Source of the DNA: Candidatus Sulfotelmatobacter sp.
GTDB lineage: Bacteria > Acidobacteriota > Terriglobia > Terriglobales > Acidobacteriaceae
Length of the DNA: 64,000 nucleotides
NCBI GenBank assembly: GCA_030041415.1
Contig: JASHNX010000014.1
Location: 14,161-78,160 of the forward strand
Direction: 5' to 3'
This document shows positions 1 to 64,000 of this stretch, one piece after another (within the stretch, counting starts at the first letter, position 1; the number at the start of each line of letters is the position of its first letter). The position numbers were made by a program, and so were the translations under genes. Under the pieces are notes generated by a model, which had not been told where the DNA came from, searched no databases, and saw only the letters and a list, made by a program, of their open reading frames with translations.

Positions 1-588
1 GGCGGAGTTCACGATGGCGTCGATGATCGCAGGAGAGATTTTTCCGTCGGTTTTTCCGCCGCGGCCGGTGAAGGATTCAGCCTGAGCGATGGCGCTCTCG
101 ACCAGTTTGGCTTGCTCGACGACGTCGCCATGCTTTTCCTTGTAGGCGGCAGCGATGCTGGTGAGCACGCGCTTGAAGCTGGGACGACCGTAGCCATCGG
201 TGGGAGGGAAATAGGTGCCGCCGTAGAACGGTTTGCCTTCTGGAGTGAGAAATGCGGTCAGGGGCCAACCACCCTGTCCGCTGACCGCGCTGATGGCGGC
301 CTGATAGCGGCTGTCGATATCGGGGCGTTCGTCGCGATCGACCTTTACTGCGACGAAATGCTCGTTCACGATGGCGGCGACTTCGGGATCGTCGTAGGAC
401 TCGCGATCCATGACATGACACCAATGGCACCAGACGGCGCCGATATCGAGCAGCATGGGCTTGTTCTCGCGCTGGGCAGCTGCGAAGGCCTCATCGCCCC
501 ACTCGTGCCAGTGAATCGGCTGATGCATAGCGGAGCGCAGGTATGCGGAAGAGGCACGAGCGAGGGAGTTGAGGGTGGAGGTGGTCAT
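1..588 (-). CDS. thioredoxin-domain protein, DUF255 (YyaL N-terminal) type; N-terminal part only, gene runs off the window start
   Basis: Absent from the ORF track because there is no stop inside the window. Reverse translation from ATG (588..586) gives MTTSTLNSLARASSAYLRSAMHQPIHWHEWGDEAFAAAQRENKPMLLDIGAVWCHWCHVMDRESYDDPEVAAIVNEHFVAVKVDRDERPDIDSRY... and stays open to position 1. WCHWCHVM and VKVDRDERPDID are hallmark DUF255 thioredoxin-fold motifs. Confidence 0.85.
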   Translation of the reverse strand, partial: MTTSTLNSLARASSAYLRSAMHQPIHWHEWGDEAFAAAQRENKPMLLDIGAVWCHWCHVMDRESYDDPEVAAIVNEHFVAVKVDRDERPDIDSRYQAAISAVSGQGGWPLTAFLTPEGKPFYGGTYFPPTDGYGRPSFKRVLTSIAAAYKEKHGDVVEQAKLVESAIAQAESFTGRGGKTDGKISPAIIDAIVNSA

Positions 589-613
589 TGATTAAGTGTA
601 CTGCCACACGGCC

Positions 614-1387
614 TTACGCCGGGTTCTTAGCCTCGTAAATCGCGTACTGATGCGTGCCGCCGATTTGTTTCCATGCTCCACCTTCACTCAGGACCTGCTC
701 GAGCAGAGGATTGTGGTAAATCACATACACCTTGCGCGAATGTGAGCGCAGGCTTTGCTCTAGGTTCACAATGACTCGCCGGAGGCCGGCTTCGGGAAGC
801 GGATTGAAGAGATAGAGAACGATTGGATCGGCAGGGAAGTCGAAGTCAGTCGCATCGGCGCAGATCGATTGCAGCATAAAGCATTTCTGCGACTCACTTT
901 TGTATTTACTCAAATTCTCCAGCGCGATGCGATGCAATTCCGGCAGAAGTTCCACGCCGATGACGCGGCGAAAAGGGTAATCGGAAGCTATCAAGAGCAC
1001 GCGGCCTTTGCCAGAGCCGAGATCGATGAAAACGAAATCGCGGAAGTCGCAGCCGGTTTGCTCACGCAGAGCAGAAAGCATTTCGTGAAAAAGAGCGGCC
1101 TCGGTCGGCTGATAGGGAGAATGAAAAATTCCCCACAGGCGATCGCGCCAGGTGACGGTGCCACTGGTGGTATCGACGCGATGATGCCAGTCGAAATCGG
1201 CGTCACCGTAGCGCAGCCGTCGGCGTTCGGGAGTGGAGTCGCGAATAAATTCCCACAGCTCGGCTACGAAACGACGGGCAGCGACACGATGACCGTGGCT
1301 TGAGGCAACGTCGTGCCACCATTGCCGCGCGGAGCGAAACAGGCTGGGGGAAGACTCCAAGGAGGGATCGTTGCCGTCTTCATCCAT
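614..1387 (-). CDS. class I SAM-dependent methyltransferase, substrate unknown
   Basis: 257-aa ORF with ATG at 1387. Glycine-rich SAM motif I is FIDLGSGKGRVLL, followed by the acidic motif II region VIGVELLPEL. Confidence 0.75.
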   Translation of the reverse strand: MDEDGNDPSLESSPSLFRSARQWWHDVASSHGHRVAARRFVAELWEFIRDSTPERRRLRYGDADFDWHHRVDTTSGTVTWRDRLWGIFHSPYQPTEAALFHEMLSALREQTGCDFRDFVFIDLGSGKGRVLLIASDYPFRRVIGVELLPELHRIALENLSKYKSESQKCFMLQSICADATDFDFPADPIVLYLFNPLPEAGLRRVIVNLEQSLRSHSRKVYVIYHNPLLEQVLSEGGAWKQIGGTHQYAIYEAKNPA

Positions 1388-1428
1388 GCCTCGCCATGAT
1401 AAGCGATGATCGAAAGGGAAAATTCGCG

Positions 1429-2352
1429 CTAATGATAGTCGCGGAGCGCGGGCCTGGAAGTATAACCGGGAGGCAGGCCCATGGTGGCGAAGGGAAAATC
1501 GTCTGGAGCTCGAACTTCGACGCGGCCCTCAGGGGTCAACTTGTAGGGATGACCGTCGGGATCGAGGGGAATGCCGGGCAGGTGCTCGGCGGCGGCAAGC
1601 TCGGCTGTGTTCTCCGGCAAGCGCCCAGTACGCTCGCCGAAGCGGGTGACGGCCTGCTGCAGGTGTTGGACATCTTCATCCACACGCAGGGCACGCAGAT
1701 GTTCGATGGCGTTTTCCTTGATTTGCTTATCTTCCGTGTTTTCGTACGTGGCCGACCACAACATGCGGGCGGTATCGTATTCGCCGGCATGCTGCGCCAT
1801 CTGCGCGGCAAGAATCTTGAGGAAGGGATGAGCGTGCGGCAGTTGGGAACCGTGCTGAAAGATCTCTGCCGCTTTTTTGTAGTCGCGTAAATCCATGTAG
1901 TAAACGAAGCCGAGATCGTAGTAGAGGCGCCAGTTATCGGGATTCTGCTGGATGCCATATTGCATGAGCTCGACGGCGCGTTGGGGCTCTCCGGCTCCCT
2001 GAGGAGGTTGGGGCGACAAAAAGCTGGCGCCGAACTCATAAGCGATGATGAGATGCGGATCAAGACGGGTCGTGATCTCGAGAAGCGGAGCCAGCAGGTT
2101 ATAGCTGGCCGCATGGTAGTGATGGCGATAGCCAAAATATTGCACGGCGCGAGTCCAGTAGATGCAAGCCATCAAGCCGTCATAGCCAAGGCTCGCGCGC
2201 TTGATCACGGCCGGCGAACTGAGAAACAGAACTTCATCGAGGGTCGCTTGCGGACGAAGCTGATCGACGCGATGGAGCAGGAACGAGCTGGCCGCGAGCG
2301 AGAGGAGCAGGGTAGTGGCGGCGATGACGGTAATTTTGCGGCGGTGGTTCAT
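1429..2352 (-). CDS. membrane-anchored TPR-like repeat protein, third gene of the ABC-2 operon
   Basis: 307-aa ORF with an N-terminal TM anchor (ITVIAATTLLLSLAASSFLL) followed by helical repeats (NPDNWRLYYDLGFVYYMDLRDYKKAAEIFQ). Its ATG overlaps the permease stop (ATGA at 2349..2352). Confidence 0.6.
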   Translation of the reverse strand: MNHRRKITVIAATTLLLSLAASSFLLHRVDQLRPQATLDEVLFLSSPAVIKRASLGYDGLMACIYWTRAVQYFGYRHHYHAASYNLLAPLLEITTRLDPHLIIAYEFGASFLSPQPPQGAGEPQRAVELMQYGIQQNPDNWRLYYDLGFVYYMDLRDYKKAAEIFQHGSQLPHAHPFLKILAAQMAQHAGEYDTARMLWSATYENTEDKQIKENAIEHLRALRVDEDVQHLQQAVTRFGERTGRLPENTAELAAAEHLPGIPLDPDGHPYKLTPEGRVEVRAPDDFPFATMGLPPGYTSRPALRDYH

Positions 2353-3125
2353 TTCAAATCGCGATACTCGAAGATGAGCACCGCTCCACTGAGCGCCATG
2401 GCGGCGTAGAACAAGGCGTAAAGAGTGTTCTGCAAAATCAACTGGCCGGCGACCGGCTGTTCATGGGCGATCGAGGTGATCACATTAAAGGCGGAAAAAT
2501 TGGGCACGAGATAGGCGGCGCCGGTGGCGAGCCAGCGCGACACTCCGTGGGCCATAGCCGCGAAGTTGCGGAGATCCGCAGAGAAGCTACCGATCACGAA
2601 GAGCGAAAACGCGAACACGGCCGATAGCAGAGGCGAAGAAAATGAAGAGAAGAGCAGCGACAGAGAGCAAACGATCAGGAATTCGAGAATGATGAAGTAC
2701 AACGCGACGAAAATGAGGGCGTCGGCACGCACAAACCGGTGAGAAACGTAGAACAGCGCGGCAAAAACGCCGATCGCCATGAAAAAGGTATTTACGGTCA
2801 AAGTGCCGGCCAGGCCAAAGAATTTTCCGACGATGAATTCCCAGCGGCGAACGGGACGAGAAAGAACGGTGTAAAGTGTACGTTTTTCGATTTCCTTCGA
2901 AACCAGACCAATGCCGATAAAAATGGCGATGACGACGCCGAATAAGGAAACCGCCGTGAGGCCGAGATTGATAACGACTAGTTTTTCGATCTCGATGGAA
3001 ATCTGGCCGACGAGAATGGCGGCCCCAGAAAGCAGCAAGGCGAAGGCGATCAGGTTGTAGAGGACGCGGTCGCGAACGGCTTCGCGGAATGTGTTAGACG
3101 CGATGTGGGGAATGCTGGATTTCAT
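2349..3125 (-). CDS. ABC-2 type transporter permease
   Basis: The track ORF 2349..3392 overlaps the ATPase gene for 89 codons. The ATG at 3125 (MKSSIPHIASNTFREAV...) lies 1 nt after the ATPase stop (3127..3129). The product is polytopic and hydrophobic, with about 6 TM segments. Confidence 0.75.
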   Translation of the reverse strand: MKSSIPHIASNTFREAVRDRVLYNLIAFALLLSGAAILVGQISIEIEKLVVINLGLTAVSLFGVVIAIFIGIGLVSKEIEKRTLYTVLSRPVRRWEFIVGKFFGLAGTLTVNTFFMAIGVFAALFYVSHRFVRADALIFVALYFIILEFLIVCSLSLLFSSFSSPLLSAVFAFSLFVIGSFSADLRNFAAMAHGVSRWLATGAAYLVPNFSAFNVITSIAHEQPVAGQLILQNTLYALFYAAMALSGAVLIFEYRDLK

Positions 3126-3126
3126 C

Positions 3127-4077
3127 TCACACGCCTCCTGCCATGGAACCAGCGGTGGTTTCGGCGTGGCGCAGTTTTTCGACGAAATAGGTTTCGAGTG
3201 AAGTGCGTACGGGAGTAACCGAGACCAGGCGGAGCCGCTCGCGGCGCAGAGCGTCGATGACTGCATCCTGATGCTTTTCATCGAGAATAGCGCGAACCTT
3301 GTCGGCGGTGACATGGCATTCCGCACCGAGCGCCTTGATCGAAGCTGGAATCTGGGCGCCCTGCCAGATGACTTCCACTTTGCCGCGAACACTCGACGTC
3401 AGATCATCAACGGCGCCGGCGCGCAAAACTTCTCCCTTGTGAATGATGGCAACGCGGTCACAGAGGGCTTCGGCATCGGACAGGATATGCGTGGAGAAGA
3501 ATACGGTTTTGCCTTCTCGCTTGAGTTGCTCCATAAGATCGCGGACTTCGCGGCGTCCCATGGGATCGAGGCCGGACATGGGCTCATCGAAGAAGACGAG
3601 CTTGGGATCGTGGAGAATCGCCTGGGCGATGCCGACGCGTTGCAGCATGCCTTTCGAGAACTTGCGCAAGTGCACGCCCTGCACATCGCGCAAGCCCACC
3701 TGGTGTAAAACCTGCTCGATCCGGTGCCTGCGGTGCTTGCCGGGCACGCCAGAAAGCTGGCCGTAGTATTCGAGCAATTCGTGCGCGGTGAGGTAATCGT
3801 AGAAGTAGGGTTGCTCGGGAAGGAAGCCGATCTGGGCCTTGACCGCTGGGTCGGTCCATTCGCGGCCGAGGATGCGGGCGGAGCCTGAGGTGGGGAAAAT
3901 CAGTCCCATGAGCAGTTTCAGGGTTGTGGTTTTTCCGGCTCCGTTAGGTCCGAGAAAGCCGAAAATCTCCCCATCTTCCACCTGGAGATGAAGCGGGCGG
4001 AGGGCCTGCTTCGGCCTCTTGCGCCAAAAGCCCACCTGATAGGTTTTTTCCAGTCCCAAAATCTCGATGGAAGGCAT
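3127..4077 (-). CDS. ABC transporter ATP-binding protein
   Basis: Walker [11 protein letters not shown], signature-like FSKGMLQRV, Walker [14 protein letters not shown]-loop STHIL. The track start at 4095 is a TTG. The ATG at 4077 ([13 protein letters not shown]) is preferred, but the start is uncertain by 6 codons. Confidence 0.9.
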
Positions 4078-4242
4078 AGCAGGTTCAGGAGACAAGGCTT
4101 TCCCAAGTTCTGAAAAAATTATATGCGAAAGAAATTCAGAGTAAAACGAAGGGTGCAGGCGGGGAGATTACGAAAGTAAAAAGGATGGTGGTCAAGATAG
4201 TTGATGTTATTGTGCGGTGCGTCGCAGAGCTCTGCTTAGCGA

Positions 4243-6831
4243 TCACGGCTGAGTGGATGGCGGCTGCCAGTTATAGAGCTTATCCAGCAACCCGAGCTGT
4301 TGGCGGATGAGAGCTTCATTTTCGTTGCGCAACTGCGTCGTAAGCCGATTGTGGGCGCCGGTAGGATCGTCGTTGAGGTCGTAGTAATAATTCTTGGAGT
4401 TGACTGCGTCGACGATAAAAAGCGATTGAGCTTTGCCGCCAAGAATGGCGTAAACCGGCGCGTAGCTGCAAACCAGAAGGTAATAGGGCCGGAGATATGC
4501 GGACTGTTCCTGCAATGATTGGGTGAAAAGCGCGCGGCCGAACAATTCCTTGTTAAGAATGGGCCGATGGCCGAGAAGGTAATAGAGCGTGGGGGTGATG
4601 TCGGTCGAAAGGGCGACCTGGTTGGCATCCCAGACTAACTTGTCGCGCATCTTCGGCGGCAGATGGATGATCAGCGGGATGCGGATTACCTGCGGAAAAA
4701 GGAAATCGGCGTGTCCCCAGCGGCCGAACTCGCCGTAGCAGTCTCCGTGATCGGCGGTGAGAATGATGACGCTGTTGTCGTAAAGGCCGCGCTGCTGCAA
4801 GAACCGGACAAACTCTCCGAAGGCGGAATCCATTCTGCGCAATTCGTAGAGGACGGCTCCGTGACGGCCGCCCTTGATCTTGGAACGTTCGAGAGTGAGA
4901 GTGTGAACGTTTTGCGGCTGAGTGTAGGCAAAAATTGGTTTCTGTGGGTCGGTGCGCGAATCGATCTTGTTCTCAAGTTCTTTCAGAGTGGGAACGAAAT
5001 CGAGATCGCCCCAAGCCTTGTTATCGGTATCCAATGGCGTTACGGACGGAGAAGGTTGCGAGATGGCATACACGATCGGATCGAGGCTCAGGTACCTGTG
5101 ATAGCCATCGGTCTCCAGAAGTTTCTGGAGATTGTTCATCGGATAAAACGGTTGGATGTATTGCTTGTGGAGCTGCATGGCTCCAACCCAAATTGCCGGC
5201 TCGGAAAGCGCTGTTCCGCCGTAACGGGTGAAAGCATTTTTCAGCACGATGCTGTCGTGGGCAAAACGGCCAATCTCGGGGGTGTAATCGACCGAGGGGT
5301 TGTAAGGCGAGATGTAGTCTTGCCGCAGGCTATCGATAACGAAGACGAAGATATTTGGCTTCGGTCCGGGGGTTGGCCGTAGATCGGAGACGATGGGAAG
5401 ATCGACCGGTTGAGCGGGAGCGTCGGCGGCTAAATTCGTGTGTTGCTTAAGGAATTCGTAGAAATGGCCGTAAGCTTCATCGTGAACCGACCAGGCGAGC
5501 ACGTCGTAAGCGGTTTTGAATGAAATGTCTGCTCCAGCGTAAGTGTCCAGGAAATCGCGCGAGGCCGACGAGACCGCGGGATTGTAGAGGGCCGATTTTC
5601 CATAGCGGGCAAACCCGGCCACGGATGCGGCAATGACGAGCAGGAGCGCGATCGATTGTGCTTTTCGCCGGATGCGGAAGCCGGTCCAGGAAACGATTTG
5701 AAGAACACACAGCCACACCGCAAGAGCCGCCATTCTTTGCAGGACAAAATCCCAATCGGTGGGACCGAGCAGTGCAGGAATTGCGTAAGCGGAAGCGAAT
5801 AGAACGGCCGCGGCGAGTGAATAAAAGGGAGTGGACAGTGCGGTCCGCGTATGTCGCGGGAAGCCGGCCATGAGCAGTCGCCAGTTGGCAGAGATCGCGA
5901 AGGCAGCGAGCAGAATGGAGATGGAAACGACCGCAGCGAAGATATCGGCCTGAATTCCCTGAAAAGAGATGGTGGGAAGAACTATGCTGCGCAACAGTCC
6001 TATGAAAAGAAACCAGGCCACAACGCGGGCGAGGATCGAATCGAGCAACTCGGGGGATGATGCACGGCTAACTGCGAAACTGATCAGGAGCAAAATCAAA
6101 CCGACTGCAACGAAGATCGTCACATGAAAGCAGAGGCTCGCACCCAGACCGCGCAGCGCTAAAGCGGCGGGGATGCCGTTTCCGGTGAGCATTCCGCGGA
6201 GGGCAGCGCTCAGCGCGAACAGAAGGGATGCAATGACGGCTGCAAGGGCAACCTGCGCCAGGTTCCGGGGCTGCCGGGCCCTCAGCCATAGAGCTTCGCT
6301 TTCGGCGGCTCGAGACAGATCGAACACGGCCAGCCAAAGAACCGGGAACAAAGAAAACAGACTCCACAAATAGCTGGTGAAATCCGGTTCCAGGTTGGCT
6401 AACGACGAACGGCTCCACAGGTAAACAAAAATCCCCGCATTCAAAACAAGGAAACTGGCGGCCGCAGTGCGTGTTTTTTTTCGCTGCAAATCGGGGATGA
6501 AAGTAAGGGCGACGGGGACCAGTAGAATTCCGTAGATCAAACCATGAAACCGCACGAAGGGCGGCAGCCAACTGAGCAGCGCGTTATGAATGAAGCCGAA
6601 GTAAGCAAAGGGAACACACATCAGGAGGCAGTAGATCGAGGTGACAAGCAGGAATCCGCCGAAGGCAAGGCGGCTGGCGCAGAAGAAAAGAGCACTTGCA
6701 CAAGTGAGGGATGGATTCTCGTGCTCAAAGCCTTGGGAGGTCGCGCCAATCAGAGGCTCGCGAGCAGTTTCGATTTGCGGGAAAGTGATGCCCACGCCAG
6801 TGTGATCCGTCAGGAACGCCCGAAATTCCAA
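4243..6831 (-). CDS. polytopic membrane protein with C-terminal alkaline-phosphatase-superfamily (sulfatase-like, LtaS/EptA/PptA-type phosphotransferase) domain
   Basis: 862-aa ORF whose track start is TTG, so the start is uncertain. About 11-12 TM segments fill the first ~480 aa. The catalytic domain follows, with metal-binding FVFVIDSLRQDY, a Thr-type nucleophile region RYGGTALSEPAIW and ILTADHGDCYGEFGRWGH. No C/S-x-P-x-R formylglycine motif is present, which argues for a phosphotransferase rather than a true sulfatase. Confidence 0.7.
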   Translation of the reverse strand: MEFRAFLTDHTGVGITFPQIETAREPLIGATSQGFEHENPSLTCASALFFCASRLAFGGFLLVTSIYCLLMCVPFAYFGFIHNALLSWLPPFVRFHGLIYGILLVPVALTFIPDLQRKKTRTAAASFLVLNAGIFVYLWSRSSLANLEPDFTSYLWSLFSLFPVLWLAVFDLSRAAESEALWLRARQPRNLAQVALAAVIASLLFALSAALRGMLTGNGIPAALALRGLGASLCFHVTIFVAVGLILLLISFAVSRASSPELLDSILARVVAWFLFIGLLRSIVLPTISFQGIQADIFAAVVSISILLAAFAISANWRLLMAGFPRHTRTALSTPFYSLAAAVLFASAYAIPALLGPTDWDFVLQRMAALAVWLCVLQIVSWTGFRIRRKAQSIALLLVIAASVAGFARYGKSALYNPAVSSASRDFLDTYAGADISFKTAYDVLAWSVHDEAYGHFYEFLKQHTNLAADAPAQPVDLPIVSDLRPTPGPKPNIFVFVIDSLRQDYISPYNPSVDYTPEIGRFAHDSIVLKNAFTRYGGTALSEPAIWVGAMQLHKQYIQPFYPMNNLQKLLETDGYHRYLSLDPIVYAISQPSPSVTPLDTDNKAWGDLDFVPTLKELENKIDSRTDPQKPIFAYTQPQNVHTLTLERSKIKGGRHGAVLYELRRMDSAFGEFVRFLQQRGLYDNSVIILTADHGDCYGEFGRWGHADFLFPQVIRIPLIIHLPPKMRDKLVWDANQVALSTDITPTLYYLLGHRPILNKELFGRALFTQSLQEQSAYLRPYYLLVCSYAPVYAILGGKAQSLFIVDAVNSKNYYYDLNDDPTGAHNRLTTQLRNENEALIRQQLGLLDKLYNWQPPSTQP

Positions 6832-6901
6832 TCTAGCGGGGATACCCCAGAGATCACAAGTGACCCAAGTGCCGGACGTTGCTGCGCGGATCGAAGCAAA
6901 G

Positions 6902-7420
6902 CTAGTTGGACATTGCCGTTAGCGCCTGGCAGGCCGAATAGCCGCCGACCAGCGTAATGGTACCGGCTGGTTGAAGCCGAATCACCATGTCATCGGTCGA
7001 GCAGTACGCGCGGGTACCAGTCATGTTGCTGTTCGGCGTGGCGGTCGCGTAGAACTGATTGTTGACGACGCTGCCGGAGCTGGCTGAGCCAGTGGCAGCA
7101 AAAGAATAACCGCTTTTGCCGATACCCCCGCCGTTGGTAGCCAGGTTGTTATCGATGAGGCAGGCTGTGGCCGAGCTTGGAGTGCAAGGGCTGGCGCCGC
7201 CCAGCGGCAAAAGGTTTGTCGCGAATCCGATGGTAGCTTCGTAGGTCCCGAAATAGCCAACTTCTGCAGCATCGATAGCATGCATCGAGCCGGCCGCAGA
7301 CGAATCGTTGGCGGCCATGCGGGCCCTCACCAAGTTCGGAATGGCGATGGCGGCGATGACCAGGATTATGGCGACAACGATTAACAGCTCGATCAGCGAA
7401 AAGCCGCGATGTTTGCGCAT
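6902..7420 (-). CDS. type IV pilin (prepilin with N-terminal cleavage/methylation domain), paralog 1
   Basis: MRKHRG/FSLIELLIVVAIILVIAAIAIPNL is a class III signal peptide followed by a hydrophobic alpha-1 helix. Two Cys pairs (SPCTPSSATAC and YCSTDD...YSAC) are typical of disulfide-bonded pilin regions. Confidence 0.9.
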   Translation of the reverse strand: MRKHRGFSLIELLIVVAIILVIAAIAIPNLVRARMAANDSSAAGSMHAIDAAEVGYFGTYEATIGFATNLLPLGGASPCTPSSATACLIDNNLATNGGGIGKSGYSFAATGSASSGSVVNNQFYATATPNSNMTGTRAYCSTDDMVIRLQPAGTITLVGGYSACQALTAMSN

Positions 7421-7480
7421 AAGTAGATCCCAGACTTTTCCCTTGGCCGAGTGATGGGCTCGGGAATCTTTACAAACACT

Positions 7481-7496
7481 CGCACTTACGAGACCA
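7481..7496 (-). promoter_or_regulatory. candidate sigma-54 (-24/-12) promoter of pilin paralog 1
   Basis: The minus strand reads TGGTCTCGTAAGTGCG, which fits GG-N10-GC spacing, about 60 nt upstream of the ATG at 7420. A near-identical element lies upstream of paralog 2. Confidence 0.45.
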
Positions 7497-7805
7497 AAAC
7501 GGCAGGGCTGGAGGGTTTCGGTGGTAACCCATTACTCGCATCGAATTGATCTGAAAGGGGAAATGCCCGATTCGGTAGCGATTTGGGCGGGAATTCGTTG
7601 CAGCCGTTACCGCATTTCGGCTATTGCGCGTGTGCGATTGACCGCAATGAGCATTAGCAGGAAGCGAGGCTAGCGAAGAAAGCCGATTCCGAATGACAAA
7701 AATTGCCAATCGGCGACGGATTCTGGCAAGAATCAAGACTGGAAGCCGTGAAGAGATCAGCAGATTGGCGGCGCTGAGTTTCTTGGGGAAGGCGGGTTAT
7801 CCAAC

Positions 7806-7839
7806 AAAAAAGAAGCGGCGGATTCGCATCCGCCGCTTC
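7806..7839 (-). terminator. rho-independent terminator downstream of pilin paralog 2
   Basis: A perfect 11-bp inverted repeat (GAAGCGGCGGA, loop ttcgca, TCCGCCGCTTC; 7812..7839) is followed on the minus strand by TTTTTT (7811..7806). It sits 33 nt after the stop at 7872. Confidence 0.8.
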
Positions 7840-7871
7840 CTGTGTTAGACCAGATACTGACCGCCCAGCAA

Positions 7872-8384
7872 CTAGTTCTGGATCGGGGTCAGAGCCTGGC
7901 ACGCGGTATAGCCGCCGACCAGAGTGATCGTACCCTGGGGCTGCGTGCGGAGCACGCCGTCGTCAACCGCGCAATACGCCTTGGTACCGGTCACGTTCGA
8001 CTGCGGAGTGGCTGTGGTGTAGTAGTTCCAGCCAGTCGTTGCCGCGCCGCCCGGGGTCGAAGCAAAGTTGTAACCGCTCTTGCCGCCGCCGCCAGGACCG
8101 TTGGTGGCCAGGTTGTTGTCGATCAAGCAGCCAGTCGCCGTTCCCGGGACGCAGGGCGAAGCTCCACCCAACTGCGCCAGAGTGGCATAACCGGTAGCCG
8201 GATACGCGCCATAATAACCAACTTCGCCGACGATGATGGTGTGCTCAGAACCGGCTGCCGAAGAATCGTTAGCCGCCATACGCGCACGCATCAAGTTTGG
8301 AATAGCAATAGCTGCAATGATCAGGATGATGGCAACCACGATCAGCAGCTCGATCAGTGAGAAACCCTTCTGTTGCTTCCGCAT
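7872..8384 (-). CDS. type IV pilin, paralog 2
   Basis: MRKQQKG/FSLIELLIVVAIILIIAAIAIPNLMRARMAANDSSAAGS is nearly identical to paralog 1 over the first ~45 residues, and the C-terminal TGTKAYC...TITLVGGYTACQALT is conserved. The track start 8429 would add a 15-aa extension. The ATG at 8384 gives the usual short leader and has GAGGGG upstream. Confidence 0.88.
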   Translation of the reverse strand: MRKQQKGFSLIELLIVVAIILIIAAIAIPNLMRARMAANDSSAAGSEHTIIVGEVGYYGAYPATGYATLAQLGGASPCVPGTATGCLIDNNLATNGPGGGGKSGYNFASTPGGAATTGWNYYTTATPQSNVTGTKAYCAVDDGVLRTQPQGTITLVGGYTACQALTPIQN

Positions 8385-8455
8385 CTCTATTTTCCCCTCG
8401 TCTTTGGCTTTTAGTTTCGTGCTGGTCATGGAATGACTCAGTCGGCCTTGATGTT

Positions 8456-8471
8456 CGCACTTGCCAGACCA
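8456..8471 (-). promoter_or_regulatory. candidate sigma-54 (-24/-12) promoter of pilin paralog 2
   Basis: The minus strand reads TGGTCTGGCAAGTGCG. It has the same TGGTCT-N5-AGTGCG architecture as 7481..7496 and lies 72 nt upstream of the ATG at 8384. Confidence 0.45.
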
Positions 8472-8662
8472 AACCCGCCAGTTACTTTGGTTCCCACCGC
8501 CCTCGTCGGAATCCCGTTATTTTCAATGGCTTCTTAAACTTTCAGTCTATTGTACCGCGCAAAAAGAGGCTCCTGGCTGACAAATTCTGTCATGAAAACT
8601 GACTGTTCGTGGCAGTTGGTTCGAGGCTCCAAACGATCTTAGAACGATGAGTAGAAGGAGGC

Positions 8663-10717
8663 TTGCGGCAAAAATTCCTAATTCATACAAAGGTAATGCG
8701 ATTCCGCAAAATGGCGCCGCCGGCTGCAAAAGCGATGCATATAATCGTTCCAACATTATTAAGGTTAGGGAAATCCATTTTGCCTACAGCCGGCATCGCA
8801 CCCGCTCCGGGATCTTCGTCCGTTGTTAGCGCTCCGGATAACCACGAAACGCGCCGCTCAAAACAGAAAGTGATCTTGTGTCTGGCGCTGGTATTGGCGA
8901 CGCTGGCCATTTACAACCCTGTGGTTCATAACGGATTTACGAACCTCGATGATGATTTGTATATCGTGAACAACCCGCATGTGCGGGCTGGGCTGAGCTG
9001 GAATACGGTGAAGTGGGCCTTCACGAGCGTAGAGGCGGCGAATTGGCACCCGCTCACGTGGATATCGCACGCGCTGGATTATCAAATTTTCAAGTTAAAT
9101 CCTGTCGGACCGCATTATGTGAACGTCCTGTTTCACGCGGCAAATGCAGTGTTGCTGTTCATTCTTCTGGAGGGCGCAACAGGACTGATCTGGCCGAGCA
9201 TTACGGTTGCGGCACTATTTGCTCTGCATCCCATTAATGTTGAGTCTGTGGCCTGGGCCGCGGAGCGCAAGAACGTCTTAAGCATGCTGTTTTTTCTGAT
9301 CGCCCTCCTCGCCTATCAGCGCTATGTGCGGCGACCGGATATTGCGCGCTATGCGCTGGTCGCGACTATTTTTGCTCTCGGACTGATGGCGAAACCAGAA
9401 ATCATTACTTTACCTTTCGTTCTGTTGCTCTGGGACTACTGGCCTTTGCATCGAGTCCAGGGGATGTCGGCAACGACGCGTGCACTTCCTGGAATCCCGC
9501 CGCGATCATTCAAGTACCTTTTTCTCGAAAAAGTTCCTTTGCTGCTGCTCTCGGCGGGCAGCGGCGTGATCACCATTGTTGCGCAGAGCGGCGGACATGC
9601 AGTGCGGCCTGCACCTATATGGGTGCGATGCGGAAATGCGATCGTCGCGTATGTGCGGTATCTGGGAAAGGCATTTTGGCCATCGCGGCTGGCTGTGCTC
9701 TACCCACATCCCGGACGACTGCTTCCGACGTGGCAGATCATTGCTTCGGCGACGCTGTTGCTGGCTTTGACTGTGACCATCGTTCGGTCGCGACGAGATT
9801 ACGCGATTATGGGCTGGTTCTGGTTTCTGGGGACGCTCGTGCCGGTCATCGGACTGGTTCAAGTTGGCTCGCAAGCGATGGCTGATCGATACGCATACAT
9901 TTCTTTCATAGGCTTGTTCATCCTTCTGATTTGGGCCATGGCGGAGTTCGCGCGGGTGAAGAGAATCGCGCCAGAGTGGCTGGCGGCACCAATGCTTGCA
10001 GTTCTTTTAATTTTTGGATTTCTGACTTATCGCCAGATCGGGTTCTGGCAAAATAGCGAGACATTGTGGAGGCACGCGCTCAGCGTCACGGAAAACAATT
10101 ACACGGCTCATGATTTCCTGGCCCGCGATCTGACTCAGCAAGGGCGAATCGATGAAGCCATAGCGGAGCATAACGCAGCGGAGGAACTGCACGCGTATTC
10201 TTCCGAGCAACTAATCTCTATCGCCCTTTTTGAAGAATCCCATGGTCGAATGCAGGCGGCGACGGCTCAACTGGGCCGCGCAGCTGACGCCGCCACAGAT
10301 GCGAACTCGCGCGCGACCGCACTCGCGTTTCTCGGGTTGGCGTTCATGCATTCGGGCGAGCTGGATCGAGCTGGGCAGAGTTATGTCAGCGCGCTGCAGC
10401 AGAACCCCGACAACGGAGTGGCGCTGATTGGCAGCGGATTGCTGGCCGAGCGCGATGGCAATTTCAATCTCGCGGCGCAGCAGATCGACCACGCCATGCG
10501 CGCTGAGCCTACGGATGTTGGCTATGTGTTGCTGGCGGACGCGTGGCAGCGCGCCGGACAAACCGCGGCCGCTGCACAGGCCATAGAGCAGGCGCAGAAG
10601 ATTTCGCTCAACATTGAAGCCGCAAAGAAATCAGCCGCAGAGGTGCTTCGAGCATCCGGACTTTCGCCTGAAATCGACTCTCCGGCGACTTCCGAACCTA
10701 CGAACAGCAGTCGTTAG
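8663..10717 (+). CDS. TMTC-like membrane glycosyltransferase (GT-C fold, DUF1736-type) with C-terminal TPR repeats
   Basis: About 10 TM segments. The first loop after TM1 carries NPVVHNGFTNLDDDLYIVNNPHV and NWHPLTWISHALDY, typical of TMTC/PMT-like proteins. The C-terminal ~200 aa are TPR-like (YTAHDFLARDLTQQGRIDEAIAEH..., ALQQNPDNGVAL...). The start is uncertain: 8663 is a TTG only 1 nt after GGAGG, and ATG candidates lie at 8696, 8711 and 8738. Confidence 0.7.
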   Translation: MRQKFLIHTKVMRFRKMAPPAAKAMHIIVPTLLRLGKSILPTAGIAPAPGSSSVVSAPDNHETRRSKQKVILCLALVLATLAIYNPVVHNGFTNLDDDLYIVNNPHVRAGLSWNTVKWAFTSVEAANWHPLTWISHALDYQIFKLNPVGPHYVNVLFHAANAVLLFILLEGATGLIWPSITVAALFALHPINVESVAWAAERKNVLSMLFFLIALLAYQRYVRRPDIARYALVATIFALGLMAKPEIITLPFVLLLWDYWPLHRVQGMSATTRALPGIPPRSFKYLFLEKVPLLLLSAGSGVITIVAQSGGHAVRPAPIWVRCGNAIVAYVRYLGKAFWPSRLAVLYPHPGRLLPTWQIIASATLLLALTVTIVRSRRDYAIMGWFWFLGTLVPVIGLVQVGSQAMADRYAYISFIGLFILLIWAMAEFARVKRIAPEWLAAPMLAVLLIFGFLTYRQIGFWQNSETLWRHALSVTENNYTAHDFLARDLTQQGRIDEAIAEHNAAEELHAYSSEQLISIALFEESHGRMQAATAQLGRAADAATDANSRATALAFLGLAFMHSGELDRAGQSYVSALQQNPDNGVALIGSGLLAERDGNFNLAAQQIDHAMRAEPTDVGYVLLADAWQRAGQTAAAAQAIEQAQKISLNIEAAKKSAAEVLRASGLSPEIDSPATSEPTNSSR

Positions 10718-10791
10718 AGATTTCTTTGTCCGCTTCGGATCCTCCCGACATTTCTCCGGCGAGCTGTAACTTCTGGGAATCTCGGCATAAA

Positions 10792-11928
10792 ATGCTGTTG
10801 CTCCTCATGCCGAACAAATCCGCACATTTTGAATTTGAAATCGAAAAAGCCATTGCGCGGGCCTGGACGCTTCCCGCAAGCGCCTACTTCGATCCGGAGA
10901 TATATTCGGAAGAGAAAGAGAGGATTTTCGCGCGTACCTGGCAGGTGGTTGGGCATCACGATCAGGTGAAAAACGCGGGCGATTATTTCACGACGGAATT
11001 GACTGGCGAGCCGCTGCTGGTGGTGCGAGGCGTGGATGACAAGCTACGGGCTTTTTACAACGTCTGCCGGCATCGCGCCGGTCCGGCCGCAGAAGGTTGC
11101 GGATCGAGGAAGCTATTTCGTTGCGGTTATCACGGATGGACCTACGATCTCGATGGATCGCTGATCAGCGCGACGGAGATTGAGGGTGTGGAAGGATTTC
11201 GGGCGGAAGATTTTGCGCTGGCGCCAGTGCGCGTGGAGGAGTGGTTCAACTTCGTATTGGTAAATCTGGATCGGGGAGCACGGGTTTTGGGCGAGAGCCT
11301 CAGCGACTTGACCGGGCAGGTGGAGAAATTTCCTTTCAAGGGGATGAATTTGTTTGAGCGGCGAACCTACGACATGAAGTGCAACTGGAAGACGTACGTC
11401 GACAATTATCTGGAAGGCTACCACCTGCCGAGCGTGCACCCGGGATTAAATCGGGAACTCGATTACAACGCGTATACCGTCGAGCCGCATGCAGGATATG
11501 TTCGGCAGTTCAGCCCGATCCGGGGCGCGCAACCGGGAGACGCGACGCCGCGACGTTATCAGGAGGCGCGCGAGGATCTAACGACGGATTATTTCTGGAT
11601 TTTCCCCAACTGGATGCTGAATTGTTATCCGGATAATATTTCGCTGAATATCGTGCTGCCGGTTTCAGCGGAGCGTTCGCTCGCCATTTTCGAATGGTAC
11701 TTGCCAGAGAAAGATCACGGCAGCGCAGCGGCGAAAGCCTCAGTGGAGTTCAGCCATCAGATTCAGATTGAAGATGTGGCGATCTGCGAGACCGTGCAGA
11801 AGAACCTGCATTCGCGCAGTTATTCGCGGGGAAGATTCAGCGTGAAGCAGGAACAGGGAGTGCATGCGTTTCACAGAATGTATGCCGAGGCGATGCGGGA
11901 GGAGTTGGCTGGGCGGGGCGCCAAGTAG
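10792..11928 (+). CDS. Rieske [2Fe-2S] aromatic-ring-hydroxylating oxygenase, alpha-subunit family
   Basis: Rieske motif CRHRAGP-x15-CGYHGWTY. Mononuclear iron motif NYLEGYHLPSVH. The start is uncertain (ATG at 10792 or 10807). Confidence 0.85.
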   Translation: MLLLLMPNKSAHFEFEIEKAIARAWTLPASAYFDPEIYSEEKERIFARTWQVVGHHDQVKNAGDYFTTELTGEPLLVVRGVDDKLRAFYNVCRHRAGPAAEGCGSRKLFRCGYHGWTYDLDGSLISATEIEGVEGFRAEDFALAPVRVEEWFNFVLVNLDRGARVLGESLSDLTGQVEKFPFKGMNLFERRTYDMKCNWKTYVDNYLEGYHLPSVHPGLNRELDYNAYTVEPHAGYVRQFSPIRGAQPGDATPRRYQEAREDLTTDYFWIFPNWMLNCYPDNISLNIVLPVSAERSLAIFEWYLPEKDHGSAAAKASVEFSHQIQIEDVAICETVQKNLHSRSYSRGRFSVKQEQGVHAFHRMYAEAMREELAGRGAK

Positions 11929-12087
11929 TTGGGGGAAACGATGTTCACCGCAGAAATCGTCAGGCCCGCGGATCGCTCGCCGGTCTTAAATTTTACAATC
12001 CTTTGATACTGATTTGATGTAACATCAGTCTCCCTCCCCAACCCCGCGCGAGTGTTCCGCGGGAATTTGCCCGAGGAGGATCCCCGA

Positions 12088-13389
12088 ATGCCTCGCATCT
12101 TAGCGACAATCATCTTTTCGGCAGCGCTGTTCTTGACATTTGTTGGCAGCGCGATGGCCGGCCAGTACAAAGTCATCTACACATTCCAGAGCACAAGCGA
12201 CGCCTACACACCGCAAACCCAAATGATCGCCGATGCCGCCGGCAATCTGTATGGCACAACCCAGTTTGGGGGCGCTCATGGCCTCGGCACCGTCTTCGAA
12301 CTCTCGCCCAGTGGCGACGGAACCTGGACCGAAAGCATTCTTTACAGTTTTGCCGAAGGCACCGACGGTGGACAGCCTTGGACCGGAGTGGTGATGGACA
12401 AGAAGGGCAACCTCTACGGAACCACCTCCGCTGGCGGCAATGCATCCTGCGGGCCGATTCATGGTTTTTGCGGAACCGTTTACGAACTGTCGCCGAATGG
12501 TAACGGAACCTGGACCGAGACTGTCCTCGTGGACTTTACTTACGATAATGGCCTCACTCCCTACGGCAGCCTGATCCTGGACAACGCCGGAAATCTCTAC
12601 GGTACAACCGAGGCCGGTGGCGCCGATGGATGGGGCACTGTGTTTGAGCTTTCTCCCGACGGGGATGGTACCTGGACGCAAACCATCCTCCACAGCTTCG
12701 GCATAGACAATAACGGAGCCAAACCATCCTCTAATCTGCTCTTTGATGCGCAGGGAAATCTCTGGGGCACGACGTCGTTGGGTGGATTGCTTCACGACTG
12801 CCTTGAGAATTATGGCTGCGGGACAATCTTCGAGATGAGCCCGGAGTCCGGCGGAAGCTGGAGCGAAAAGCCGGTGCTTGCCTTCAACAGCAAGAACGGT
12901 TCTCCGCCCAATGGATTGATCCTCGACGCATCCGGCGATCTATTTGGCGTTACGCCCTACGGAGGCCTCGGAACTTGCGATGGATTTATTGTCGACGGAT
13001 GCGGCGAGATTTTTGAGTTGGTATCGAGTTCCAGCGGTTTTCAGCCGCGGATTATCCGCCAGTTCACGAACGACCCGGTCGCCGTGCCGAACGGCATTGC
13101 TATGGATTCACAAGGCAACATTTATGGAACGTCATTTGAGGGCGGGGCGAAGACCTGTGGCATCAATCAGCCGTGCGGGACAATTTATAAAGCCGCCCTC
13201 CAGGGGGATGGAAGCTACCAGTTTTCTGTTCTTTATGAATTTCCCGGAGAGGGTGCGCAAGGCTTCTGGCCTTACGCGCCGCTTACGATCGATGGCGCGG
13301 GGAATATTTACGGCTCAACTGGAAATGGCGGCAATTTGAGTTGCGGCATTGCGGGTGGATGCGGAGTGGTATTTCAGGTCATTCCGTAA
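12088..13389 (+). CDS. secreted GloVer-type tandem-repeat protein (about 7 repeats, beta-propeller-like)
   Basis: ATG at 12088 is preceded by GAGGAGGA. The signal peptide is MPRILATIIFSAALFLTFVGSAMA. Seven repeats of roughly 55-60 aa follow, with the core GNLYGTT-x-GG-...-GT[VI][FY]EL-SP-x-G-x-G-x-W. Confidence 0.8.
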   Translation: MPRILATIIFSAALFLTFVGSAMAGQYKVIYTFQSTSDAYTPQTQMIADAAGNLYGTTQFGGAHGLGTVFELSPSGDGTWTESILYSFAEGTDGGQPWTGVVMDKKGNLYGTTSAGGNASCGPIHGFCGTVYELSPNGNGTWTETVLVDFTYDNGLTPYGSLILDNAGNLYGTTEAGGADGWGTVFELSPDGDGTWTQTILHSFGIDNNGAKPSSNLLFDAQGNLWGTTSLGGLLHDCLENYGCGTIFEMSPESGGSWSEKPVLAFNSKNGSPPNGLILDASGDLFGVTPYGGLGTCDGFIVDGCGEIFELVSSSSGFQPRIIRQFTNDPVAVPNGIAMDSQGNIYGTSFEGGAKTCGINQPCGTIYKAALQGDGSYQFSVLYEFPGEGAQGFWPYAPLTIDGAGNIYGSTGNGGNLSCGIAGGCGVVFQVIP

Positions 13390-13490
13390 CCGAAGTTAAG
13401 TCAATCCAGTTGCGTACGGCGAGACGCGATGATCGGATAATCGGGAGATCGAGCATCTCGCGGATTTTCTTTGCGTCGCCTTTCGACAAC

Positions 13491-14663
13491 TCAAGCGTCG
13501 GCTTTGATCAGCAGGCAGGTTACATCGTCGTGCTGCGGAGTTGAGCCGACGAAGAGATCGAGGCTGGCCATGAGGCGGTCGAGCATTTCTTTTGGCGTTG
13601 CTGACGCGTTTGCACCGAGCAGTGCGATGACACGCGATTCTTCGTACTCTTCCTGACGCGCGTTTTCCGCTTCTACCAGACCATCCGTAAAAATAATCAG
13701 CCAATCGCCGGGCGCGAGAGTGACGCTTGCGGAATCGTATTTGGCCGAGGCCAGAATGCCGAGCGGCAAGCCGCCAACGTCGAGACGCTCGATCGCCCCG
13801 GATGCGCGACGGACGATCGGATTGTTGTGGCCGGCATTGATGTAAGTGAAGACGCGGCGGGCCGTGTCGTACTCGGCGAGAAACGCGGTGGTGAAGCGCA
13901 CTCCGCCCTGACTGTTTGTGCAGGAGTATTTGTTCATGTTGGCGACGAGTTCGGGCAGGGCGACGTCGGCGCTGGAAAGGGTTTTGAGACTGGCCTGAAG
14001 GGTTGCCATGAGCATGGCGGCAGGAATGCTTTTGCCGGCCACGTCGGCGACGGCGAAGACGACGCGGTTTTCATCGCTGGTTTTGCCGGGGCGCGGGAAG
14101 ACGTCGTAGTAGTCCCCGGCAACGGTGTTGGCGGGGCGAGTGGCGTAAGCGATCGAGATGCCGGGAATCTGCGGAGGAGCTCCGGGCAGCAGCCAGGTTT
14201 GAATCTCACGCGCAATCTGCAGATCGCGCTTCATGACTACGCGATCGGCGATCTCCAGCATGAGAAGAAGAAAGAGGAGCAGACCACCCCAGAAATGAAA
14301 ATCGAATTCGATGACGTGAGCGTGCTCGCCCGAGCCGTAGCTGAACCCTCCGCTGGGAAGCACCAGCAAAACCAGCGCTGCCAGCAAAATGACGCGGCGG
14401 GCGGGCGAAAGTTTTTCAATCACCGCCCAGAAGAACTCTTTGACAAGATGCAGGCCTCGTCCGCGGCGGGTAAGGCCTTCGGGAGTTTTGGCGACGACCT
14501 CCCGCGAATAGAGGCGATAACTGGCACGGGCTTCGGTTTCAAACTGCGACCAGAGTTGCGTGAGCTCCATGCCTTCGGTGACTCTGCGCCAGAAAATCTG
14601 CCAGCGTACGCGCCAGGGAAGATGCTGTGGAACGGCAGGCAGAGATGGAGGAGTTGTCGCCAT
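13491..14663 (-). CDS. membrane-anchored PP2C/SpoIIE-family serine phosphatase
   Basis: Two TM segments (VILLAALVLLVLP, GGLLLFLLLMLEI) are followed by IAREIQTWLLP, VAGDYYDVF, FAVADVAGKSIPAAMLMATLQ and IFTDGLVEAEN. This is the SpoIIE/RsbU-type PP2C signature. Confidence 0.85.
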   Translation of the reverse strand: MATTPPSLPAVPQHLPWRVRWQIFWRRVTEGMELTQLWSQFETEARASYRLYSREVVAKTPEGLTRRGRGLHLVKEFFWAVIEKLSPARRVILLAALVLLVLPSGGFSYGSGEHAHVIEFDFHFWGGLLLFLLLMLEIADRVVMKRDLQIAREIQTWLLPGAPPQIPGISIAYATRPANTVAGDYYDVFPRPGKTSDENRVVFAVADVAGKSIPAAMLMATLQASLKTLSSADVALPELVANMNKYSCTNSQGGVRFTTAFLAEYDTARRVFTYINAGHNNPIVRRASGAIERLDVGGLPLGILASAKYDSASVTLAPGDWLIIFTDGLVEAENARQEEYEESRVIALLGANASATPKEMLDRLMASLDLFVGSTPQHDDVTCLLIKADA

Positions 14664-14777
14664 GCGATTGACAGAGATTATAAAAGAACCGATGGCGGCG
14701 GTTGGAACGCCGCAGTGGCAAACGCCGGTCAGCGAGGCAAAGTTCGGTTTGCAAGCTGCAATGAAATTCGGCGATTC

Positions 14778-15791
14778 TTAGAAAAGAGTTAACTGTTCCT
14801 GAGACAACATCGCCGTCCATTTTTCGGCAAATTCTTCGCGGCGTGGACCGGTGCGCTTCATCCCGTATTTCTGGCGGAAGCGGGAAACCAGCTCTGCGAT
14901 ACGCTTGCCATACGAAGGCGGCAAGAATGAGCGGTCGTGGTAACGCTGGCGGTAACTCTCGACGAGGTGCGGAAAGTTTTGCTCGAGAAAGGGAAGAAAA
15001 ATCGCGGCCGAGCAAGGCTTGAGAAACAAAGGTCCGGCGAAAATGTGGGCTGCGCCAGCCGCAGCCGCGGCGCGCACGACCGATTCCAGGTTCGCGGGAG
15101 AATCGGTAATTCCCGGCAGAACCGGCGAGCAGCTTACGCCTACGGTGAGTCCCGCCTGACTGAGTTGCTGGACGGCGTCAATGCGCAGGTCGGGACGCGG
15201 AGCGCGAGGTTCGAGAATGCGAGCCAGATCGGTATCGAGCGTGGTGACGGTAATGTGCACGGATAGAGAGTTGTTCCGCGCTACCTGACGCAACAAGTCC
15301 AGATCGCGAATGATCAAGTTGGACTTGGTTACGATTCCCAACTCGAAGCCGCGATGGCGCGAGAATTCTTCAAGAATGCCGCGCGTAACTTCATAGCGGC
15401 GCTCGGCCGGTTGGTAGGGATCGGTGGCTGTGCCGAGCGCGATCGACTCACCCGGTTTTACTCGCCGCAGATCGCGGCGCAGCAGGTCCCCGGCTTGCTG
15501 CTTGACGTAGATTTTCTGCTCGAACTCGAGGCCATCGCGCATTTCCATAAATTCGTGGGTATAGCGTGCGTAACAGTAACGGCAGGCAAACTCGCAGCCA
15601 CGATAGGGATTGATCGTCCAGGTGAAAGGGAGATTGCGATTGCTGACGCAGCGGTTCAGCAGGGAACGGGAGGGTAAAGTGAAATACTCGACGTTGTGGC
15701 CTTCGCGAATGGATTCACCTTCGGCCGCGAGGCGAGCGATGCCTACGAGTTTGGGCTGGGGAGACGCAGGGAACAGAGGCAGGGAAGACAT
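14778..15791 (-). CDS. radical SAM protein (PA0069/Rv2578c-like family)
   Basis: The CxxxCxxC cluster motif is in GCEFACRYCYARY. 337 aa with a TIM-barrel-like length. Confidence 0.8.
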   Translation of the reverse strand: MSSLPLFPASPQPKLVGIARLAAEGESIREGHNVEYFTLPSRSLLNRCVSNRNLPFTWTINPYRGCEFACRYCYARYTHEFMEMRDGLEFEQKIYVKQQAGDLLRRDLRRVKPGESIALGTATDPYQPAERRYEVTRGILEEFSRHRGFELGIVTKSNLIIRDLDLLRQVARNNSLSVHITVTTLDTDLARILEPRAPRPDLRIDAVQQLSQAGLTVGVSCSPVLPGITDSPANLESVVRAAAAAGAAHIFAGPLFLKPCSAAIFLPFLEQNFPHLVESYRQRYHDRSFLPPSYGKRIAELVSRFRQKYGMKRTGPRREEFAEKWTAMLSQEQLTLF

Positions 15792-15846
15792 GGTAATTCG
15801 CCTTTTGTTCGCCTATGGTATGACAAGTTGAGGGCGGGGTCAAGGG

Positions 15847-16290
15847 TTACTTGCTGGTCGAGTGTGTTCCAGCGGAAGGTCTCAGCAGCAGCGGCAAGCT
15901 CATAGAGATTGCGACTATCCACACCAGCGTGGCCGCAACCAAGAAGAGAATTGCCCGGAAATATCGAGCGGGCATAATCATCACGAGGGCGACCGGTAAC
16001 AGGAAAACTCCGAGAGCATTGAAGCGACAGATCGCCCGGGCCCAGGGTTCTCCCCTGCGAAAAGAGTCGGCGGAATAGACAGTGCTCAGGCCAATGGGAA
16101 CCAGGAGTATGCCTACAACAATGAAACTCAGCAGGAAGGGTGGCCCGATTTGCACAAAGGCCTCTGGAGTTGATTGGCTTGAGACAAAGCGAAGAGCAAA
16201 GGGAGTGGCGGCGAAGTGAATTAGCGCTACGACCAAGAGCAGCACCCCATCTGTTTTCAGAATTCTGGCAGCTAGCGCGGATCGATCCAT
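15847..16290 (-). CDS. hypothetical integral membrane protein
   Basis: Four hydrophobic segments. The ATG at 16290 is preceded by AAGAGGTG at a 6-nt spacing, whereas the track start 16326 is a GTG. Confidence 0.55.
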   Translation of the reverse strand: MDRSALAARILKTDGVLLLVVALIHFAATPFALRFVSSQSTPEAFVQIGPPFLLSFIVVGILLVPIGLSTVYSADSFRRGEPWARAICRFNALGVFLLPVALVMIMPARYFRAILFLVAATLVWIVAISMSLPLLLRPSAGTHSTSK

Positions 16291-16374
16291 AAATGCACCT
16301 CTTAACACGAAATCGATTCGTACCACGAAGGTACGTTAGTCTCTCCAGTTCTGGTCGAGTTCAGTTTGATTCCG

Positions 16375-16887
16375 TTAACGCCCAGGCTGACTTTGTTTGC
16401 GGAAAACCAGCCGTGCGTATCCAAGGGTAAGGCCCACTGAGCCGTATACGGCCGCATTCATGGGAGCAAGCAAGAAAAAAGTCATCGGCAACGAGGGATC
16501 GAAAGTCATCCTCACGAAGTACATGGGACACACCGAAAACATTAGCTGGGGATTGAGATTCCAGGTATGCGGCGCGAGGTAGGCAACAAGCGCCACGAGG
16601 TATGAAATTACGGCGAAGGTGCCAAGCCATTTGAGGAGTAGTAAAAACAACTGTTCGTCGTCCCGATCTTTCCCGCACGGTTTTGCGATCAACGAACGCG
16701 GCAGCACCGCAAGTGTCACGCTGACCAGGCCAACCAGACCGAGTGCGGCTACGAATATGATCCATTCACTCTGAACGGGCAGCTCGGCTCCGCGCATCAT
16801 CAAAAAAGGAACGGCGGTGAAAAGCGAAGTCGCCCCACAAAGAAAAAACGCGATGCGAGATAGAGATCTGATCGCACGTCCGGGCAT
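16375..16887 (-). CDS. hypothetical integral membrane protein
   Basis: Five or six hydrophobic segments. The ATG at 16887 (MPGRAIRSLSRIAFFLCG...) is preferred over the TTG at 16938. No recognisable motif. Confidence 0.5.
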   Translation of the reverse strand: MPGRAIRSLSRIAFFLCGATSLFTAVPFLMMRGAELPVQSEWIIFVAALGLVGLVSVTLAVLPRSLIAKPCGKDRDDEQLFLLLLKWLGTFAVISYLVALVAYLAPHTWNLNPQLMFSVCPMYFVRMTFDPSLPMTFFLLAPMNAAVYGSVGLTLGYARLVFRKQSQPGR

Positions 16888-16986
16888 GGCGCGGATTCTA
16901 ACAGCATATGGATTGCGTGAGGTCCCGATTTCACTCAAAATCCGTTAATCCGCACTAAGGCTGTTGGCGAATTAGGGTTTCCTTGA

Positions 16987-19539
16987 CTACTGGACCTTTT
17001 CCTCGGTTTCAATGGTGAAGAATTGGAAGTCGGAATATTTGTGAGTGAGGATGGTTCGATGGACATCGTAGTCCCAGTAGGTAGATATGTTTTCCGGCAG
17101 CCAAAAGCCGTGGTTCCCAGATGGATCCTGTACGAGCCCATAATCGACGACAATCCCCAATCCCTGTAACCCAATATCGGGCATGCCGTTCAAGAGATTC
17201 GCCTCCAGGCGGACGACCTGAAAGTTCTGCGCGGAGATCCAGGCTCGGCCCTCGAACATGCCCGGAAGTGCTTTCCCGTTCGCCCAAATCTTTGCGGTGC
17301 TGGGCCTTTCCTTGCGCTGCCGGAAATGGACTACCCAATCTGCTTGCCCGTTTCTCTCGTCTGCGCCCTCGCATTTCATTTCATAATCGGCTTGCAGATC
17401 AGGTAGAAACATCAACGCTACCGCGGCGCCGCCCACATTTTGTCCTGCGGCGGGAAACTCGTGACTGCCTCTTACGGGTGTGCGGTATTCCCGGCTGGCG
17501 CTGCCGCCACCCTGCTGCTCAATCGCGTACACGTACTGAAACGAACCCGAATCGTACTCCTCCACCATCCCTGAGCGGTCCATCATGACGTAATCGATGT
17601 GTTCATGCGCGGTGAACTTTTGCAGATTCGTGGCCAGCGCTAGTGCGCTCGTCCCCGTGTTCTTGAGCACGCCGGTCAGATCACAGGGCGGATTTGCCGC
17701 GATCGACTTCAGTGGTTCGCCCACCTTGGGCGGCGACCAGCGTACATTTTGGAAGCTTCCGTTTCTCGATCGATCTATAGGCGGCTTACCAGGAATTGCC
17801 GTGATCAGGCTCCGAGCCGTCAGCTGTGCCTCCTCCGAATCTCGAACCACGCTGCGAACGCGGTAGCTTCCCGGTTTCACCGTAAACACCATCTTGAAGG
17901 TGAGTCCGGTTTGCTTCATCTTCTCTAGAGTGGAATCCTGCAGCCTCAGCGCAATCTCCTTCATCTCCCCGTTTACCAGCTGGCCGTTCGCATCGAACAC
18001 TCCGGTAGCGAGAACCAGGTCGTCGCAACTTCTTTCATTCACCTTCCGCAGTCGCATACTCCCGATGTCGAGATGCGTTAGGACCGCGAGCTCCGACGAG
18101 GCCGCATCGGTTTTGAGAAGCTCAGTCTGCACTTGCGCCGGCAGCCCCGCAATCTCGTCCCGCGAGTAGAGGGCTTCTCTTACCTCCTGTTTTGCCGCCT
18201 CTTCCGGATCACTGGGCTTCTTCGATGCGTAATATCCATCCGTTGCCTCGACCTGATATTTCTTGCTGTTCGCGACCTTTACCTTGAGTCTGTGGAATTT
18301 CCCGTCGGGAATGGATTCCTGCGGCCGGAATGCCAACAGATAGCTGAGTTCCGGCGCCTCCAGCGCGCGACTTACCGCCACGTCGAGATCATTTCGATTG
18401 TGAAAATATCTTCCGCCCGTGCCGGCTGCTATTCCCGCCAGCACTTGCCCCGACTCGAACTGCGACTGGACCCGGTAGATGGATTCCATTCGCTGGTAGT
18501 CGATTCCCCCGCTCTTGTAAGGTTCTTGCTGCGGAGTCGCATCAATATCCGGCAGCGACTCCGCCGCATATAAACCCCTAGCGTCAATGGTATTGACGAC
18601 CACGCCTGACCGGACGGCTTGCTCGATCCATTCCGAGTTGTTCTGCATCACGCCGTCAGTCAGAAGGAATCCCGGCGAGATGTACACGAGCACGCGCTGC
18701 CCAGGCATATCTGCCAAACGCTTCACAATCTCTCTCAACCATTCGTAACTATTGCGCGTCACCGCATCTGCCTGCTCCAGAATGGCCTGCGCCCTGACTT
18801 CGTAGTCGGTCCCGGTCTCGCAACCGTTTTCCATCGCATCGACGGCAGCAGTTTTTATCGCAATCACATCATGCTTATTCACCATCAGGTCTGCCTGGTA
18901 GTAACTGATGTTCGGGCAAGTAAGCTGTCCCTCGCCCTTGGCAGGGTGCGGAGTGATTGCGGCCAACGTCTTGCGCAGGATCTCTGCGTCTGCCGTATAG
19001 TCCTGCTGGACGCTCCCTTGAGTCGAATAAATTGCTACACGATCGCTGGGCGTCAAACTCGCAAATAGCTTTTTCGTGGCGTCGTGTACGGCCATAGCGT
19101 CAGCAGACTTCAAGTGGGAATCGTCGAGAACGAGCGCCAGGAACCGCTGCGGCATTACCGGCGGATTCGGAGCAGCAGGTCCTGCCTCACTTCCCGTTTT
19201 CCCGCCGGGTTCTATAGTTTCCGGGTTTTCCGCCTTCGGTAGCGTCTCCTCCGTCTCCACGTTGAACGCCGCGATCTTTTGTTTTTTGCCGTTATCGAAT
19301 ACCTGAAAATCATCCTGTTTCAGATCTGGAACGATCTTTCCGGCTCCGTCCCTTACCACCACCCTAACGAGCACGAGATTCACCTGCACTTTGATTGCGG
19401 CGTCGGTGTGCAGCGATATCTCGCTCTCTGCCTGGTCAGTCGTCGCGGGCTTACCTGGCCGTCCCTGCTGTTGTGCCAGGGCGCCATTTACCAACACAGC
19501 CGATAGAATCGCCTGCACTGCGATCCAACGACGCCGCAT
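16987..19539 (-). CDS. secreted VWA-domain protein with acidobacterial VWFA-related N-terminal domain, long form
   Basis: ATG at 19539 is preceded by GGAGGA. The signal peptide is MRRRWIAVQAILSAVLVNGALAQQ. The N-terminal region is VNLVLVRVVVRDGAGKIVPDLKQDDFQVFDNGKKQKIAAF. A VWA-like region contains LALVLDDSHL and DRVAIYS. The C-terminal ~330 aa have no motif I recognise. Confidence 0.7.
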   Translation of the reverse strand: MRRRWIAVQAILSAVLVNGALAQQQGRPGKPATTDQAESEISLHTDAAIKVQVNLVLVRVVVRDGAGKIVPDLKQDDFQVFDNGKKQKIAAFNVETEETLPKAENPETIEPGGKTGSEAGPAAPNPPVMPQRFLALVLDDSHLKSADAMAVHDATKKLFASLTPSDRVAIYSTQGSVQQDYTADAEILRKTLAAITPHPAKGEGQLTCPNISYYQADLMVNKHDVIAIKTAAVDAMENGCETGTDYEVRAQAILEQADAVTRNSYEWLREIVKRLADMPGQRVLVYISPGFLLTDGVMQNNSEWIEQAVRSGVVVNTIDARGLYAAESLPDIDATPQQEPYKSGGIDYQRMESIYRVQSQFESGQVLAGIAAGTGGRYFHNRNDLDVAVSRALEAPELSYLLAFRPQESIPDGKFHRLKVKVANSKKYQVEATDGYYASKKPSDPEEAAKQEVREALYSRDEIAGLPAQVQTELLKTDAASSELAVLTHLDIGSMRLRKVNERSCDDLVLATGVFDANGQLVNGEMKEIALRLQDSTLEKMKQTGLTFKMVFTVKPGSYRVRSVVRDSEEAQLTARSLITAIPGKPPIDRSRNGSFQNVRWSPPKVGEPLKSIAANPPCDLTGVLKNTGTSALALATNLQKFTAHEHIDYVMMDRSGMVEEYDSGSFQYVYAIEQQGGGSASREYRTPVRGSHEFPAAGQNVGGAAVALMFLPDLQADYEMKCEGADERNGQADWVVHFRQRKERPSTAKIWANGKALPGMFEGRAWISAQNFQVVRLEANLLNGMPDIGLQGLGIVVDYGLVQDPSGNHGFWLPENISTYWDYDVHRTILTHKYSDFQFFTIETEEKVQ

Positions 19540-19790
19540 CACGGTCCTCCATTCAACGAGCAGCGCAGTTCCGCGTACCCCGCATCGGTAAGCGGGTTCC
19601 TACCGCCATTATCAAACTAGTCCTCATCGAATGAAAGCAACAGCACGGGAGTCAGATGCTCCCGGGTTTAAGGCAATATCCCCGTTAGACCTATTTCTTC
19701 TGCAAGGCGATTGGATACGCGCTCCCCAGCCAGGCCGTGACTTGAGTGGAGAGCGCGTGCGATGACGGTTTCTCTCTGGTTGAATCCGGT

Positions 19791-20510
19791 TTAGGCGACG
19801 GATTCCCGAGAAACAGCGGAGGCCGAACCCCGAGCGGCTTGTTCGATGAGAGACGCGACTGCGGCCGGCTGAGAGACGTACACCGCGTGACTTCCCTTGA
19901 CCTCCACGGCCTTTGCGCCAGCCCGTTTTGACATGGCGCGCTGGGCATCGGGAGGAATCATGCGGTCTTCTGTGGATACCAAGTACCAACTCGGTTTCGA
20001 TTTCCACGCCGGCTGGGTGACTGCACCGGCGAGCGCCTGAGTGCCCCACGGCACCTGAGAATCAGCCATGAACGCCGCCAAGTCGGAGTCTACATCTCCG
20101 GCGAAAGAAGCCCGGAACTTCGAGCGGTCCAGGAACAAAAATCCATCCTGAGGCGGAAGGATTGGAGGCACCGGCGCACCGGGCGGAGGATTCTTGATCA
20201 AGCTATCGACGGATTCACCGCGGTCGGGTGCGAACGCCGCAATATAGGCGAGGCCTGCCACCTTCGGGTCGTTGCCTGCTTCGGTGATCACTACGCCGCC
20301 GTAGGAATGCCCGACGAGAATCACCGGGCCGTCCTGGGCGGCAATGGCGCGCTTCGTCACCGCAACGTCATCGGCGAGCGTGATGGTTGGGTTTTGGACA
20401 ATCGTGACGTTGTATCCCTTCGCCTTCAGAGCGTTGTAGACGCCATTCCAGCCGGATCCATCCACAAAACCTCCGTGGACGAGAACGATATTTTTTACGT
20501 CGTGTGCCAT
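19791..20510 (-). CDS. alpha/beta hydrolase
   Basis: ATG at 20510 is preceded by AAGGAG. Motifs are NIVLVHGGFVDGSGW and the nucleophile elbow LVGHSYGG. The gene is divergent from a LysR regulator. Confidence 0.85.
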   Translation of the reverse strand: MAHDVKNIVLVHGGFVDGSGWNGVYNALKAKGYNVTIVQNPTITLADDVAVTKRAIAAQDGPVILVGHSYGGVVITEAGNDPKVAGLAYIAAFAPDRGESVDSLIKNPPPGAPVPPILPPQDGFLFLDRSKFRASFAGDVDSDLAAFMADSQVPWGTQALAGAVTQPAWKSKPSWYLVSTEDRMIPPDAQRAMSKRAGAKAVEVKGSHAVYVSQPAAVASLIEQAARGSASAVSRESVA

Positions 20511-20607
20511 AAGATTAATCTCCTTTTTCGAATTGAATCCCCAAACAATTGATTGATCTATGTACGTTTTAGATGGCCACACTCTCAAAGAGAAGTTCCG
20601 AATCATC

Positions 20608-20620
20608 ATCAATTATTGAT
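20608..20620. promoter_or_regulatory. candidate LysR-type binding site (T-N11-A palindrome)
   Basis: ATCAATTATTGAT is a 6-1-6 palindrome containing T-N11-A. It lies in the 122-nt divergent intergenic region, 13 nt upstream of the LysR ATG. Confidence 0.35.
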
Positions 20621-20632
20621 AAACTCTCAGTA

Positions 20633-21544
20633 ATGGAGTTTACCTCGCGTCAGCTGCGCGCATTTCACCTGGTTGCACAGCACCGAAGCTTCGCTCGTGC
20701 GGCAGAAGCTCTTTTTATCACACCTTCGGGGCTGAGTGTGTTGATCCGTGAACTGGAACGCCAACTCGGATTCCGCTTGTTCGATCGCACGACGCGGCAG
20801 GTGGGATTGACGGTTCAGGGAAGCGAACTTCTTGCAGTCACCCAGCCAGGGCTGAGGACGCTGGATGCCGCCATGCTCCGCATCGAGCATGCCGCCAGCG
20901 GAAGGAACAAATCTATTTCGATCGGAACGACACCCTGGATAGCCGCGAATGTTTTGCCGGAAGCAATCAGGCAGTTTCGCGAGCACCGGCCCGATCTGCA
21001 GGTCCGGTTATTTGATGGAGGGCTGGACGGGATATTGCGTAGAGTGGAAGCCGGGAAACTGGATTTCGGGTTGGGTATTTTTAAGCGAGTTCCCGGGATC
21101 CGGCGCGTGCCCTTCTTTCGTTTTTCCCTGATGGTGATTCGGCCGAATAGGGGTGGGGCGCCGAACGTCCCGGCAACGCGATGGTCCGCACTGGGAGGTC
21201 AAACCCTGATTTCGCTTACCAAGAATTATCCGCATCAGCAATTGATCGATCGTCAATTGAACAGGATGAGGTTGGCATGCAAGCGCGGTCAAACGGTGAA
21301 TTTGCTGGACACGCAGATTAGCCTTGTGGAGGCCGACCAGGGAATTGCCATCATTCCGTCGTTTGGCATGTTTGCATGCCGCAATCGAAAAGTGACGGTC
21401 AGCGAACTGATTGAACCTCTGGTGAACCTGGAGCTTTACCAGGTGAGCAATCGCGGCAAGAAGCTTCCGACGGAAGCGAAGGAGTTCAGCACATTTCTGA
21501 AAATGTACGTCGCAAGCTGGGTGGGGAGCGCAGGGGTTTTATAA
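20633..21544 (+). CDS. LysR-family transcriptional regulator
   Basis: MEFTSRQLRAFHLVAQHRSFARAAEALFITPSGLSVLIRELERQLGFRLFDR is the canonical LysR wHTH. It is followed by a C-terminal substrate-binding domain. Confidence 0.9.
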   Translation: MEFTSRQLRAFHLVAQHRSFARAAEALFITPSGLSVLIRELERQLGFRLFDRTTRQVGLTVQGSELLAVTQPGLRTLDAAMLRIEHAASGRNKSISIGTTPWIAANVLPEAIRQFREHRPDLQVRLFDGGLDGILRRVEAGKLDFGLGIFKRVPGIRRVPFFRFSLMVIRPNRGGAPNVPATRWSALGGQTLISLTKNYPHQQLIDRQLNRMRLACKRGQTVNLLDTQISLVEADQGIAIIPSFGMFACRNRKVTVSELIEPLVNLELYQVSNRGKKLPTEAKEFSTFLKMYVASWVGSAGVL

Positions 21545-21672
21545 AGAGTACGAGGGCAGGGCGCTCTTATCGGACGGCGTCACGCATCGCGGCTCGCTAG
21601 AAATCAGAATCACACCCACTGCCCCTGGTTCGAACGGGCGGGGGTTGAAGTCAACACCGGACAAGCGAACTC

Positions 21673-22203
21673 TCACTTCTTTTTCGGCTGCGACGTTGCG
21701 AACAAAGATGAGCCAATCAAGAAATGACCTTCCGCTTCATCCGACAATTCGAGATGCATTCGCTGATAGCTGAAGTTCAGACGCAGGTAGTACGTTTTTC
21801 CGGCCTCGGCGGTCAAGTGCATCGCTTCCCCAACGCGCTCGGACGACTTCTTGAAGGTTCCTGACTGCCATTCTGTGCAAATGTTGTGCTCCCCCGGGCC
21901 AACCTGGAAAAAGAAGTACGACTTCCCATCATTCGCTCCCACCCAATTTCCGTCTACTCCGACACGCATGGTAGGCGCGTTGACAAAGTCGACAAAAAAG
22001 TACACCAAAGCCTTGTCTGGTTCCTGTTGGCCAACAGGATGTTTCAGGTCCGTCGTCTGCACGTTGAACATCTGTCCGCTGGGGCCGCATCCTGCCCCTG
22101 TTCGGGCCGCAGCCGCGTCATCCTGCGGTACAGCCGGATCAGCCAGAACTAGCGACGCCCCGAGAAAAATGATCGAGCATAGAACGCGCCAGCGCGCTCT
22201 CAT
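21673..22203 (-). CDS. secreted DUF2846-like protein (paralog of 51460..52005)
   Basis: Signal peptide MRARWRVLCSIIFLGASLVLA. The core is RVGVDGNWVGANDGKSYFFFQVGPGEHNICTEWQS...AEAGKTYYLR. Confidence 0.6.
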   Translation of the reverse strand: MRARWRVLCSIIFLGASLVLADPAVPQDDAAAARTGAGCGPSGQMFNVQTTDLKHPVGQQEPDKALVYFFVDFVNAPTMRVGVDGNWVGANDGKSYFFFQVGPGEHNICTEWQSGTFKKSSERVGEAMHLTAEAGKTYYLRLNFSYQRMHLELSDEAEGHFLIGSSLFATSQPKKK

Positions 22204-22223
22204 CGTATGACTTCCTGTAACGC

Positions 22224-22394
22224 CTATTTGAGCTTTACGAACAGTAGAACGAAGATAGCCCATACTCCGACGGTGACGGGAAACTGCACCACTGCCGCAT
22301 CGCGCATGCCAGCGCCCCTAGGCAGCGCGTAGGTGAGCAACATCATGGCCAGGGCTGTGAGCACGCCGAGAATCAGTTTGCTTTTCCACTGCAT
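22224..22394 (-). CDS. small hypothetical membrane protein (56 aa)
   Basis: MQWKSKLILGVLTALAMMLLTYAL...VTVGVWAIFVLLFVKLK has two hydrophobic helices, with GAGG upstream of the ATG at 22394. Support is weak. Confidence 0.3.
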   Translation of the reverse strand: MQWKSKLILGVLTALAMMLLTYALPRGAGMRDAAVVQFPVTVGVWAIFVLLFVKLK

Positions 22395-22898
22395 CGGGTT
22401 AACCTCGCTTTCCCTTTTTGCCCAGAAATACTCTATTGGCCGCGCAGTATACGCCGGGACGGCAGCTTGAACAAGTCGCCAGGAGGCAGGCTTGGCGCGG
22501 GTGAAATTGCGGCAGAGATATTTACGCGATCGTGCTTCCACGACACGCATTTGTTTGCAGGTGAATGGCTTGGAAGAGGTTACTTCTACTGGTTACCCGA
22601 GGTTACTTCTGTGTGATTACGGATGAGGCGGTGAATTCTCGACCTTTTGCAAGCATGTGAAAAACAGTTTCATCGCGCTCGATCTGCGTACAACTTAAGT
22701 CAAAGATTCGACTACACCGTCGTTTGGCTGCAGGACTGCACTTATAAAGAAGAGCGAGCGAAACGCCGGCCTCACGAAGCAGCGCCGGGAACCGCGCCGA
22801 ATGTGGGGTCTGGCCCCGGCGAGGTTACCTAAACCGCGAGAGAAACCGGGTTTCGGAGCGCAACAGATTTATCCATTCGGCGGAGGCGTGAACAAGCA

Positions 22899-23546
22899 AT
22901 GCGTCGACTTCGTTTTGCTGTGAATTTAATCGTATTTCTCGCGGTCATGGCTTTGGGCACGGGTACAGCCCTGGCCAATTCGACGGTTAGTGTGAAGCTG
23001 ACCGGAGTGGGCGGCAACAACGCCGGAGGCGTTTATACCTATCCGTACTATTTGTCGATCAACGGCGCGGCACCGGTCGCCGTCATTTGCGACACGTATG
23101 ACAACGAGGTCATGGTTGGCGAGACCTGGAAGGCTTACAAGACCAGCCTGTTGAGCGGCTTGGGCATGTTCGGAAACGAATTGACCGATTACAAAGCCGC
23201 GGGGCTGATTTTTAAGAGCATTCTGAGTGGAGGCTTGAGCGCGAACGCCGGCAACTTTGCAATCTGGGGATTGTTCTCGAGCAATGCGCAGCACAGTTCG
23301 TACTTCCAGAGCAGCGGAGCGGCGGCGATCGAAACAGAATATCTGGCGCTGGCGAAAACGGCGCCGAATAGCGCGTTTGCGGGACTGTTTCTTTACACTC
23401 CGATTCCGGGGACGCAGAGCTGCGGCGGCACGGCGCAGGAATACATTGGATACTCTCCTGTGCCGGAGCCGGGATCGCTGGTTCTGTTCGGCACGGGCCT
23501 GATTTCTCTGGCGGGAGTGGTGCGCCGGAAAATTCTGAAAGCGTAA
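22899..23546 (+). CDS. PEP-CTERM sorting-domain protein
   Basis: N-terminal signal peptide MRRLRFAVNLIVFLAVMALGTGTALA. The C-terminal VPEPGSLVLFGTGLISLAGVVRRKILKA has the PEP motif, a TM helix and a basic tail. Confidence 0.85.
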   Translation: MRRLRFAVNLIVFLAVMALGTGTALANSTVSVKLTGVGGNNAGGVYTYPYYLSINGAAPVAVICDTYDNEVMVGETWKAYKTSLLSGLGMFGNELTDYKAAGLIFKSILSGGLSANAGNFAIWGLFSSNAQHSSYFQSSGAAAIETEYLALAKTAPNSAFAGLFLYTPIPGTQSCGGTAQEYIGYSPVPEPGSLVLFGTGLISLAGVVRRKILKA

Positions 23547-23568
23547 GAGTTCGCAAGCACGGCGAATG

Positions 23569-23608
23569 CCGCCGCGGTGGATTGTCCATCGCGGCGGTTT
23601 ATATTTTG
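23569..23608 (+). terminator. rho-independent terminator after the PEP-CTERM gene
   Basis: An 8-bp GC stem (CCGCCGCG 23569..23576 pairing with CGCGGCGG 23590..23597) is followed by TTTATATTTTG. Confidence 0.7.
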
Positions 23609-23639
23609 CTTCTGCTTCAGAATTCGGATTTTGCGACTA

Positions 23640-25121
23640 TTACTTCGCGACTGCCGGCGGCGGAGGGATGGTGATGTCGATTTCTTTCACTGTTCCCAAC
23701 GACGATAGAGGCTGATCGAATTCCTTGGTGTTGCCGACGACCAGCACCGCGAGCTGATCGCGGTGAACATATTTTTCCGCGACGCGCTTGACATCAGCGG
23801 TTGTAACTTTCTGAATCTCGGCGGGAAGCTTGTCGAGCCAGTCGGCGGGATATCCATAAAACTCGTAGGTCATGCGCTCGCCCAGAACTTTATCGGGGGA
23901 ATCGAGGCGAAAGATAAAGGCGTTCAGAATGGCGTCTTTGGCCTGTTTGATTTCCTGCTCAGTAATTGGCTGATTCTTCAAATTGTCGATATCTTCGTCG
24001 AGCGCCTTGATTGATTCCACGGTGCTCTGACTTTTTGTCGCAGCGGCGAATTCGAGAATGCCGGGATGGCCGAAGTTGGTGCCGATGCCGCCGCCAACGC
24101 TGTAGGCGAGGCCACGCTTGGTGCGAATGTCATTGAAGAGGCGCGAAGAAAAACCTCCGCCGAAGGCCTGGTTGAACACGGAGATGGCATAGTAATCCGG
24201 GTTGTTGCGAGTTGTGCCGAGCGCGACCATCTGAATGCTGGTCTGGTTCACATCTTCTTTTGCGATCTGGTAATAGCCGGGCTTGGCGGGAGTGTAGCTG
24301 ACTTCCGTGTCGGACAAGTCGCTGCCGCGAGGCCATGATTCGAATGCAGCGCGCAGCTTGGCTTCCATGGCAGTGGAATCGAAATCGCCGACTATACCTA
24401 AAATCATGTGATTCGGCTGGACGTATTTCCCGTGCCAATCGAGTAAATCCTGGCGCGTAATAGCGGCGATGGTCGAGTACTCGGGCTGACGAGCGTAAGG
24501 GTTCTCGGCGCCGTAGGCGAGTTTTGTGGATTCGCGCCCGGCGATGTCATCGATTTCGTCATTCCGGCGGGAGATCGCGTCGTAAGCCTGTTTTTGCGCG
24601 AGGTCGAGCTTGTCGGCGCGGAACTCAGGGTTGCGGAGGAGATCGACGAAGACCTGGAAGACGTCATCGAAGTCGCCTTTCAAGCACGACAAGCTCATGG
24701 AAGTGGAATCGGGACCACCGCTGGCTTCGACTTTGGCGGCGCGCACTTCGAGAAAGTCATCGAGCTGATCTCCGGTTTGGTTTTTTGTGCCGCCGGTTCG
24801 CCAGACCCTGCCGAAAATGTTGGCAAGGCCGACCTTAGCGGCAGGTTCATCATGCGAGCCGCCGCGGATGCGGGCGAAGCCGTCGATGAGAGGCAGTTCG
24901 TGATCTTCCTGCAGAAAAATCACCATGCCATTGGAGAGCTCGATGCGCTTCGGCTGCGCAGGATGAAAAGCGGGCAGCGGAGGCGTGGGAATCTGTTGCC
25001 AACTCTTCGCCTGGGCGAAGGAGTTGGGAGCGGTGAGCGCGGTAAGCAAAACGGCGAGGATAACGGGTAGAGCGGGCCGGTATAGGTTCATTGTGCGCGT
25101 CTTCATTGCGTGCGTTTTCAT
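23640..25121 (-). CDS. M16-family (pitrilysin/insulinase) peptidase subunit, probably the non-catalytic partner
   Basis: 493 aa with a signal peptide (LPVILAVLLTALTAPNSFAQA), M16 N- and C-terminal domain length, and no HxxEH motif. The ATG at 25121 overlaps the upstream stop (ATGA). Alternative ATGs lie at 25106 and 25091. Confidence 0.75.
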   Translation of the reverse strand: MKTHAMKTRTMNLYRPALPVILAVLLTALTAPNSFAQAKSWQQIPTPPLPAFHPAQPKRIELSNGMVIFLQEDHELPLIDGFARIRGGSHDEPAAKVGLANIFGRVWRTGGTKNQTGDQLDDFLEVRAAKVEASGGPDSTSMSLSCLKGDFDDVFQVFVDLLRNPEFRADKLDLAQKQAYDAISRRNDEIDDIAGRESTKLAYGAENPYARQPEYSTIAAITRQDLLDWHGKYVQPNHMILGIVGDFDSTAMEAKLRAAFESWPRGSDLSDTEVSYTPAKPGYYQIAKEDVNQTSIQMVALGTTRNNPDYYAISVFNQAFGGGFSSRLFNDIRTKRGLAYSVGGGIGTNFGHPGILEFAAATKSQSTVESIKALDEDIDNLKNQPITEQEIKQAKDAILNAFIFRLDSPDKVLGERMTYEFYGYPADWLDKLPAEIQKVTTADVKRVAEKYVHRDQLAVLVVGNTKEFDQPLSSLGTVKEIDITIPPPPAVAK

Positions 25122-26641
25122 TGGGCACCTCCACGAGGCGCAGAAGCTTGTGGCGGGGCGGTTTCAATCACGCCGATGGTGCGGTTCGTGTCATTGAAAG
25201 TTGCATTGGCGACGCGGCGAATATCGGCTTTGGTGACATTCTCGATGCGATCGACGGAGCGAAACAGTTCCCGCCAGTCGCCGTAGCGAGTCTGATAGGT
25301 GGCGAGGTTGGTGGCTAATCCTTCGTTGTCGGCCAGGCCGCGAATGAGATTCGCCTTGGCGCGGGTCTTGATCATCTTCAATTCGGCGTCGCTGATGTCT
25401 TCAGTTTTGAGCCGCTGGATCTCGGCGTGAATCGCGTCGGCGACTTCCTGCGTGCTGTGCCCAGGGAGCGGGAAGGCGTAAAACGCGAAGAGGTGCGGAT
25501 ATTTGATCCCCGGCAGGCCGGTGAACCCGGCGGAGTAAGCGGCGATTTTTTTGTCGCGCACCAGGGCGCGATAAAGGCGAGAGGTGCGTCCATCTGACAT
25601 GAGGTCGGTGATGGCGTCGTAGACGGCGTCATCTTTCGATAAGTAGCCGGGTCGGTGGTAACCCTCGAGATAGAGCGGCTGGGTTTGCTCTTTCAATTCG
25701 ACTCTGCGCTCGGAATTTTGCGGAGGTTCGACGGTTGTGGTTTCATCTGGCTTGGACCGCGCGGGAAGACGGGCAAAATATTTTTCCAGGATCGGCATGG
25801 CAGTGGAGGCGTTCACATCTCCGGCGACGGCTACGACCATGTTCGAGGGCACGTAATACTCATGGAAGAAATGCTCGGCATCTGTCGCAGAAAAGGAATT
25901 CAGATCGGACATCCAGCCCACTGTGGGGCGATGGTAGGGATGGGCTTCGAACGCGGCGGCGTTGAATTGCTCGAGCAGTCGGCCGATCGGGTAGCTGTCA
26001 GTTCGCATGCGGCGTTCTTCGATGACGACGTTGCGCTCTTTATAGAATTCGCGCAGCACGGGATGAAGAAAGCGGTCGGATTCGAGATAAGCCCAGAGTT
26101 CGAGCCGGTTCGCCGGCAAGGAATAGTGGTAGGCGGTTTCGTCGTAATCGGTGAACGCGTTCAGGTCGCGACCGCCATTCTGCTCGATGATTTTTCCGAA
26201 CTGGTTGGGGACGACATATTTCTGCGCGGCGGCGATATCGTCTTGCCAGGTTTTTTCTAACTGCTTTAATTTGGCTTCGTCGCGGCCGACGGGCTTGTCC
26301 CGCTCGGCAATGTACGCGGCGTAGGACAGCTCGACTTTTTGCAAAGCGAGTTTCTCGGCGGGATAGTTGGTGGTACCGATGGTGTCGGTGCCTTTGAAAG
26401 CCATGTGCTCGAACATGTGGGCAAGTCCGGTTTTGCCCATCGGGTCTTGCGCGGAGCCGGCATCGACGAGAGTAAAGAAGGAAAATACGGGCGCCTCGCG
26501 GCGTTCGCAGAGGATGATGGTCAGGCCATTCGGAAGCTTTTTTACGGTGACACGCTTCTCGAAGGAGGCGACGTCTTGTGCGGCGGCGAGTGCGGCGAGA
26601 AACAAGACAGAGGCAATCAGTTTGAGCGAGCGGCGTTTCAT
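25118..26641 (-). CDS. M16-family zinc peptidase, catalytic subunit
   Basis: The inverted zinc motif HxxEH is in GLAHMFEHMAFKGT. The ATG at 26641 (MKRRSLKLIASVLFLAALAAAQD) gives a signal peptide. It is translationally coupled to the downstream M16 gene. Confidence 0.85.
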   Translation of the reverse strand: MKRRSLKLIASVLFLAALAAAQDVASFEKRVTVKKLPNGLTIILCERREAPVFSFFTLVDAGSAQDPMGKTGLAHMFEHMAFKGTDTIGTTNYPAEKLALQKVELSYAAYIAERDKPVGRDEAKLKQLEKTWQDDIAAAQKYVVPNQFGKIIEQNGGRDLNAFTDYDETAYHYSLPANRLELWAYLESDRFLHPVLREFYKERNVVIEERRMRTDSYPIGRLLEQFNAAAFEAHPYHRPTVGWMSDLNSFSATDAEHFFHEYYVPSNMVVAVAGDVNASTAMPILEKYFARLPARSKPDETTTVEPPQNSERRVELKEQTQPLYLEGYHRPGYLSKDDAVYDAITDLMSDGRTSRLYRALVRDKKIAAYSAGFTGLPGIKYPHLFAFYAFPLPGHSTQEVADAIHAEIQRLKTEDISDAELKMIKTRAKANLIRGLADNEGLATNLATYQTRYGDWRELFRSVDRIENVTKADIRRVANATFNDTNRTIGVIETAPPQASAPRGGAQ

Positions 26642-26869
26642 TCGGGACTCCGAAAAATGGGCAAAATTCAGTTGCCGGCCAAAACTACTTAACAACGGCC
26701 TTATTTAGACGGACAGGTTCGGCGGAAGTTTGAAATTACGTGGGCTGGAGCAGGGTTGTCAAACGGCGGATCTGGAAACCGGCGCGGGAGCCAATGGGAT
26801 TGCTAAATAGACTGCGGCATTTCGCGTTCCGCCGGATTTCAGGCACAATGCCTGCTGGAGCAAGGGCGA

Positions 26870-27916
26870 ATGGATTCGACCATCGAGATCCAGGGCAGGC
26901 AACTCAAGCTATCGAATCTGGAAAAAATTCTCTATCCAGCCGCCGGTCTTACCAAGCAACAGATCATCGACTACTACGTGCGGATCGCTCCTGCGATGCT
27001 GCCGCATCTGAAGGACCGACCGCTGACCCGCAAGCGCTATCCCAACGGCGTGGATGAGGATTTTTTTTACGAGAAGAATGCTCCGCTGCACCGGCCCGAT
27101 TGGGTGAAGACGGTGCCGATCTGGAGCGAGGGAAACCGGCGAACCGTGCACTACATTCTGGCGAATGATTTGGCGACGCTGGTTTGGCTGGCGAATCTGG
27201 CGGCAATCGAATTGCATCCGTCGCTTTCGCTGGCGAAGGATGTGAGCACGCCGACCATGATGGTGTTCGATCTCGATCCTGGGTCTCCGGCGAATATTGT
27301 GCAGTGCTGCCGGGTGGGAATCTGGCTGCGGGAAATTTTCTCGCATTTTGAGTTGCAAAGTTTTCCCAAGACTTCCGGATCGAAAGGACTGCAGATTTAT
27401 GTTCCGTTGAATACGCCGACGAATTATCACGAGACCAAGACTTTTTCTCACGCTCTCGCGCAGTTGCTGGAGCACGAACATCCCGACGCGGTTGTCTCTG
27501 ACATGAAAAAACAGGTTCGCACGGGAAAAGTGCTTGTCGATTGGAGCCAGAACGACGAGCACAAAACTACAGTCGCGGTGTACTCGTTGCGGGCGAGAGA
27601 GCGGCCGACGGTTTCGACTCCGGTGAAGTGGGAGGAAGTTGAACAGGCGCTGAAAAAGAAAGATGCCACGATGCTGGTGTTTGAAGCGCCGCAGACGATC
27701 AAGCGGTTCGAAAAAATGGGCGACCTCTTTGCGCCGTTGCTTACGCTCAAGCAGCGGCTGCCCGATTTGAAAAAGATCATGCAGGATGCAAATGCAAAGG
27801 CGGCAGAGCCGGCTTTGGTTGCGGAAGGGCAGGAATCGAGTAGGGGCGTATGGTCGTTGAAGAAGCCGACGAGCGAGGTCGTGAAGACGCGCGGGCGAAC
27901 AAAACGGAAGGTATAA
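26870..27916 (+). CDS. stand-alone NHEJ LigD polymerase/primase (LigD-Pol) domain protein with basic C-terminal tail
   Basis: Matching segments are IEIQGRQLKLSNLEKILYPAAGLTKQQIIDYY, LTRKRYPNGVDEDFFYEKNAP, ELHP, VFDLDPG, KTSGSKGLQIYVPL and GKVLVDWSQNDEHKTTVAVYSLRA. Together these follow the archaeo-eukaryotic-primase-type LigD Pol pattern. Confidence 0.85.
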   Translation: MDSTIEIQGRQLKLSNLEKILYPAAGLTKQQIIDYYVRIAPAMLPHLKDRPLTRKRYPNGVDEDFFYEKNAPLHRPDWVKTVPIWSEGNRRTVHYILANDLATLVWLANLAAIELHPSLSLAKDVSTPTMMVFDLDPGSPANIVQCCRVGIWLREIFSHFELQSFPKTSGSKGLQIYVPLNTPTNYHETKTFSHALAQLLEHEHPDAVVSDMKKQVRTGKVLVDWSQNDEHKTTVAVYSLRARERPTVSTPVKWEEVEQALKKKDATMLVFEAPQTIKRFEKMGDLFAPLLTLKQRLPDLKKIMQDANAKAAEPALVAEGQESSRGVWSLKKPTSEVVKTRGRTKRKV

Positions 27917-27965
27917 TCGCTTCGCGTAATCAATTTCAGCTCTCATTTAGCAAGCGAAATTTGCC

Positions 27966-28682
27966 ATGCCGCAACTCTTCGCCGGAACTTCTGGATGGGC
28001 TTATCCAAGCTGGAAGCCGGAGTTCTATCCGGCGAAGCTCCCGCAGAAAAAATTCCTCAGCTACTATGCTACGCAACTGAATACAGTCGAGGTGAATTTC
28101 ACTTTCCGGCAACTGGTTAAAGAAAACACCGTGCTGAACTGGATTCAGGAGACGCCCGCCGGATTTCGATTAGGCGTGAAGGCCCACCAGGTTATTACCC
28201 ACATAAAGCGGTTGAAAGGGACGGAAGATTTTGTACCGCGATTTCTGGCAACTATTGCTCCGCTGGCCAGCGCGGGGAAGCTGGGGCCGGTGCTGTTTCA
28301 GTTGCCGCCGAATCTGAAGGCAGATGCGGCGCTGCTCAAAGATTTTCTTGCGCTTCTGCCGAAAACTTTGCCGGCGGCGTTTGAGTTTCGGCATGAGTCG
28401 TGGTTTGCGGAGCCTACGTGGGAAACCCTGCGTGCTGGCGGCGCAGCTTTATGCGTGGCGGAAACGGAAGAGCGAAATACTCCCGATGTGGTGACGGGAT
28501 CGTTTGCCTATTATCGATTTCGCAAGCCGACATACACGCCAGAGGAGCGGCAAGCGATGGTCGCGCGAATCGGAGAGCACCTGGCGGCGGGGCGCGATGT
28601 GTTTGCCTACTTCAAGCATGAAGAAACTCCTCAGGGAGCGCTGTATGCGGTAGATGTGCTGCGGGAAGTAAGCAAGAACTAG
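27966..28682 (+). CDS. DUF72 (YecE/UPF0759) family protein
   Basis: MPQLFAGTSGWAYPSWKPEFYP..., VEVNFTFRQL and FEFRHESW are typical DUF72 signatures. Confidence 0.8.
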   Translation: MPQLFAGTSGWAYPSWKPEFYPAKLPQKKFLSYYATQLNTVEVNFTFRQLVKENTVLNWIQETPAGFRLGVKAHQVITHIKRLKGTEDFVPRFLATIAPLASAGKLGPVLFQLPPNLKADAALLKDFLALLPKTLPAAFEFRHESWFAEPTWETLRAGGAALCVAETEERNTPDVVTGSFAYYRFRKPTYTPEERQAMVARIGEHLAAGRDVFAYFKHEETPQGALYAVDVLREVSKN

Positions 28683-28762
28683 CGCGGCGCCTCGCGCTTC
28701 GAATCGGCACCGGGGTTGGCACTTCTCTCTGCGTCCGATAACGCGCATACTCGATTCTTCCC

Positions 28763-29734
28763 ATGCAGGCTTCCGAAGCGAATGCGCGCGTGGTCTCTGG
28801 CTTTCTCGATTATCTACGAATCGAGAAGGGATTAGCCCCTCTTTCGGTGAGCGCCTACCAAACCGACATTTTGCAGTTTTCTGAATTCCTCGAAAAGCGA
28901 AAACGATTGTTGCTTACAGCTAAGCAGGCAGACGTGCGCGATTTTTTGCAACAACTTTTTTCTCATCGCGTCGAGGGCCGCAGCGTGGGACGGAAGCTTT
29001 CGGCGTTGCGGCATTTGTATCGGTATCTGCTGCTGGATGAAAAAATCGAGCGGGATCCGACTTTGAATATCGAATCGCCGAAGCAATGGAAAGTTTTGCC
29101 AAAGGCGCTGGCGCGCGATGAGATGGAGGCGACGCTGACGGCTCCACTGACAAGGCGGAACGCCGATGCGGGCGATCGGCACGATGCAACTGCGCTCGCC
29201 GCACGCGATGCTGCGATGCTGGAAGTGTTCTATGCCGGAGCGTTGCGGGTCTCGGAGATCATCAACGCGAAACTGGAAGACCTGAAGCTGGATGCCGGAT
29301 ACATGCTGGTGCGCGGCAAAGGAGACAAAGAACGGGTGGTGCCGCTGGGAAAATCGGCGCAGGATGCGCTGACGAAATATCTGGATCAATCGCGTGGGGC
29401 GCTGATTGCGGGAAAACATGCAGTGGAACCGGGGAAAACAGAAACGCGCAATCGGCCTCTGCTGTTTGTTGCTCGCGGCGGGCACAAGCTGACGCGGCAG
29501 CGGGTCTGGCAAATGGTGCGGGCGGCGTCCGCAGCTTCGGGGCGAAAGGCTTCTCCGCACATGCTGCGTCATTCCTGCGCGACTCACATGGTAGAAAATG
29601 GCGCGGATCTGCGCACCGTGCAGACAATTCTCGGACACGCAGATATTTCGACCACGCAGGTCTATACACACCTCGCGTTAGATCGGCTGCGCACGGTTTA
29701 TCAAAAGCATCATCCGCGAGCGAGGGCAAGATGA
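28763..29734 (+). CDS. tyrosine site-specific recombinase, XerC/XerD family (XerD-like)
   Basis: An N-terminal SAM-like core-binding domain ([22 protein letters not shown]) is followed by catalytic [45 protein letters not shown]. This gives the R..HxxR..Y tetrad. Confidence 0.8.
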
Positions 29735-30633
29735 AATCGGATACCGTGGTGGCAAAAGCGGTGAAAGATTTCCTGCGCCACCTGGGCGAGCGCAACGCTT
29801 CGCCGCACACGATCAAAGCGTATAAGGGGGATCTCGCGCTGTTTGCCGGTTACGCGGGTTCGCGCGGGTGGAAGCAGATTGATCACATCGTTGTGCGCGG
29901 ATTTTTGTCACAGCTTTATGAGAAAGGTTTGAGCAAAACTTCTGTGGCGAGAGCGCTGGCGGCGGTGCGATCGCTGTATCGGTGGCTGGCGCGGGAGGGA
30001 GTTGTGGAGCAGAATCCGGCGAAGCTGGTGGCGACGCCGAAGCTGCCAAAGAAATTGCCGCGTGTGCCCACGATTGAAGAAATGAATTCTGTGATTGATG
30101 GAGGAATGCCGGAGATTGCGGCATTTCCCGAGCGAGACCGATTGATGTTTGAACTGCTCTACGGATGCGGGATACGCAATTCGGAGCTGACGGGAATTAA
30201 TCTTGACGACATCCGCTTAAGCGCCGAAGCGATTCTGATTCGCGGCAAGGGAAAAAAAGAACGCTACGTGCCGTTTGGCGAGTCAGTGAAGTCGGCGCTG
30301 GCGGCGTATCTTCCGGAGCGGCAGAAAGTTTTGGGTGTGAAGGGAAAAAGTTCGGCATCGCTGCTCATCAACCGGCGCGGAGGAAGGCTGACCACCCGCA
30401 GCGTGGGGCGAATTGTGAAGCGGATTGCGGTTGCCAAAGGATTGTCTCCGGATGTGCATCCGCATACGCTGCGGCATGCGTTTGGAACGCATATGCTCGA
30501 GGAAGGGGCCGATTTGCGCGCGATTCAAGAGTTGCTCGGGCACGAGCGGCTGGCGACCACGCAACGTTACACGCAGCTCTCGATGAAGCATGTGTTACAG
30601 GTTTACGACCAGACGCACCCGCGCGCGAAATAA
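29731..30633 (+). CDS. tyrosine site-specific recombinase, XerC/XerD family (XerC-like)
   Basis: [29 protein letters not shown] and [39 protein letters not shown]. The ATG overlaps the upstream stop (ATGA at 29731..29734). Confidence 0.8.
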
Positions 30634-30635
30634 GC

Positions 30636-33482
30636 TTAGTGCGAGCCTCGGTCTGCATTTTGAGCGTCTTCCATCTCGGAAGCATCAGTTCGCAGTGCTT
30701 GCCACATCGCGACCACGCGCCTCTTTAGTTCCGCCGTTAGTTTTTCGTAAGCCGATTCCGATGCTTCACTTTGAGGAGGGGGAATGACCGGATCACCGAA
30801 CACGATCTTCAATGGCTTGAACCCCTGAAACGATTTGTTGCGCGGCCATGCTTCGTAGAATCCTTCAATCGCGATCGGAACAATTGGAACCTGCATGTTT
30901 ATGGACAGGATGGCCGCGCCTTTTTTGAAAATCTTCGGCGTGCCATCAATCGAGCGTTCGCCTTCCGGATAAAGAATGAGCGGGCGGCCCTGGCGCAAAC
31001 CGAACGCGGAGGCGCGCATGGCGGGCACGAGATTCGAGTCGGGATCGACGACGACCAAACGCAGGCTGCCGGCCAGACCACGCATGAATCCTTCGCCGAA
31101 AATCTCGCTCGTGCCGACGGCAAAAACCTTTTTGAAGACGGGCGGAGGGAGACTGCTGGCGAGCACAATGGGATCGAGATAGCTCTGATGATTGGAGCAG
31201 AGAATGTAGGCACCGGTTTGGGGCAGCTTCTCGACGCCGAAGATGCGCAGATGGAAGCGATCGAGTGCAATGAGTTGAACGATGCGCGAGACCACGTACC
31301 AGAATGTGCCGTAAACCGGATGCGGCCGAGCGAGCGGAGCGACATCGGCGGGGTCGGCGGGTTCGGCGAAAACTGTTTTCCACCCAGCGAAAGCGGCGGT
31401 TGTGGCGGGAGTTGCTCCGGCCGAGGCGCTTTGCAGAATGGCATCGACCAAGTCGCGAACAGTGTAGATTTCGGCGAGTTGCGATTCAGAGACATTGCCA
31501 CCGAGTTGTTGCTCAATCTGGCTGAGCAGTTCGATGCGCTGCATGGAGTCGAGACCGAGATCGAGTTCGAGATTGTGAGACGGGTGCAAGGATGACGGCG
31601 GCTTGCCTGTTTCTGCGCCAAGAAGGCTGAGCGCTCGTTGCACATCGGGATGATCGAGCCAGGACTGTTCATCAGCGGTCAGCGGACTTTCGCTGGGCAA
31701 CTCGGAATCGTCAGCCGCATCATGCGCCGAATTGGTTTTGACGCGTTTCTCGACTTCGAAGCGTTTGATTTTTCGCGTAGTGGTGCGAGGCAAATCTTCC
31801 TGCCAGATCTCATAACTGCCGATGCGTTTGGTCGACGCGATCTGCTGCGAAAGGCTTTCGATATCGAAGCGGATAACTTCCTTCGCGTTTACGATCTTCT
31901 TTTGGCGGAGCACATCGAAGTTGGGCACGATCACCGCGTGCAAGCGATCGCCTTCTCCGGACTTGCCTTCGAGGCCGACGACGGCGAGTTCTTTGATGTA
32001 GGGGGATTTCAGATAGTGAGCTTCCACTTCTTCGGGATAGATGTTTTTTCCGTTGCTGAGAACGATGACTTCTTTCTTGCGCCCGGTCAGGAAAAGATTG
32101 CCGTCAGAGTCGAAGTATCCGAGATCGCCGGTATGGAACCAACCGTCGCGAAGAACTGCAGCGGTTGCATCGGGACGGTTCCAGTAACCTTTCATGACCA
32201 CGCCGCCACGCAAGGCGATTTCGCCAGAGGCCGGAGAGTTTTCTTCGGACTCTAGGTCGAGTGTGGCCGCGTCGACAATTTTCGCCTCGACGCCTTTCAT
32301 CGCTTTGCCGACCGAACCGATGACGTTACTCGACGGTGAGTTCGCAAAAACTGCTGCAGTGGTTTCGGTGAGGCCATACGCCTGCAGGACATCGATGCCC
32401 ATAGCATATAAATCGGTAGCGATGGCGGGATCGAAACGTGAGCCTCCAGTGACGAGATAACGCATTTTCTTGCCGAAGATACCGTGGACTTTGCCAAATA
32501 AGATCGGGCCGGCATTCACACCAAACTTTCGCAATCCGCGGTTCAAGTTCATGAGCACGCGCAGCAGGGTTTGCGCGACCGCACCTCGCTTGGCCACTTC
32601 CTCAAAGATGCGCTGATGAATCAGATAAAAAAACTGCGGCACTACAGCGAACGCGGTGATGTTGCGCTCCTGCAAGGCGCGAAGCAGTTGCGTGGTATTG
32701 AGAGTTTCGAGATAGCAGACGCGCGCGCCTTTCACCAGAGGCAACATCAGATTGGCCATGAGCGCGAGAACGTGAAACATGGGCAGCACGCCAAGCAGGG
32801 CATCGGCAGGACCGAGGTCGACCCAATTGAAAACGGCTTCCACTTCGGCGAGAAGGTTGGCGTGGGTGAGCATGACACCCTTAGGATCGGCCGTGGTGCC
32901 GGAGGTGTAGAGCAAAGCGGCGAGGTCACTGGACTCGACGGGGACACGCTGAAGATCTTGCGGCCCGCGTTCGAAGATTGTTGCGAGAGTTGCGAGCCAA
33001 TTTGATTGCGCGGCGGGTGAATGCATGTGCTCGGAATCCATGAGCACGAGACCCACATTTGATCCTGCGACCGCCTTTCGCGAGACCTCGGCGTGGCGCG
33101 AATCGCAGAATAGAACGGAAGCACCGCTATCGTTCAGCAGACGTGCCAGCTGATCTGCATGAAGCGCAGTGTCGAGGGGAACGGCGGCGCATCCGGCCGC
33201 GATGATGCCGAGAAACGTGGCGACCCATCGCGGATCGTTGTCGGCGAGAATGGCAAGGCGCGATCCCCGAGGAAATCCCTTTTCGCCGATCCAGCGGGCA
33301 ACTGCTTCGGCCATCCTGCGTAATTCGGCATACGTGCAGCAGTCTTGTGCATCGCCGGTGGGACTCTTGCGGTCGTGGCGAGAGTTGGGCTCATGGCCGC
33401 GGTCCTGACGCTGAATTTCGAGGGCGATGTTGTTGGGCCAGCGCTCCGCGCACTCGATAAAACGGGCATAAAATGTGGGCAT
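30636..33482 (-). CDS. tri-domain fusion: acyl-AMP/acyl-CoA ligase, acyl carrier domain, 1-acylglycerol-3-phosphate (PlsC-type) acyltransferase
   Basis: The adenylation domain has [21 protein letters not shown] and [41 protein letters not shown]. The phosphopantetheine site is [13 protein letters not shown]. The acyltransferase has HX4D ([10 protein letters not shown]) and [10 protein letters not shown]. Confidence 0.85.
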
Positions 33483-33614
33483 GGTTCGTGGCGAATATAC
33501 ACTAAACGCAGATGGTGTTACTTCCAGTCCTCCTTTACTTCCGCTGCATCTAATTATGCTAGGCTAACTAAGAATAGGCTGCGCAGACCGCTCTTCTGCA
33601 AAGGATTTCACGGA

Positions 33615-36600
33615 TTGATTAACACTTTCTTCGGCAAAATTTTCGGGACCAAAAACGAGCGCTACGTTAAGAACAAGATGCCGACGGTCGCGGCGATCAA
33701 TGCGCTCGAACCCGAGATGCAGAAACTCACCGATGCCGAGCTGCGCGCGAAAACGGACGAATTCCGGCAGCGAATTCAGGAGCACATGAGCCGTGTCAAA
33801 GGAGCCGAGCCGGACACCGAAGCGGGCGAAGAAGACGATTTCGACCGGGTTAAGGCGTTCGAAAAGGACCAATACGACTCGTTGCAGGAAGTGCTGGAAG
33901 ACATTCTGGTTGAGGCCTTCGCCGTAGTGCGCGAGGCCGGGCGGCGCGTGCTCAATATGCGCCACTTCGATGTGCAGCTGATCGGCGGGATGGTGCTGCA
34001 CTCGGGCAAGATCGCCGAAATGAAAACCGGCGAAGGAAAAACGCTGGTGGCCACGCTGCCGGTTTATCTGAATGCCTTGAGCGGACGCGGCGTGCACGTG
34101 GTGACAGTCAACGACTATCTGGCGAAACGCGACTCCGAATGGATGGGCAAGCTCTACCGCTTTCTCGGATTGACGGTGGGAGTCATCGTTCACGATCTGG
34201 ACGACGACCAGCGCCGCGCGGCTTACGCCGCGGACGTGACGTACGGAACGAATAATGAATTCGGTTTCGACTACCTGCGCGACAACATGAAGTTCGACTT
34301 GCGTGATTGCGTACAGCGCGGCCACAACTACGCGATCGTCGACGAAGTCGATTCCATCCTGATCGACGAAGCGCGCACGCCGCTGATTATTTCTGGCGCA
34401 AGCGAAGAATCGACCGACAAGTATTACCGCGTCAACCGGATCATACCGAAACTGGAAAAAGGCGAAGAGCTGTCGCCGCAAGAAGTGCGTCAACTGCTAG
34501 AGAATGAGAAAGTCTCCCCGGAAAAGCGGGAAGCGTTGATCGAGGAATTGAACCGAGTCGGCGATGACCCGACACGGAGAATTCTCACCGGCGATTACGC
34601 GATTGATGAGAAGCACCGCAACATCACCGTCACCGACGAAGGATGGGAAAAAGTCGAGCAGTTGCTGGGCATCGGAAACATCGCCGATCCGGAGAACTGG
34701 CCGCTTAAGCATCACGTGGAGACGGCGGTAAAAGCGCATGCTCTGTACCGCAAAGATGTGGAATACGTCATAAAAGATGGCGAGGTCGTCATCGTCGACG
34801 AGTTTACTGGGCGCATGATGCCCGGGCGGCGCTGGTCGGATGGATTGCATCAGGCGATCGAAGCCAAGGAAAACGTCAAGATCGAGCGCGAGAACCAGAC
34901 GCTGGCGACGATCACTTTTCAGAATTATTTCCGCATGTTCAAGAAGCTCGCGGGCATGACGGGAACGGCGGAAACGGAAGCCACGGAATTCGACAACATT
35001 TATAAGCTCGACGTAATGGTGATTCCCACCAATAAGAAAATGCTGCGGCTGGAGAATCCCGACATCGTTTATCGCACCGAGAAAGAGAAGTACTTCGCGG
35101 TAGCGGATGAGATTCAGAAGCTGGCGGAAAAGGGCCAGCCAGTGCTGGTGGGCACCACGTCAGTTGAGAAATCCGAGCGAATCGATCAATTGCTGAAGAA
35201 AAAAGGGATCCGGAATCACGTGGTGTTGAACGCCAAGTTTCACGAGCGCGAAGCGGAGATTGTTGCCCAGGCCGGACGCAAAAGCGCCATCACGATCGCC
35301 ACTAACATGGCTGGCCGCGGCACCGATATCCTGCTGGGCGGCAATCCCGAGTTCATGGCGAAGCAGGAATTGGTGAAAAAGGGAATTGCGCAGCAACTGC
35401 GCGTGGCGCAGGGCAAGATTGAAGGGCCGCAGGAAGACGGCACAACGTCAATTTTTTACTACAACGGGAATGAATACACCGTTCCAACCGACAAATGGAC
35501 CGAAGCGTTCAGCCGACACAAGACGCAGACCGATAAAGAGCACGACGAAGTGATTGAAGTCGGCGGCCTGCACATTCTGGGCACGGAGCGGCACGAGTCG
35601 CGGCGCATCGATAACCAGCTTCGCGGACGCGCCGGCCGGCAGGGCGATCCGGGCTCATCGCGGTTTTATCTGGCGCTGGAAGATGACCTGATGCGCATCT
35701 TCGCGAAAGAGTGGGTTTCGAAGCTGCTGGAGCGGCTGGGCATGGAGGAAGGGATTCCGATCGAATCGAAGATGATCAGCCGCCGCATTGAAACCGCGCA
35801 GAAAGCTGTGGAAGGGCAGCACTTCGAATCGCGCAAACATCTGTTGGAATACGACGACGTGATGAACAAGCAGCGCGAGGCGGTTTACGGATTGCGCCGC
35901 CGCTTGCTTGAGGGCACCGATCAGAAGGATTTAATTCTGGAAGATTACGTTTCGGCGATTCTGGGCGATCTGATGGACGAGTACTGTCCACCCAAGGCGC
36001 ACGCCGCTGATTGGAATATCAAAGGCCTGAAAGATGCGGTCTTCACGCGCTTCGGCGTGGATTTTCTGGCGGAGGGCGTTAAGCCAGAAGCCTTAAACCG
36101 GCAGGAACTGGGCGATGCGATCTTCGACAAGCTGAAAGAACGTTACGAAGCGAAAGAGAAACTGATTGGCCCGGAGGCGATGCGGCATCACGAACGCATG
36201 ATCATGCTGAGCGTGCTCGATTCGCAGTGGAAGGATCACCTGCTCAGTATGGATCACCTGAAAGAAGGCATCGGCCTGCGCGGGTACGGCCAGCATGACC
36301 CGCTGGTTGAGTACAAAAAGGAATCGTTTGAGATTTTCGAAGCGATGATGCAGCGCTTCCAGGAAGACACTGTCCGGTATTTGTATCTGATGCAGATTCT
36401 GGAGCGGCCGGCACAGGTAACGGTGGCGGCTCAGGCACCGGCAGTGGGAGAAGAAGCTGATGTTGCTGCCACTCGCGGCGGCGATGGCAACGGGAAGCGC
36501 CCGCGCATGGTGGCGACTTCGGCGGATGACATTGAAGAAGCCTTCATTCGCCGCAAGCGCCGCGAACTGGAACAGGCGCGCATGGCGGGCGGAGGTCCGG

Positions 36601-36704
36601 CTACACCCGTGCAGCAGGTGGTTCGGGGACAGGAAAAAGTTGGCCGCAACGATCCGTGTCCATGTGGATCGGGGAAGAAGTATAAGAAGTGCCACGGGGC
36701 GTAG
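33615..36704 (+). CDS. secA: preprotein translocase ATPase SecA
   Basis: Motifs are [54 protein letters not shown] and [10 protein letters not shown], plus a C-terminal zinc motif [14 protein letters not shown]. The track start 33345 overlaps the divergent gene. The in-frame TTG at 33615 ([20 protein letters not shown]) matches the conserved SecA N-terminus. Confidence 0.93.
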
Positions 36705-36780
36705 GAGCAACTTGCTCCATCATCCTAGGCGTAGGGAAGATTCTCCACATTTGAGTGCATGCAAATACATAGATCCTTCG

Positions 36781-37362
36781 CTACACTCGGGATGACAGAG
36801 TTGCTTTAAACGTCATCTCTTGAGCCGTGCTTCCCGTCTTCCGCTTCCACTCCGCAAATAGCGTTGCGTAATTTTTCATGATGTATTCATCAGGGCTTAC
36901 GCCTAACTTCTTTGCGGTTCCGTCAATCCATCGCGGCGAGCCTTCAATCTCGCAAAAATTGCCGATGGGAGTTTCGTCAACGACGACGAGGCCTTCGCGG
37001 TGGTGTTTTTTTTCGTCAACCCATTCGGCACGAAATTTTTCGTAGCGAAACGAGGGAGAGTAACCGAGTGCGCGCAGAATTGCGTCCATCTGTTCGCCGC
37101 TCTTAAGTTCGGTTTGCAGTTCCTGCCGGCTGCTGTGGCGGCCAACTTTGCCCTTACTTTTGTGCGTCAGCGTGTATTCGGAGCCGTATTTTCGAATTCG
37201 CAGCAACTCTTTGCGCTGGCGCAGGAGTTCGCCGGGCAGATCGTACAGAGTGTTCATTTCATGCGTGCGCCGTGTCATGACGCGGAACCCGGCTGCTCGC
37301 AGATGGCGCGCGAGGGCGCGAACGGAAGCAACACGAAATTTGATTTCGATTTCGCGGGGCAT
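36781..37362 (-). CDS. CYTH-domain protein (class IV adenylate cyclase / triphosphatase family)
   Basis: The N-terminal ExExK signature is in MPREIEIKFRV. RIRKYG...TLTHK strands follow. 193 aa. Confidence 0.7.
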   Translation of the reverse strand: MPREIEIKFRVASVRALARHLRAAGFRVMTRRTHEMNTLYDLPGELLRQRKELLRIRKYGSEYTLTHKSKGKVGRHSSRQELQTELKSGEQMDAILRALGYSPSFRYEKFRAEWVDEKKHHREGLVVVDETPIGNFCEIEGSPRWIDGTAKKLGVSPDEYIMKNYATLFAEWKRKTGSTAQEMTFKATLSSRV

Positions 37363-37407
37363 ACAGGCAGTCTAAGCCCATTCTCGTTTGTTAGCGAAAA
37401 GCGGGAT

Positions 37408-38652
37408 CTAGGCTGGATCGTCTTTCCATTGCAAGGTTTGTAGTGGGCCGACCACGACCAGCCAGCTGAAAGCACCTGCCACGCTCACAAGTGCAGCCAG
37501 GTAGAACGCCGAGTGGAAGTTGCCGGTGCGCTGCAGCAGGAAGCCGGTAGCTGCGGGGGCGGCTGCGCCGGAAAGATTGCCCATGCACTGCTGCAGGCCA
37601 GTCCATCGCCCCGCCATGCGCGGGCCGGCGAGGGTCTGGGCAGCTGAGTACAAGCAGGTTCCGGTAAAGCCCATTGACGCGCCGACCAGGACCAGCATCC
37701 AGGCGTAGAGATTTGCGGGGGCCAACACCGCCGCGACGAGAAATAAACCTACGAGGATGCTGCCGACAACCGCCAGAGTTTTTCGAATTAGTGTCACGGA
37801 GCTGCCAGTTGCGATCCAGCGATCGGCGAGCTTTCCCACGACTGCGGAAGATGTGGCATGCGTCAGGAAGACCGCGGCCGCTATCCGCGCCGTCTGATTC
37901 AGCGACAGGCCGCGGGCGCGATTCAGGTAAAAAGGCAGCCAGGTGAGCAGGAAATACAACGGATAAGCCAGCGCAAAATGGCAGATCCACATCCCCCACG
38001 CCGATCGGCGCCGGACGATAGCAAACATACCGGAAAAAGGCGAAGGCGCCTCTGCCAGCGCTGCGTCGCGCCCGGGCATCCAAGAGGCCCACGGCAGCAA
38101 CCAAAGCAGTCCTGCCACCCCTACCACGATAAAGAACGGCCGCCAACCGAATCGGCTGACCACGCTTCCTCCAACCATGAACCCTGCAGCCGGTCCCAGT
38201 GCCAATCCGGAAACGATCACAGCATTGGCGAAGCCACGGTGCTCTTCGTCGAAGTAAGTGCATATGATTTTTCCGTACGAGGGAAATGAGACGGCCTCGC
38301 CCAGACCGAGGACGATGCGCGCGGCCAGCAGCGCGGCAAATCCGTGCAGCAAGCCGGTGATCGCCGTGGTTCCGGACCATGCCAGGAATCCAAGGCCGAA
38401 TACCCACTTCACATCGAAGTGGTCCACCAGCCAGCCGGAAACAAGATGCATGACGGAATAGGTCCAGAAGAATGCAGAGAGGAGAGTTCCAAGCTGTGCA
38501 GCGGTAATGCCAATTTCATCCTTGATTAAAGGCGCGGCGATAGAAAGGTTGCTGCGGTCAATGTAGTTGATGACCACAGAGAGCCCGAGCAAAAGGAGCA
38601 CCCGGTTGGTACCCGCATCCATGGGCCGATCGTATGTGGAAGTGGCTTCCAT
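37408..38652 (-). CDS. MFS transporter
   Basis: The ATG at 38652 (MEATSTYDRPMDAGTNRVLLLLGLSVVINYIDRSNLSIAAP...) gives 12 TM segments. The track N-terminal extension to 38847 is Arg/Ala-rich and non-membrane. Confidence 0.8.
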   Translation of the reverse strand: MEATSTYDRPMDAGTNRVLLLLGLSVVINYIDRSNLSIAAPLIKDEIGITAAQLGTLLSAFFWTYSVMHLVSGWLVDHFDVKWVFGLGFLAWSGTTAITGLLHGFAALLAARIVLGLGEAVSFPSYGKIICTYFDEEHRGFANAVIVSGLALGPAAGFMVGGSVVSRFGWRPFFIVVGVAGLLWLLPWASWMPGRDAALAEAPSPFSGMFAIVRRRSAWGMWICHFALAYPLYFLLTWLPFYLNRARGLSLNQTARIAAAVFLTHATSSAVVGKLADRWIATGSSVTLIRKTLAVVGSILVGLFLVAAVLAPANLYAWMLVLVGASMGFTGTCLYSAAQTLAGPRMAGRWTGLQQCMGNLSGAAAPAATGFLLQRTGNFHSAFYLAALVSVAGAFSWLVVVGPLQTLQWKDDPA

Positions 38653-38867
38653 CCCGGAAAAGCGATGATTGTACACCGGTGGTGGGAGGGAAGCTCGGAC
38701 GATGTTTGGGGCAGCGTGCAGTTTGATAAGGAAGCGAGCCAAGCGCGCGAGTAATGCGGCGCAAAGGGCGCGCCGCAAGGCGCGGCTCGCCCAGGTCCTT
38801 CGCTGCGCAAAATAGGCTTGCTCAGGATGACAAGCAAGCTGAACCACTACGGGCGCGTCCGGAGTGA

Positions 38868-39878
38868 TTAACTGAACGTTGGCAGCTTGACCAGATCGTT
38901 TTCGGGGACGGGTTCGACCGGTTCCCCGGCTTTGCGCCAGGCGGTCAAGCCGCCGACGATCACGAACGTGTTAAATCCTTTTTCCCGCAGCATGTGCGCC
39001 ACACGGGCGCTGGTGGCTTCGCGCGCTCAAGTACAGTACAGATAGATGTCGTTGTCTTTGGGAAGGTTTTTGATTTCTTCCTCGAGATTGTTGGGCTCGA
39101 TGCGAATTGAATTCTTGATGCGGGCGGCGCCGCCATCGTAATAACCATGGCTGCGCACGTCGACAATCTGCACGCGGTCGGAGCCTTCAGAAGCCAAACG
39201 CCTCGCCAGTTCCTCAACCTGGATGCGGGGTACGATGCTATACATTCGGTTCTTGTAATATTGCCCAACGCGATATGCCGCATAGACGGCGAGCGTTATC
39301 AAGACAACGGCTTCCATAGCTTCGCTCGCTGCATGAAATCCGCGCAGGACCGCGGCGAGAAAATCGCGCGAAAGATAGCCAACTGAAAAATAGGTCACGG
39401 AATAAACCAACGCTCCCAGAAAGTCGAGACGAAGAAACTGCTCGAGACGCATCTTCATGCTTCCGGCGAGCGGCGCAGCCATGGTATTTACGCCGGGGAT
39501 GAATTTGGCAACGATCAGCGTGAGTTTCCCGCGCTTGTAGAACGACTCAGCCGAGCGAAGAATGCATGTTTCCGGATTGATGGAAACCCGGCAGAGAAAC
39601 CCCAGCAGTGCCCAGCCCATGTAGCGGCCCAGAAAGAATTGAATGGTATCGCCGAGGAGCAGTGCAACAATCGCCGCGAACAGAACATAAGGTCCCCACA
39701 AGGCGTGAGAAGCAACAGCGGCGCCTGCGGCCACCAGCGCGAGGGCAGCGGGAAAGGGGAGACCGATGGCCTCGATCAATAACAGGCCGAAAGTGAAGGC
39801 GTAGCCATGACGAAGCATGAGTGCCACAAGAGTCATAAGGAGTGTTGGATAAGAGAATACGGGAAAGGGTTCAAACAT
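38868..39878 (-). CDS. DedA-family membrane domain fused to a C-terminal rhodanese domain; contains one in-frame TGA (39027..39029) in the rhodanese active-site loop, so it is a candidate selenocysteine codon (alternative: nonsense pseudogene)
   Basis: The track ORF 39027..39878 ends ...NLPKDNDIYLYCT-TGA. The same frame continues without a stop for 52 codons (AREATSARVAHMLREKGFNTFVIVGGLTAWRKAGEPVEPVPENDLVKLPTFS, TAA at 38868..38870), which completes a rhodanese fold. The N-terminal 200 aa are DedA-like (GYAFTFGLLLIEAIGLPFPAAL). Confidence 0.6.
38996..39010 (-). promoter_or_regulatory. candidate bacterial SECIS-like hairpin downstream of the in-frame TGA
   Basis: The minus-strand RNA is GCGCC-CGUGU-GGCGC, a 5-bp GC stem with a 5-nt loop containing GU, at +17 to +31 nt after the UGA. 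Weaker flanking pairings are possible (CAGC/GCUG). Confidence 0.35.
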
Positions 39879-39883
39879 AACAA

Positions 39884-39914
39884 AGCCGGATATCTGCTGA
39901 GAGCAGATCCGGCT
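39884..39914 (-). terminator. terminator-like hairpin plus U-tract immediately upstream of the DedA-rhodanese ATG (possible attenuator)
   Basis: The minus strand reads AGCCGGAUCUGCU-CUC-AGCAGAU(AU)CCGGCU followed by UUGUU, then AUG at 39878. A second 8-bp hairpin (ACGGGGAG...CUCCCCGU) lies at 39921..39953. Confidence 0.4.
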
Positions 39915-40320
39915 CTGTTTACGGGGAGTCCGTGCCAGGAGAACTCTCCCCGTGCAGGGTGAGAGAACCAGTAGCAGCTCTTACTCGAAGTCTCTAGCCC
40001 TGTGCGGGCCGACGCGTCGTCTTTGTTGACGCTTGTTGTAAAGCTTCGACTAAAGCTGCCACACCCTTGGCGATACGCCTCGCGGACCGGTCTCCCTGCG
40101 ACTCAGATTCGGGTGCCGGGAGGAGATTGGGTCGATCGCGTCCTGCGATTCCCTCGCATGCTTCAATGCGTCTCGTAAGCCTTCCGCCGGCGACACATTG
40201 CCAACAATGCAATTCTGAACCGCTGGTTCGAAGAAATCAGTGGCGCGGATCACAAGGCGGAGTGATGGAGATCATATGGAATGGGAATCTCGCGGCGGAG
40301 TTCATGGAAGCGAGCGGCAG

Positions 40321-41310
40321 CTACTTGTCGCGGGAAATCACAAACTCCGGCGCCCAGAGCAACGCGCGTTTGATCTCGGACTCGGGAAAGATGCTGAGGG
40401 CTCGTTGTGCAGATTCGGCGTAGCGGGTGGCATGTGCGGTTGCGGCATCCAGCGAATCGTAGCGTTCGAGAATCTCGAGAATTTGCGGATGCGTGATGCC
40501 GTTGAAAGACCGCTCGCGCAGAATGGTTTCAATCTTCACTCGTTCCTCGGGCGTACAGCGCTCGAGCGAATGGATGACGGCCATGGTGGCTTTGCCTTCG
40601 CGCAGATCGCTGGCAACGGGCTTTCCGAGCACGTCTTCGGACGCGGTAAGGTCGAGCACATCGTCGACGATCTGAAACGCCATGCCCAAATCGTGGCCGT
40701 ATTGCGCCAGGGCCTGTTCCTCTGCCGATGTTGCCCCTCCGAGGATCGCGCCTAAACGCATGCATACCGAGAACAGACAGGCGGTCTTGCGGTAGATCAA
40801 ATCGAAATATTCGTCGAGAGTGATCGACTTGCCGAGCTTTTCCATTTGCAGCAGTTCGCCTTCAACCATCTGCTGGGTCAACTCGATCAGCGTATCGAGG
40901 ATGCGGAAATTGCGCTCCTGGACGGCAACCTTGAAGGCCTGCATGTAAAGCCAATCGCCGGCGAGGACGCATTTTGAATTGCCCCATTGAGTATTCGCTG
41001 CCGGGCGGCCACGGCGAGTGAGAGCTTCATCGATGATGTCATCGTGAACCAGGGTTGCAGTGTGAATGATCTCAACGACTGCGCCCAAGCGGACCGCGCC
41101 GCGCCCCTGGTAGTTGAAGAGTTTGGAAGAGAGAAAAAGAAGCGCAGGGCGAATGCGCTTGCCGCCCCCGGCGCGCAGATATTCTCCGATCTCAGTGATG
41201 GCCTGCACGCCCGATACCGTATCGTGGCCGAATTCACGTTCGAGGGCCGCGAGGTCCTCGTGCAGCAGATCGAAGATTTCCTTTCCGTTAATGATTGGCG
41301 GCGCGCTCAC
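40321..41310 (-). CDS. polyprenyl diphosphate synthase (trans-IPPS, long-chain type)
   Basis: The first DDxxD is in TLVHDDIIDEA and the second in FQIVDDVLD. GTG start at 41310. 329 aa. Confidence 0.88.
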   Translation of the reverse strand: MSAPPIINGKEIFDLLHEDLAALEREFGHDTVSGVQAITEIGEYLRAGGGKRIRPALLFLSSKLFNYQGRGAVRLGAVVEIIHTATLVHDDIIDEALTRRGRPAANTQWGNSKCVLAGDWLYMQAFKVAVQERNFRILDTLIELTQQMVEGELLQMEKLGKSITLDEYFDLIYRKTACLFSVCMRLGAILGGATSAEEQALAQYGHDLGMAFQIVDDVLDLTASEDVLGKPVASDLREGKATMAVIHSLERCTPEERVKIETILRERSFNGITHPQILEILERYDSLDAATAHATRYAESAQRALSIFPESEIKRALLWAPEFVISRDK

Positions 41311-41351
41311 AATTATCTTTCCAATCCGATGGGGTCAAAGAGGCGTTTCTT

Positions 41352-41846
41352 TTAATTTGTCCGGTAATTGGTGAACTGCATATCGATGCCGAAATCGCGT
41401 TGTCGTAGCATGGCGATCACTTCCTGGAGCGTATCGCGGTCTTTGCTGCTGACGCGGACTAGATCGCCCTGGATCGACGCCTGCGCCTTTTTCTTGGAAT
41501 CTTTTATCAATTTGACGATCTCCCGAGCCTTTTCGATGGCGATGCCTTGCTGCATGGTGACCCGCCGCTTGGCGGTTCCGCCCGCCGCAGGTTCGACCGC
41601 CCCGTAGGTTAGAGCTTTTAGAGAGACTCCCCGTTTCACCAGTTTCTGCTGCAAAATGTCATTGACCGCTTTCAACTTGTATTCATCCGCAGAATGAAGA
41701 ACAATGGCGTCCTTTTCGAGCTCGATATTTGATTTCGAATCCTTGAGATCGAAGCGGGTATGAATCTCCTTTAATGCCTGCTGAATTGCGTTCGAAACTT
41801 CTTGCAGGTCGACCTTGCTCACAATGTCGAAGGTGTTCTCGGGCAC
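41352..41846 (-). CDS. yajQ: YajQ-family (UPF0234) nucleotide/cyclic-di-GMP-binding protein
   Basis: (V)PENTFDIVSKVDLQEVSNAIQQALKEIHTRFDLKDSKSNIELE... matches the conserved YajQ N-terminus. 164 aa with a GTG start. Confidence 0.85.
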   Translation of the reverse strand: MPENTFDIVSKVDLQEVSNAIQQALKEIHTRFDLKDSKSNIELEKDAIVLHSADEYKLKAVNDILQQKLVKRGVSLKALTYGAVEPAAGGTAKRRVTMQQGIAIEKAREIVKLIKDSKKKAQASIQGDLVRVSSKDRDTLQEVIAMLRQRDFGIDMQFTNYRTN

Positions 41847-41918
41847 CGAGTTTCACTTCTTTCTGAAACGATGGAATCTATAATTTGAGAGTATCAGAAC
41901 CGGGGCTTTTCAGCTGAA

Positions 41919-42743
41919 CTAAGGTGACGCAACTTTGCTTTCAGTGGTTTCAGTCAATTTGAAAAAATTGTAAAAGTTGCGCGTCGTCTCCAGGCCAATC
42001 TCCTCGAGAGAAAGATTGCGGAGTTCGCTGAGCTTTCGAGCCGTCTCGATTACGAATGCGGGTTCGTTGCGCTTGCCGCGGTACGGCACGGGAGCAAGAT
42101 AAGGCGAATCGGTTTCAATGAGAATTCGGTCGAGAGGGACCTCCAGCGCGGCATCACGAATCGAAACGGCCTTGGGAAAAGTGAGATTGCCGGCGAAGGA
42201 AATCATGAATCCCATATCGAGCGCGGATTTGGCTTGCTCCCAGTTTCCGGTGAAGCAATGTAGAACGCCTCCGAGTCCGCGGCTAGCCCAATGCTCGCGG
42301 ATGAGGGCCAGGCAATCGTCCCAGGCATCGTCGCTGTTGTCAGACGGACGGCAGTGAATGACGATGGGCAGTTTCGCGCCTGCGGCGAGCTCCATCTGCC
42401 GCACGAAAACTTCTTTTTGCGCCTCGCGAGGCGAGTGGTCGTAATAGTAATCGAGGCCGATTTCACCCCAAGCAATCACCTTGGGATTCCGCGCAAGCTC
42501 GGCCATGCGGGCGTAAGCCGATTCATTGGCGAGCCGTGCTTCGTGAGGATGAATGCCGAGAGTCGCGTACATAAAATCGTACTTCTCGGCGAGGCGGATT
42601 GCGCAATCGACTTCGTCCGGCCCGTCGCCATTGCCGATGGCGACCATGGCCTGAACGCCGGAGGCGCGAGCGCGAGCGATGACTTCGTCGCGGTCGGAGT
42701 CGAACTTTGGGCCATCGAGATGGCAGTGAGAGTCAACGTACAT
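41919..42743 (-). CDS. tatD: TatD-family metal-dependent hydrolase/DNase
   Basis: MYVDSHCHLD..., GEIGLDYYYDHSPREAQKEVFVRQMELA, PIVIHCR, GVLHCFTG and ILIETDSPYLAP. Confidence 0.9.
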   Translation of the reverse strand: MYVDSHCHLDGPKFDSDRDEVIARARASGVQAMVAIGNGDGPDEVDCAIRLAEKYDFMYATLGIHPHEARLANESAYARMAELARNPKVIAWGEIGLDYYYDHSPREAQKEVFVRQMELAAGAKLPIVIHCRPSDNSDDAWDDCLALIREHWASRGLGGVLHCFTGNWEQAKSALDMGFMISFAGNLTFPKAVSIRDAALEVPLDRILIETDSPYLAPVPYRGKRNEPAFVIETARKLSELRNLSLEEIGLETTRNFYNFFKLTETTESKVASP

Positions 42744-42805
42744 GGAATGCGAAGGCCTGGGCTACAGGCGGACAGCCGAGGGCGGCTGTCCCTACACGAG
42801 CATAT

Positions 42806-44821
42806 TTACTTCAGCCGCGCCCCAATCGGGACTTCCTCCAAAAAACTGGCGAGAACCGGCCTTCCCCCTTCGAGCGAGGCGGCGACAATCATTCCATTGG
42901 ATTCGTAGCCTCGCAGTTTGCGCGGAGCCAGATTGGCCACGATCACGACTTTGCGCCCGACTAAAGTCTCCGGGGCGTAAGCTTCGGCGATTCCGGCCAA
43001 CACCTGCCGCACTTCGGTTCCAATGTCTATTTCAAGGCGCAATAGTTTGTCGGACTTGGGAACTCGCTCCGCAACCTTCACTTGGCCCACACGTAGTTCG
43101 ACTTTCGCGAAATCGTCGACGGAAATCTTGTTGTTGGTTGCCTCCGTGGCCGGCGCCTGCGCAGCCGCCGGCGTACCAACCGCGGATGGCGCTGCATTGG
43201 TTTTTGCTGCAGGGCTTTCAGTCGCGAGGGCAGGTCTTTGCTCATCTTCCATTCTCTGCATCCTTTCAATGGCGCTCTTATCAGCGCGAGGAAACACGGG
43301 CTGCACTTCGCCAAGCGTCGTTCCCAGATGCAATTGACCCCACGCCAATTCATTCAGGGCGAGCTTTTTGATATCGCCCAGGCCCATCTGCGCCCAGATC
43401 TTCGCGGTCGCGTCGGGAATTATGGGATAGGCCAGCGCAGTAACGATGCGCAGAGCTTCGGCAGCGGTGTAGAGTACGGTCGCCAAACGGGAACGGCTAT
43501 CTTCATCCTGTTTTTCGCCCAAAGACCAGGGCTCATTTTCGACGATGTATTTGTCTACGGCCGCAACCAGCGCCCACGCGCTTTCGAGGGCGCGAGAAAA
43601 CTGAAATTGATCGAACAAAGTCGCGAACTCGCGGATCGTTTTCCGCGCGGCCTCGGCGATGGCATCGTCTGCAGGTTTTTTCGATGCGGCATGCGATGGG
43701 TACGGCACCTCACCCTTGAAATAGCGGTTGATCATGGTCAGCGTGCGGCTGGCGAGATTTCCTAATCCGTTTGCAAGATCGGAGTTGTAACGCTGGACCA
43801 GCGCATCGAAGGAAAACGATCCATCCTGCCCGAAAACGACTTCGCGCAGCAGGAAATAGCGCAGCGCATCGGCGCCGAGCACGTCGAGAATGGTTTCGGT
43901 GCGCACGATGTTGCCGCGCGACTTCGACATCTTGCTTTCTTCAAAAAGAAGCCATCCGTGGGCAACAATTGCCTTGGGCACGGGCAATCCCGCGGCCATC
44001 AAAAACGCCGGCCAATACACGCAATGGAAGCGGACAATTTCTTTGCCCACCATCTGGACGTCGGCCGGCCAGAATTTCTTGAAAGCTTCCTGCGCGCCCG
44101 CGTGGGATGAGCCATATCCGATGGCCGTGATGTAGTTTGCCAATGCGTCAAACCAGACGTAAATCACGTGCTTGGGATCGTCGGGTACGGGCACGCCCCA
44201 GCTAAACGTGGAGCGGCTCACCGACAAGTCGCGCAGGCCGGAGCGGACAAATGAAATTACTTCGTTGCGGCGCGTTTCGGGACGAATGAACTCCGGATTC
44301 GCGTAGAGCGCCAGCAGCTTATCCTGAAATGCCGATAGCTTGAAAAAATAGTTCTCTTCTTTTACGGTTTCGGTGATCCTGCCGCAGGTGGGGCAAGGAT
44401 CGCCGGGCTGCGCGCCATCGACGTAAAGTTCGTCGGAGACGCAATATTGGCCGGTGTAGACGCCCTTATAGATAAACCCGTTGTCGCGAATGCGGCGGAA
44501 GAGTTCCTGCAGGCGTTTTATGTGGCGCGGTTCGGTGGTGCGGATGAAATCATCGTTCGAGATGCCCATCCGCTTCCACAATTGGCGGAACTCGCCAGAT
44601 ATTTCGTCGGCATATTGCTGCGGAGTTTTTCCCGCAGCTTCGGCCGCGCGCTCAATCTTCTGCCCGTGCTCATCCGTGCCGGTGAGAAAAAAAGTCTCGT
44701 CGCCGAGCATGCGGTGACGCAGGGCGATGGTATCGCAGGCAATGGTGGTGTAGGCGTGGCCGATGTGCGGCCGCGCATTTACATAATAGATAGGCGTCGT
44801 GATGTAGAACTTCTTGCTCAT
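42806..44821 (-). CDS. metG: methionine--tRNA ligase with C-terminal tRNA-binding (EMAP/Trbp111-like) domain
   Basis: The HIGH motif is in YYVNARPHIGHAYTT. There is a zinc knuckle CPTCG and the KMSKS motif. The C-terminal DFAKVELRVGQVKVAERVPKSDKLLRLEIDIG is the tRNA-binding OB fold. Confidence 0.95.
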   Translation of the reverse strand: MSKKFYITTPIYYVNARPHIGHAYTTIACDTIALRHRMLGDETFFLTGTDEHGQKIERAAEAAGKTPQQYADEISGEFRQLWKRMGISNDDFIRTTEPRHIKRLQELFRRIRDNGFIYKGVYTGQYCVSDELYVDGAQPGDPCPTCGRITETVKEENYFFKLSAFQDKLLALYANPEFIRPETRRNEVISFVRSGLRDLSVSRSTFSWGVPVPDDPKHVIYVWFDALANYITAIGYGSSHAGAQEAFKKFWPADVQMVGKEIVRFHCVYWPAFLMAAGLPVPKAIVAHGWLLFEESKMSKSRGNIVRTETILDVLGADALRYFLLREVVFGQDGSFSFDALVQRYNSDLANGLGNLASRTLTMINRYFKGEVPYPSHAASKKPADDAIAEAARKTIREFATLFDQFQFSRALESAWALVAAVDKYIVENEPWSLGEKQDEDSRSRLATVLYTAAEALRIVTALAYPIIPDATAKIWAQMGLGDIKKLALNELAWGQLHLGTTLGEVQPVFPRADKSAIERMQRMEDEQRPALATESPAAKTNAAPSAVGTPAAAQAPATEATNNKISVDDFAKVELRVGQVKVAERVPKSDKLLRLEIDIGTEVRQVLAGIAEAYAPETLVGRKVVIVANLAPRKLRGYESNGMIVAASLEGGRPVLASFLEEVPIGARLK

Positions 44822-44861
44822 ATTTACTTAAGTTTATTTGGAAGGGCTTGCACTCAGGCAG

Positions 44862-46223
44862 TCATTCCGAACCGGTACGAAGAACCGGTGAAGAACCTGC
44901 CTTTCCTGACCAAGCTTCCACAGCCGCTGCCATTACCACCTTCAGCGGCACCCGATGCTCCGCGGCGATACGCCGGCAATCTTCATACTCAGGAGCATAA
45001 TTTGTAATCGCGCCGTTCATGCTGGCGATTTTGATTCGAATCTCACCCCACAGGGTGGAAACTTTTTCCCATCGCCGCGCTAAAATCTGGCGGCGTTCTT
45101 CACGGCGACGCACGCCCAACGTGGTGGTTTCGGCGAAGATCAGTTGGGTTAATTTGGCTTCGTGATCGGGAGCGCACAGCACAGTTAGCAGCATTCCCGG
45201 ACGATTCTTTTTCATCTGCACCGGCACGCCGAACGCGTCGAGCGCGCCTTCTTCGAGCAACCGGTCGATGACATAGCCAAAGACCTGGGGATTCAGATCG
45301 TCCAGATTTGCTTCCAGCACTGTGATCGTTTCCGACGCGGTCTTTGCAGCGAGAGCGTGCGAAGATGCCTCGCCGATCGTCAAGCGCAAGACATTTGGAT
45401 GCGCGGGAAAATCGCGCGATCCAGCGCCAAAGCCCGATTTCTCGACCGTCATCTCGGGAAAGGAAGCAAATCGCGAAGCCAGGGTTTTTACGATGGCAGC
45501 GCCGGTCGGAGTCACCAGTTCGGCCTGGATTCCGGTCGAGTAGACCGGCGCATCAGCCAGCAGCAAAAGAGTTGCCGGAGCGGGGATGGGAAGCGTGCCG
45601 TGAGCGCACTTCACGGTTCCACCGCCAACGTTCAGCGGCGAGCAAATAATCTCGTCGAGTCCCAAAGCCTCCGCACCGACGGCCGCGGAGACGATATCGA
45701 CCATCGCGTCGACCGCGCCGACTTCGTGAAAGTGCACGTGATCGAGAGAGGTGTTGTGAATCTTTGCTTCGGCCCGACCGAGCGCGGTGAAGATGGCAAT
45801 CGCGGTGCTTTTCGCCCGTTGTGAAATCGCGGCGGCGGAAATGATTTGCTTTATCTCGGTGAGCGTTCGACCGTGGCCGTCGCCGTGCTTGCGAGGCAGG
45901 TGCTCGTTTGACTCGCCTTCGGGGTCATGCGAATGAGAATGCCCGTGATGGTGCGTGCGGGCCTTTGCAGAAGCAGTTTGCGAAGCGAGTTCCTGCTCCC
46001 AGAATTCTTCCCGTGGCAAGTCCTTCTCGCCGTTCACCCAAACGTCGGCTTTGGTGGCCGAGATTCCACTGCGCGCGACCTGTGAAAATTCCAGCCGCGC
46101 GCCGATATCGAGAGCTGCTACTGCATCGCGGAGGATTTGCAGCGAGACTCCGGCATCGACAAGTGCGCCCATAAACATGTCGCCGCTGATACCGGAGAAA
46201 CATTCGAGATAGGCGATGCGCAT
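44862..46223 (-). CDS. larC: nickel-pincer cofactor nickel-insertion protein LarC (DUF111)
   Basis: The MRIAYLECFSGISGDMFMGALVDAGV N-terminus is followed by a His-rich stretch THHHGHSHSHD. 453 aa. Confidence 0.85.
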   Translation of the reverse strand: MRIAYLECFSGISGDMFMGALVDAGVSLQILRDAVAALDIGARLEFSQVARSGISATKADVWVNGEKDLPREEFWEQELASQTASAKARTHHHGHSHSHDPEGESNEHLPRKHGDGHGRTLTEIKQIISAAAISQRAKSTAIAIFTALGRAEAKIHNTSLDHVHFHEVGAVDAMVDIVSAAVGAEALGLDEIICSPLNVGGGTVKCAHGTLPIPAPATLLLLADAPVYSTGIQAELVTPTGAAIVKTLASRFASFPEMTVEKSGFGAGSRDFPAHPNVLRLTIGEASSHALAAKTASETITVLEANLDDLNPQVFGYVIDRLLEEGALDAFGVPVQMKKNRPGMLLTVLCAPDHEAKLTQLIFAETTTLGVRRREERRQILARRWEKVSTLWGEIRIKIASMNGAITNYAPEYEDCRRIAAEHRVPLKVVMAAAVEAWSGKAGSSPVLRTGSE

Positions 46224-46409
46224 AGGGGAAAACGGTCGTTAGTCGTTCGTTTTGGGCCGTCCGCTTTTGAAATGAAAGCGCGAGCGCCGGTGGGGCCATC
46301 GACTAACGATAGAACTTTCATCATAGGAAACGGCGCATCGTGCGTCAAACCGGCAGCCCTACGTGCTCTGCTAGAATCACTATCTTCACCAACACTTCTG
46401 AGGAGAGCC

Positions 46410-48428
46410 TTGTACCGTTATCTTGAGCAGCGTCTTGCCGTGCGCATAATGGAATTTCTGCGGCAGCGCTATCCGGAGACGGCGCTGCCTGCGGTCGTGA
46501 TCGAGCAACCCCCGAAGGTGGCGCTCGGTGATTTTGCAATTCCGCTTTTTCCCTTTGCCAAGCCCTTGCGCAGTGCGCCACTGAAGATTGCGGAATCGAT
46601 TCGTTCGGAAATTGGCAGCATTGAAGGCATCGCAGAGTTTAGAGTTGCGCCTCCCGGTTATCTGAATGTGAGGATCGATCGAGCGTGGCTGGCTCTGGCT
46701 CAGGCTCTCGCTCGCGACCATGTGCCGAAGGAAGAGGCCACGTCTGGAAAAATTCTTGTTGAGCACACCAGCATCAATCCCAACAAAGCGGCCCACATTG
46801 GACATTTGCGAAATGCGGTGCTGGGAGACACGTTCGTGCGATTGCTGCGCTACGCCGGACGGGAAGTCGACGTGCAGAACTACATCGACAACACCGGCGT
46901 GCAGGTTGCGGATGTGGTGGTTGGCTTTACGCATCTCGTGAAGAAATCGCGACCCGAGATTGATGTGCTCGCTCGCGAGCCGCGCTTCGATTACTACTGT
47001 TGGGATTTATATGCGCGGGTGTCGCAGTGGTACGCGCAGGATAAGCAGAATCTGCAGGCGCGATCGGAAACACTGCATGCCATCGAGGCGGGCAACAATG
47101 AGACGGCGGCTGTCGCGGAGACGATCGCGAGCGCGGTTCTGCGGCGGCATCTCGAAACCATGGAGCGCCTCGATATCGAATACGACTTTCTGCCGCGCGA
47201 GAGCGAAATTCTGCATTTGCATTTTTGGGACGCGGCTTTCACGAAGTTGAAAAGCGCAGGTGTGCTTACTTATGAGAACGACGGCAAGAATAAGGGATGC
47301 TGGGTGATGCGGCGTGCGGGAACAGGGAAGTCCGAAGGCCAACAGGCCGAGCAAGCTTTGGTCCAGGAATCCGGCGGCGAGCGGGTTTTAGAAGAGGAAG
47401 ACCAGAAAGTCATTGTGCGCTCAAACGGCACGGTCGGCTATGTCGGCAAAGACATCGCCTATCACATGTGGAAGTTTGGATTGCTGGGGCAAGATTTTGG
47501 CTATCGAAAATTCTATCGATACCCCAACCAGCACGAATGCTGGATTTCTGCGATCGAGGGCGAGAAGCATCATCCCCATTTTGGTGGCGTCGCGGAAGTC
47601 TACAACGTGATCGATGCGCGGCAGTCGGAGGCGCAAAGCACGGTGATCGAAGCTCTGCGAGAATTGGGCCATAACGAAGCCGCCGATCACTACACGCATT
47701 TTTCCTATGAGATGGTTGCGCTTACGCCGCGGTGCGCCGCCGAACTTGGCTACGCGCTGAGTGAGGAAGACAAGACGCGGCCGTACGTCGAGGTCAGCGG
47801 GCGCAAGGGATTTGGCGTGAAGGCAGACGATCTGATCGATCAACTGATCGTCTCGGCGAAAAGCGAAGTCGATTCGCGACATCCAGAATTAGGGGATGAA
47901 GAGCGGCGATCGATTGCCCGGCAAATTGCGGTGGGCGCATTGCGGTATTTCATGCTGAAGTACACCAAGCAGTCGGTGATTGCGTTCGACTTCAAAGACG
48001 CGTTGAGCTTTGAAGGCGAGACGGGACCTTACGCGCAGTATGCCGTGGTACGCGCCAACGGAATCTTTAATAAGGCCGCTCTGGACGCGGACGAGTTTGC
48101 AAGAAACGTTGCGAACAAGATTCCGGCAGAGGAGTTTTCGCAATTTCTAAATGGAGAGGCAACCGATGAAATCTGGGAGCTTTGGCTGTCCTCGTCGAAG
48201 ACATCGTATGTCGTGAATCAGTGCATCGCGACGACGGAACCCGCTTATCTCGCGAAACACGCGTTTCAGTTGGCACAGCTTTTCAACGCTTTCTATCATC
48301 GTCATCCAATTCTGAGCGAACCGAACGAGAAGAGAAAACAATTTCTGCTGGCGACCGTCGCGGTGGTCCGGCGAGAGTTGACTCGCACGCTGGCGGTCAT
48401 GGGGATCACTGTGCCGCCGGTTATGTAG
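46410..48428 (+). CDS. argS: arginine--tRNA ligase
   Basis: The HIGH motif is in HTSINPNKAAHIGHLRNAVLGD. A C-terminal DALR anticodon-binding region contains IAVGALRYFMLKY and LAQLFNAFYH. The track start 46137 overlaps larC. The TTG at 46410 is preceded by GAGGAG at a 4-nt spacing, and the ATG at 46449 is the alternative. Confidence 0.9.
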   Translation: MYRYLEQRLAVRIMEFLRQRYPETALPAVVIEQPPKVALGDFAIPLFPFAKPLRSAPLKIAESIRSEIGSIEGIAEFRVAPPGYLNVRIDRAWLALAQALARDHVPKEEATSGKILVEHTSINPNKAAHIGHLRNAVLGDTFVRLLRYAGREVDVQNYIDNTGVQVADVVVGFTHLVKKSRPEIDVLAREPRFDYYCWDLYARVSQWYAQDKQNLQARSETLHAIEAGNNETAAVAETIASAVLRRHLETMERLDIEYDFLPRESEILHLHFWDAAFTKLKSAGVLTYENDGKNKGCWVMRRAGTGKSEGQQAEQALVQESGGERVLEEEDQKVIVRSNGTVGYVGKDIAYHMWKFGLLGQDFGYRKFYRYPNQHECWISAIEGEKHHPHFGGVAEVYNVIDARQSEAQSTVIEALRELGHNEAADHYTHFSYEMVALTPRCAAELGYALSEEDKTRPYVEVSGRKGFGVKADDLIDQLIVSAKSEVDSRHPELGDEERRSIARQIAVGALRYFMLKYTKQSVIAFDFKDALSFEGETGPYAQYAVVRANGIFNKAALDADEFARNVANKIPAEEFSQFLNGEATDEIWELWLSSSKTSYVVNQCIATTEPAYLAKHAFQLAQLFNAFYHRHPILSEPNEKRKQFLLATVAVVRRELTRTLAVMGITVPPVM

Positions 48429-48458
48429 GAGCTGTTCATCGAGAAAGTAGAATTTCTC

Positions 48459-49484
48459 TTGTCCTCAAATGCCATACCGCCTGCCAACCTTTCAACGCCG
48501 CCGAACATACTGAGAAAGATCGGCCTGGTACTGTTCTCTGCTTTAATTGCGATTGCGCTGACTGGAGCGATCTACCAAATCCGTGCCACTCGGCACGACC
48601 AGCGCGCTTATCCAATGCCGGGGCGATTGGTCGATGTAGGTGGATACAAGATGCACATCGACTGCGCTGGAGAGGGGAGTCCGGCGGTGATTCTGGATTC
48701 GGGGTTGGGAGACGGATATCGCTCCTGGCGTAAGGTGCAGCCGCAAATCGCCCAGCTGACGCGTGTATGTTCTTACGACCGCGCCGGAGTTGGCTATAGC
48801 GATTCGAGCCCGAAGCTGCGGACTAGCAAAGTGTTTGCCGAAGAGCTGCACGCGCTTCTGCAGAACGCGCGCGTGCCGCCGCCGTACGTTCTCGTTGGCC
48901 ACTCGATGGGCGGATACGACGTGAGGCTCTTCGCCAGCCAGTACGGGAATGAAGCCGTGGGGATGGTTCTAGTCGACTCATCGCACCCCGAGCAGGAGAA
49001 GCGGTTGCCTCCGATGCTGAAAGATCTCGACCGTACCTGGATTCGCGAACAGGAATTTTTCGAATTCACCATGCCGTTCGGATTGCCGCGGCTGCTAGGC
49101 TTCTGTTCGCGGGATGGGGAAGAGCGCGCTGCGGAGTGCAATTTTCACAGCGTGAGGGAAAGCGTTGCGGAACTGAAATCGATTTCGGCTAGCGCAGCGG
49201 AGACTGCGGCCGCCGGCTCGCTCGGCAATATGCCGCTGGTTGTTCTGTCGCAAGATCCTGATGCGCCGCAATACGATCTGCCGGAAGACCTGGTTAAGCC
49301 AACGAATGAAGCGTGGGGGCAGATGCAGACCGAACTGGCGCGGCTTTCAACCAGAGGAACCCGAGTGATCGCCAAAAACAGCGGACACTACATTCAACTG
49401 GATCGTCCGGATCTGGTCGTGGATGCGATCCGAAAGGTTGTCAATGAGGCCCGGCAACCTCCGACGCCTGCCGATTACAATTAA
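48459..49484 (+). CDS. membrane-anchored alpha/beta hydrolase
   Basis: TM anchor IGLVLFSALIAIALTGAIY. Motifs are AVILDSGLGD and the nucleophile elbow LVGHSMGG. The track start is a TTG and is uncertain. Confidence 0.8.
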   Translation: MSSNAIPPANLSTPPNILRKIGLVLFSALIAIALTGAIYQIRATRHDQRAYPMPGRLVDVGGYKMHIDCAGEGSPAVILDSGLGDGYRSWRKVQPQIAQLTRVCSYDRAGVGYSDSSPKLRTSKVFAEELHALLQNARVPPPYVLVGHSMGGYDVRLFASQYGNEAVGMVLVDSSHPEQEKRLPPMLKDLDRTWIREQEFFEFTMPFGLPRLLGFCSRDGEERAAECNFHSVRESVAELKSISASAAETAAAGSLGNMPLVVLSQDPDAPQYDLPEDLVKPTNEAWGQMQTELARLSTRGTRVIAKNSGHYIQLDRPDLVVDAIRKVVNEARQPPTPADYN

Positions 49485-49504
49485 TCTCGTTGAGGAATCA
49501 CGTT

Positions 49505-49780
49505 ATGTGCAGAAATATCAAAACGCTTTTTAACTTCGATCCTCCGGTGAATGAAGAGGAGATTCACGCGGCGTCGCTGCAGTTTGTGCGGAAGATTACC
49601 GGCTTCAATAAACCGTCGAAAGCCAACGAAGCCGCTTTCGCGGCCGCGATCGACGAAATCGCAGAAATTTCCGGAAAATTATTGCACTCGCTCGAAACCA
49701 CCGCGCCACCGAAGAATCGCGAAGAAGAGGCGGCGAAAGCCAAAGCTCGCGCCGCCGTGCGTTTCGGCAGCGCGAACTAG
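49505..49780 (+). CDS. DUF2277 family protein
   Basis: MCRNIKTLFNFDPPVNEEEIHAASLQFVRKITGFNKPSKANEAAF is the conserved DUF2277 N-terminus. Confidence 0.75.
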   Translation: MCRNIKTLFNFDPPVNEEEIHAASLQFVRKITGFNKPSKANEAAFAAAIDEIAEISGKLLHSLETTAPPKNREEEAAKAKARAAVRFGSAN

Positions 49781-51294
49781 CCCGCGAAACCTCTCACGAA
49801 CTCCACCAGGCTGCGCAACGCGATGCCAGATGGGCCTTTTGCGATCCACGGCTTCTGCTCTTCCATCCAAGCCGTGCCTGCAATGTCGAGGTGAATCCAC
49901 GGAGTGTCTTCGGCAAATTCCTGCAAGAACATGGCTGCGTTAATGGCCCCGCCCCAACGCCCACCGGTGTTCATGATGTCGGCGATGGAGGAACGAATCT
50001 GGTCCATGTATTCCTCGTCGAGCGGCAGGCGCCACATTTTTTCGCCAGCCTCCAAGTTCGCCTTATGGAAGCGCTCGTAGATGGCGTCATCGTTTGCGAA
50101 AACGCCTGCGTTCAACATTCCCAGTGCCACGACTACCGCGCCAGTGAGGGTGGCGGCATCGACCAGATGAGTGCATCCGAGTTGCTTGGCATAATGCAAG
50201 CCGTCGGCGAGCACGAGCCTGCCTTCCGCATCGGTGTTGATGATTTCGATCGATTTGCCGGACATGGCGATCTGCACGTCGCCCGGTTTCTGCGCGTGGC
50301 CGGAAGGCATATTTTCCGTGGCGCAAACGATGCCGATCACTTTTACTTTGGGCTTGAGCAGCGCAATCGCGCGCATAGTGGCGATCATGGTCGCGCCGCC
50401 CGCCATGTCGTATTTCATTTTTTCCATGCCGTCAGCGGGCTTGATTGAAATGCCGCCGGTGTCGAACGTAATGCCTTTACCGACCAGTCCGATGACAGGT
50501 TTCTGAGGTGCGCCAGACGGCTCGTACTTCATGACGATTAACGCGGGCGGTTCGTCGGAGCCTTGCGCGACGCTCCAGAACGCGCCCATCTTCATTTCTT
50601 TGATTTTGTCCGCGCCGTAGACTTCGCACTGGAGGCCAACTTCCGAGCACATTTTTTTGGCGCGCTCGGCGAGGATCGTGGGCGTCATGCGATTGGATGG
50701 TTCATTGACCAGATCGCGGGCAAAATTCTGCGATTCGCCAATGATCTGTGCCTCGCCGGCAGCTTTTTCCAGGTCCGCCTTGTTCTCATTCTTGCCTGCA
50801 ACGATGGTGAGGTCGTCGATCTTCTGATTCTTGCGATCACTGCGGTAGTAGTCAGGATCGAAATTTCCCACCAGCGCGCCTTCGACGATAGCGCGAGTGG
50901 CCTCGTCAGCCGGAATTTGCGGAGGAGCGATGAATGCCAGGCTGCGCAGTCCGCGCGACTTCAGCGTGCGCACGGCCGCACCCGCGATACGGCGCAAATC
51001 GTAGCTGGAAAATTTCTTGGTCGAACCCGCACTCACCAGCAGGAGGCGTTTTGCTTTCACTCCAGAAGGCTTATGCAGCAGATTGGTCTCGAACGTCTTC
51101 CCGGTGAGCTCGCCACTCGCTAGCAGATCGGCGGCAGCAGCTTGCACGGCCGGATCGTCGACCGCGAGCTTGAGCTGTGGTTTCGCGTTTTTGTTCTTTT
51201 CGCTTTGGGCCGGATCGGCGTGGTTGAGAACGATAGCGACAAGTGATTCGGTTTCCAGTTGAGCAGGGGTAGAAACAGTGATAGTAGTTTTCAT
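49777..51294 (-). CDS. pepA: leucyl aminopeptidase (M17)
   Basis: M17 metal and active-site blocks are LVGKGITFDTGGISIKP, MKYDMAGGA, NTDAEGRLVLADGL and HLDIAGTAW. ATG at 51294 (MKTTITVST). Confidence 0.92.
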   Translation of the reverse strand: MKTTITVSTPAQLETESLVAIVLNHADPAQSEKNKNAKPQLKLAVDDPAVQAAAADLLASGELTGKTFETNLLHKPSGVKAKRLLLVSAGSTKKFSSYDLRRIAGAAVRTLKSRGLRSLAFIAPPQIPADEATRAIVEGALVGNFDPDYYRSDRKNQKIDDLTIVAGKNENKADLEKAAGEAQIIGESQNFARDLVNEPSNRMTPTILAERAKKMCSEVGLQCEVYGADKIKEMKMGAFWSVAQGSDEPPALIVMKYEPSGAPQKPVIGLVGKGITFDTGGISIKPADGMEKMKYDMAGGATMIATMRAIALLKPKVKVIGIVCATENMPSGHAQKPGDVQIAMSGKSIEIINTDAEGRLVLADGLHYAKQLGCTHLVDAATLTGAVVVALGMLNAGVFANDDAIYERFHKANLEAGEKMWRLPLDEEYMDQIRSSIADIMNTGGRWGGAINAAMFLQEFAEDTPWIHLDIAGTAWMEEQKPWIAKGPSGIALRSLVEFVRGFAG

Positions 51295-51459
51295 AATGTC
51301 TTTTTCGAACGATTGAGCAATATTCCAGTATCGTCGGCAGGCAAGGAATTGCGCAAGCGGCGGGCGGGCAGCAAAAGAATGTCGGCCACCAGCCGCTAAA
51401 AACAAGCCGAGAATCGCAAGGGCGCCGATCGCTGGCGGCCCTGTACCCGAATATTTTGC

Positions 51460-52005
51460 CTAGTTTGCAACGCGCGAAACTCTGAACGCCGACGACTGCA
51501 CCAGGTATTTGCCCTCGTCAGGATTGACCTGGTCGAGATCGAGCGAAAAGCTCGATCCGCCGTTTGTGCCTCCATGCTCGGTGATTCGTGCTCGGAAGTA
51601 ATAGCTGTGCCCAGCTTCGGCGGTAAAGCCGGCGAAGGCAGCCTTCTTCGAGTAGGTCTTGAATACCGACTGCCAATTGGCGCACAGGTGGTGCTCGCCG
51701 GGATCGACCGTGAATGCAAAGTATGAATTGCCTTTATTCGCTCCAACCCAGGTCCCGTCCATTCCGATGCGCAGGGTGGGGCGGGCCAGTTGGTTCGGCA
51801 CCCTATCAAAGACTTCGATCACGTACACCTGGCTCTTGTTCACCTCCGGAGTGATCGCTGGAGCTGCGGCAGTCTGTGTATCGAAATGTGAAGTGGCTGG
51901 ACCGCAAGCCGACAGAGCCGGTTGGTCTCGAGCAGGTTGGCCTTGGGCGATAGTCAAGCCGCAATTACAAACGACGAGGCAGATTACAACGAGAGTGGCT
52001 CGCAT
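51460..52005 (-). CDS. secreted DUF2846-like protein (paralog of 21673..22203)
   Basis: ATG at 52005 is preceded by GGGAGGA. Signal peptide MRATLVVICLVVCNCGLTIAQG. The core is RIGMDGTWVGANKGNSYFAFTVDPGEHHLCANWQS...AEAGHSYYFR. Confidence 0.6.
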   Translation of the reverse strand: MRATLVVICLVVCNCGLTIAQGQPARDQPALSACGPATSHFDTQTAAAPAITPEVNKSQVYVIEVFDRVPNQLARPTLRIGMDGTWVGANKGNSYFAFTVDPGEHHLCANWQSVFKTYSKKAAFAGFTAEAGHSYYFRARITEHGGTNGGSSFSLDLDQVNPDEGKYLVQSSAFRVSRVAN

Positions 52006-52133
52006 AGCTGTCCTCCCGCCGGTGGCTGCCGCTGCCATCACGGCAGACTGGCTAATCCATAGGATAGCTGGACCACGTCAAGGGATGTATAAAGTCGGTC
52101 AAGTTCGGTAAAAAGGGAGCTGAATCGGCGCGA

Positions 52134-52604
52134 TCACGCCGAGATGGCGCTGGGAAAACGCGTCTCGAAATCGAGCAAGCCGACCCATTCCGGCGTGATC
52201 GTGATGCGGACCATGCTCGAAATCATACCGCGAAGCTGGCTGAGCCATCCTTCTGCCATGGCGGCGTCAAAATAACGTCCGGCTGCCTTTTCGTATTCGG
52301 GAACGATTCCTTTGACGTCCTCCAACCGCGCCGTGCCGCGAATCAACAAGACTTTATGCGGAAATGTGTTGTCGTCAATGGTGAGCGATACCTTCGGATT
52401 CTTCCTGAGCGCTTTCAGCTTCGGCGCCTTTGGCGGAGATGCCATGACGATTTCGCGGCCGTTCCAGTGAAACCAGATGGGGACCACCCGCGGAGTTCCG
52501 TCCATCCAGACATAGGCGAGGCGCGCGGGAATCTTAGAGTGCAGAAGTTCCTGCGATGCGGGATGTTGCAGCAGGTCCAGACTGCCTTGTTTGACTGCTT
52601 TCAT
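52134..52604 (-). CDS. pyridoxamine 5'-phosphate oxidase (PNPOx-like FMN/F420-binding split-barrel) family protein
   Basis: ARLAYVWMDGTPRVVPIWFHWNGREIVMASPPKAPKLKALRKNPKVSLTID. ATG at 52604 is preceded by GGAGGTG. Confidence 0.7.
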   Translation of the reverse strand: MKAVKQGSLDLLQHPASQELLHSKIPARLAYVWMDGTPRVVPIWFHWNGREIVMASPPKAPKLKALRKNPKVSLTIDDNTFPHKVLLIRGTARLEDVKGIVPEYEKAAGRYFDAAMAEGWLSQLRGMISSMVRITITPEWVGLLDFETRFPSAISA

Positions 52605-52749
52605 AAACACCTCCGGAGTGCGTTCCGTCTTTTCACCGGATTGAAAACAACCCTCGGGACTCTGCGTATCTCAATGTGGGCAATGACTGTCGATTCGCGC
52701 CTTAGGGTATCATTCCTCTTCCACATGCTTCCATGGGGAAAGTGAACTT

Positions 52750-54831
52750 ATGCGGATGTTCTGGATCATTTTGCTTGTCCCGTTGATTTCGGTGATCGCG
52801 ATTACCTTGGCGGTGCGCGAGCAGGCCGCGAAAGCGGCTTCGGATCAGAAAGCGCGCGCTGTCCCTGCTTCAAAAATGGCCGCTGCCGCCCCCGCCGCTG
52901 GACAAACCGAGCAGAATGGCTCGCTGACGATTCCGGACACGACGCTGGCCATTAACTCCGATAAGCCGATGTCCGAGCGCGTAGTGCATTATGAGATCGA
53001 CGCGCACTACGATGCGAAAACGCATACCGTCAATGCAAATGAAGTTCTCACCTATCACAATTTGACCGGACAGGCGCTCGATCATTTTCCTTTCCATCTC
53101 TATCAGAATGCCTTCGAGCCAAACGCGACCTGGATGCGTGAGGCGAAGATCGAAGGCAGCCGCGACATGAGTTACGACAAGTGGGAAGAAAAGGAATACG
53201 GATCGGAGACGATCAACAAGATCGAAGTCGTGGGTCAGGGCGATCTGACGGGCCAGTTGCACTACATTCAGCCGGACGACGGAAATAAAGACGATAAGAC
53301 AGTGATCGACTTGCCAGTTGCGAAGCCAATTCAGGCGGGCGCGTATGTGCAGTTCAAGATTGCCTTTGAGACCAAGTTTCCTGAAACGCAGGCGCGCTCC
53401 GGATGGAAACGCGATTTCGTGCTGGGCGGGCAATGGTTTCCGAAGGTCGGCGTGTGGTGGCATGGAGCGTGGAATTGCCATCAATATCACGCGACGACGG
53501 AGTTTTTTGCCGACTTCGGAGTCTACGACGTTAAGTTGACCCTGCCACAAGATGAAGTCGCGGGAGCGAGCGGAGTAAAAGTTGGCGAGGCGAATAACTC
53601 CGACGGGACCAAGACGTTTACTTATCACGGCGATGACATTCACGACTTCGCCTGGACGGCGAGCCCTCGCTACAAAGTGAAAGACGCCGTTTATCAGGCG
53701 CAGATGGGGCCGGTGCAAATGCGGATTCTGATGCAGCCGGCGCACTGGAGCCAGGTTGATCGTCACGAAAAAATTCTGCGCGAGTCGCTGGAACACTTCG
53801 AGAGCTGGTATGGGCCTTATCCCTATAAGACGATCACGCTGGTCGATCCCGAGCCGGATTCGGCGGCCGGAGGGATGGAATACCCGACATTCATTACCGG
53901 AGAAACAAGCTGGTTCATGCCGGAGGGCCTTTACATGCCCGAGGTCGTAGTCGAGCACGAGTTCGGCCACCAGTACTGGTACGGCATGGTCGCGACCAAC
54001 GAATTCGAAGACGCATGGATGGACGAAGGTATCAACAGCTATACGGAAGTAAAGGTGCTCGATTCCATCCTGGGCCGCGATACATCGATTTTAAGTCTGG
54101 AAGGAGTAACGCTCGGCGATCGCGAATTGCAACGCGGCGACTACGCAGAAGTGTCTGATCTCGATCCCATCGCCGAAAAAGCATACGACTACTACAGTTT
54201 TCAGTCTTACGGCGGAATCACCTACGGCAAAACGACGAGCGTTCTGCTGACGCTCGAAGGCATCATCGGCGAAGATACGATGCAGAAGGCGATGCACGTT
54301 TACTTCATGAAATACCGCTTCACGCATCCGACGAAAGAAGATTTTCTCAAGACGATCGAAGAAGTCTCGGGGAAGAATTTGCGCTGGTATTTCAACCAGG
54401 CGATCTACGGTTCGCAGGTGATGGATTACAAGGTGCTGAAAATCGAATCTTACCCGGTGAACTGGTATGAGCAGAAGAAAGGCTCCGTCCAAACGCCCGA
54501 TAAGAATACGGTTTATCGTTCATTTGTCTGGTTGCAACGCAAAGAAGACTTCGTAATGCCGGTGGATGTTGAAATCAAATTCGATAACGGCGAGAAAGTT
54601 CGCGAACACTGGGATGGCGAGAGCCGCTGGACAAAGCTTGGCCCATACGACAAGAAGGCGAAAGTGACTTCGGCGGAGATCGATCCCGATCATACGATTC
54701 AGATCGATCGAAACGACTTCAATAATAGCGACAGGGACGAGCCGCATCCCAAAGCCGCGCGCAAGCTGGAGAATTACTTTATGTTTATCAGCCAGTGGGT
54801 CGGCCAGGCGTTGGCATGGTGGGGAGTCTAA
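52750..54831 (+). CDS. M1-family zinc metallopeptidase (aminopeptidase N-like), secreted or membrane-anchored
   Basis: HExxH-x18-E is in VVEHEFGHQYWYGMVATNEFEDAWMDEGINSY. GGMEYP is a GAMEN-like exopeptidase motif. N-terminal anchor MRMFWIILLVPLISVIAITLAV. Confidence 0.88.
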   Translation: MRMFWIILLVPLISVIAITLAVREQAAKAASDQKARAVPASKMAAAAPAAGQTEQNGSLTIPDTTLAINSDKPMSERVVHYEIDAHYDAKTHTVNANEVLTYHNLTGQALDHFPFHLYQNAFEPNATWMREAKIEGSRDMSYDKWEEKEYGSETINKIEVVGQGDLTGQLHYIQPDDGNKDDKTVIDLPVAKPIQAGAYVQFKIAFETKFPETQARSGWKRDFVLGGQWFPKVGVWWHGAWNCHQYHATTEFFADFGVYDVKLTLPQDEVAGASGVKVGEANNSDGTKTFTYHGDDIHDFAWTASPRYKVKDAVYQAQMGPVQMRILMQPAHWSQVDRHEKILRESLEHFESWYGPYPYKTITLVDPEPDSAAGGMEYPTFITGETSWFMPEGLYMPEVVVEHEFGHQYWYGMVATNEFEDAWMDEGINSYTEVKVLDSILGRDTSILSLEGVTLGDRELQRGDYAEVSDLDPIAEKAYDYYSFQSYGGITYGKTTSVLLTLEGIIGEDTMQKAMHVYFMKYRFTHPTKEDFLKTIEEVSGKNLRWYFNQAIYGSQVMDYKVLKIESYPVNWYEQKKGSVQTPDKNTVYRSFVWLQRKEDFVMPVDVEIKFDNGEKVREHWDGESRWTKLGPYDKKAKVTSAEIDPDHTIQIDRNDFNNSDRDEPHPKAARKLENYFMFISQWVGQALAWWGV

Positions 54832-54849
54832 ATCAGGGGCAGGGAACTC

Positions 54850-55818
54850 ATGGGCGAGAATGAGGGATTATTAACCAGTGCGCTGAGCCGGGTCAGGCAC
54901 AACAAGCGCTATATCTTCTGGTTCTGGGTGCTGAACGTGGCTTTGGCGTGGCTGGGTGCGGGCGCTTTTCAGGCCGAGGCGCACGGGATTCTCGATCATA
55001 GCTTGTTCTCCGGCCGTCTGGTGCATGGCTTTGACCTTGCGGTTCTGATCGAGATGTTCGCGCGGCCTGAGTTTGGGTCGATGATGGCGTCCGTGGCCCC
55101 GGCTATGCACTTCGCGGCTCTTTATTTTCTGTTAACGGCTCTGTTCATGCCGGGAGTGCTGCAAGGCTACGCCGCAACTTACCGGCTGCCCCGCGCAGAA
55201 TTTTTTCGCGCCTGCGGAACAAATTTGTGGCGATTTGTTCGGTTGATGATCGTGGCCGCAATTGTCGTGGGGATTTTGTCCGCGGCACTTTTTGGCATTC
55301 GTGCGGCGCTGATGGACAAATCATTGGAGAGTACGAATGAATTGCTGCACTTCGAGGTTTCGATCACGTGCCTTTGCGTGATTTTTCTAGTGATGACGGC
55401 GGTGCGCGTCTGGTTCGACCTGGCGGAAGTCGATGTTGTTCTCAGCGATCAACGCGCCGTTCGTAAATCGATTTCTACGGCTTTTCGAAATGCGTGGAAG
55501 AACCTGGGCCATTTGCTGGGAGCATATGTGCTGATAGCGATCATTGGAATCGGCATTCTGGTGGGCGGCATTTTTTGCTGGATCAAATTTGTGCCGGCCG
55601 CGAGCGTGTTCGGCGCGGTGGTGGTGAGCCAGTTCACGTTGATCCTGTTGCTGATTGCGCGTTTCTGGCAGCGCAGCGTGGCCGTCACCTACTACTTGCA
55701 GAGTATGATGGAACCCATTGCTGAGAAACCATTCATGCCGGACCCGAACGCGATGACATTTCCTCCTCCTCCGATTCCTGGAGGTCCGAGTACTCCGCTG
55801 GAGCCGGCTGGATCATAG
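54850..55818 (+). CDS. hypothetical polytopic membrane protein
   Basis: 322 aa with about 7 hydrophobic segments and a Pro-rich C-terminus (PPPPIPGGPSTPLEPAGS). No motif recognised. It starts 19 nt after the M1 peptidase stop. Confidence 0.55.
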   Translation: MGENEGLLTSALSRVRHNKRYIFWFWVLNVALAWLGAGAFQAEAHGILDHSLFSGRLVHGFDLAVLIEMFARPEFGSMMASVAPAMHFAALYFLLTALFMPGVLQGYAATYRLPRAEFFRACGTNLWRFVRLMIVAAIVVGILSAALFGIRAALMDKSLESTNELLHFEVSITCLCVIFLVMTAVRVWFDLAEVDVVLSDQRAVRKSISTAFRNAWKNLGHLLGAYVLIAIIGIGILVGGIFCWIKFVPAASVFGAVVVSQFTLILLLIARFWQRSVAVTYYLQSMMEPIAEKPFMPDPNAMTFPPPPIPGGPSTPLEPAGS

Positions 55819-55861
55819 CTCTCGGCACCTACGCATCGCAACCTCTCAACTGCCGTTTCGA

Positions 55862-56197
55862 TCAGAGTATGACGATCGTGATTCCGCGGTTGCCGCGACC
55901 GAGATCGCGATCTTCTTTGATTTCGGAATGCGACTGGAGAAGCTTCCAGGCGGTGTCGTCTGATTTCGACCAGTTCTCGCCGAAAATGCAACCGCGAATC
56001 AGCCCCTTCTGCAACATCTCCAATAAGCGATTCTGTACAGCGAGGCGAATCTCGCCACCTGTTCCGGACGAACCATAACCGTGGATGAGCTTTAACAGCC
56101 TTACCTGTTCCTTGCGAGCGAGCTCCAGTTCGCGCTCAAGGCGCTGCAACGCCTCGCGCACCAGCGGCATATCGGATTTGAGATTCACTGTCCTCAT
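55862..56197 (-). CDS. Smr-domain protein (stand-alone small MutS-related nuclease domain)
   Basis: LLKLIHGYGSSGTGGEIRLAV is the Smr HGxG signature. The ATG at 56197 is preferred; the track start 56212 is a TTG. Confidence 0.7.
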   Translation of the reverse strand: MRTVNLKSDMPLVREALQRLERELELARKEQVRLLKLIHGYGSSGTGGEIRLAVQNRLLEMLQKGLIRGCIFGENWSKSDDTAWKLLQSHSEIKEDRDLGRGNRGITIVIL

Positions 56198-56239
56198 GCT
56201 TGCAGATTCCAACTTGAAACAAAGCCTGCTGCTGGGCGC

Positions 56240-56268
56240 TTGACGTGTATATACAACTTGTATATTAT
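56240..56268 (+). promoter_or_regulatory. sigma-70-type promoter of vapBC with embedded palindrome/TA repeat (likely operator)
   Basis: TTGACG (56240..56245), a 17-nt spacer and TATTAT (56263..56268). The spacer holds the palindrome GTATATAC. A (TA)n run follows at 56266..56278, and RBS AAAGAGG lies 5 nt before the ATG. Confidence 0.6.
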
Positions 56269-56293
56269 ATATATATATCAGTAAAGAGGCGCT

Positions 56294-56482
56294 ATGGCCG
56301 TGACTATGACATCAATCCGCCTCGACACGGACCTGGCTGACGAGGCTGTGAGAGTGCTCAAAGCGAAGTCCCGCACCGATGCCGTTCACATCGCTCTACG
56401 CGAAATCGTCGCACTGAAGCGTTTCAAAGCCCTGATGAAAAAGAACTCTGGCAAGCTCAAGTTTCCCGGGCTCGATGAGTGA
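56294..56482 (+). CDS. vapB: type II antitoxin, VapB (DUF2191-like) family
   Basis: 62 aa, MAVTMTSIRLDTDLADEAVRVLKAKSRTDAVHIALREIV... It overlaps the downstream PIN gene by 8 nt. Confidence 0.8.
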   Translation: MAVTMTSIRLDTDLADEAVRVLKAKSRTDAVHIALREIVALKRFKALMKKNSGKLKFPGLDE

Positions 56483-56882
56483 AGTCGTCATTTTCGACAC
56501 GTCCGTGCTGCTTGACGAGGCTCGCACAGGCCGCCATCGCGAGAAAATGGACTCTGTGGACGGTCTGGTTCGGATGTCGTCGGTCGTCCTTGCGGAAATG
56601 CTGCGCGGCGCAAGCGGGCGGGCGGAACACGAATTCCTTCGCGCTCTCGCCCGAAACCATCCGATCTTAACTCCGACACAGGAGAACTGGCTGGACTCTG
56701 GCGAGATATTGGCCAGAATCCGCGCAGATCGAGGCTTCGAGCCGCATAAACTCCGTGACCTGCACTTCGATGTTCTCATCGCCCTCAGCGCCCGCTCTCA
56801 TGGCGCCCGCCTCATCACCTCGAACCGGACAGACTTCGAGCTAATCAATCGTTACCGACAGATCAAGCTTGAGGTGTGGTGA
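56475..56882 (+). CDS. vapC: type II toxin, PIN-domain ribonuclease VapC
   Basis: VVIFDTSVLLDE carries the first acidic PIN residue. DVLIALSARSHGARLITSNRTDFELI is the C-terminal PIN block. Confidence 0.85.
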   Translation: MSEVVIFDTSVLLDEARTGRHREKMDSVDGLVRMSSVVLAEMLRGASGRAEHEFLRALARNHPILTPTQENWLDSGEILARIRADRGFEPHKLRDLHFDVLIALSARSHGARLITSNRTDFELINRYRQIKLEVW

Positions 56883-56970
56883 ACCGGCGATTTCTGTCTT
56901 CATGTACCTAGCAACCGCTTCGGTGCCGCTCAGAAGGGGGGCCACGTGGTTTTGTTTTGTGGGTTCCAGG

Positions 56971-57495
56971 TTACTTTTTCCGTCCTCGGATCGCTTCTCT
57001 CGCTTCCTTGTCCGCCGTCCTGCGGCGCTCGGTTTCGCGCTTATCCCATAGCTGCTTGCCTTTGGCCAGGGCAAGTTCGAGCTTGACTTTGCCGTTTTTG
57101 AAGTACAGGCGGGTAGGGATCAGGGTGAGCCCTTTCTGCTGGGTCTTGCCGATCAACTTTCTGATTTCTTCTTTATGCATCAGCACTTTGCGGGTTCTGA
57201 GCGGGGCATGGTTGTGAATATTACCGTGCTGGTATGGGCCGACGTGGGCATTGAGCAGCCAGAGTTCGCCATCTTTCACGATCCCATAGGAATCCTTGAG
57301 GTTAGCAAGGCCTCCGCGAACCGATTTGACTTCGGTACCGGTCAAAACGAGGCCGCACTCAAATTTTTCCAGCAAGAAATAGTTATGGGAAGCGATCCTA
57401 TTGATGGCAGCGTCGCGCTGGCCTGAGGCGGTAGGGTCGCGGCGGGGGGATTTCTCCGGACTCGGCCGCGTCTGTTGTGTCGACTGGCGGGGCAT
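56971..57495 (-). CDS. smpB: SsrA(tmRNA)-binding protein SmpB
   Basis: NRIASHNYFLLEKFECGLVLTGTEVKSVRGGLANLKDSYG..., LLNAHVGPYQHGN, RTRKVLMHKEEIRKL and LIPTRLYFKNGKVKLELALAKGK. It has a ~30-aa basic/Pro-rich N-terminal extension. Confidence 0.93.
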   Translation of the reverse strand: MPRQSTQQTRPSPEKSPRRDPTASGQRDAAINRIASHNYFLLEKFECGLVLTGTEVKSVRGGLANLKDSYGIVKDGELWLLNAHVGPYQHGNIHNHAPLRTRKVLMHKEEIRKLIGKTQQKGLTLIPTRLYFKNGKVKLELALAKGKQLWDKRETERRRTADKEAREAIRGRKK

Positions 57496-57678
57496 GCTTC
57501 TGATTCATATTACAGCGGTCTTTCGGTGAGGACCAAAGGTGGTCGGATGGCCTGGGAGGACGCGTTCCTAACGCTTGCTTTCTGGCTGGCGGCTGAATTG
57601 GATCGCGCGGCCATTGGGACTAGGACTAAAGAGTGTAAATGCCGCGTATGCAATGAGATCGGTGGTCCCAAGGGGCGA

Positions 57679-57687
57679 TGCTATAAT
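57679..57687 (+). promoter_or_regulatory. possible extended -10 promoter element upstream of the secretin gene
   Basis: TGCTATAAT (TGnTATAAT) lies 126 nt upstream of the ATG at 57813. No good -35 element is present. Confidence 0.25.
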
Positions 57688-57812
57688 CGCTGAAAGCGGC
57701 AAAAATAAACAGCTCTGCGTCGTGTGGATTCGATCATTGCACTCGATGTGGGCGAGACTGCTTTGTCCACGATCTGAACGCGAAAGATTCTTATTTCCAC
57801 GAGGACTGACGA

Positions 57813-60071
57813 ATGAGACGTCTGAAGCCCGCGGCGATACTGCTGCTGGTGCTGCTTGTGATTGTGCCCACCCTCGCCTCCGATAAGGCCAAAAAGCTAT
57901 ATGACAAGGGCCAGGATGCCGAGGCGCGGCAGAGCTATGTGGAGGCATATCAGTTTTACAAGCAGGCCTACGACCTGAAACCCAAGGACTTACGCTACCG
58001 GTCTTCGTTCGAGCGGCTGCGCTTTCAGGCCGCAGCGTCCATTGTTCATGACGGGCAAAAACTACGCGATCAGGGCAAGCTGCAGGAAGCCGCAGCTGAG
58101 TTCGAAAGGGCAATCCAGATAGACCCCTCATTGTTCATCGCGCAGCAGGAATTGAAGCAGACGCTGCAAATGATCAACGATGCGACGAATCCGCCGCCGC
58201 AGGCCGCTGGCCCGCCCAATAACTTGGAGCGGAGAATCAAAGATGCCGGCGGTCCCGTCGAGCTTGCACCGATCTCGAACGTTCCCATCACAGTCAAGCT
58301 GACGGAAGATTCCAAAGTCATTTATCAGACGATCGGGCAGTTGGCCGGGATCAACGTTCTGTTCGATCCCGATTACACTTCGCGACGCATCAAGGTTGAA
58401 TTGAACGGAGTCACGCTGGAGCAGGCGTTGGAGATTTCCGCGCTGGAGTCGAAGACCTTCTGGCGGCCGGTGACGAGCAACACAATTTTCGTAGCCCAGG
58501 ATAATCCGGCGAAGCGCAAAGAGCTGGAGCAGAGCGTTCTTAAGACATTCTATTTATCGAATCTTTCGCAGCCCACCGAACTTCAGGATGTAGTGAACGC
58601 GATTCGCGCTGTGCTCGACGTGCAGCGCGTGCAGCAATTGCTTTCGCAGAACGCGCTGGTGGTCCGCGGCACTCCCGACCAGATCGCTCTGGCGGAGAAA
58701 CTGGTGGATGATCTGGACAAGGCGCGGCCGGAGGTCATCGTCGACATCGCGGTGTTGCAGATCAGTCGCGACCGATCCCGCACTCTGGGAATCAGTCCTC
58801 CCACCAACGGCATCAGCGTGAGTCTGCAGAGCAATATCAACACCAGCACGACCACGAGTACCACCACTGGAACGACGACTCCGGCTACTTCGGGGACGGG
58901 ACTTGAACTGAATACGCTCGGCAATCTGAACGCCACCGATTTCCAGGTAAGCATTCCTTCCACGAATCTCTCCGCCATCATGGGTGACAGCGATACGAAG
59001 ATGCTGCAGAACCCGCAGGTCCGCGCTCTGGATAATCAGAAAGCCACGCTCAAGATCGGTGAGCGCGTGCCAGTGGCTACCGGATCGTTTCAGCCGGGCA
59101 TTGGCGGTGTCGGCATTAATCCGCTGGTCAACACACAATTTCAGTATCTCGATGTGGGCGTCAACATCGATGTGACTCCGCACGTGCACGCCGACCGAGA
59201 AGTGACGCTGAAGATCACGATGGAAATTTCGTCGGTGGTCGGACAGTCAAGCATCGGCGGAATCAGCCAGCCCATCATTGGACAGAAAAAAATCGAGCAT
59301 GAAATCCGGCTGTCGGATGGAGAATCCAGCCTGATTGGCGGCATCTTCGACGATTCGCAAACCCGATCACTGAGCGGCATCCCCGGGCTGGCGCAGATTC
59401 CCATCATCAAATACCTGTTCGGGCAGGAACAGACGGATAAAGAGCAGGACGAAACCGTCTTTGCCATTACGCCTCACGTAGTGCGGGGAACCGAGATTTC
59501 GGCGATGAATCAGCGCGCCATCGATATTGGAACGGCGAATGCGATTCAGTTGCGGGAAGTCATTCCTCCAGCGCCACCAAAAGGCCCGTCGGTTCCGGCT
59601 AATCCCGCGTCGCCCGCTGCTCCGGCAAATCAGAATCCGCCTTCTGGCGTGAATCCTTCGGCGAATTTCATGTTTGATCCCGGCGTGATCACGGCCGTCA
59701 AGGGCAAGACCTTCGCCGTGAACTTGCAAATCTCGGGGGCGAAGAACGTTTATTCGATTCCGGTGCAGATCAACTATGACCCTTCGAAACTGCAGTTGGT
59801 CAATGTATCGAACGGGAACTTTCTCTCGCAGGATGGGCAGACGGTGGCTTTAGTGCATCGCGAAGATGACACGCTCGGCAATTTGCAGGTTACCGCCAGC
59901 CGCCCGCCGGGTTCGGGCGGAGTTTCGGGCGGAGGGACAGTGGTGACGTTAACTTTTGAAGCCAAGGCCAGCGGACAAACTCCCCTGACGATTACGCGGG
60001 GCGGGGCACGCGATCCGGGATTGCAGGCTATCGCGGTGAACGGAGCACAGGCATCAGTAACCGTGCAGTAA
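57813..60071 (+). CDS. secretin (GspD/PilQ family) with N-terminal TPR-like region and C-terminal cohesin-like domain
   Basis: Signal peptide MRRLKPAAILLLVLLVIVPTLA. TPR-like helices follow (AKKLYDKGQDAEARQSYVEAYQFYKQAYDLKP, GKLQEAAAEFERAIQIDP). N-domains contain VTLEQALEISALESKTFW. The secretin core has NPQVRALDNQKATLKIGERVPV, IGGIFDD, SGIPGLAQIPIIKYLFG and ETVFAITPHVV. The last 135 aa are cohesin-like (FAVNLQISGAKNVYSIPVQINYDPSKLQLVNVSNGNFL...VVTLTFEAKASG). Confidence 0.85.
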   Translation: MRRLKPAAILLLVLLVIVPTLASDKAKKLYDKGQDAEARQSYVEAYQFYKQAYDLKPKDLRYRSSFERLRFQAAASIVHDGQKLRDQGKLQEAAAEFERAIQIDPSLFIAQQELKQTLQMINDATNPPPQAAGPPNNLERRIKDAGGPVELAPISNVPITVKLTEDSKVIYQTIGQLAGINVLFDPDYTSRRIKVELNGVTLEQALEISALESKTFWRPVTSNTIFVAQDNPAKRKELEQSVLKTFYLSNLSQPTELQDVVNAIRAVLDVQRVQQLLSQNALVVRGTPDQIALAEKLVDDLDKARPEVIVDIAVLQISRDRSRTLGISPPTNGISVSLQSNINTSTTTSTTTGTTTPATSGTGLELNTLGNLNATDFQVSIPSTNLSAIMGDSDTKMLQNPQVRALDNQKATLKIGERVPVATGSFQPGIGGVGINPLVNTQFQYLDVGVNIDVTPHVHADREVTLKITMEISSVVGQSSIGGISQPIIGQKKIEHEIRLSDGESSLIGGIFDDSQTRSLSGIPGLAQIPIIKYLFGQEQTDKEQDETVFAITPHVVRGTEISAMNQRAIDIGTANAIQLREVIPPAPPKGPSVPANPASPAAPANQNPPSGVNPSANFMFDPGVITAVKGKTFAVNLQISGAKNVYSIPVQINYDPSKLQLVNVSNGNFLSQDGQTVALVHREDDTLGNLQVTASRPPGSGGVSGGGTVVTLTFEAKASGQTPLTITRGGARDPGLQAIAVNGAQASVTVQ

Positions 60072-60097
60072 CCGGTGACGAGAGCTGAGAGTCGGAA

Positions 60098-60568
60098 ATG
60101 ATGTTGCAGCAAATGCGGCGAATGCGGGGGCAGCGGGGTTTTACGCTGCTCGAGTTAATCATAGCCTCCGCGATCCTGATCGTGCTTTCGACCATGGTCG
60201 TGCCGCTGGCGCGGTTGACCATCCAGCGGGAAAAGGAGCGCCAGTTGCGCTATGCGCTCTGGCAGATGCGCGACGCGATCGATCGCTATAAAGATGCGGC
60301 CGACCGGAACCTGTTTCAGACCAAGGTCGACAGCCAGAACTATCCTCCGGACATGGACACGCTGGTGAAGGGCGTCGACGTGCAGGGAAAGAAGCTCAAG
60401 TTTCTGCGCAGAATTCCGATCGATCCGATGACGAACGGCACGGACTGGGGCCTGCGCTCGATGCAGGACGATCCGGATTCAGACTCCTGGGGCGAACAAA
60501 ACATTTTTGACGTTTATACAAAATCGCAGGGAACAGCATTAGACGGGTCCAAGTATAAGGATTGGTGA
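60098..60568 (+). CDS. GspG-like pseudopilin (prepilin-type N-terminal cleavage/methylation domain)
   Basis: RGQRG/FTLLELIIASAILIVLSTMVVP. Also YPPDMDTLVKG, IPIDPMT and a C-terminal DGSKYKDW. Confidence 0.8.
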   Translation: MMLQQMRRMRGQRGFTLLELIIASAILIVLSTMVVPLARLTIQREKERQLRYALWQMRDAIDRYKDAADRNLFQTKVDSQNYPPDMDTLVKGVDVQGKKLKFLRRIPIDPMTNGTDWGLRSMQDDPDSDSWGEQNIFDVYTKSQGTALDGSKYKDW

Positions 60569-60569
60569 G

Positions 60570-60977
60570 ATGGCAAACCGGCGCAAAACGGGGCGCAGCG
60601 CGGGTTTTACCTTGCTCGAAATGATGATCGTGATCGTCATCATGGGCATACTGATGGCGATTGCGCTTCCCATTTACAATCAGTCGCTCGTGCACTCGCG
60701 CGAGGCGGTGCTGCGCCAGGATTTGTTCACGCTGCGCTCGCTGATTTCCCAGTACACTCTCGACAAGCAGAAAGCTCCGCAATCGCTGGATGATCTGGTG
60801 CAAGGCGGCTATCTCAAGACTCTTCCTAAAGATCCTATGACCAACGAGGCGAACTGGGAGGTCGTGCAGGAAGACGACACGATCATGACTCCCGATCAGC
60901 AAGATCCCGGCATCAGCGACGTGCACTCGGCATCAAATGCCATGGGCAGCGACGGCACGGCCTACAGCAGTTGGTGA
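60570..60977 (+). CDS. GspG-like pseudopilin, second copy
   Basis: GRSAG/FTLLEMMIVIVIMGILMAIALPIY. Also LDDLVQGGYLKTLPKDPMT and a C-terminal DGTAYSSW. It starts 2 nt after the previous stop. Confidence 0.8.
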   Translation: MANRRKTGRSAGFTLLEMMIVIVIMGILMAIALPIYNQSLVHSREAVLRQDLFTLRSLISQYTLDKQKAPQSLDDLVQGGYLKTLPKDPMTNEANWEVVQEDDTIMTPDQQDPGISDVHSASNAMGSDGTAYSSW

Positions 60978-61050
60978 CTCTGACGCCGTCCGCGCTTTTG
61001 CCTTTCCTTAAGAATTGAACGTAGCCTCGCCCGCGCAGTACCATCTACTT

Positions 61051-62721
61051 ATGCCTGTCGAAACGGAAATTCAGCCCCACACCTCGATTCGCGCGCCACG
61101 CGGCAATTCCATTACTTGCAAAGGCTGGCAGCAGGAAGCCGCCATGCGCATGCTGATGAACAATCTCGACGGCGAAGTGGCCGAGCGGCCGCAGGATCTT
61201 GTGGTTTACGGCGGCACTGGCCGCGCCGCGCGAAGCTGGGAGGCGTACGACGCGATTGTTCGTTCGGTGAAAAATCTGGAGAACGACGAAACCCTGTTGG
61301 TGCAGTCGGGCAAGCCGGTGGGCATTTTCAAGACGCACGAGCATGCGCCGCGGGTGCTCATTGCCAATTCCAATCTCGTCGGACATTGGTCGAACTGGGA
61401 GAAATTTAACGAACTCGAACGCGCCGGTCTGATGATGTATGGGCAGATGACGGCCGGTTCTTGGATTTACATCGGCTCGCAGGGAATTGTGCAGGGGACG
61501 TTCGAAACATTTTCAGCAGCGGGCGAAAAACGTTTTGGCGGCGATCTCGCGGGAAAACTGATCGTCTCGGGTGGCATGGGCGGCATGGGCGGAGCGCAGC
61601 CGCTCGCGGCAACCATGACCGGGGCCGCGTTCTTAGGCATCGATGTCGATCCCGAGCGGATCAAGAAACGGCTCAAGACCGGCTACTGCGATTTCATGGT
61701 GACCACGCTCGATGAAGCGCTGCGCATTCTGAAGAATGCGGTGCGCAAGAAAGAGAATGTTTCGGTCGGGCTGGTAGGAAATTGCGCCGATATCATTCCC
61801 GAGCTCGCAGCGCGCGGCGTTGTTCCGGACATTCTCACCGATCAGACGTCGGCACACGATCCGCTGAATGGATATGTGCCGAATGGGATGACGTTTGAGG
61901 AGGCGCTTGAGTTGCGCAAGCGCGATCCGCGTGCATATCAGGAAAAATCGCTGGATGCGATGGCGCGGCATGTCGAAGCAATGCTGCAGTTGCAGAAGAT
62001 GGGTTCGGTCACGTTCGATTACGGCAATAACATTCGGACATTTGCGTTTCAGCGCGGCGTGAAGAATGCGTACGATTTTCCCGGTTTTGTGCCGGCTTAC
62101 ATTCGTCCTTTATTTTGCGAAGGGCGTGGGCCGTTCCGCTGGGCGGCATTGTCGGGCGAGGCTTCGGACATTCACGTCACCGACGATCTGGTTCTCGAAT
62201 TGTTTCCGGACAATCGAATTTTGCGCCGCTGGATTGAGCTGGCGCGAAAGCGCATCAAGTTTCAGGGATTGCCCGCCCGCATCTGCTGGCTGGGATACGG
62301 CGAGCGCTCGCAGTTCGGACTGGCGATGAACGATCTGGTGAAGAAAGGAAAGATTAAAGCGCCGATCGTGATGGGCCGCGATCACCTCGATTGCGGCTCG
62401 GTTGCGTCTCCATTTCGCGAGACCGAGAGCATGAAAGATGGCAGCGATGCGGTCGCAGATTGGCCTTTGCTGAATGCAATGCTGAACACGGCTGCAGGCG
62501 CGTCTTGGGTTTCAATTCACAACGGTGGTGGAGTGGGCATCGGATATTCTCTCCACGCTGGCCAAGTGACGGTTGCCGATGGAACTGAAGCGATGGCGAA
62601 GCGCATCGAGCGCGTGCTGACGACCGATCCGGGCATGGGGATTATTCGGCATGCCGATGCGGGATACGAGGAGGCTAAGGAGTTCGCGAAAGAAAAAGGC
62701 GTCAGGGTGCCAATGGGATAG
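61051..62721 (+). CDS. hutU: urocanate hydratase
   Basis: [70 protein letters not shown] and [16 protein letters not shown] at 61051 gives 556 aa. Confidence 0.95.
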
Positions 62722-62789
62722 ATTTGACCGCGACCGGTCTTTGACAGTTGTCGTACGCAATCTTTCTACCGCTGCTAAACTGCATTAGC

Positions 62790-64000
62790 GTGACCTCGTC
62801 CCGGCGATCAGAAAAAGAGCCGTTCTCTCCGTTGCTTCTGGCCAACATCGGCCAGCTTGTTACCGTTGAGCTACCTTCGAAAAAAGTTGGTCCCCGCCGC
62901 GGCAATGATCTCGGAGAACTCGGCATCATCGAAGATGGCGCCGTTCTCTGCATCGCTGGGAAGATTGTCTCCGTCGGCAAGACCAAAGACGCCCTTCGCG
63001 ATCCCTGGCTGAAGAAGAATCGCAAAAAAATTGTCGAGATCGATTGGTCAGATAAAGTCGTTGTTCCCGGTTTTGTCGATTCGCATACCCATCCGGTTTT
63101 TGTCGGACCGCGCCTGATCGATTTTGAAAAGCGCATCGAAGGCGCAACCTACGAGAAAATCGCCGCTGCCGGCGGAGGCATTCGTTCGAGCCTGGGTGGC
63201 GTTCGCGCGGCAGGGAAGCGTGAACTCGCTGATAAGGTTCTATCCGCTCTGCGCGAGATGGCCGCGCACGGGACCACGACGGTCGAGGCTAAATCCGGCT
63301 ACGGATTGACCGTTGAGTCTGAGATCAAATCGCTGCAGGCGCTGCGCGATGCCGCCTTGAGCTGGCCGGGAACAGTCGTTCCAACGCTGCTTGGAGCGCA
63401 TGTGGTTCCCAAAGAATTTCAGGGTTGCTCACAAAAATACGTTGAGATCGTCTGCAAAGAGATGATCCCCCGCGCAGCGAGGGAAAAGCTTGCCCAATTC
63501 GTGGACGTGTTCTGTGACAAAGGCGCGTTTACGGCCGAAGAAACACAACAGATTTTTGAGGCCGCCGAGAATCATGGATTGAGCCTGCGTGCGCACATGG
63601 GGCAGTTGAGCGAAACAAAATTGACGCCTTTTCTGCGATTTCATCCGGCGTCGTTCGATCATATGGATCACGTGAACGACGAAGACATCGCCCAGCTGGC
63701 GAAGTATGACACCATCGCCACGCTGGTTCCGGGAGCGAATTATTTTCTCGCTCTCGGGGAGTATCCGAACGCACGCAAACTGATTGACGCCGGCGTGCCG
63801 GTGGCGCTCGCGACAGATTACAATCCGGGCACCTCTCCGACTTTGAGCATGCCGATGGCAATGTCGCTGGCGTGCACGCACATGAAGATGTCGCCGGCGG
63901 AGGCGATTGCCGCGGCGACAATAAACGGAGCCTGGGCGCTGCGCCTGGCCGAGCGAAAGGGTTCGATTCAGGCAGGAAAAGACGCAGACCTTGCTGTGTT
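62790..64000 (+). CDS. hutI: imidazolonepropionase, 3' end beyond the window
   Basis: Not in the track because there is no stop inside the window. The frame from 62790 reads ...LLLANIGQLVTV..., VVPGFVDSHTHPVF, GGGIRSS, TTVEAKSGYGL, LGAH, VDVFCD, DHM and ATDYNPGTSP, then runs to the window end. The start is uncertain (GTG at 62790 or TTG at 62832). Confidence 0.9.
   Translation, partial: MTSSRRSEKEPFSPLLLANIGQLVTVELPSKKVGPRRGNDLGELGIIEDGAVLCIAGKIVSVGKTKDALRDPWLKKNRKKIVEIDWSDKVVVPGFVDSHTHPVFVGPRLIDFEKRIEGATYEKIAAAGGGIRSSLGGVRAAGKRELADKVLSALREMAAHGTTTVEAKSGYGLTVESEIKSLQALRDAALSWPGTVVPTLLGAHVVPKEFQGCSQKYVEIVCKEMIPRAAREKLAQFVDVFCDKGAFTAEETQQIFEAAENHGLSLRAHMGQLSETKLTPFLRFHPASFDHMDHVNDEDIAQLAKYDTIATLVPGANYFLALGEYPNARKLIDAGVPVALATDYNPGTSPTLSMPMAMSLACTHMKMSPAEAIAAATINGAWALRLAERKGSIQAGKDADLAV

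Follow-up and report, generated by a model that had tools for sequence, protein, structure and literature searches.

An in-frame UGA codon in a DedA-rhodanese gene of Candidatus Sulfotelmatobacter sp. is probably read as selenocysteine

A minus-strand gene in the 64-kb window (the whole stretch of DNA analyzed here) very probably encodes, to judge from comparative sequence analysis, a single 336-residue DedA-rhodanese protein in which selenocysteine (Sec) is inserted at the UGA of codon 284, with a hairpin just downstream serving as the SECIS element. A preliminary description of this DNA had proposed a selenoprotein at this position, and the proposal gains support here from a TGA that is kept in 156 loci, from Cys orthologues, from purifying selection on the downstream frame and from a hairpin specific to the UGA form. 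The gene, the domains of its product and the adjacent terminator-like element are located as follows:

38868..39878, minus strand: read-through coding sequence of the putative DedA-rhodanese selenoprotein, 336 codons, inferred Sec at codon 284, TAA stop at 38868..38870
39375..39752, minus strand: DedA/VTT membrane domain, residues 43-168 (Pfam PF09335, 44.3 bits against a cutoff of 33.9)
38931..39215, minus strand: single rhodanese domain (PF00581), residues 222-316, split by the TGA in the annotated ORF
39033..39035, minus strand: codon TGT of Cys282, partner in the C-x-U motif and candidate resolving cysteine, invariant in all homologues
39027..39029, minus strand: in-frame TGA, inferred Sec codon 284, occupying the place of the catalytic Cys in the rhodanese active-site loop U-A-R-E-A-T-S
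38806..38839, minus strand: terminator-like hairpin, a 9-bp stem followed by CTATTTTG, 29 nt past the TAA stop

The minus-strand ORF 39878..39027 comprises 283 amino acids and ends with ...KDNDIYLYCT before the TGA at 39029..39027, beyond which the frame stays open for 52 codons (AREATSARVAHMLREKGFNTFVIVGGLTAWRKAGEPVEPVPENDLVKLPTFS) and closes at the TAA at 38870..38868. Re-derivation of this anatomy gave the same picture as the preliminary description, which had taken the extension to be the rest of a rhodanese domain. When U is written as C, the read-through product matches the Pfam Rhodanese profile over its full length (PF00581, 46.6 bits, threshold 22.2, profile positions 3-101 of 102). 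A fold search returned single-domain rhodaneses only, with a probability of 1.00; in the AlphaFold model, which is that of the Cys homologue P0003, the active-site loop is of low confidence. The 52-codon extension is not significant by itself, since several other TGA-terminated ORFs of the window have stop-free extensions of 47 to 78 codons; the signal for a DedA-rhodanese selenoprotein is derived from homology together with conservation, not from extension length alone. TGA serves as an ordinary stop in 16 of the 51 likely genes of the window, so there is no change of the genetic code, and the case cited earlier for such normal use, TGA 3127..3129, is the stop of a 322-aa minus-strand ORF. 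The terminator-like hairpin comes after the TAA, and no comparable hairpin is present after the TGA at 39029..39027, a point that counts in favor of reading the UGA as Sec. A second in-frame-TGA candidate, consisting of two plus-strand ORFs (30771-31595 and 31638-32255) in one frame with one TGA between them, was rejected because both ORFs are antisense shadows of a 948-aa minus-strand gene.

A close examination of the active site places the TGA on the catalytic column. E. coli GlpE (from NC_000913.3) aligns gap-free through this region with its Cys65 on the TGA column, which also matches the catalytic Cys of 6mxv (domain 1, again in a gap-free alignment). U284 lies 17 residues from G301-F302 and 25 from G309, and both spacings had been given correctly in the preliminary description (TGA to GF and TGA to GGLTAW). 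That description had weighed two anchorings: the one that puts the TGA on the catalytic Cys column is upheld by the GlpE and 6mxv alignments, while the one that takes the Cys of YLYC (C282) as the canonical residue is not. A register with C282 catalytic and a two-residue insertion was rejected, since U284 is favored by those gapless alignments, in which the G-[FY] motif lies at the same distance of 17 residues. Cys282 aligns with Val63 of GlpE, in a β-strand. From these alignments we favor U284 as the canonical catalytic position and C282 as an extra Cys two residues earlier; Y-C-x-C/U-P-N-E is the hallmark of the wider family.

The TGA after ...YCT is kept in 80 of 80 species-level genome loci of the same clade (Ca. 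Sulfotelmatobacter/Acidobacteriaceae MAGs), in 73 of 80 divergent soil-metagenome loci, and in two further lineages (L092 and L093). A short metagenome contig (L086) has CGA in place of TGA. Single-base variants at this codon do therefore occur, as they would if the TGA of this one contig had arisen through faulty sequencing or assembly, or as a nonsense mutation limited to one strain, but the chance of such an origin is negligible given the identical codon in 156 independent assemblies from different projects and technologies. The Cys form of the gene was found as well. Cys stands at the TGA column in 22 of the best 120 protein clusters, and another 97 are cut exactly there, the latter being named only "VTT domain-containing protein" or "DedA"; at the DNA level, 14 loci carry Cys in this column. 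These Cys-form orthologues are uninterrupted, sit in the same gene neighborhood as the Sec form and make up Sec/Cys pairs with it at the catalytic column; the wider family is marked by C-x-C. Orthologues with either Cys or TGA at this column and with an intact C-terminus, which the preliminary description had named as a point to be checked, are both present.

The gene callers and the NCBI annotation end the gene at the TGA and name the product "VTT domain-containing protein," as would be right if the TGA were a true stop that leaves a 283-residue DedA protein with a decaying rhodanese remnant or with a separate small ORF downstream, for which an in-frame GTG at 39002 could begin a 44-aa frame. 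Several observations make this very improbable. The frame after the TGA extends for at least 38 codons in 149 of the 156 TGA loci, the other seven run off their contigs, and none is shorter; the frame is lost in none of the 149 complete loci, and the decayed, truncated copies that the preliminary description had held to count against its own reading are not what the relatives contain. Truncation at the TGA would split the rhodanese fold in the middle of the active-site loop, and the Cys orthologues run straight through it. Upstream of the TGA the pN/pS ratio is 0.145; past it, codons +17..+36 give 0.032 and codons +37..+52 give 0.187, so that codons +17..+36 are more constrained than the upstream part. 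Such values (0.03-0.19) correspond to strong purifying selection and indicate that the codons downstream of the TGA are translated.

Synonymous change is also reduced close to the TGA, with a pS of 0.169 in codons +1..+16 versus 0.607 upstream, a 3.6-fold drop over the region of a short hairpin. The relevant elements are:

38996..39010, minus strand: apical hairpin, putative bacterial SECIS, GCGCC-CGUGU-GGCGC, 17-31 nt past the UGA, invariant in 79 clade sequences
39023..39020 (CGCG) with 38989..38986 (UGCG), minus strand: possible clade-specific lower stem, from the RNAalifold consensus of the clade of the window
38967..39032, minus strand: region of reduced synonymous change, codons -1 to +20, third-position conservation 0.92 versus 0.67 upstream

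The hairpin follows the form of the gene. Fully paired GCGCC-CGNGN-GGCGC occurs in 151 of 155 TGA loci versus 2 of 14 Cys loci (Fisher p = 2e-13), and codons +6 (AGC) and +7 (GCC) are identical in 155 of 155 TGA loci. Among 129 unique sequences the pairs are at least 98% canonical, and the changes seen are two G-C to G-U replacements and three mismatches. No compensatory pairs were found by RNAalifold on 79 sequences or by pair counts on the 129 unique sequences, because the 5′ arm is invariant; the proposed structure is backed by conservation and by its association with the UGA, not by covariation. The lower stem of the window's clade is not common to the divergent clade. The 76-nt hairpin region shows no extra stability over shuffled sequences (z = +1.28), a test that is uninformative for so small an element, and the hairpin has no match among Rfam families. 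Bacterial SECIS elements such as that of E. coli fdhF are stem-loops immediately 3′ of the UGA that bind SelB (PMC9312934). Like the fdhF type, the window hairpin is small, lies inside the coding sequence, has its apical loop about 21 nt past the UGA and carries G residues in that loop. To our knowledge, its sequence is unrelated to that of the E. coli fdhF element.

A conserved UGA, a hairpin and Cys orthologues would look the same if the UGA were recoded to a residue other than Sec, with Cys or another amino acid inserted either by a SelC*-type tRNA-Cys (UCA anticodon) acting via SelB or by an acidobacterial allo-tRNA suppressor. SelC*-type tRNAs exist and allo-tRNAs have been reported in Acidobacteria (PMC5389517). 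However, SelC* tRNA-Cys genes have been reported from Firmicutes, Thermodesulfobacteria, Nitrospirae and Proteobacteria, not from Acidobacteria, the curated family nearest to this protein (NF041203) is one of selenoproteins, and upholding a UGA plus hairpin in 156 loci just for Cys has no obvious gain over TGC. We consider this alternative improbable, though less so than a true stop, and retain Sec as the preferred reading of the UGA. No selA, selB, selD or tRNA-Sec gene is present in the window (ARAGORN and Rfam, and Pfam on ~50 window genes), and tblastn with E. coli SelA, SelB and SelD gave no match in 1.57 Mb of DNA made up of the window and 88 loci, which means that the Sec genes are not linked to the DedA-rhodanese gene in the flanks searched; ARAGORN detected no tRNA in 60 related loci (L001-L060). 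The neighborhood is of a housekeeping type (MetRS, TatD, YajQ, polyprenyl synthetase, MFS, CYTH, SecA) and is not kept in divergent lineages. Users of Sec are known among the Acidobacteria (PMC1794560).

For C-x-U rhodanese selenoproteins a curated family already exists (NF041203; PMC13188914, PMC9312934), which makes the novelty less than the preliminary description had assumed; the DedA-rhodanese(Sec) fusion, of which it knew no description, still appears to lack one. Of the NCBIfam profiles, NF041203 ("rhodanese_LYCAU, rhodanese-related (seleno)protein") gives the best match to all fused forms tested, those with Sec and those with Cys alike, at scores below its cutoff of 115 bits (86.2 bits for the window protein, 79-92 for the other fused forms). 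Both have the rhodanese fold and an L-Y-C-x-U motif, with Sec at the same catalytic column and Cys two residues before it; the motif reads L-Y-C-T-U in the window protein and V-Y-C-A-U in L092. They differ in that NF041203 proteins are stand-alone and ~126 residues long, whereas the domain here occupies residues 211-323 of a 336-residue fusion with a ~200-residue N-terminal DedA/VTT domain, and in that Thr, not Ala, separates Cys from Sec. TsoB, a rhodanese/DsbD fusion-like selenoprotein (NF045694; PMC13188914), likewise joins a Sec rhodanese domain to a membrane protein, but unlike the window protein it carries two Sec residues and a UxxxxU motif, and its membrane partner is DsbD-like; its profile gave no more than a 21-bit match to one divergent family member. 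The single-domain rhodaneses E. coli GlpE and PspE, Francisella 6mxv and Wolinella Sud share the fold and the catalytic column; the six-residue loop that precedes the helix also matches between GlpE (C65..S71) and the window protein (U284..S290). These four are soluble, in contrast, with a Cys nucleophile and no second Cys at -2. The DedA-fused architecture of a C-x-U rhodanese selenoprotein, for which we found no description in the literature, appears to be undescribed.

In the membrane domain, PF09335 is shared with E. coli YqjA and with the undecaprenyl-phosphate flippase UptA (PMC11474028, PMC12893004), neither of which has a rhodanese domain. NCBIfam matches to DedA and UptA are weak, and the UptA-type flippase equivalogs NF052604 and NF052605 score 28-43 bits, far below their cutoffs of 250 or 300. 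When the protein is aligned with E. coli YqjA, the YqjA residues E39 and R130 are kept as E36 and K125, and D51 and R136 are replaced by Ala and Asn.

According to the model that we propose, gene 39878..38868 (minus strand) would yield one inner-membrane protein of 336 rather than 283 residues. The G+C-rich hairpin GCGCC-CGKGU-GGCGC, 17-31 nt past the UGA, would serve as the bacterial SECIS and would recruit SelB, whose binding is presumed, with Sec-tRNA(Sec) as the ribosome meets the UGA. In the product, a long helix would connect a transporter-type DedA/VTT domain at the N-terminus to a single rhodanese domain at the C-terminus, with Sec at the position of GlpE Cys65 and a strictly conserved Cys two residues before it (C-x-U, or C-x-C in the Cys orthologues). 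Sec284 may act as the nucleophile that takes up one atom of sulfane sulfur or of selenium, or that attacks an oxidized substrate, and Cys282 may resolve the Sec284 adduct through a selenenyl-sulfide. It is possible, at somewhat less than even chances, that this pair forms a membrane-tethered chalcogen-transfer or redox module that acts on or regulates the DedA cargo. A more specific version is unlikely, although not as improbable as non-Sec recoding: the DedA domain would import or flip a chalcogen species (selenite, thiosulfate or polysulfide) or a lipid-linked intermediate, and the Sec/Cys rhodanese would capture or reduce this cargo covalently at the membrane face, giving a transport-coupled selenium/sulfur relay.

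In soil-bacterial genomes and metagenome contigs, well over a hundred in all, gene finders end this protein at the inferred Sec codon. Because the gene callers and the NCBI pipeline truncate there, the databases lack the active site of a protein that is widespread in soil bacteria. Rhodanese selenoproteins would gain a membrane-anchored architecture, and one in which the Sec form outnumbers the Cys form in the loci searched (TGA in 80/80 and 73/80), which is unusual. It is also implied that Ca. Sulfotelmatobacter-like Acidobacteriota of peat and soil decode Sec, on which we found no literature. Current work treats DedA proteins as lipid-carrier flippases, and their link to selenite uptake is old and unexplained. 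With a redox or sulfur-transfer domain fused covalently to it, one DedA subfamily offers a testable handle on its cargo or signal. If the chalcogen relay were true, it would give a mechanistic basis for the link between DedA and selenite uptake and would reveal in soil Acidobacteriota a selenoprotein that is abundant and so far without annotation.

The gene was read again on the minus strand, and its coordinates and frame were the same as in the preliminary description: an ORF of 283 aa (39878..39027) with the C-terminal sequence ...KDNDIYLYCT is followed by TGA (39029..39027), behind which 52 further codons stay open in frame (AREATSARVAHMLREKGFNTFVIVGGLTAWRKAGEPVEPVPENDLVKLPTFS) up to TAA at 38870..38868. 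This extension had been claimed to be the missing half of a rhodanese, and the domain is indeed complete in Pfam when the TGA (codon 284) is written as Cys:

Residues 43-168, minus strand: VTT/DedA domain, above threshold, TGA written as Cys
Residues 222-316, minus strand: complete rhodanese domain across codon 284, profile positions 3-101 of 102, TGA written as Cys

Extensions of 47 to 78 codons are also found behind other TGA-terminated ORFs of the window, so that 52 codons alone are not rare and it is homology and conservation that carry the case. Of the 51 likely window genes, 16 end at TGA as an ordinary stop, in agreement with the earlier reading, and there is thus no general code change. 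A terminator-like hairpin follows the TAA; none such follows the TGA.

A search of 5.8 billion proteins was carried out and the best 120 clusters were examined, of which 97 end exactly at ...YC[TS], 22 are full length with Cys as the next residue (YCT-C-[AVIT]R[ED]ATSA...), and one has Arg. At the DNA level, TGA occupies the codon in 80/80 loci, each from a different GTDB species and nearly all from MAGs labelled Ca. Sulfotelmatobacter or Acidobacteriaceae, with the conserved frame behind it in every case (one locus runs off its contig). A second scan, which took divergent family members found by a representative search at 50 % identity as well as targeted metagenome contigs, gave 80 more loci of a clearly different clade (motif YC[TSN]-x-P[NS]E[AV][ST]SAR), with TGA in 73/80 and TGC or TGT in 7/80. 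TGA is also present in two further divergent lineages with unrelated gene neighbourhoods. These counts answer the question, raised in the preliminary description, of whether orthologues carry Cys or TGA at this column. The decayed or truncated relatives expected of a pseudogene did not appear: among 156 TGA loci in total, 149 have at least 38 further codons in frame before a stop, the frame of seven leaves the contig end, and none has a shorter one.

Nei-Gojobori substitution values in the window's clade (+n, codons after TGA)
Region; pS; pN; pN/pS
200 upstream codons; 0.607; 0.088; 0.145
Codons +1..+16; 0.169; 0.014; 0.082
Codons +17..+36; 0.512; 0.016; 0.032
Codons +37..+52; 0.671; 0.125; 0.187

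The conserved frame and the low pN/pS behind the TGA argue that the downstream part is translated and under selection, by which sequencing error, a pseudogene and true termination are ruled out.

Two registers had been proposed for the TGA, one at the catalytic Cys and one with the C of YLYC as the canonical Cys. No gap is needed to align the authentic GlpE sequence of E. coli through the active site; Cys65 pairs with codon 284, Val63 with Cys282 and Ser71 with Ser290, and domain 1 of the Francisella rhodanese 6mxv (phmmer, no gaps) gives the same register, C-G-G-G-F-R-S against U-A-R-E-A-T-S. Both alignments place Sec284, the residue predicted at the TGA, at the catalytic nucleophile position of the rhodanese domain; the second register fails, the C of YLYC being the equivalent of GlpE Val63. 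Cys282 is an extra, strictly conserved Cys two residues before Sec284, and the hallmark of the wider fused family is Y-C-x-C/U-P-N-E. The AlphaFold model of the Cys homologue P0003 (pLDDT 77.9) has the expected strand, six-residue loop and helix, with the strand ending at the first Cys and the active-site loop itself at low confidence. All matches of a fold search were single-domain rhodaneses or the rhodanese domains of persulfide reductases.

Synonymous change is suppressed just behind the UGA. Third-codon-position conservation is 0.67 upstream, 0.92 at codons +1..+15 and then ~0.66-0.75, and pS is 3.6-fold lower over codons +1..+16 than upstream. A hairpin core, GCGCC-CGKGU-GGCGC, lies at +17..+31 nt (39010..38996, minus strand) and is unchanged across 79 clade sequences save for loop position 3; in 129 unique Sec-form sequences, drawn from the two deep clades, its five pairs are 98.4-100 % canonical and the loop is [C/A]G[G/U]G[U/C]. 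Codons +6 (AGC) and +7 (GCC) are identical in 155/155 TGA loci and freely variable in Cys loci, and the hairpin is fully paired in 151/155 TGA loci versus 2/14 Cys loci (Fisher p = 2e-13). Under the bSECISearch criteria, the distance from the UGA to the apical loop is 16-37 nt and the first two loop positions include a G; here the distance to the loop start is 21 nt and the second position is G. The hairpin's position and size fit the bacterial SECIS as described, a SelB-binding stem-loop directly 3' of the UGA (PMC9312934). No compensatory covariation was found among the 79 clade and 129 unique Sec-form sequences because the 5' arm never varies, a thermodynamic test found the region not unusually stable, and the lower stem of the window's clade was not found in the other clade. 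We regard the hairpin as a UGA-form-specific RNA element and a putative SECIS.

The conserved TGA of the 156 loci, the selected downstream frame and the UGA-linked hairpin all bear out the proposed recoding, and we infer that the UGA is truly recoded, at a strongly conserved site that is the catalytic position of a DedA-fused rhodanese. Decoding by a SelB-dependent tRNA-Cys or a suppressor allo-tRNA would leave identical sequence signatures, and suppressor allo-tRNAs have been reported in Acidobacteria (PMC5389517); we consider this very improbable, and from the comparative evidence the residue is almost certainly selenocysteine. Sec users are known in the phylum (PMC1794560). No selA, selB or selD was found within the 64-kb window or the 88 searched clade loci, and no tRNA-Sec in the window or in the 60 of these loci scanned with ARAGORN.

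Cys-form genes share the gene neighbourhood of the Sec form in the window, and by this locus comparison Sec and Cys forms are taken to be orthologues:

Shared neighbourhood: MetRS, TatD, YajQ, polyprenyl synthetase, DedA-rhodanese, MFS (some loci), CYTH, SecA (opposite strand)

Two TGT Cys forms (L106, Ga0209859_1000709; L107, Ga0209853_1000655) keep the GCGCC/GGCGC stem fully paired with the loop altered to CGGAC, and Cys forms L085 and L088 keep 4 of 5 pairs; all four look like recent Sec-to-Cys conversions with fossil SECIS elements. In L086 (ENA contig k141_1189220, 1261 bp), which encodes the homologue P0002, the Sec codon reads CGA (Arg); the hairpin and the ACT codon before it are both intact. 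One T-to-C change separates it from TGA, so that an error, a polymorphism or a dead allele may lie behind it. The last ~12 codons of L015, one long-read MAG, give the C-terminus ...VPAERSGEIADV in place of ...VPENDLVKLPTFS, suggesting an indel of one base close to the 3' end. The divergent Sec forms L092 (Logan SRR22388346, VYCA-U-PNE) and L093 (JGI 3300048539, MYCT-U-PNE) have peptidase M48 and an epimerase in one neighbourhood and proline dehydrogenase, a Thi4-like gene and PolX in the other, so the family is not bound to one operon context.

The N-terminal domain matches the DedA and UptA equivalogs of NCBIfam weakly. In an alignment with E. coli YqjA, two of four residues important in that protein have kept equivalents, E36 for E39 and K125 for R130, whereas D51 and R136 are replaced by Ala and Asn. 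Flippase activity on undecaprenyl-phosphate and phospholipids has been shown for DedA proteins (PMC11474028, PMC12893004, PMC10193950), and a Ralstonia metallidurans DedA mutant has been tied to selenite uptake, as cited in PMC11422209. The adjoining polyprenyl synthetase gene is kept in 77/88 clade loci; neither of the two divergent lineages has it nearby, and little weight is therefore given to it. In 58/89 sequences, a small protein of 97-116 aa with a signal peptide and no Pfam match is encoded between the polyprenyl synthetase and DedA-rhodanese genes (L081:9105-9446, L083:556-849, L085:517-867); it is missing in the window's 442-bp spacer, 39879..40320. What the rhodanese domain does, on which substrate and on which side of the membrane, is a matter of inference.

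We also noticed the following in the window:

30771-31595, 31638-32255 and 32571-33005, plus strand: long ORFs without Pfam match, rejected as genes (antisense shadows of the next entry); two share a frame with a single TGA between
30636..33482, minus strand: 948-aa gene with a syntenic counterpart in L081 (AMP-binding/PP-binding/acyltransferase); its end runs into the SecA gene as predicted from a TTG at 33345, a start that is probably placed too early
28763..29734 and 29731..30633, plus strand: tandem tyrosine-recombinase (XerC/D-like) genes, 4-nt overlap
57813..60071, plus strand: one 752-aa protein with TPR repeats, secretin domain and C-terminal cohesin domain, an unusual combination
21673..22263 and 51460..52041, minus strand: paralogous DUF2846 proteins
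22899..23546: PEP-CTERM protein

In reviews of the prokaryotic selenoproteome, Sec-containing rhodaneses are on record as the CxU form (NCBIfam NF041203, example TKB26178.1; PMC13188914, PMC9312934), a UxU variant of Olavius symbionts (PMC1976440) and the rhodanese/DsbD fusion TsoB (PMC13188914). Of the NCBIfam models, NF041203 ('rhodanese_LYCAU, rhodanese-related (seleno)protein', 126 positions) matches the window protein and the other fused forms best, Sec or Cys; all score 79-92 bits, under the 115-bit cutoff. By this curated cutoff the rhodanese domain is a close relative of the family and not a member, and the architecture differs. The literature search found no paper combining selenoprotein, rhodanese and DedA and nothing connecting Sulfotelmatobacter with selenocysteine; papers mentioning selenoprotein and DedA describe no such fusion, in line with the preliminary description, and a 2026 selenoproteome review mentions none of DedA, VTT, SNARE and Acidobacteria. 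Truncated forms are named 'VTT domain-containing protein' at NCBI. A C-x-U rhodanese selenoprotein with in-frame UGA and 3' hairpin is already known, while the DedA-fused architecture, the dominance of Sec over Cys forms among soil Acidobacteriota and the systematic mis-annotation of the gene appear to be undescribed so far.

What the first reader, a model, noticed from the sequence alone, without database searches (positions are those of the whole stretch)
38996..39010. SECIS-like GC hairpin with a GU loop 17-31 nt downstream of the in-frame TGA
Immediately after the UGA the mRNA reads GCGCGCGAAGCCACCA-GCGCC-CGUGU-GGCGC-ACAUGCUGCGG. GCGCC and GGCGC form a perfect 5-bp G/C stem with the apical loop CGUGU, whose G-U falls 23-24 nt after the UGA. 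Bacterial SECIS elements are SelB-binding hairpins located a short, fixed distance downstream of UGA, with a conserved G/U in the apical loop. As I recall, models place this roughly 16-37 nt downstream. Additional outer pairing (CAGC at +15..18 with GCUG at +36..39) could extend the structure in an alternative fold. A short GC hairpin in GC-rich coding sequence can arise by chance, so this supports the Sec reading but does not prove it.
Basis: seen in the sequence. Interest (0 to 1): 0.6.

Follow-up and report, generated by a model that had tools for sequence, protein, structure and literature searches.

The report
Selenocysteine insertion hairpin in DedA-rhodanese gene
The small GC hairpin is almost certainly the real signal that makes the ribosome read the in-frame TGA as selenocysteine in a membrane DedA-rhodanese protein; the case is well supported but ordinary, because both this kind of signal and this kind of selenoprotein domain are already known.

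Summary
On the minus strand the stem is 39010..39006 with 39000..38996, the loop CGUGU is 39005..39001, and it lies 17-31 nt after the TGA at 39029..39027.

The single sequence alone is weak evidence. Its folding z-score is 0.38, and 0.5-3.5% of random TGAs in this genome carry a comparable hairpin.

Comparative data settle the question:
- In 151 distinct TGA-carrying orthologues, the 16 nt AGCGCC-CGKGU-GGCGC never varies, even at synonymous sites. The one exception is a C-to-U change that keeps a U·G pair.
- Cys-coding relatives vary freely at the same codons.
- Across the wider family of CxU rhodanese selenoproteins in the phylum, the stem shows compensatory changes (C-G to U-A, G-C and C-G flips). 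The second loop base is always G and is followed by G or U.
- All published bacterial SECIS criteria are met.
- The genome has selB with its RNA-binding winged helices, a TGA-containing selD and tRNA-Sec. selA is missing from this fragmented assembly but is present in 25 of 25 congeners.

The TGA aligns with the catalytic Cys of rhodanese. The domain belongs to a known selenoprotein type (NF041203-like, CxU). I found no description of its DedA-fused form as a selenoprotein, and public annotation truncates it. Verdict: a real SECIS and a new member of a known kind.

The parts
38868..39878 (-). Full gene for the DedA(VTT)-rhodanese fusion: 336 codons with TGA = Sec at codon 284, and stop TAA at 38870..38868. 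Gene callers stop at the TGA and give 283 aa.
   Evidence: Translation. Pfam VTT_dom at residues 43-168 and Rhodanese at 222-316. Synonymous versus non-synonymous codon differences are 1170:367 downstream of the hairpin and 1225:377 upstream, so selection on the protein is the same on both sides of the TGA.
39027..39029 (-). In-frame TGA (Sec284) in the motif IYLYC-T-U-AREATS. It sits at the catalytic-Cys position of the rhodanese active-site loop.
   Evidence: TGA is found in 79 of 81 close loci and in about 110 genomes of the family. Cys stands at this position in full-length homologues. It aligns without a gap to the catalytic Cys of rhodanese 6mxv_A. In the model it lies in the loop between strand 277-282 and helix 289-299.
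39011..39026 (-). 16-nt spacer between the UGA and the hairpin (codons +1 to +5 and the first base of codon +6).
   Evidence: Sequence. Third positions of codons +1, +4 and +5 vary freely among orthologues, while CGC (+2) is nearly fixed.
39006..39010 (-). 5' arm of the SECIS stem, GCGCC (from codons Ser290 AGC and Ala291 GCC).
   Evidence: Invariant in 150 of 151 TGA orthologues; the exception, AGU, keeps a U·G pair. Compensatory changes occur in the wider family.
39001..39005 (-). Apical loop CGUGU (CGGGU in most orthologues). G at loop position 2 followed by G or U is the presumed SelB contact.
   Evidence: Loop position 2 is G in 81 of 81 distinct family segments and position 3 is G or U in 81 of 81. 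Codon +8 is NG[G/T] in 233 of 233 Sec forms against 9 of 33 Cys forms.
38996..39000 (-). 3' arm of the SECIS stem, GGCGC (from codons Val293 GUG, Ala294 GCG and His295 C).
   Evidence: GTG and GCG have no synonymous variants in 151 TGA orthologues. Cys forms show GTG/GTC/GTT/GTA and GCG/GCC/GCA.
38978..39031 (-). Possible extended lower helix predicted by RNAfold (CUU/AAG, CGC/GCG, AGC/GCU) around the hairpin. It includes the U of the UGA. This part is uncertain.
   Evidence: It is part of the minimum-energy fold. The pairs are kept in 71-100% of 96 same-genus orthologues but in only 42-100% in other genera, with no compensatory changes. Reduced synonymous variation at codons -1, +2 and +13 to +20 within the genus fits it but does not prove it.
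38816..38839 (-). Terminator-like hairpin plus a T-run, about 30 nt after the TAA of the full-length frame.
   Evidence: Consensus scan. This is only a pattern match.

Best explanation
The 15-nt hairpin GCGCC-CGUGU-GGCGC (39010..38996, minus strand) is the bacterial selenocysteine insertion sequence (SECIS) of a DedA-rhodanese fusion gene.

Inferred mechanism, by analogy with the characterised Escherichia coli and Moorella systems:
- When the UGA at 39029..39027 reaches the ribosomal A site, the hairpin starts 17 nt downstream, close to the mRNA entrance of the ribosome.
- The C-terminal winged-helix domain of SelB, bound to GTP and Sec-tRNA(Sec), binds the apical loop through the invariant G and the following G or U, presented on a 4-5-bp G/C stem.
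- This delivers Sec-tRNA(Sec) to the UGA in competition with release factor 2.
- Translation then continues for 52 more codons to the TAA at 38870..38868.

The product is a 336-residue membrane protein. Sec284 sits at the catalytic position of the rhodanese active-site loop, two residues after Cys282 (a CxU motif).

Shown here:
- the hairpin and its position;
- RNA-level constraint and covariation that are specific to the TGA forms;
- the Sec/Cys correspondence at this position;
- protein-level selection downstream of the TGA;
- selB, selD and tRNA-Sec in the genome.

Inferred, not shown: SelB binding, actual Sec incorporation, and what the enzyme does.
For: Position and shape meet every published bSECIS criterion (PMC13188914):
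- loop of 5 nt (allowed 3-9);
- stem of 5 bp (allowed 4-16);
- loop reads C-G-U, so G is in the first two positions and is followed by G or U;
- 21 nt between the UGA and the loop (allowed 16-37);
- free energy -7.6 kcal/mol for the bare hairpin and -14.0 for 45 nt (limit -7.5).

Synonymous constraint:
- In 151 distinct TGA orthologues the minor-codon fractions at the stem codons are 0.007, 0, 0 and 0.
- The minimum among 45 other conserved degenerate codons of the gene is 0.079 and the median 0.35.
- The 25 Cys forms show 0.36-0.50 at the same codons.

Covariation in 81 distinct family members:
- pair 21-33 is CG 59, UA 13, GC 4, UG 1;
- pair 20-34 is GC 47, GU 9, CG 5;
- pair 24-30 is CG 80, UA 1;
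- the covariation score is 0.283 against 0.163 +/- 0.012 in shuffles (0 of 500 reach it).

Sec versus Cys forms:
- the inner 4 bp are intact in 229 of 233 Sec forms and 5 of 33 Cys forms;
- the loop codon is NG[G/U] in 233 of 233 against 9 of 33.

Natural experiment on the tree. There are two Sec-to-Cys reversions nested inside the Sec clade:
- the recent one (L152) still has the hairpin;
- the older 5-member clade has lost the loop G (CGG to AAG/AAA) and accumulated synonymous stem changes.

Sec machinery:
- selB scores 379 bits, over its cut-off, and carries SelB-wing_2 and SelB-wing_3;
- selD scores 377 bits and itself contains an in-frame TGA;
- tRNA-SeC(tca) is present.

Other candidate selenoprotein genes in the same genome have hairpins with G[G/U] loops at similar distances.

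TGA is otherwise an ordinary stop here: it ends 490 of 1,383 long open frames.
Against: - No experiment was done: there is no evidence of selenium in the protein or of SelB binding.
- selA was not found in this assembly. The assembly has 350 contigs and is 95.6% complete, and selA is present in 25 of 25 other genomes of the genus, so a gap is the likely reason. It remains a missing component.
- Within the direct orthologues the stem shows conservation only, not covariation. The covariation comes from more distant CxU-rhodanese genes.
- The counts are not phylogenetically independent.
- The hairpin is short. Its energy only just passes the published threshold, and the single-sequence fold is not better than shuffles.
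- Rfam has no matching family, and bSECISearch could not be run.
- 5 of 33 Cys forms keep the inner 4 bp. At least one of them is a recent revertant.
Confidence: 0.9

Rival explanations
1. The hairpin is a chance by-product of GC-rich coding sequence for the conserved peptide T-S-A-R-V-A. Either the TGA is decoded with the help of some other element, or the nucleotide conservation reflects only amino-acid conservation and codon bias.
For: The single-sequence fold is not better than shuffles. About 3.5% of random TGAs in this genome have a >=5-bp hairpin of this kind. The encoded peptide is conserved in Cys forms too.
Against: Cys forms that encode the same T-S-A-R-V-A use other codons (AGT; GCG/GCT; CGC; GTC/GTT; GCC/GCA), whereas 151 Sec forms never do. 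The amino acid at the loop changes (R, S, G) but its codon is always NG[G/U]. Compensatory changes occur in the stem. No other conserved structure lies within 60 nt.
Confidence: 0.03
2. The TGA is a true stop, or a pseudogene lesion. In that case the product is a 283-residue DedA protein with a decaying rhodanese remnant, and the hairpin has no recoding role.
For: Every public gene call ends at the TGA: 97 of 120 homologue clusters end in ...LYC[T/S]. selA is absent from this assembly.
Against: The frame stays open for 52 codons in all 79 close loci and in about 110 genomes. The downstream codons show the same ratio of synonymous to non-synonymous change as the upstream ones. The TGA aligns with Cys in full-length homologues and with the catalytic Cys of solved rhodaneses. 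A terminator-like site follows the TAA, not the TGA.
Confidence: 0.03
3. The hairpin stimulates read-through of the UGA by a near-cognate tRNA (for example Trp or Cys), or acts as a translational pause or mRNA-stability element, independently of SelB and selenocysteine.
For: Downstream hairpins can promote stop-codon read-through in other systems (general knowledge). No biochemical evidence for Sec exists here.
Against: The loop rule (G, then G or U), the distance and the stem size match the SelB-type bSECIS model. The genome keeps a full-length SelB with RNA-binding winged helices, tRNA-Sec, and a Sec-containing SelD. The UGA replaces a catalytic Cys, which is the classic Sec/Cys pair.
Confidence: 0.04

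Closest known systems
Bacterial SECIS elements of the consensus model of Zhang and Gladyshev 2005 (bSECISearch), as summarised in PMC13188914. The characterised examples are E. coli fdhF/fdnG and Moorella thermoacetica fdhA.
   Same: It is a stem-loop inside the coding sequence just downstream of the Sec-UGA. The apical loop is small, with G followed by G or U in its first positions. Spacing, stem length and energy are all inside the model's ranges.
   Different: It is at the small end of the range. Only a 4-5-bp G/C stem with a 5-nt loop is conserved (13-15 nt). There is no conserved lower helix beyond the genus. I see no counterpart of the bulged U of the E. coli fdhF upper stem (from my own knowledge of that element). 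The loop G lies 23 nt after the UGA, against 20 nt in fdhF by my count from memory of that sequence.
Rhodanese-like selenoprotein 'form 3', CxU motif, NCBIfam NF041203 rhodanese_LYCAU, 'rhodanese-related (seleno)protein' (listed in PMC13188914).
   Same: The rhodanese domain has Cys-x-Sec at the end of the central strand (here LYC-T-U). It is the best NCBIfam match (86.2 bits, positions 15-125 of 126). The same hairpin lies at the same codons in stand-alone members that pass the family cut-off (L217, L218).
   Different: The score is below the equivalog cut-off of 115 bits. Here the domain is the C-terminal part of a 336-residue membrane protein with an N-terminal DedA/VTT domain, not a 126-residue stand-alone protein.
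DedA (COG0586, PF09335)-rhodanese fusions noted by the DedA subfamily survey (PMC10127716).
   Same: The domain architecture is the same: VTT/DedA followed by PF00581 rhodanese.
   Different: That paper lists the fusion and calls its role unclear. It does not mention selenocysteine. Here, most members in Acidobacteriota have UGA at the catalytic position.
Other SECIS candidates in the same genome: selD, an AhpD/CMD-like CxxU protein and a DUF3179 UxxC protein.
   Same: Each hairpin begins 13-17 nt after the UGA, and the apical loops start with G[G/U] (GGC, GUU, GGUCU).
   Different: Those have 6-8-bp upper stems, and selD has a clear lower helix. The rhodanese hairpin is shorter, and a C precedes its loop G.

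Membership tests
Bacterial SECIS (bSECIS consensus model, PMC13188914) | Apical loop of 3-9 nt on an upper stem of 4-16 bp | tested here: met
   The loop is 5 nt (CGUGU) and the stem is 5 bp (GCGCC/GGCGC). The inner 4 bp are conserved family-wide.
Bacterial SECIS (bSECIS consensus model, PMC13188914) | At least one G in the first two loop positions, usually followed by G or U | tested here: met
   The loop reads C-G-U-G-U. Position 2 is G in 81 of 81 distinct family segments and position 3 is G or U in 81 of 81.
Bacterial SECIS (bSECIS consensus model, PMC13188914) | [quoted passage not shown] | tested here: met
   There are 21 nt between the UGA and the first loop base. The spacing is identical in all family members aligned without gaps.
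Bacterial SECIS (bSECIS consensus model, PMC13188914) | Minimum free energy <= -7.5 kcal/mol | tested here: met
   The energy is -7.6 kcal/mol for the bare 15-mer, which is marginal, -9.1 with flanking bases and -14.0 for UGA plus 42 nt.
Bacterial SECIS (bSECIS consensus model, PMC13188914) | Lies after an in-frame UGA that corresponds to Cys in homologues, with TGA-containing orthologues in other organisms | tested here: met
Bacterial SECIS (bSECIS consensus model, PMC13188914) | The host genome encodes the Sec-decoding machinery (selA, selB, selC, selD) | tested here: inconclusive
   selB, selD and tRNA-Sec were found. selA was not found in this 350-contig assembly, but it is present in 25 of 25 other genomes of the genus.
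Bacterial SECIS (bSECIS consensus model, PMC13188914) | Binds SelB and directs Sec insertion | not testable with these tools
   This needs reporter assays, SelB binding assays, or 75Se labelling or mass spectrometry.
Any curated Rfam family, SECIS families included | Covariance-model match at or near the gathering score | tested here: not met
   There is no match on the hairpin at E <= 10 in 38700..39300. I do not know of a general bacterial SECIS model in Rfam, so this says little.
NCBIfam NF041203 rhodanese_LYCAU (rhodanese-related selenoprotein, CxU) | Whole-protein score at or above the curated equivalog cut-off (115 bits) | tested here: not met
   The score is 86.2 bits, or 82 bits in the genome search. 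The gene is therefore filed as a close relative and fusion form, not as an equivalog member.
NCBIfam NF041203 rhodanese_LYCAU (rhodanese-related selenoprotein, CxU) | Cys-x-Sec motif at the end of the central beta strand, with Sec at the catalytic position | tested here: met
   The motif is LYC-T-U. The U aligns with the catalytic Cys of 6mxv_A. Strand 277-282 is followed by the loop that holds U284.
DedA / VTT domain family (PF09335) | Pfam match above the gathering score | tested here: met
   VTT_dom scores 44.3 bits against a cut-off of 33.9, at residues 43-168.

The most novel reading that the evidence does not exclude
The DedA-rhodanese fusion may be a distinct, undescribed class of membrane-integrated selenoenzyme, conserved across soil Acidobacteriota and truncated everywhere in public annotation. 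In this reading a Cys-x-Sec rhodanese site is coupled to a DedA-type transporter, for example for handling chalcogens (persulfide, selenide or oxyanions) at the membrane or for a redox step on a lipid carrier. Its SECIS would show that the SelB of this phylum needs only a 13-15-nt hairpin, without a lower helix or a bulged U.
Probability: 0.3. Interest if true: 0.55.

Novelty: new member of a known kind. Interest (0 to 1): 0.3.

Why it matters
This result corrects a systematic annotation error. In the homologue search, 97 of 120 protein clusters end at ...LYC[T/S], which cuts off the catalytic residue and about 50 residues of the rhodanese domain.

It also gives a clean, well-sampled example of how an RNA signal constrains codon choice inside a coding region. 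That constraint relaxes once Sec reverts to Cys.

It defines a compact SECIS consensus for Acidobacteriota: a 4-5-bp G/C stem, a loop N-G-[G/U]-N-N, and 21 nt after the UGA. This consensus could improve selenoprotein prediction in soil metagenomes.

It does not reveal a new mechanism.

Tried and rejected
- **Rfam scan of 38700..39300 at E <= 10.** Nothing was found on the hairpin; the only hit was a chance Twister-P5 match elsewhere at E = 9.8.
- **Thermodynamic significance of the single sequence.** It is not significant (z = 0.38), so this line was dropped in favour of comparative tests.
It is not conserved outside close relatives.
- **The longer lower helix in the RNAfold minimum-energy structure.** It is kept within the genus only and has no compensatory changes. 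It is reported as uncertain.
- **RNAalifold on longer stretches of close orthologues.** Only the apical hairpin is consistent. The other helices change with the chosen range.
- **My own codon-score scan for further TGA-interrupted genes.** Most of the 73 candidates look like antisense noise. Only the AhpD/CMD-like and DUF3179 candidates were credible. The scan even missed selD.
- **selA.** Searches with TIGR00474 and PF03841 gave only weak hits to pyridoxal-phosphate enzymes. selA is not next to selB on contig C348.
- **Reassigned TGA (genetic code 4 or 25).** Rejected, because TGA ends 35% of long open frames.
- **AlphaFold model.** It has moderate confidence only (pLDDT 68, pTM 0.45). It was used only for secondary structure around the Sec, and no fold search was run on it.
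- **A covariance model of the bare hairpin for genome-wide search.** Not attempted, because a 15-nt hairpin carries too little information to be significant over a 4.8-Mb genome.

Full report
**Observation**

On the minus strand the mRNA reads ...CUG UAC UGU ACU UGA GCG CGC GAA GCC ACC AGC GCC CGU GUG GCG CAC AUG CUG CGG....
- The TGA is at 39029..39027.
- The stem arms are GCGCC (39010..39006) and GGCGC (39000..38996).
- The loop CGUGU is at 39005..39001.

RNAfold keeps the hairpin in the minimum-energy structure. The bare 15-mer has -7.6 kcal/mol.

Taken alone, the hairpin is weak evidence:
- The 66-nt region folds no better than dinucleotide shuffles (z = 0.38).
- Among 6,961 sampled TGA triplets of the genome, 11.9% have a >=4-bp hairpin with a G[G/U] loop at the allowed distance. 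For >=5-bp stems the figure is 3.5%, and for >=5-bp all-G/C stems 0.46%.

**The gene**

Reading TGA as a residue gives a 336-codon frame (39878..38871, stop TAA 38870..38868).
- It has a DedA/VTT membrane domain (residues 43-168) and a rhodanese domain (222-316).
- The best NCBIfam match is NF041203 rhodanese_LYCAU, 'rhodanese-related (seleno)protein', at 86.2 bits. This is below the equivalog cut-off of 115.
- The local motif is IYLYC-T-U-AREATSARVA.
- The U aligns without a gap to the catalytic Cys of a solved rhodanese (6mxv_A, YFYC-GGGFRSALVA).
- In a moderate-confidence model (pLDDT 68) it sits in the loop between strand 277-282 and helix 289-299. The hairpin therefore encodes the start of the helix that follows the active-site loop.
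- The neighbouring genes are a polyprenyl synthetase upstream and an MFS transporter downstream.
- A terminator-like site follows the TAA, not the TGA.

**Is the TGA decoded?**

- In the big protein collection, 97 of 120 homologue clusters end exactly at ...LYC[T/S].
- Of the 23 full-length clusters, 20 show Cys at that position and one shows Arg. Two were not displayed at the site.
- Of 80 loci fetched from species genomes, 78 have TGA and 2 have TGC.
- In a search of 401 genomes of the order, every listed match of 53-78% identity carries exactly one TGA. This covers the window's genus and about 20 other genera. The exceptions are five Cys forms. A more distant group (<=47% identity, motif YCSC) has Cys.
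- Codon differences downstream of the hairpin are 1170 synonymous to 367 non-synonymous. Upstream they are 1225 to 377. The part after the TGA is therefore under the same protein-level selection.
- TGA ends 490 of 1,383 long open frames, so it is a normal stop in this genome.

**Sec machinery**

- selB scores 379 bits, over its cut-off. It has the GTPase domain, domain 2, the beta-barrel, and the SelB-wing_2 and SelB-wing_3 winged helices.
- selD scores 377 bits and contains an in-frame TGA in the motif G-U-ASK.
- A tRNA-SeC(tca) lies on contig C343.
- selA was not found. It is present over the cut-off in 25 of 25 other genomes of the genus, so an assembly gap is the likely reason (350 contigs, 95.6% complete).
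- The same genome has further candidate selenoprotein genes: an AhpD/CMD-like CxxU protein and a DUF3179 UxxC protein. Each has a 6-8-bp hairpin whose loop begins with G[G/U], 16-17 nt after the UGA. selD has a 7-bp upper stem with the loop GGC.

**Test 1: synonymous constraint**

Among 79 close TGA sequences, codons -1 (ACU), +2 (CGC), +6 (AGC), +7 (GCC), +9 (GUG) and +10 (GCG) have zero codon entropy. Most neighbouring codons show clear synonymous variation, up to about 2 bits.

With 151 distinct TGA orthologues from more than 20 genera:
- The minor-codon fractions at the four stem codons are 0.007, 0, 0 and 0.
- The minimum among 45 other conserved degenerate codons is 0.079, and the median is 0.35.
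- In 25 Cys forms the same codons have 0.36-0.50.
- The single stem variant (L139, AGU) keeps a U·G pair.

**Test 2: covariation**

A phylum-wide search with NF041203 found CxU rhodanese domains with one TGA in many architectures, with open frames of about 120 to 670 residues. I fetched 90 of them.

In 81 distinct 42-nt segments aligned without gaps, the named 5-bp helix gave these results:
- 94.1% of cells are paired.
- 23 cells have changes on both sides (0 of 500 shuffles reach this).
- The covariation score is 0.283, against 0.163 +/- 0.012 in shuffles.
- Slid controls pair at only 24-64%.
- Pair 21-33 is CG 59, UA 13, GC 4, UG 1.
- The closing pair 24-30 is CG 80, UA 1.
- The bottom pair 20-34 is GC 47, GU 9, CG 5, and unpaired in 20. 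The conserved core is therefore 4 bp, with a fifth pair in about three quarters of the segments. The window's own copy has all five pairs.

RNAalifold predicts the same 4-bp helix on its own.

Loop position 2 is G in 81 of 81 and position 3 is G or U in 81 of 81. The amino acid encoded there changes (Arg, Ser, Gly), but its codon is always NG[G/U]: 233 of 233 Sec forms against 9 of 33 Cys forms. The inner 4 bp are intact in 229 of 233 Sec forms against 5 of 33 Cys forms. These counts are not phylogenetically independent.

**Test 3: a natural experiment**

On a tree of 116 DedA-rhodanese proteins the Sec forms make one clade (support 100) that contains two nested Sec-to-Cys reversions.
- L152, sister to a Sec form, still has the intact hairpin.
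- The five-member Cys clade has lost the loop G (CGG to AAG/AAA) and carries synonymous changes in the stem codons (GCU, GUA, GUC, GCC, GCA).

This is what relaxed RNA-level selection after loss of Sec would look like.

**Comparison with the known model**

A 2026 review gives the bSECIS model as (PMC13188914):
- a loop of 3-9 nt;
- an upper stem of 4-16 bp;
- a G in the first two loop positions, mostly followed by G or U;
- 16-37 nt between the UGA and the loop;
- a free energy of <= -7.5 kcal/mol.

All are met, the energy only just for the bare hairpin.

[quoted passage not shown] DedA-rhodanese fusions are mentioned in a DedA survey, which calls their role unclear and does not mention selenocysteine (PMC10127716). 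My searches for papers combining selenoprotein, rhodanese and DedA, or Sulfotelmatobacter and selenocysteine, found none.

**What remains uncertain**

- Within the genus there is extra synonymous constraint at codons -1, +2 and +13 to +20. It coincides with a lower helix in the minimum-energy fold. That helix is not kept in other genera and shows no compensatory change.
- ACU before the UGA and CGC at +2 stay fixed even where the putative partners have changed. I cannot explain this.
- SelB binding, Sec incorporation and the enzyme's function are inferred, not shown.

**Earlier notes of this scan**

Notes read after I had reached this reading describe the same recoded DedA-rhodanese gene in other genomes and come to the same conclusion. 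They are not independent evidence.

**Verdict**

It is a typical, compact bacterial SECIS in a fusion-form relative of a known selenoprotein family. Confidence is 0.9. Interest is modest.

Noticed in passing
L012 (G000:C187:18438-19367, minus strand; outside the window): selD of this genome has an in-frame TGA at the G-U-ASK position. It is followed by a two-tier hairpin: a lower stem UUCCAAGC/GCUUGGGA and an upper stem GUCCAGC-GGC-GCUGGAC. SelD is thus probably a selenoprotein itself.
   Followed up: partly
G000 contig C2 and contig C12 (minus strands; outside the window): Two more candidate selenoprotein genes were seen. One is an AhpD/CMD-like protein with C-V-Y-U-IESH (Pfam CMD). The other is a DUF3179 membrane protein with Y-U-T-L-C (Pfam DUF3179, 200 bits). 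Each has a 6-8-bp hairpin with a G[G/U] loop 16-17 nt after the TGA.
   Followed up: partly
whole genome G000: selA was not found in this 350-contig assembly, although selB, selD and tRNA-Sec are present. All 25 other sampled genomes of the genus have selA. An assembly gap is the likely reason.
   Followed up: yes
window 39030..39032 and 39021..39023 (minus strand): The codon before the UGA is ACU in 150 of 151 DedA-type Sec orthologues, and codon +2 is CGC in 146 of 149. Both stay fixed even in genera where the putative lower-helix partners have diverged. Cys forms vary at both. The cause is unexplained; it may be a UGA-context effect.
   Followed up: partly
window 38967..38990 (minus strand; codons +13 to +20): Within the genus, synonymous variation is strongly reduced over CUG CGG GAA AAA GGN UUC AAC ACG. 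This includes AAA and GAA, which run against the gene's usual AAG and GAG preference. The constraint is lost in other genera.
   Followed up: partly
L152 (G257:C2:1468302-1469567): This Cys (TGC) orthologue is nested among Sec forms and still carries the intact hairpin AGCGCC-CGGGU-GGCGC. It is apparently a recent Sec-to-Cys reversion with a relic SECIS.
   Followed up: yes
L235 (G726:C19, about 110909-111670): Two tandem stand-alone CxU rhodanese genes each have a TGA, and each has the U-A compensated version of the stem (GUGCC...GGCAC and GUGCC...GGCAU).
   Followed up: partly
P0003 (metagenome contig of 1,261 bases): One full-length homologue has Arg instead of Sec or Cys at the catalytic position (LYCT-R-AREATS). 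This may be a TGA-to-CGA change or a sequencing error.
   Followed up: no
window 40324..41310 and 37411..38847 (minus strand): The gene lies between a polyprenyl synthetase (upstream) and an MFS transporter (downstream). The first neighbour is suggestive, given the proposed role of DedA proteins in flipping undecaprenyl phosphate. Whether this gene order is conserved was not examined.
   Followed up: no
window 38816..38839 (minus strand): A terminator-like hairpin (GCTTGCTTGTCATCCTGAGCAAGC plus a T-run) lies about 30 nt after the TAA of the full-length frame. It falls inside the 5' end of the mechanically listed MFS ORF, whose true start is probably further downstream.
   Followed up: no
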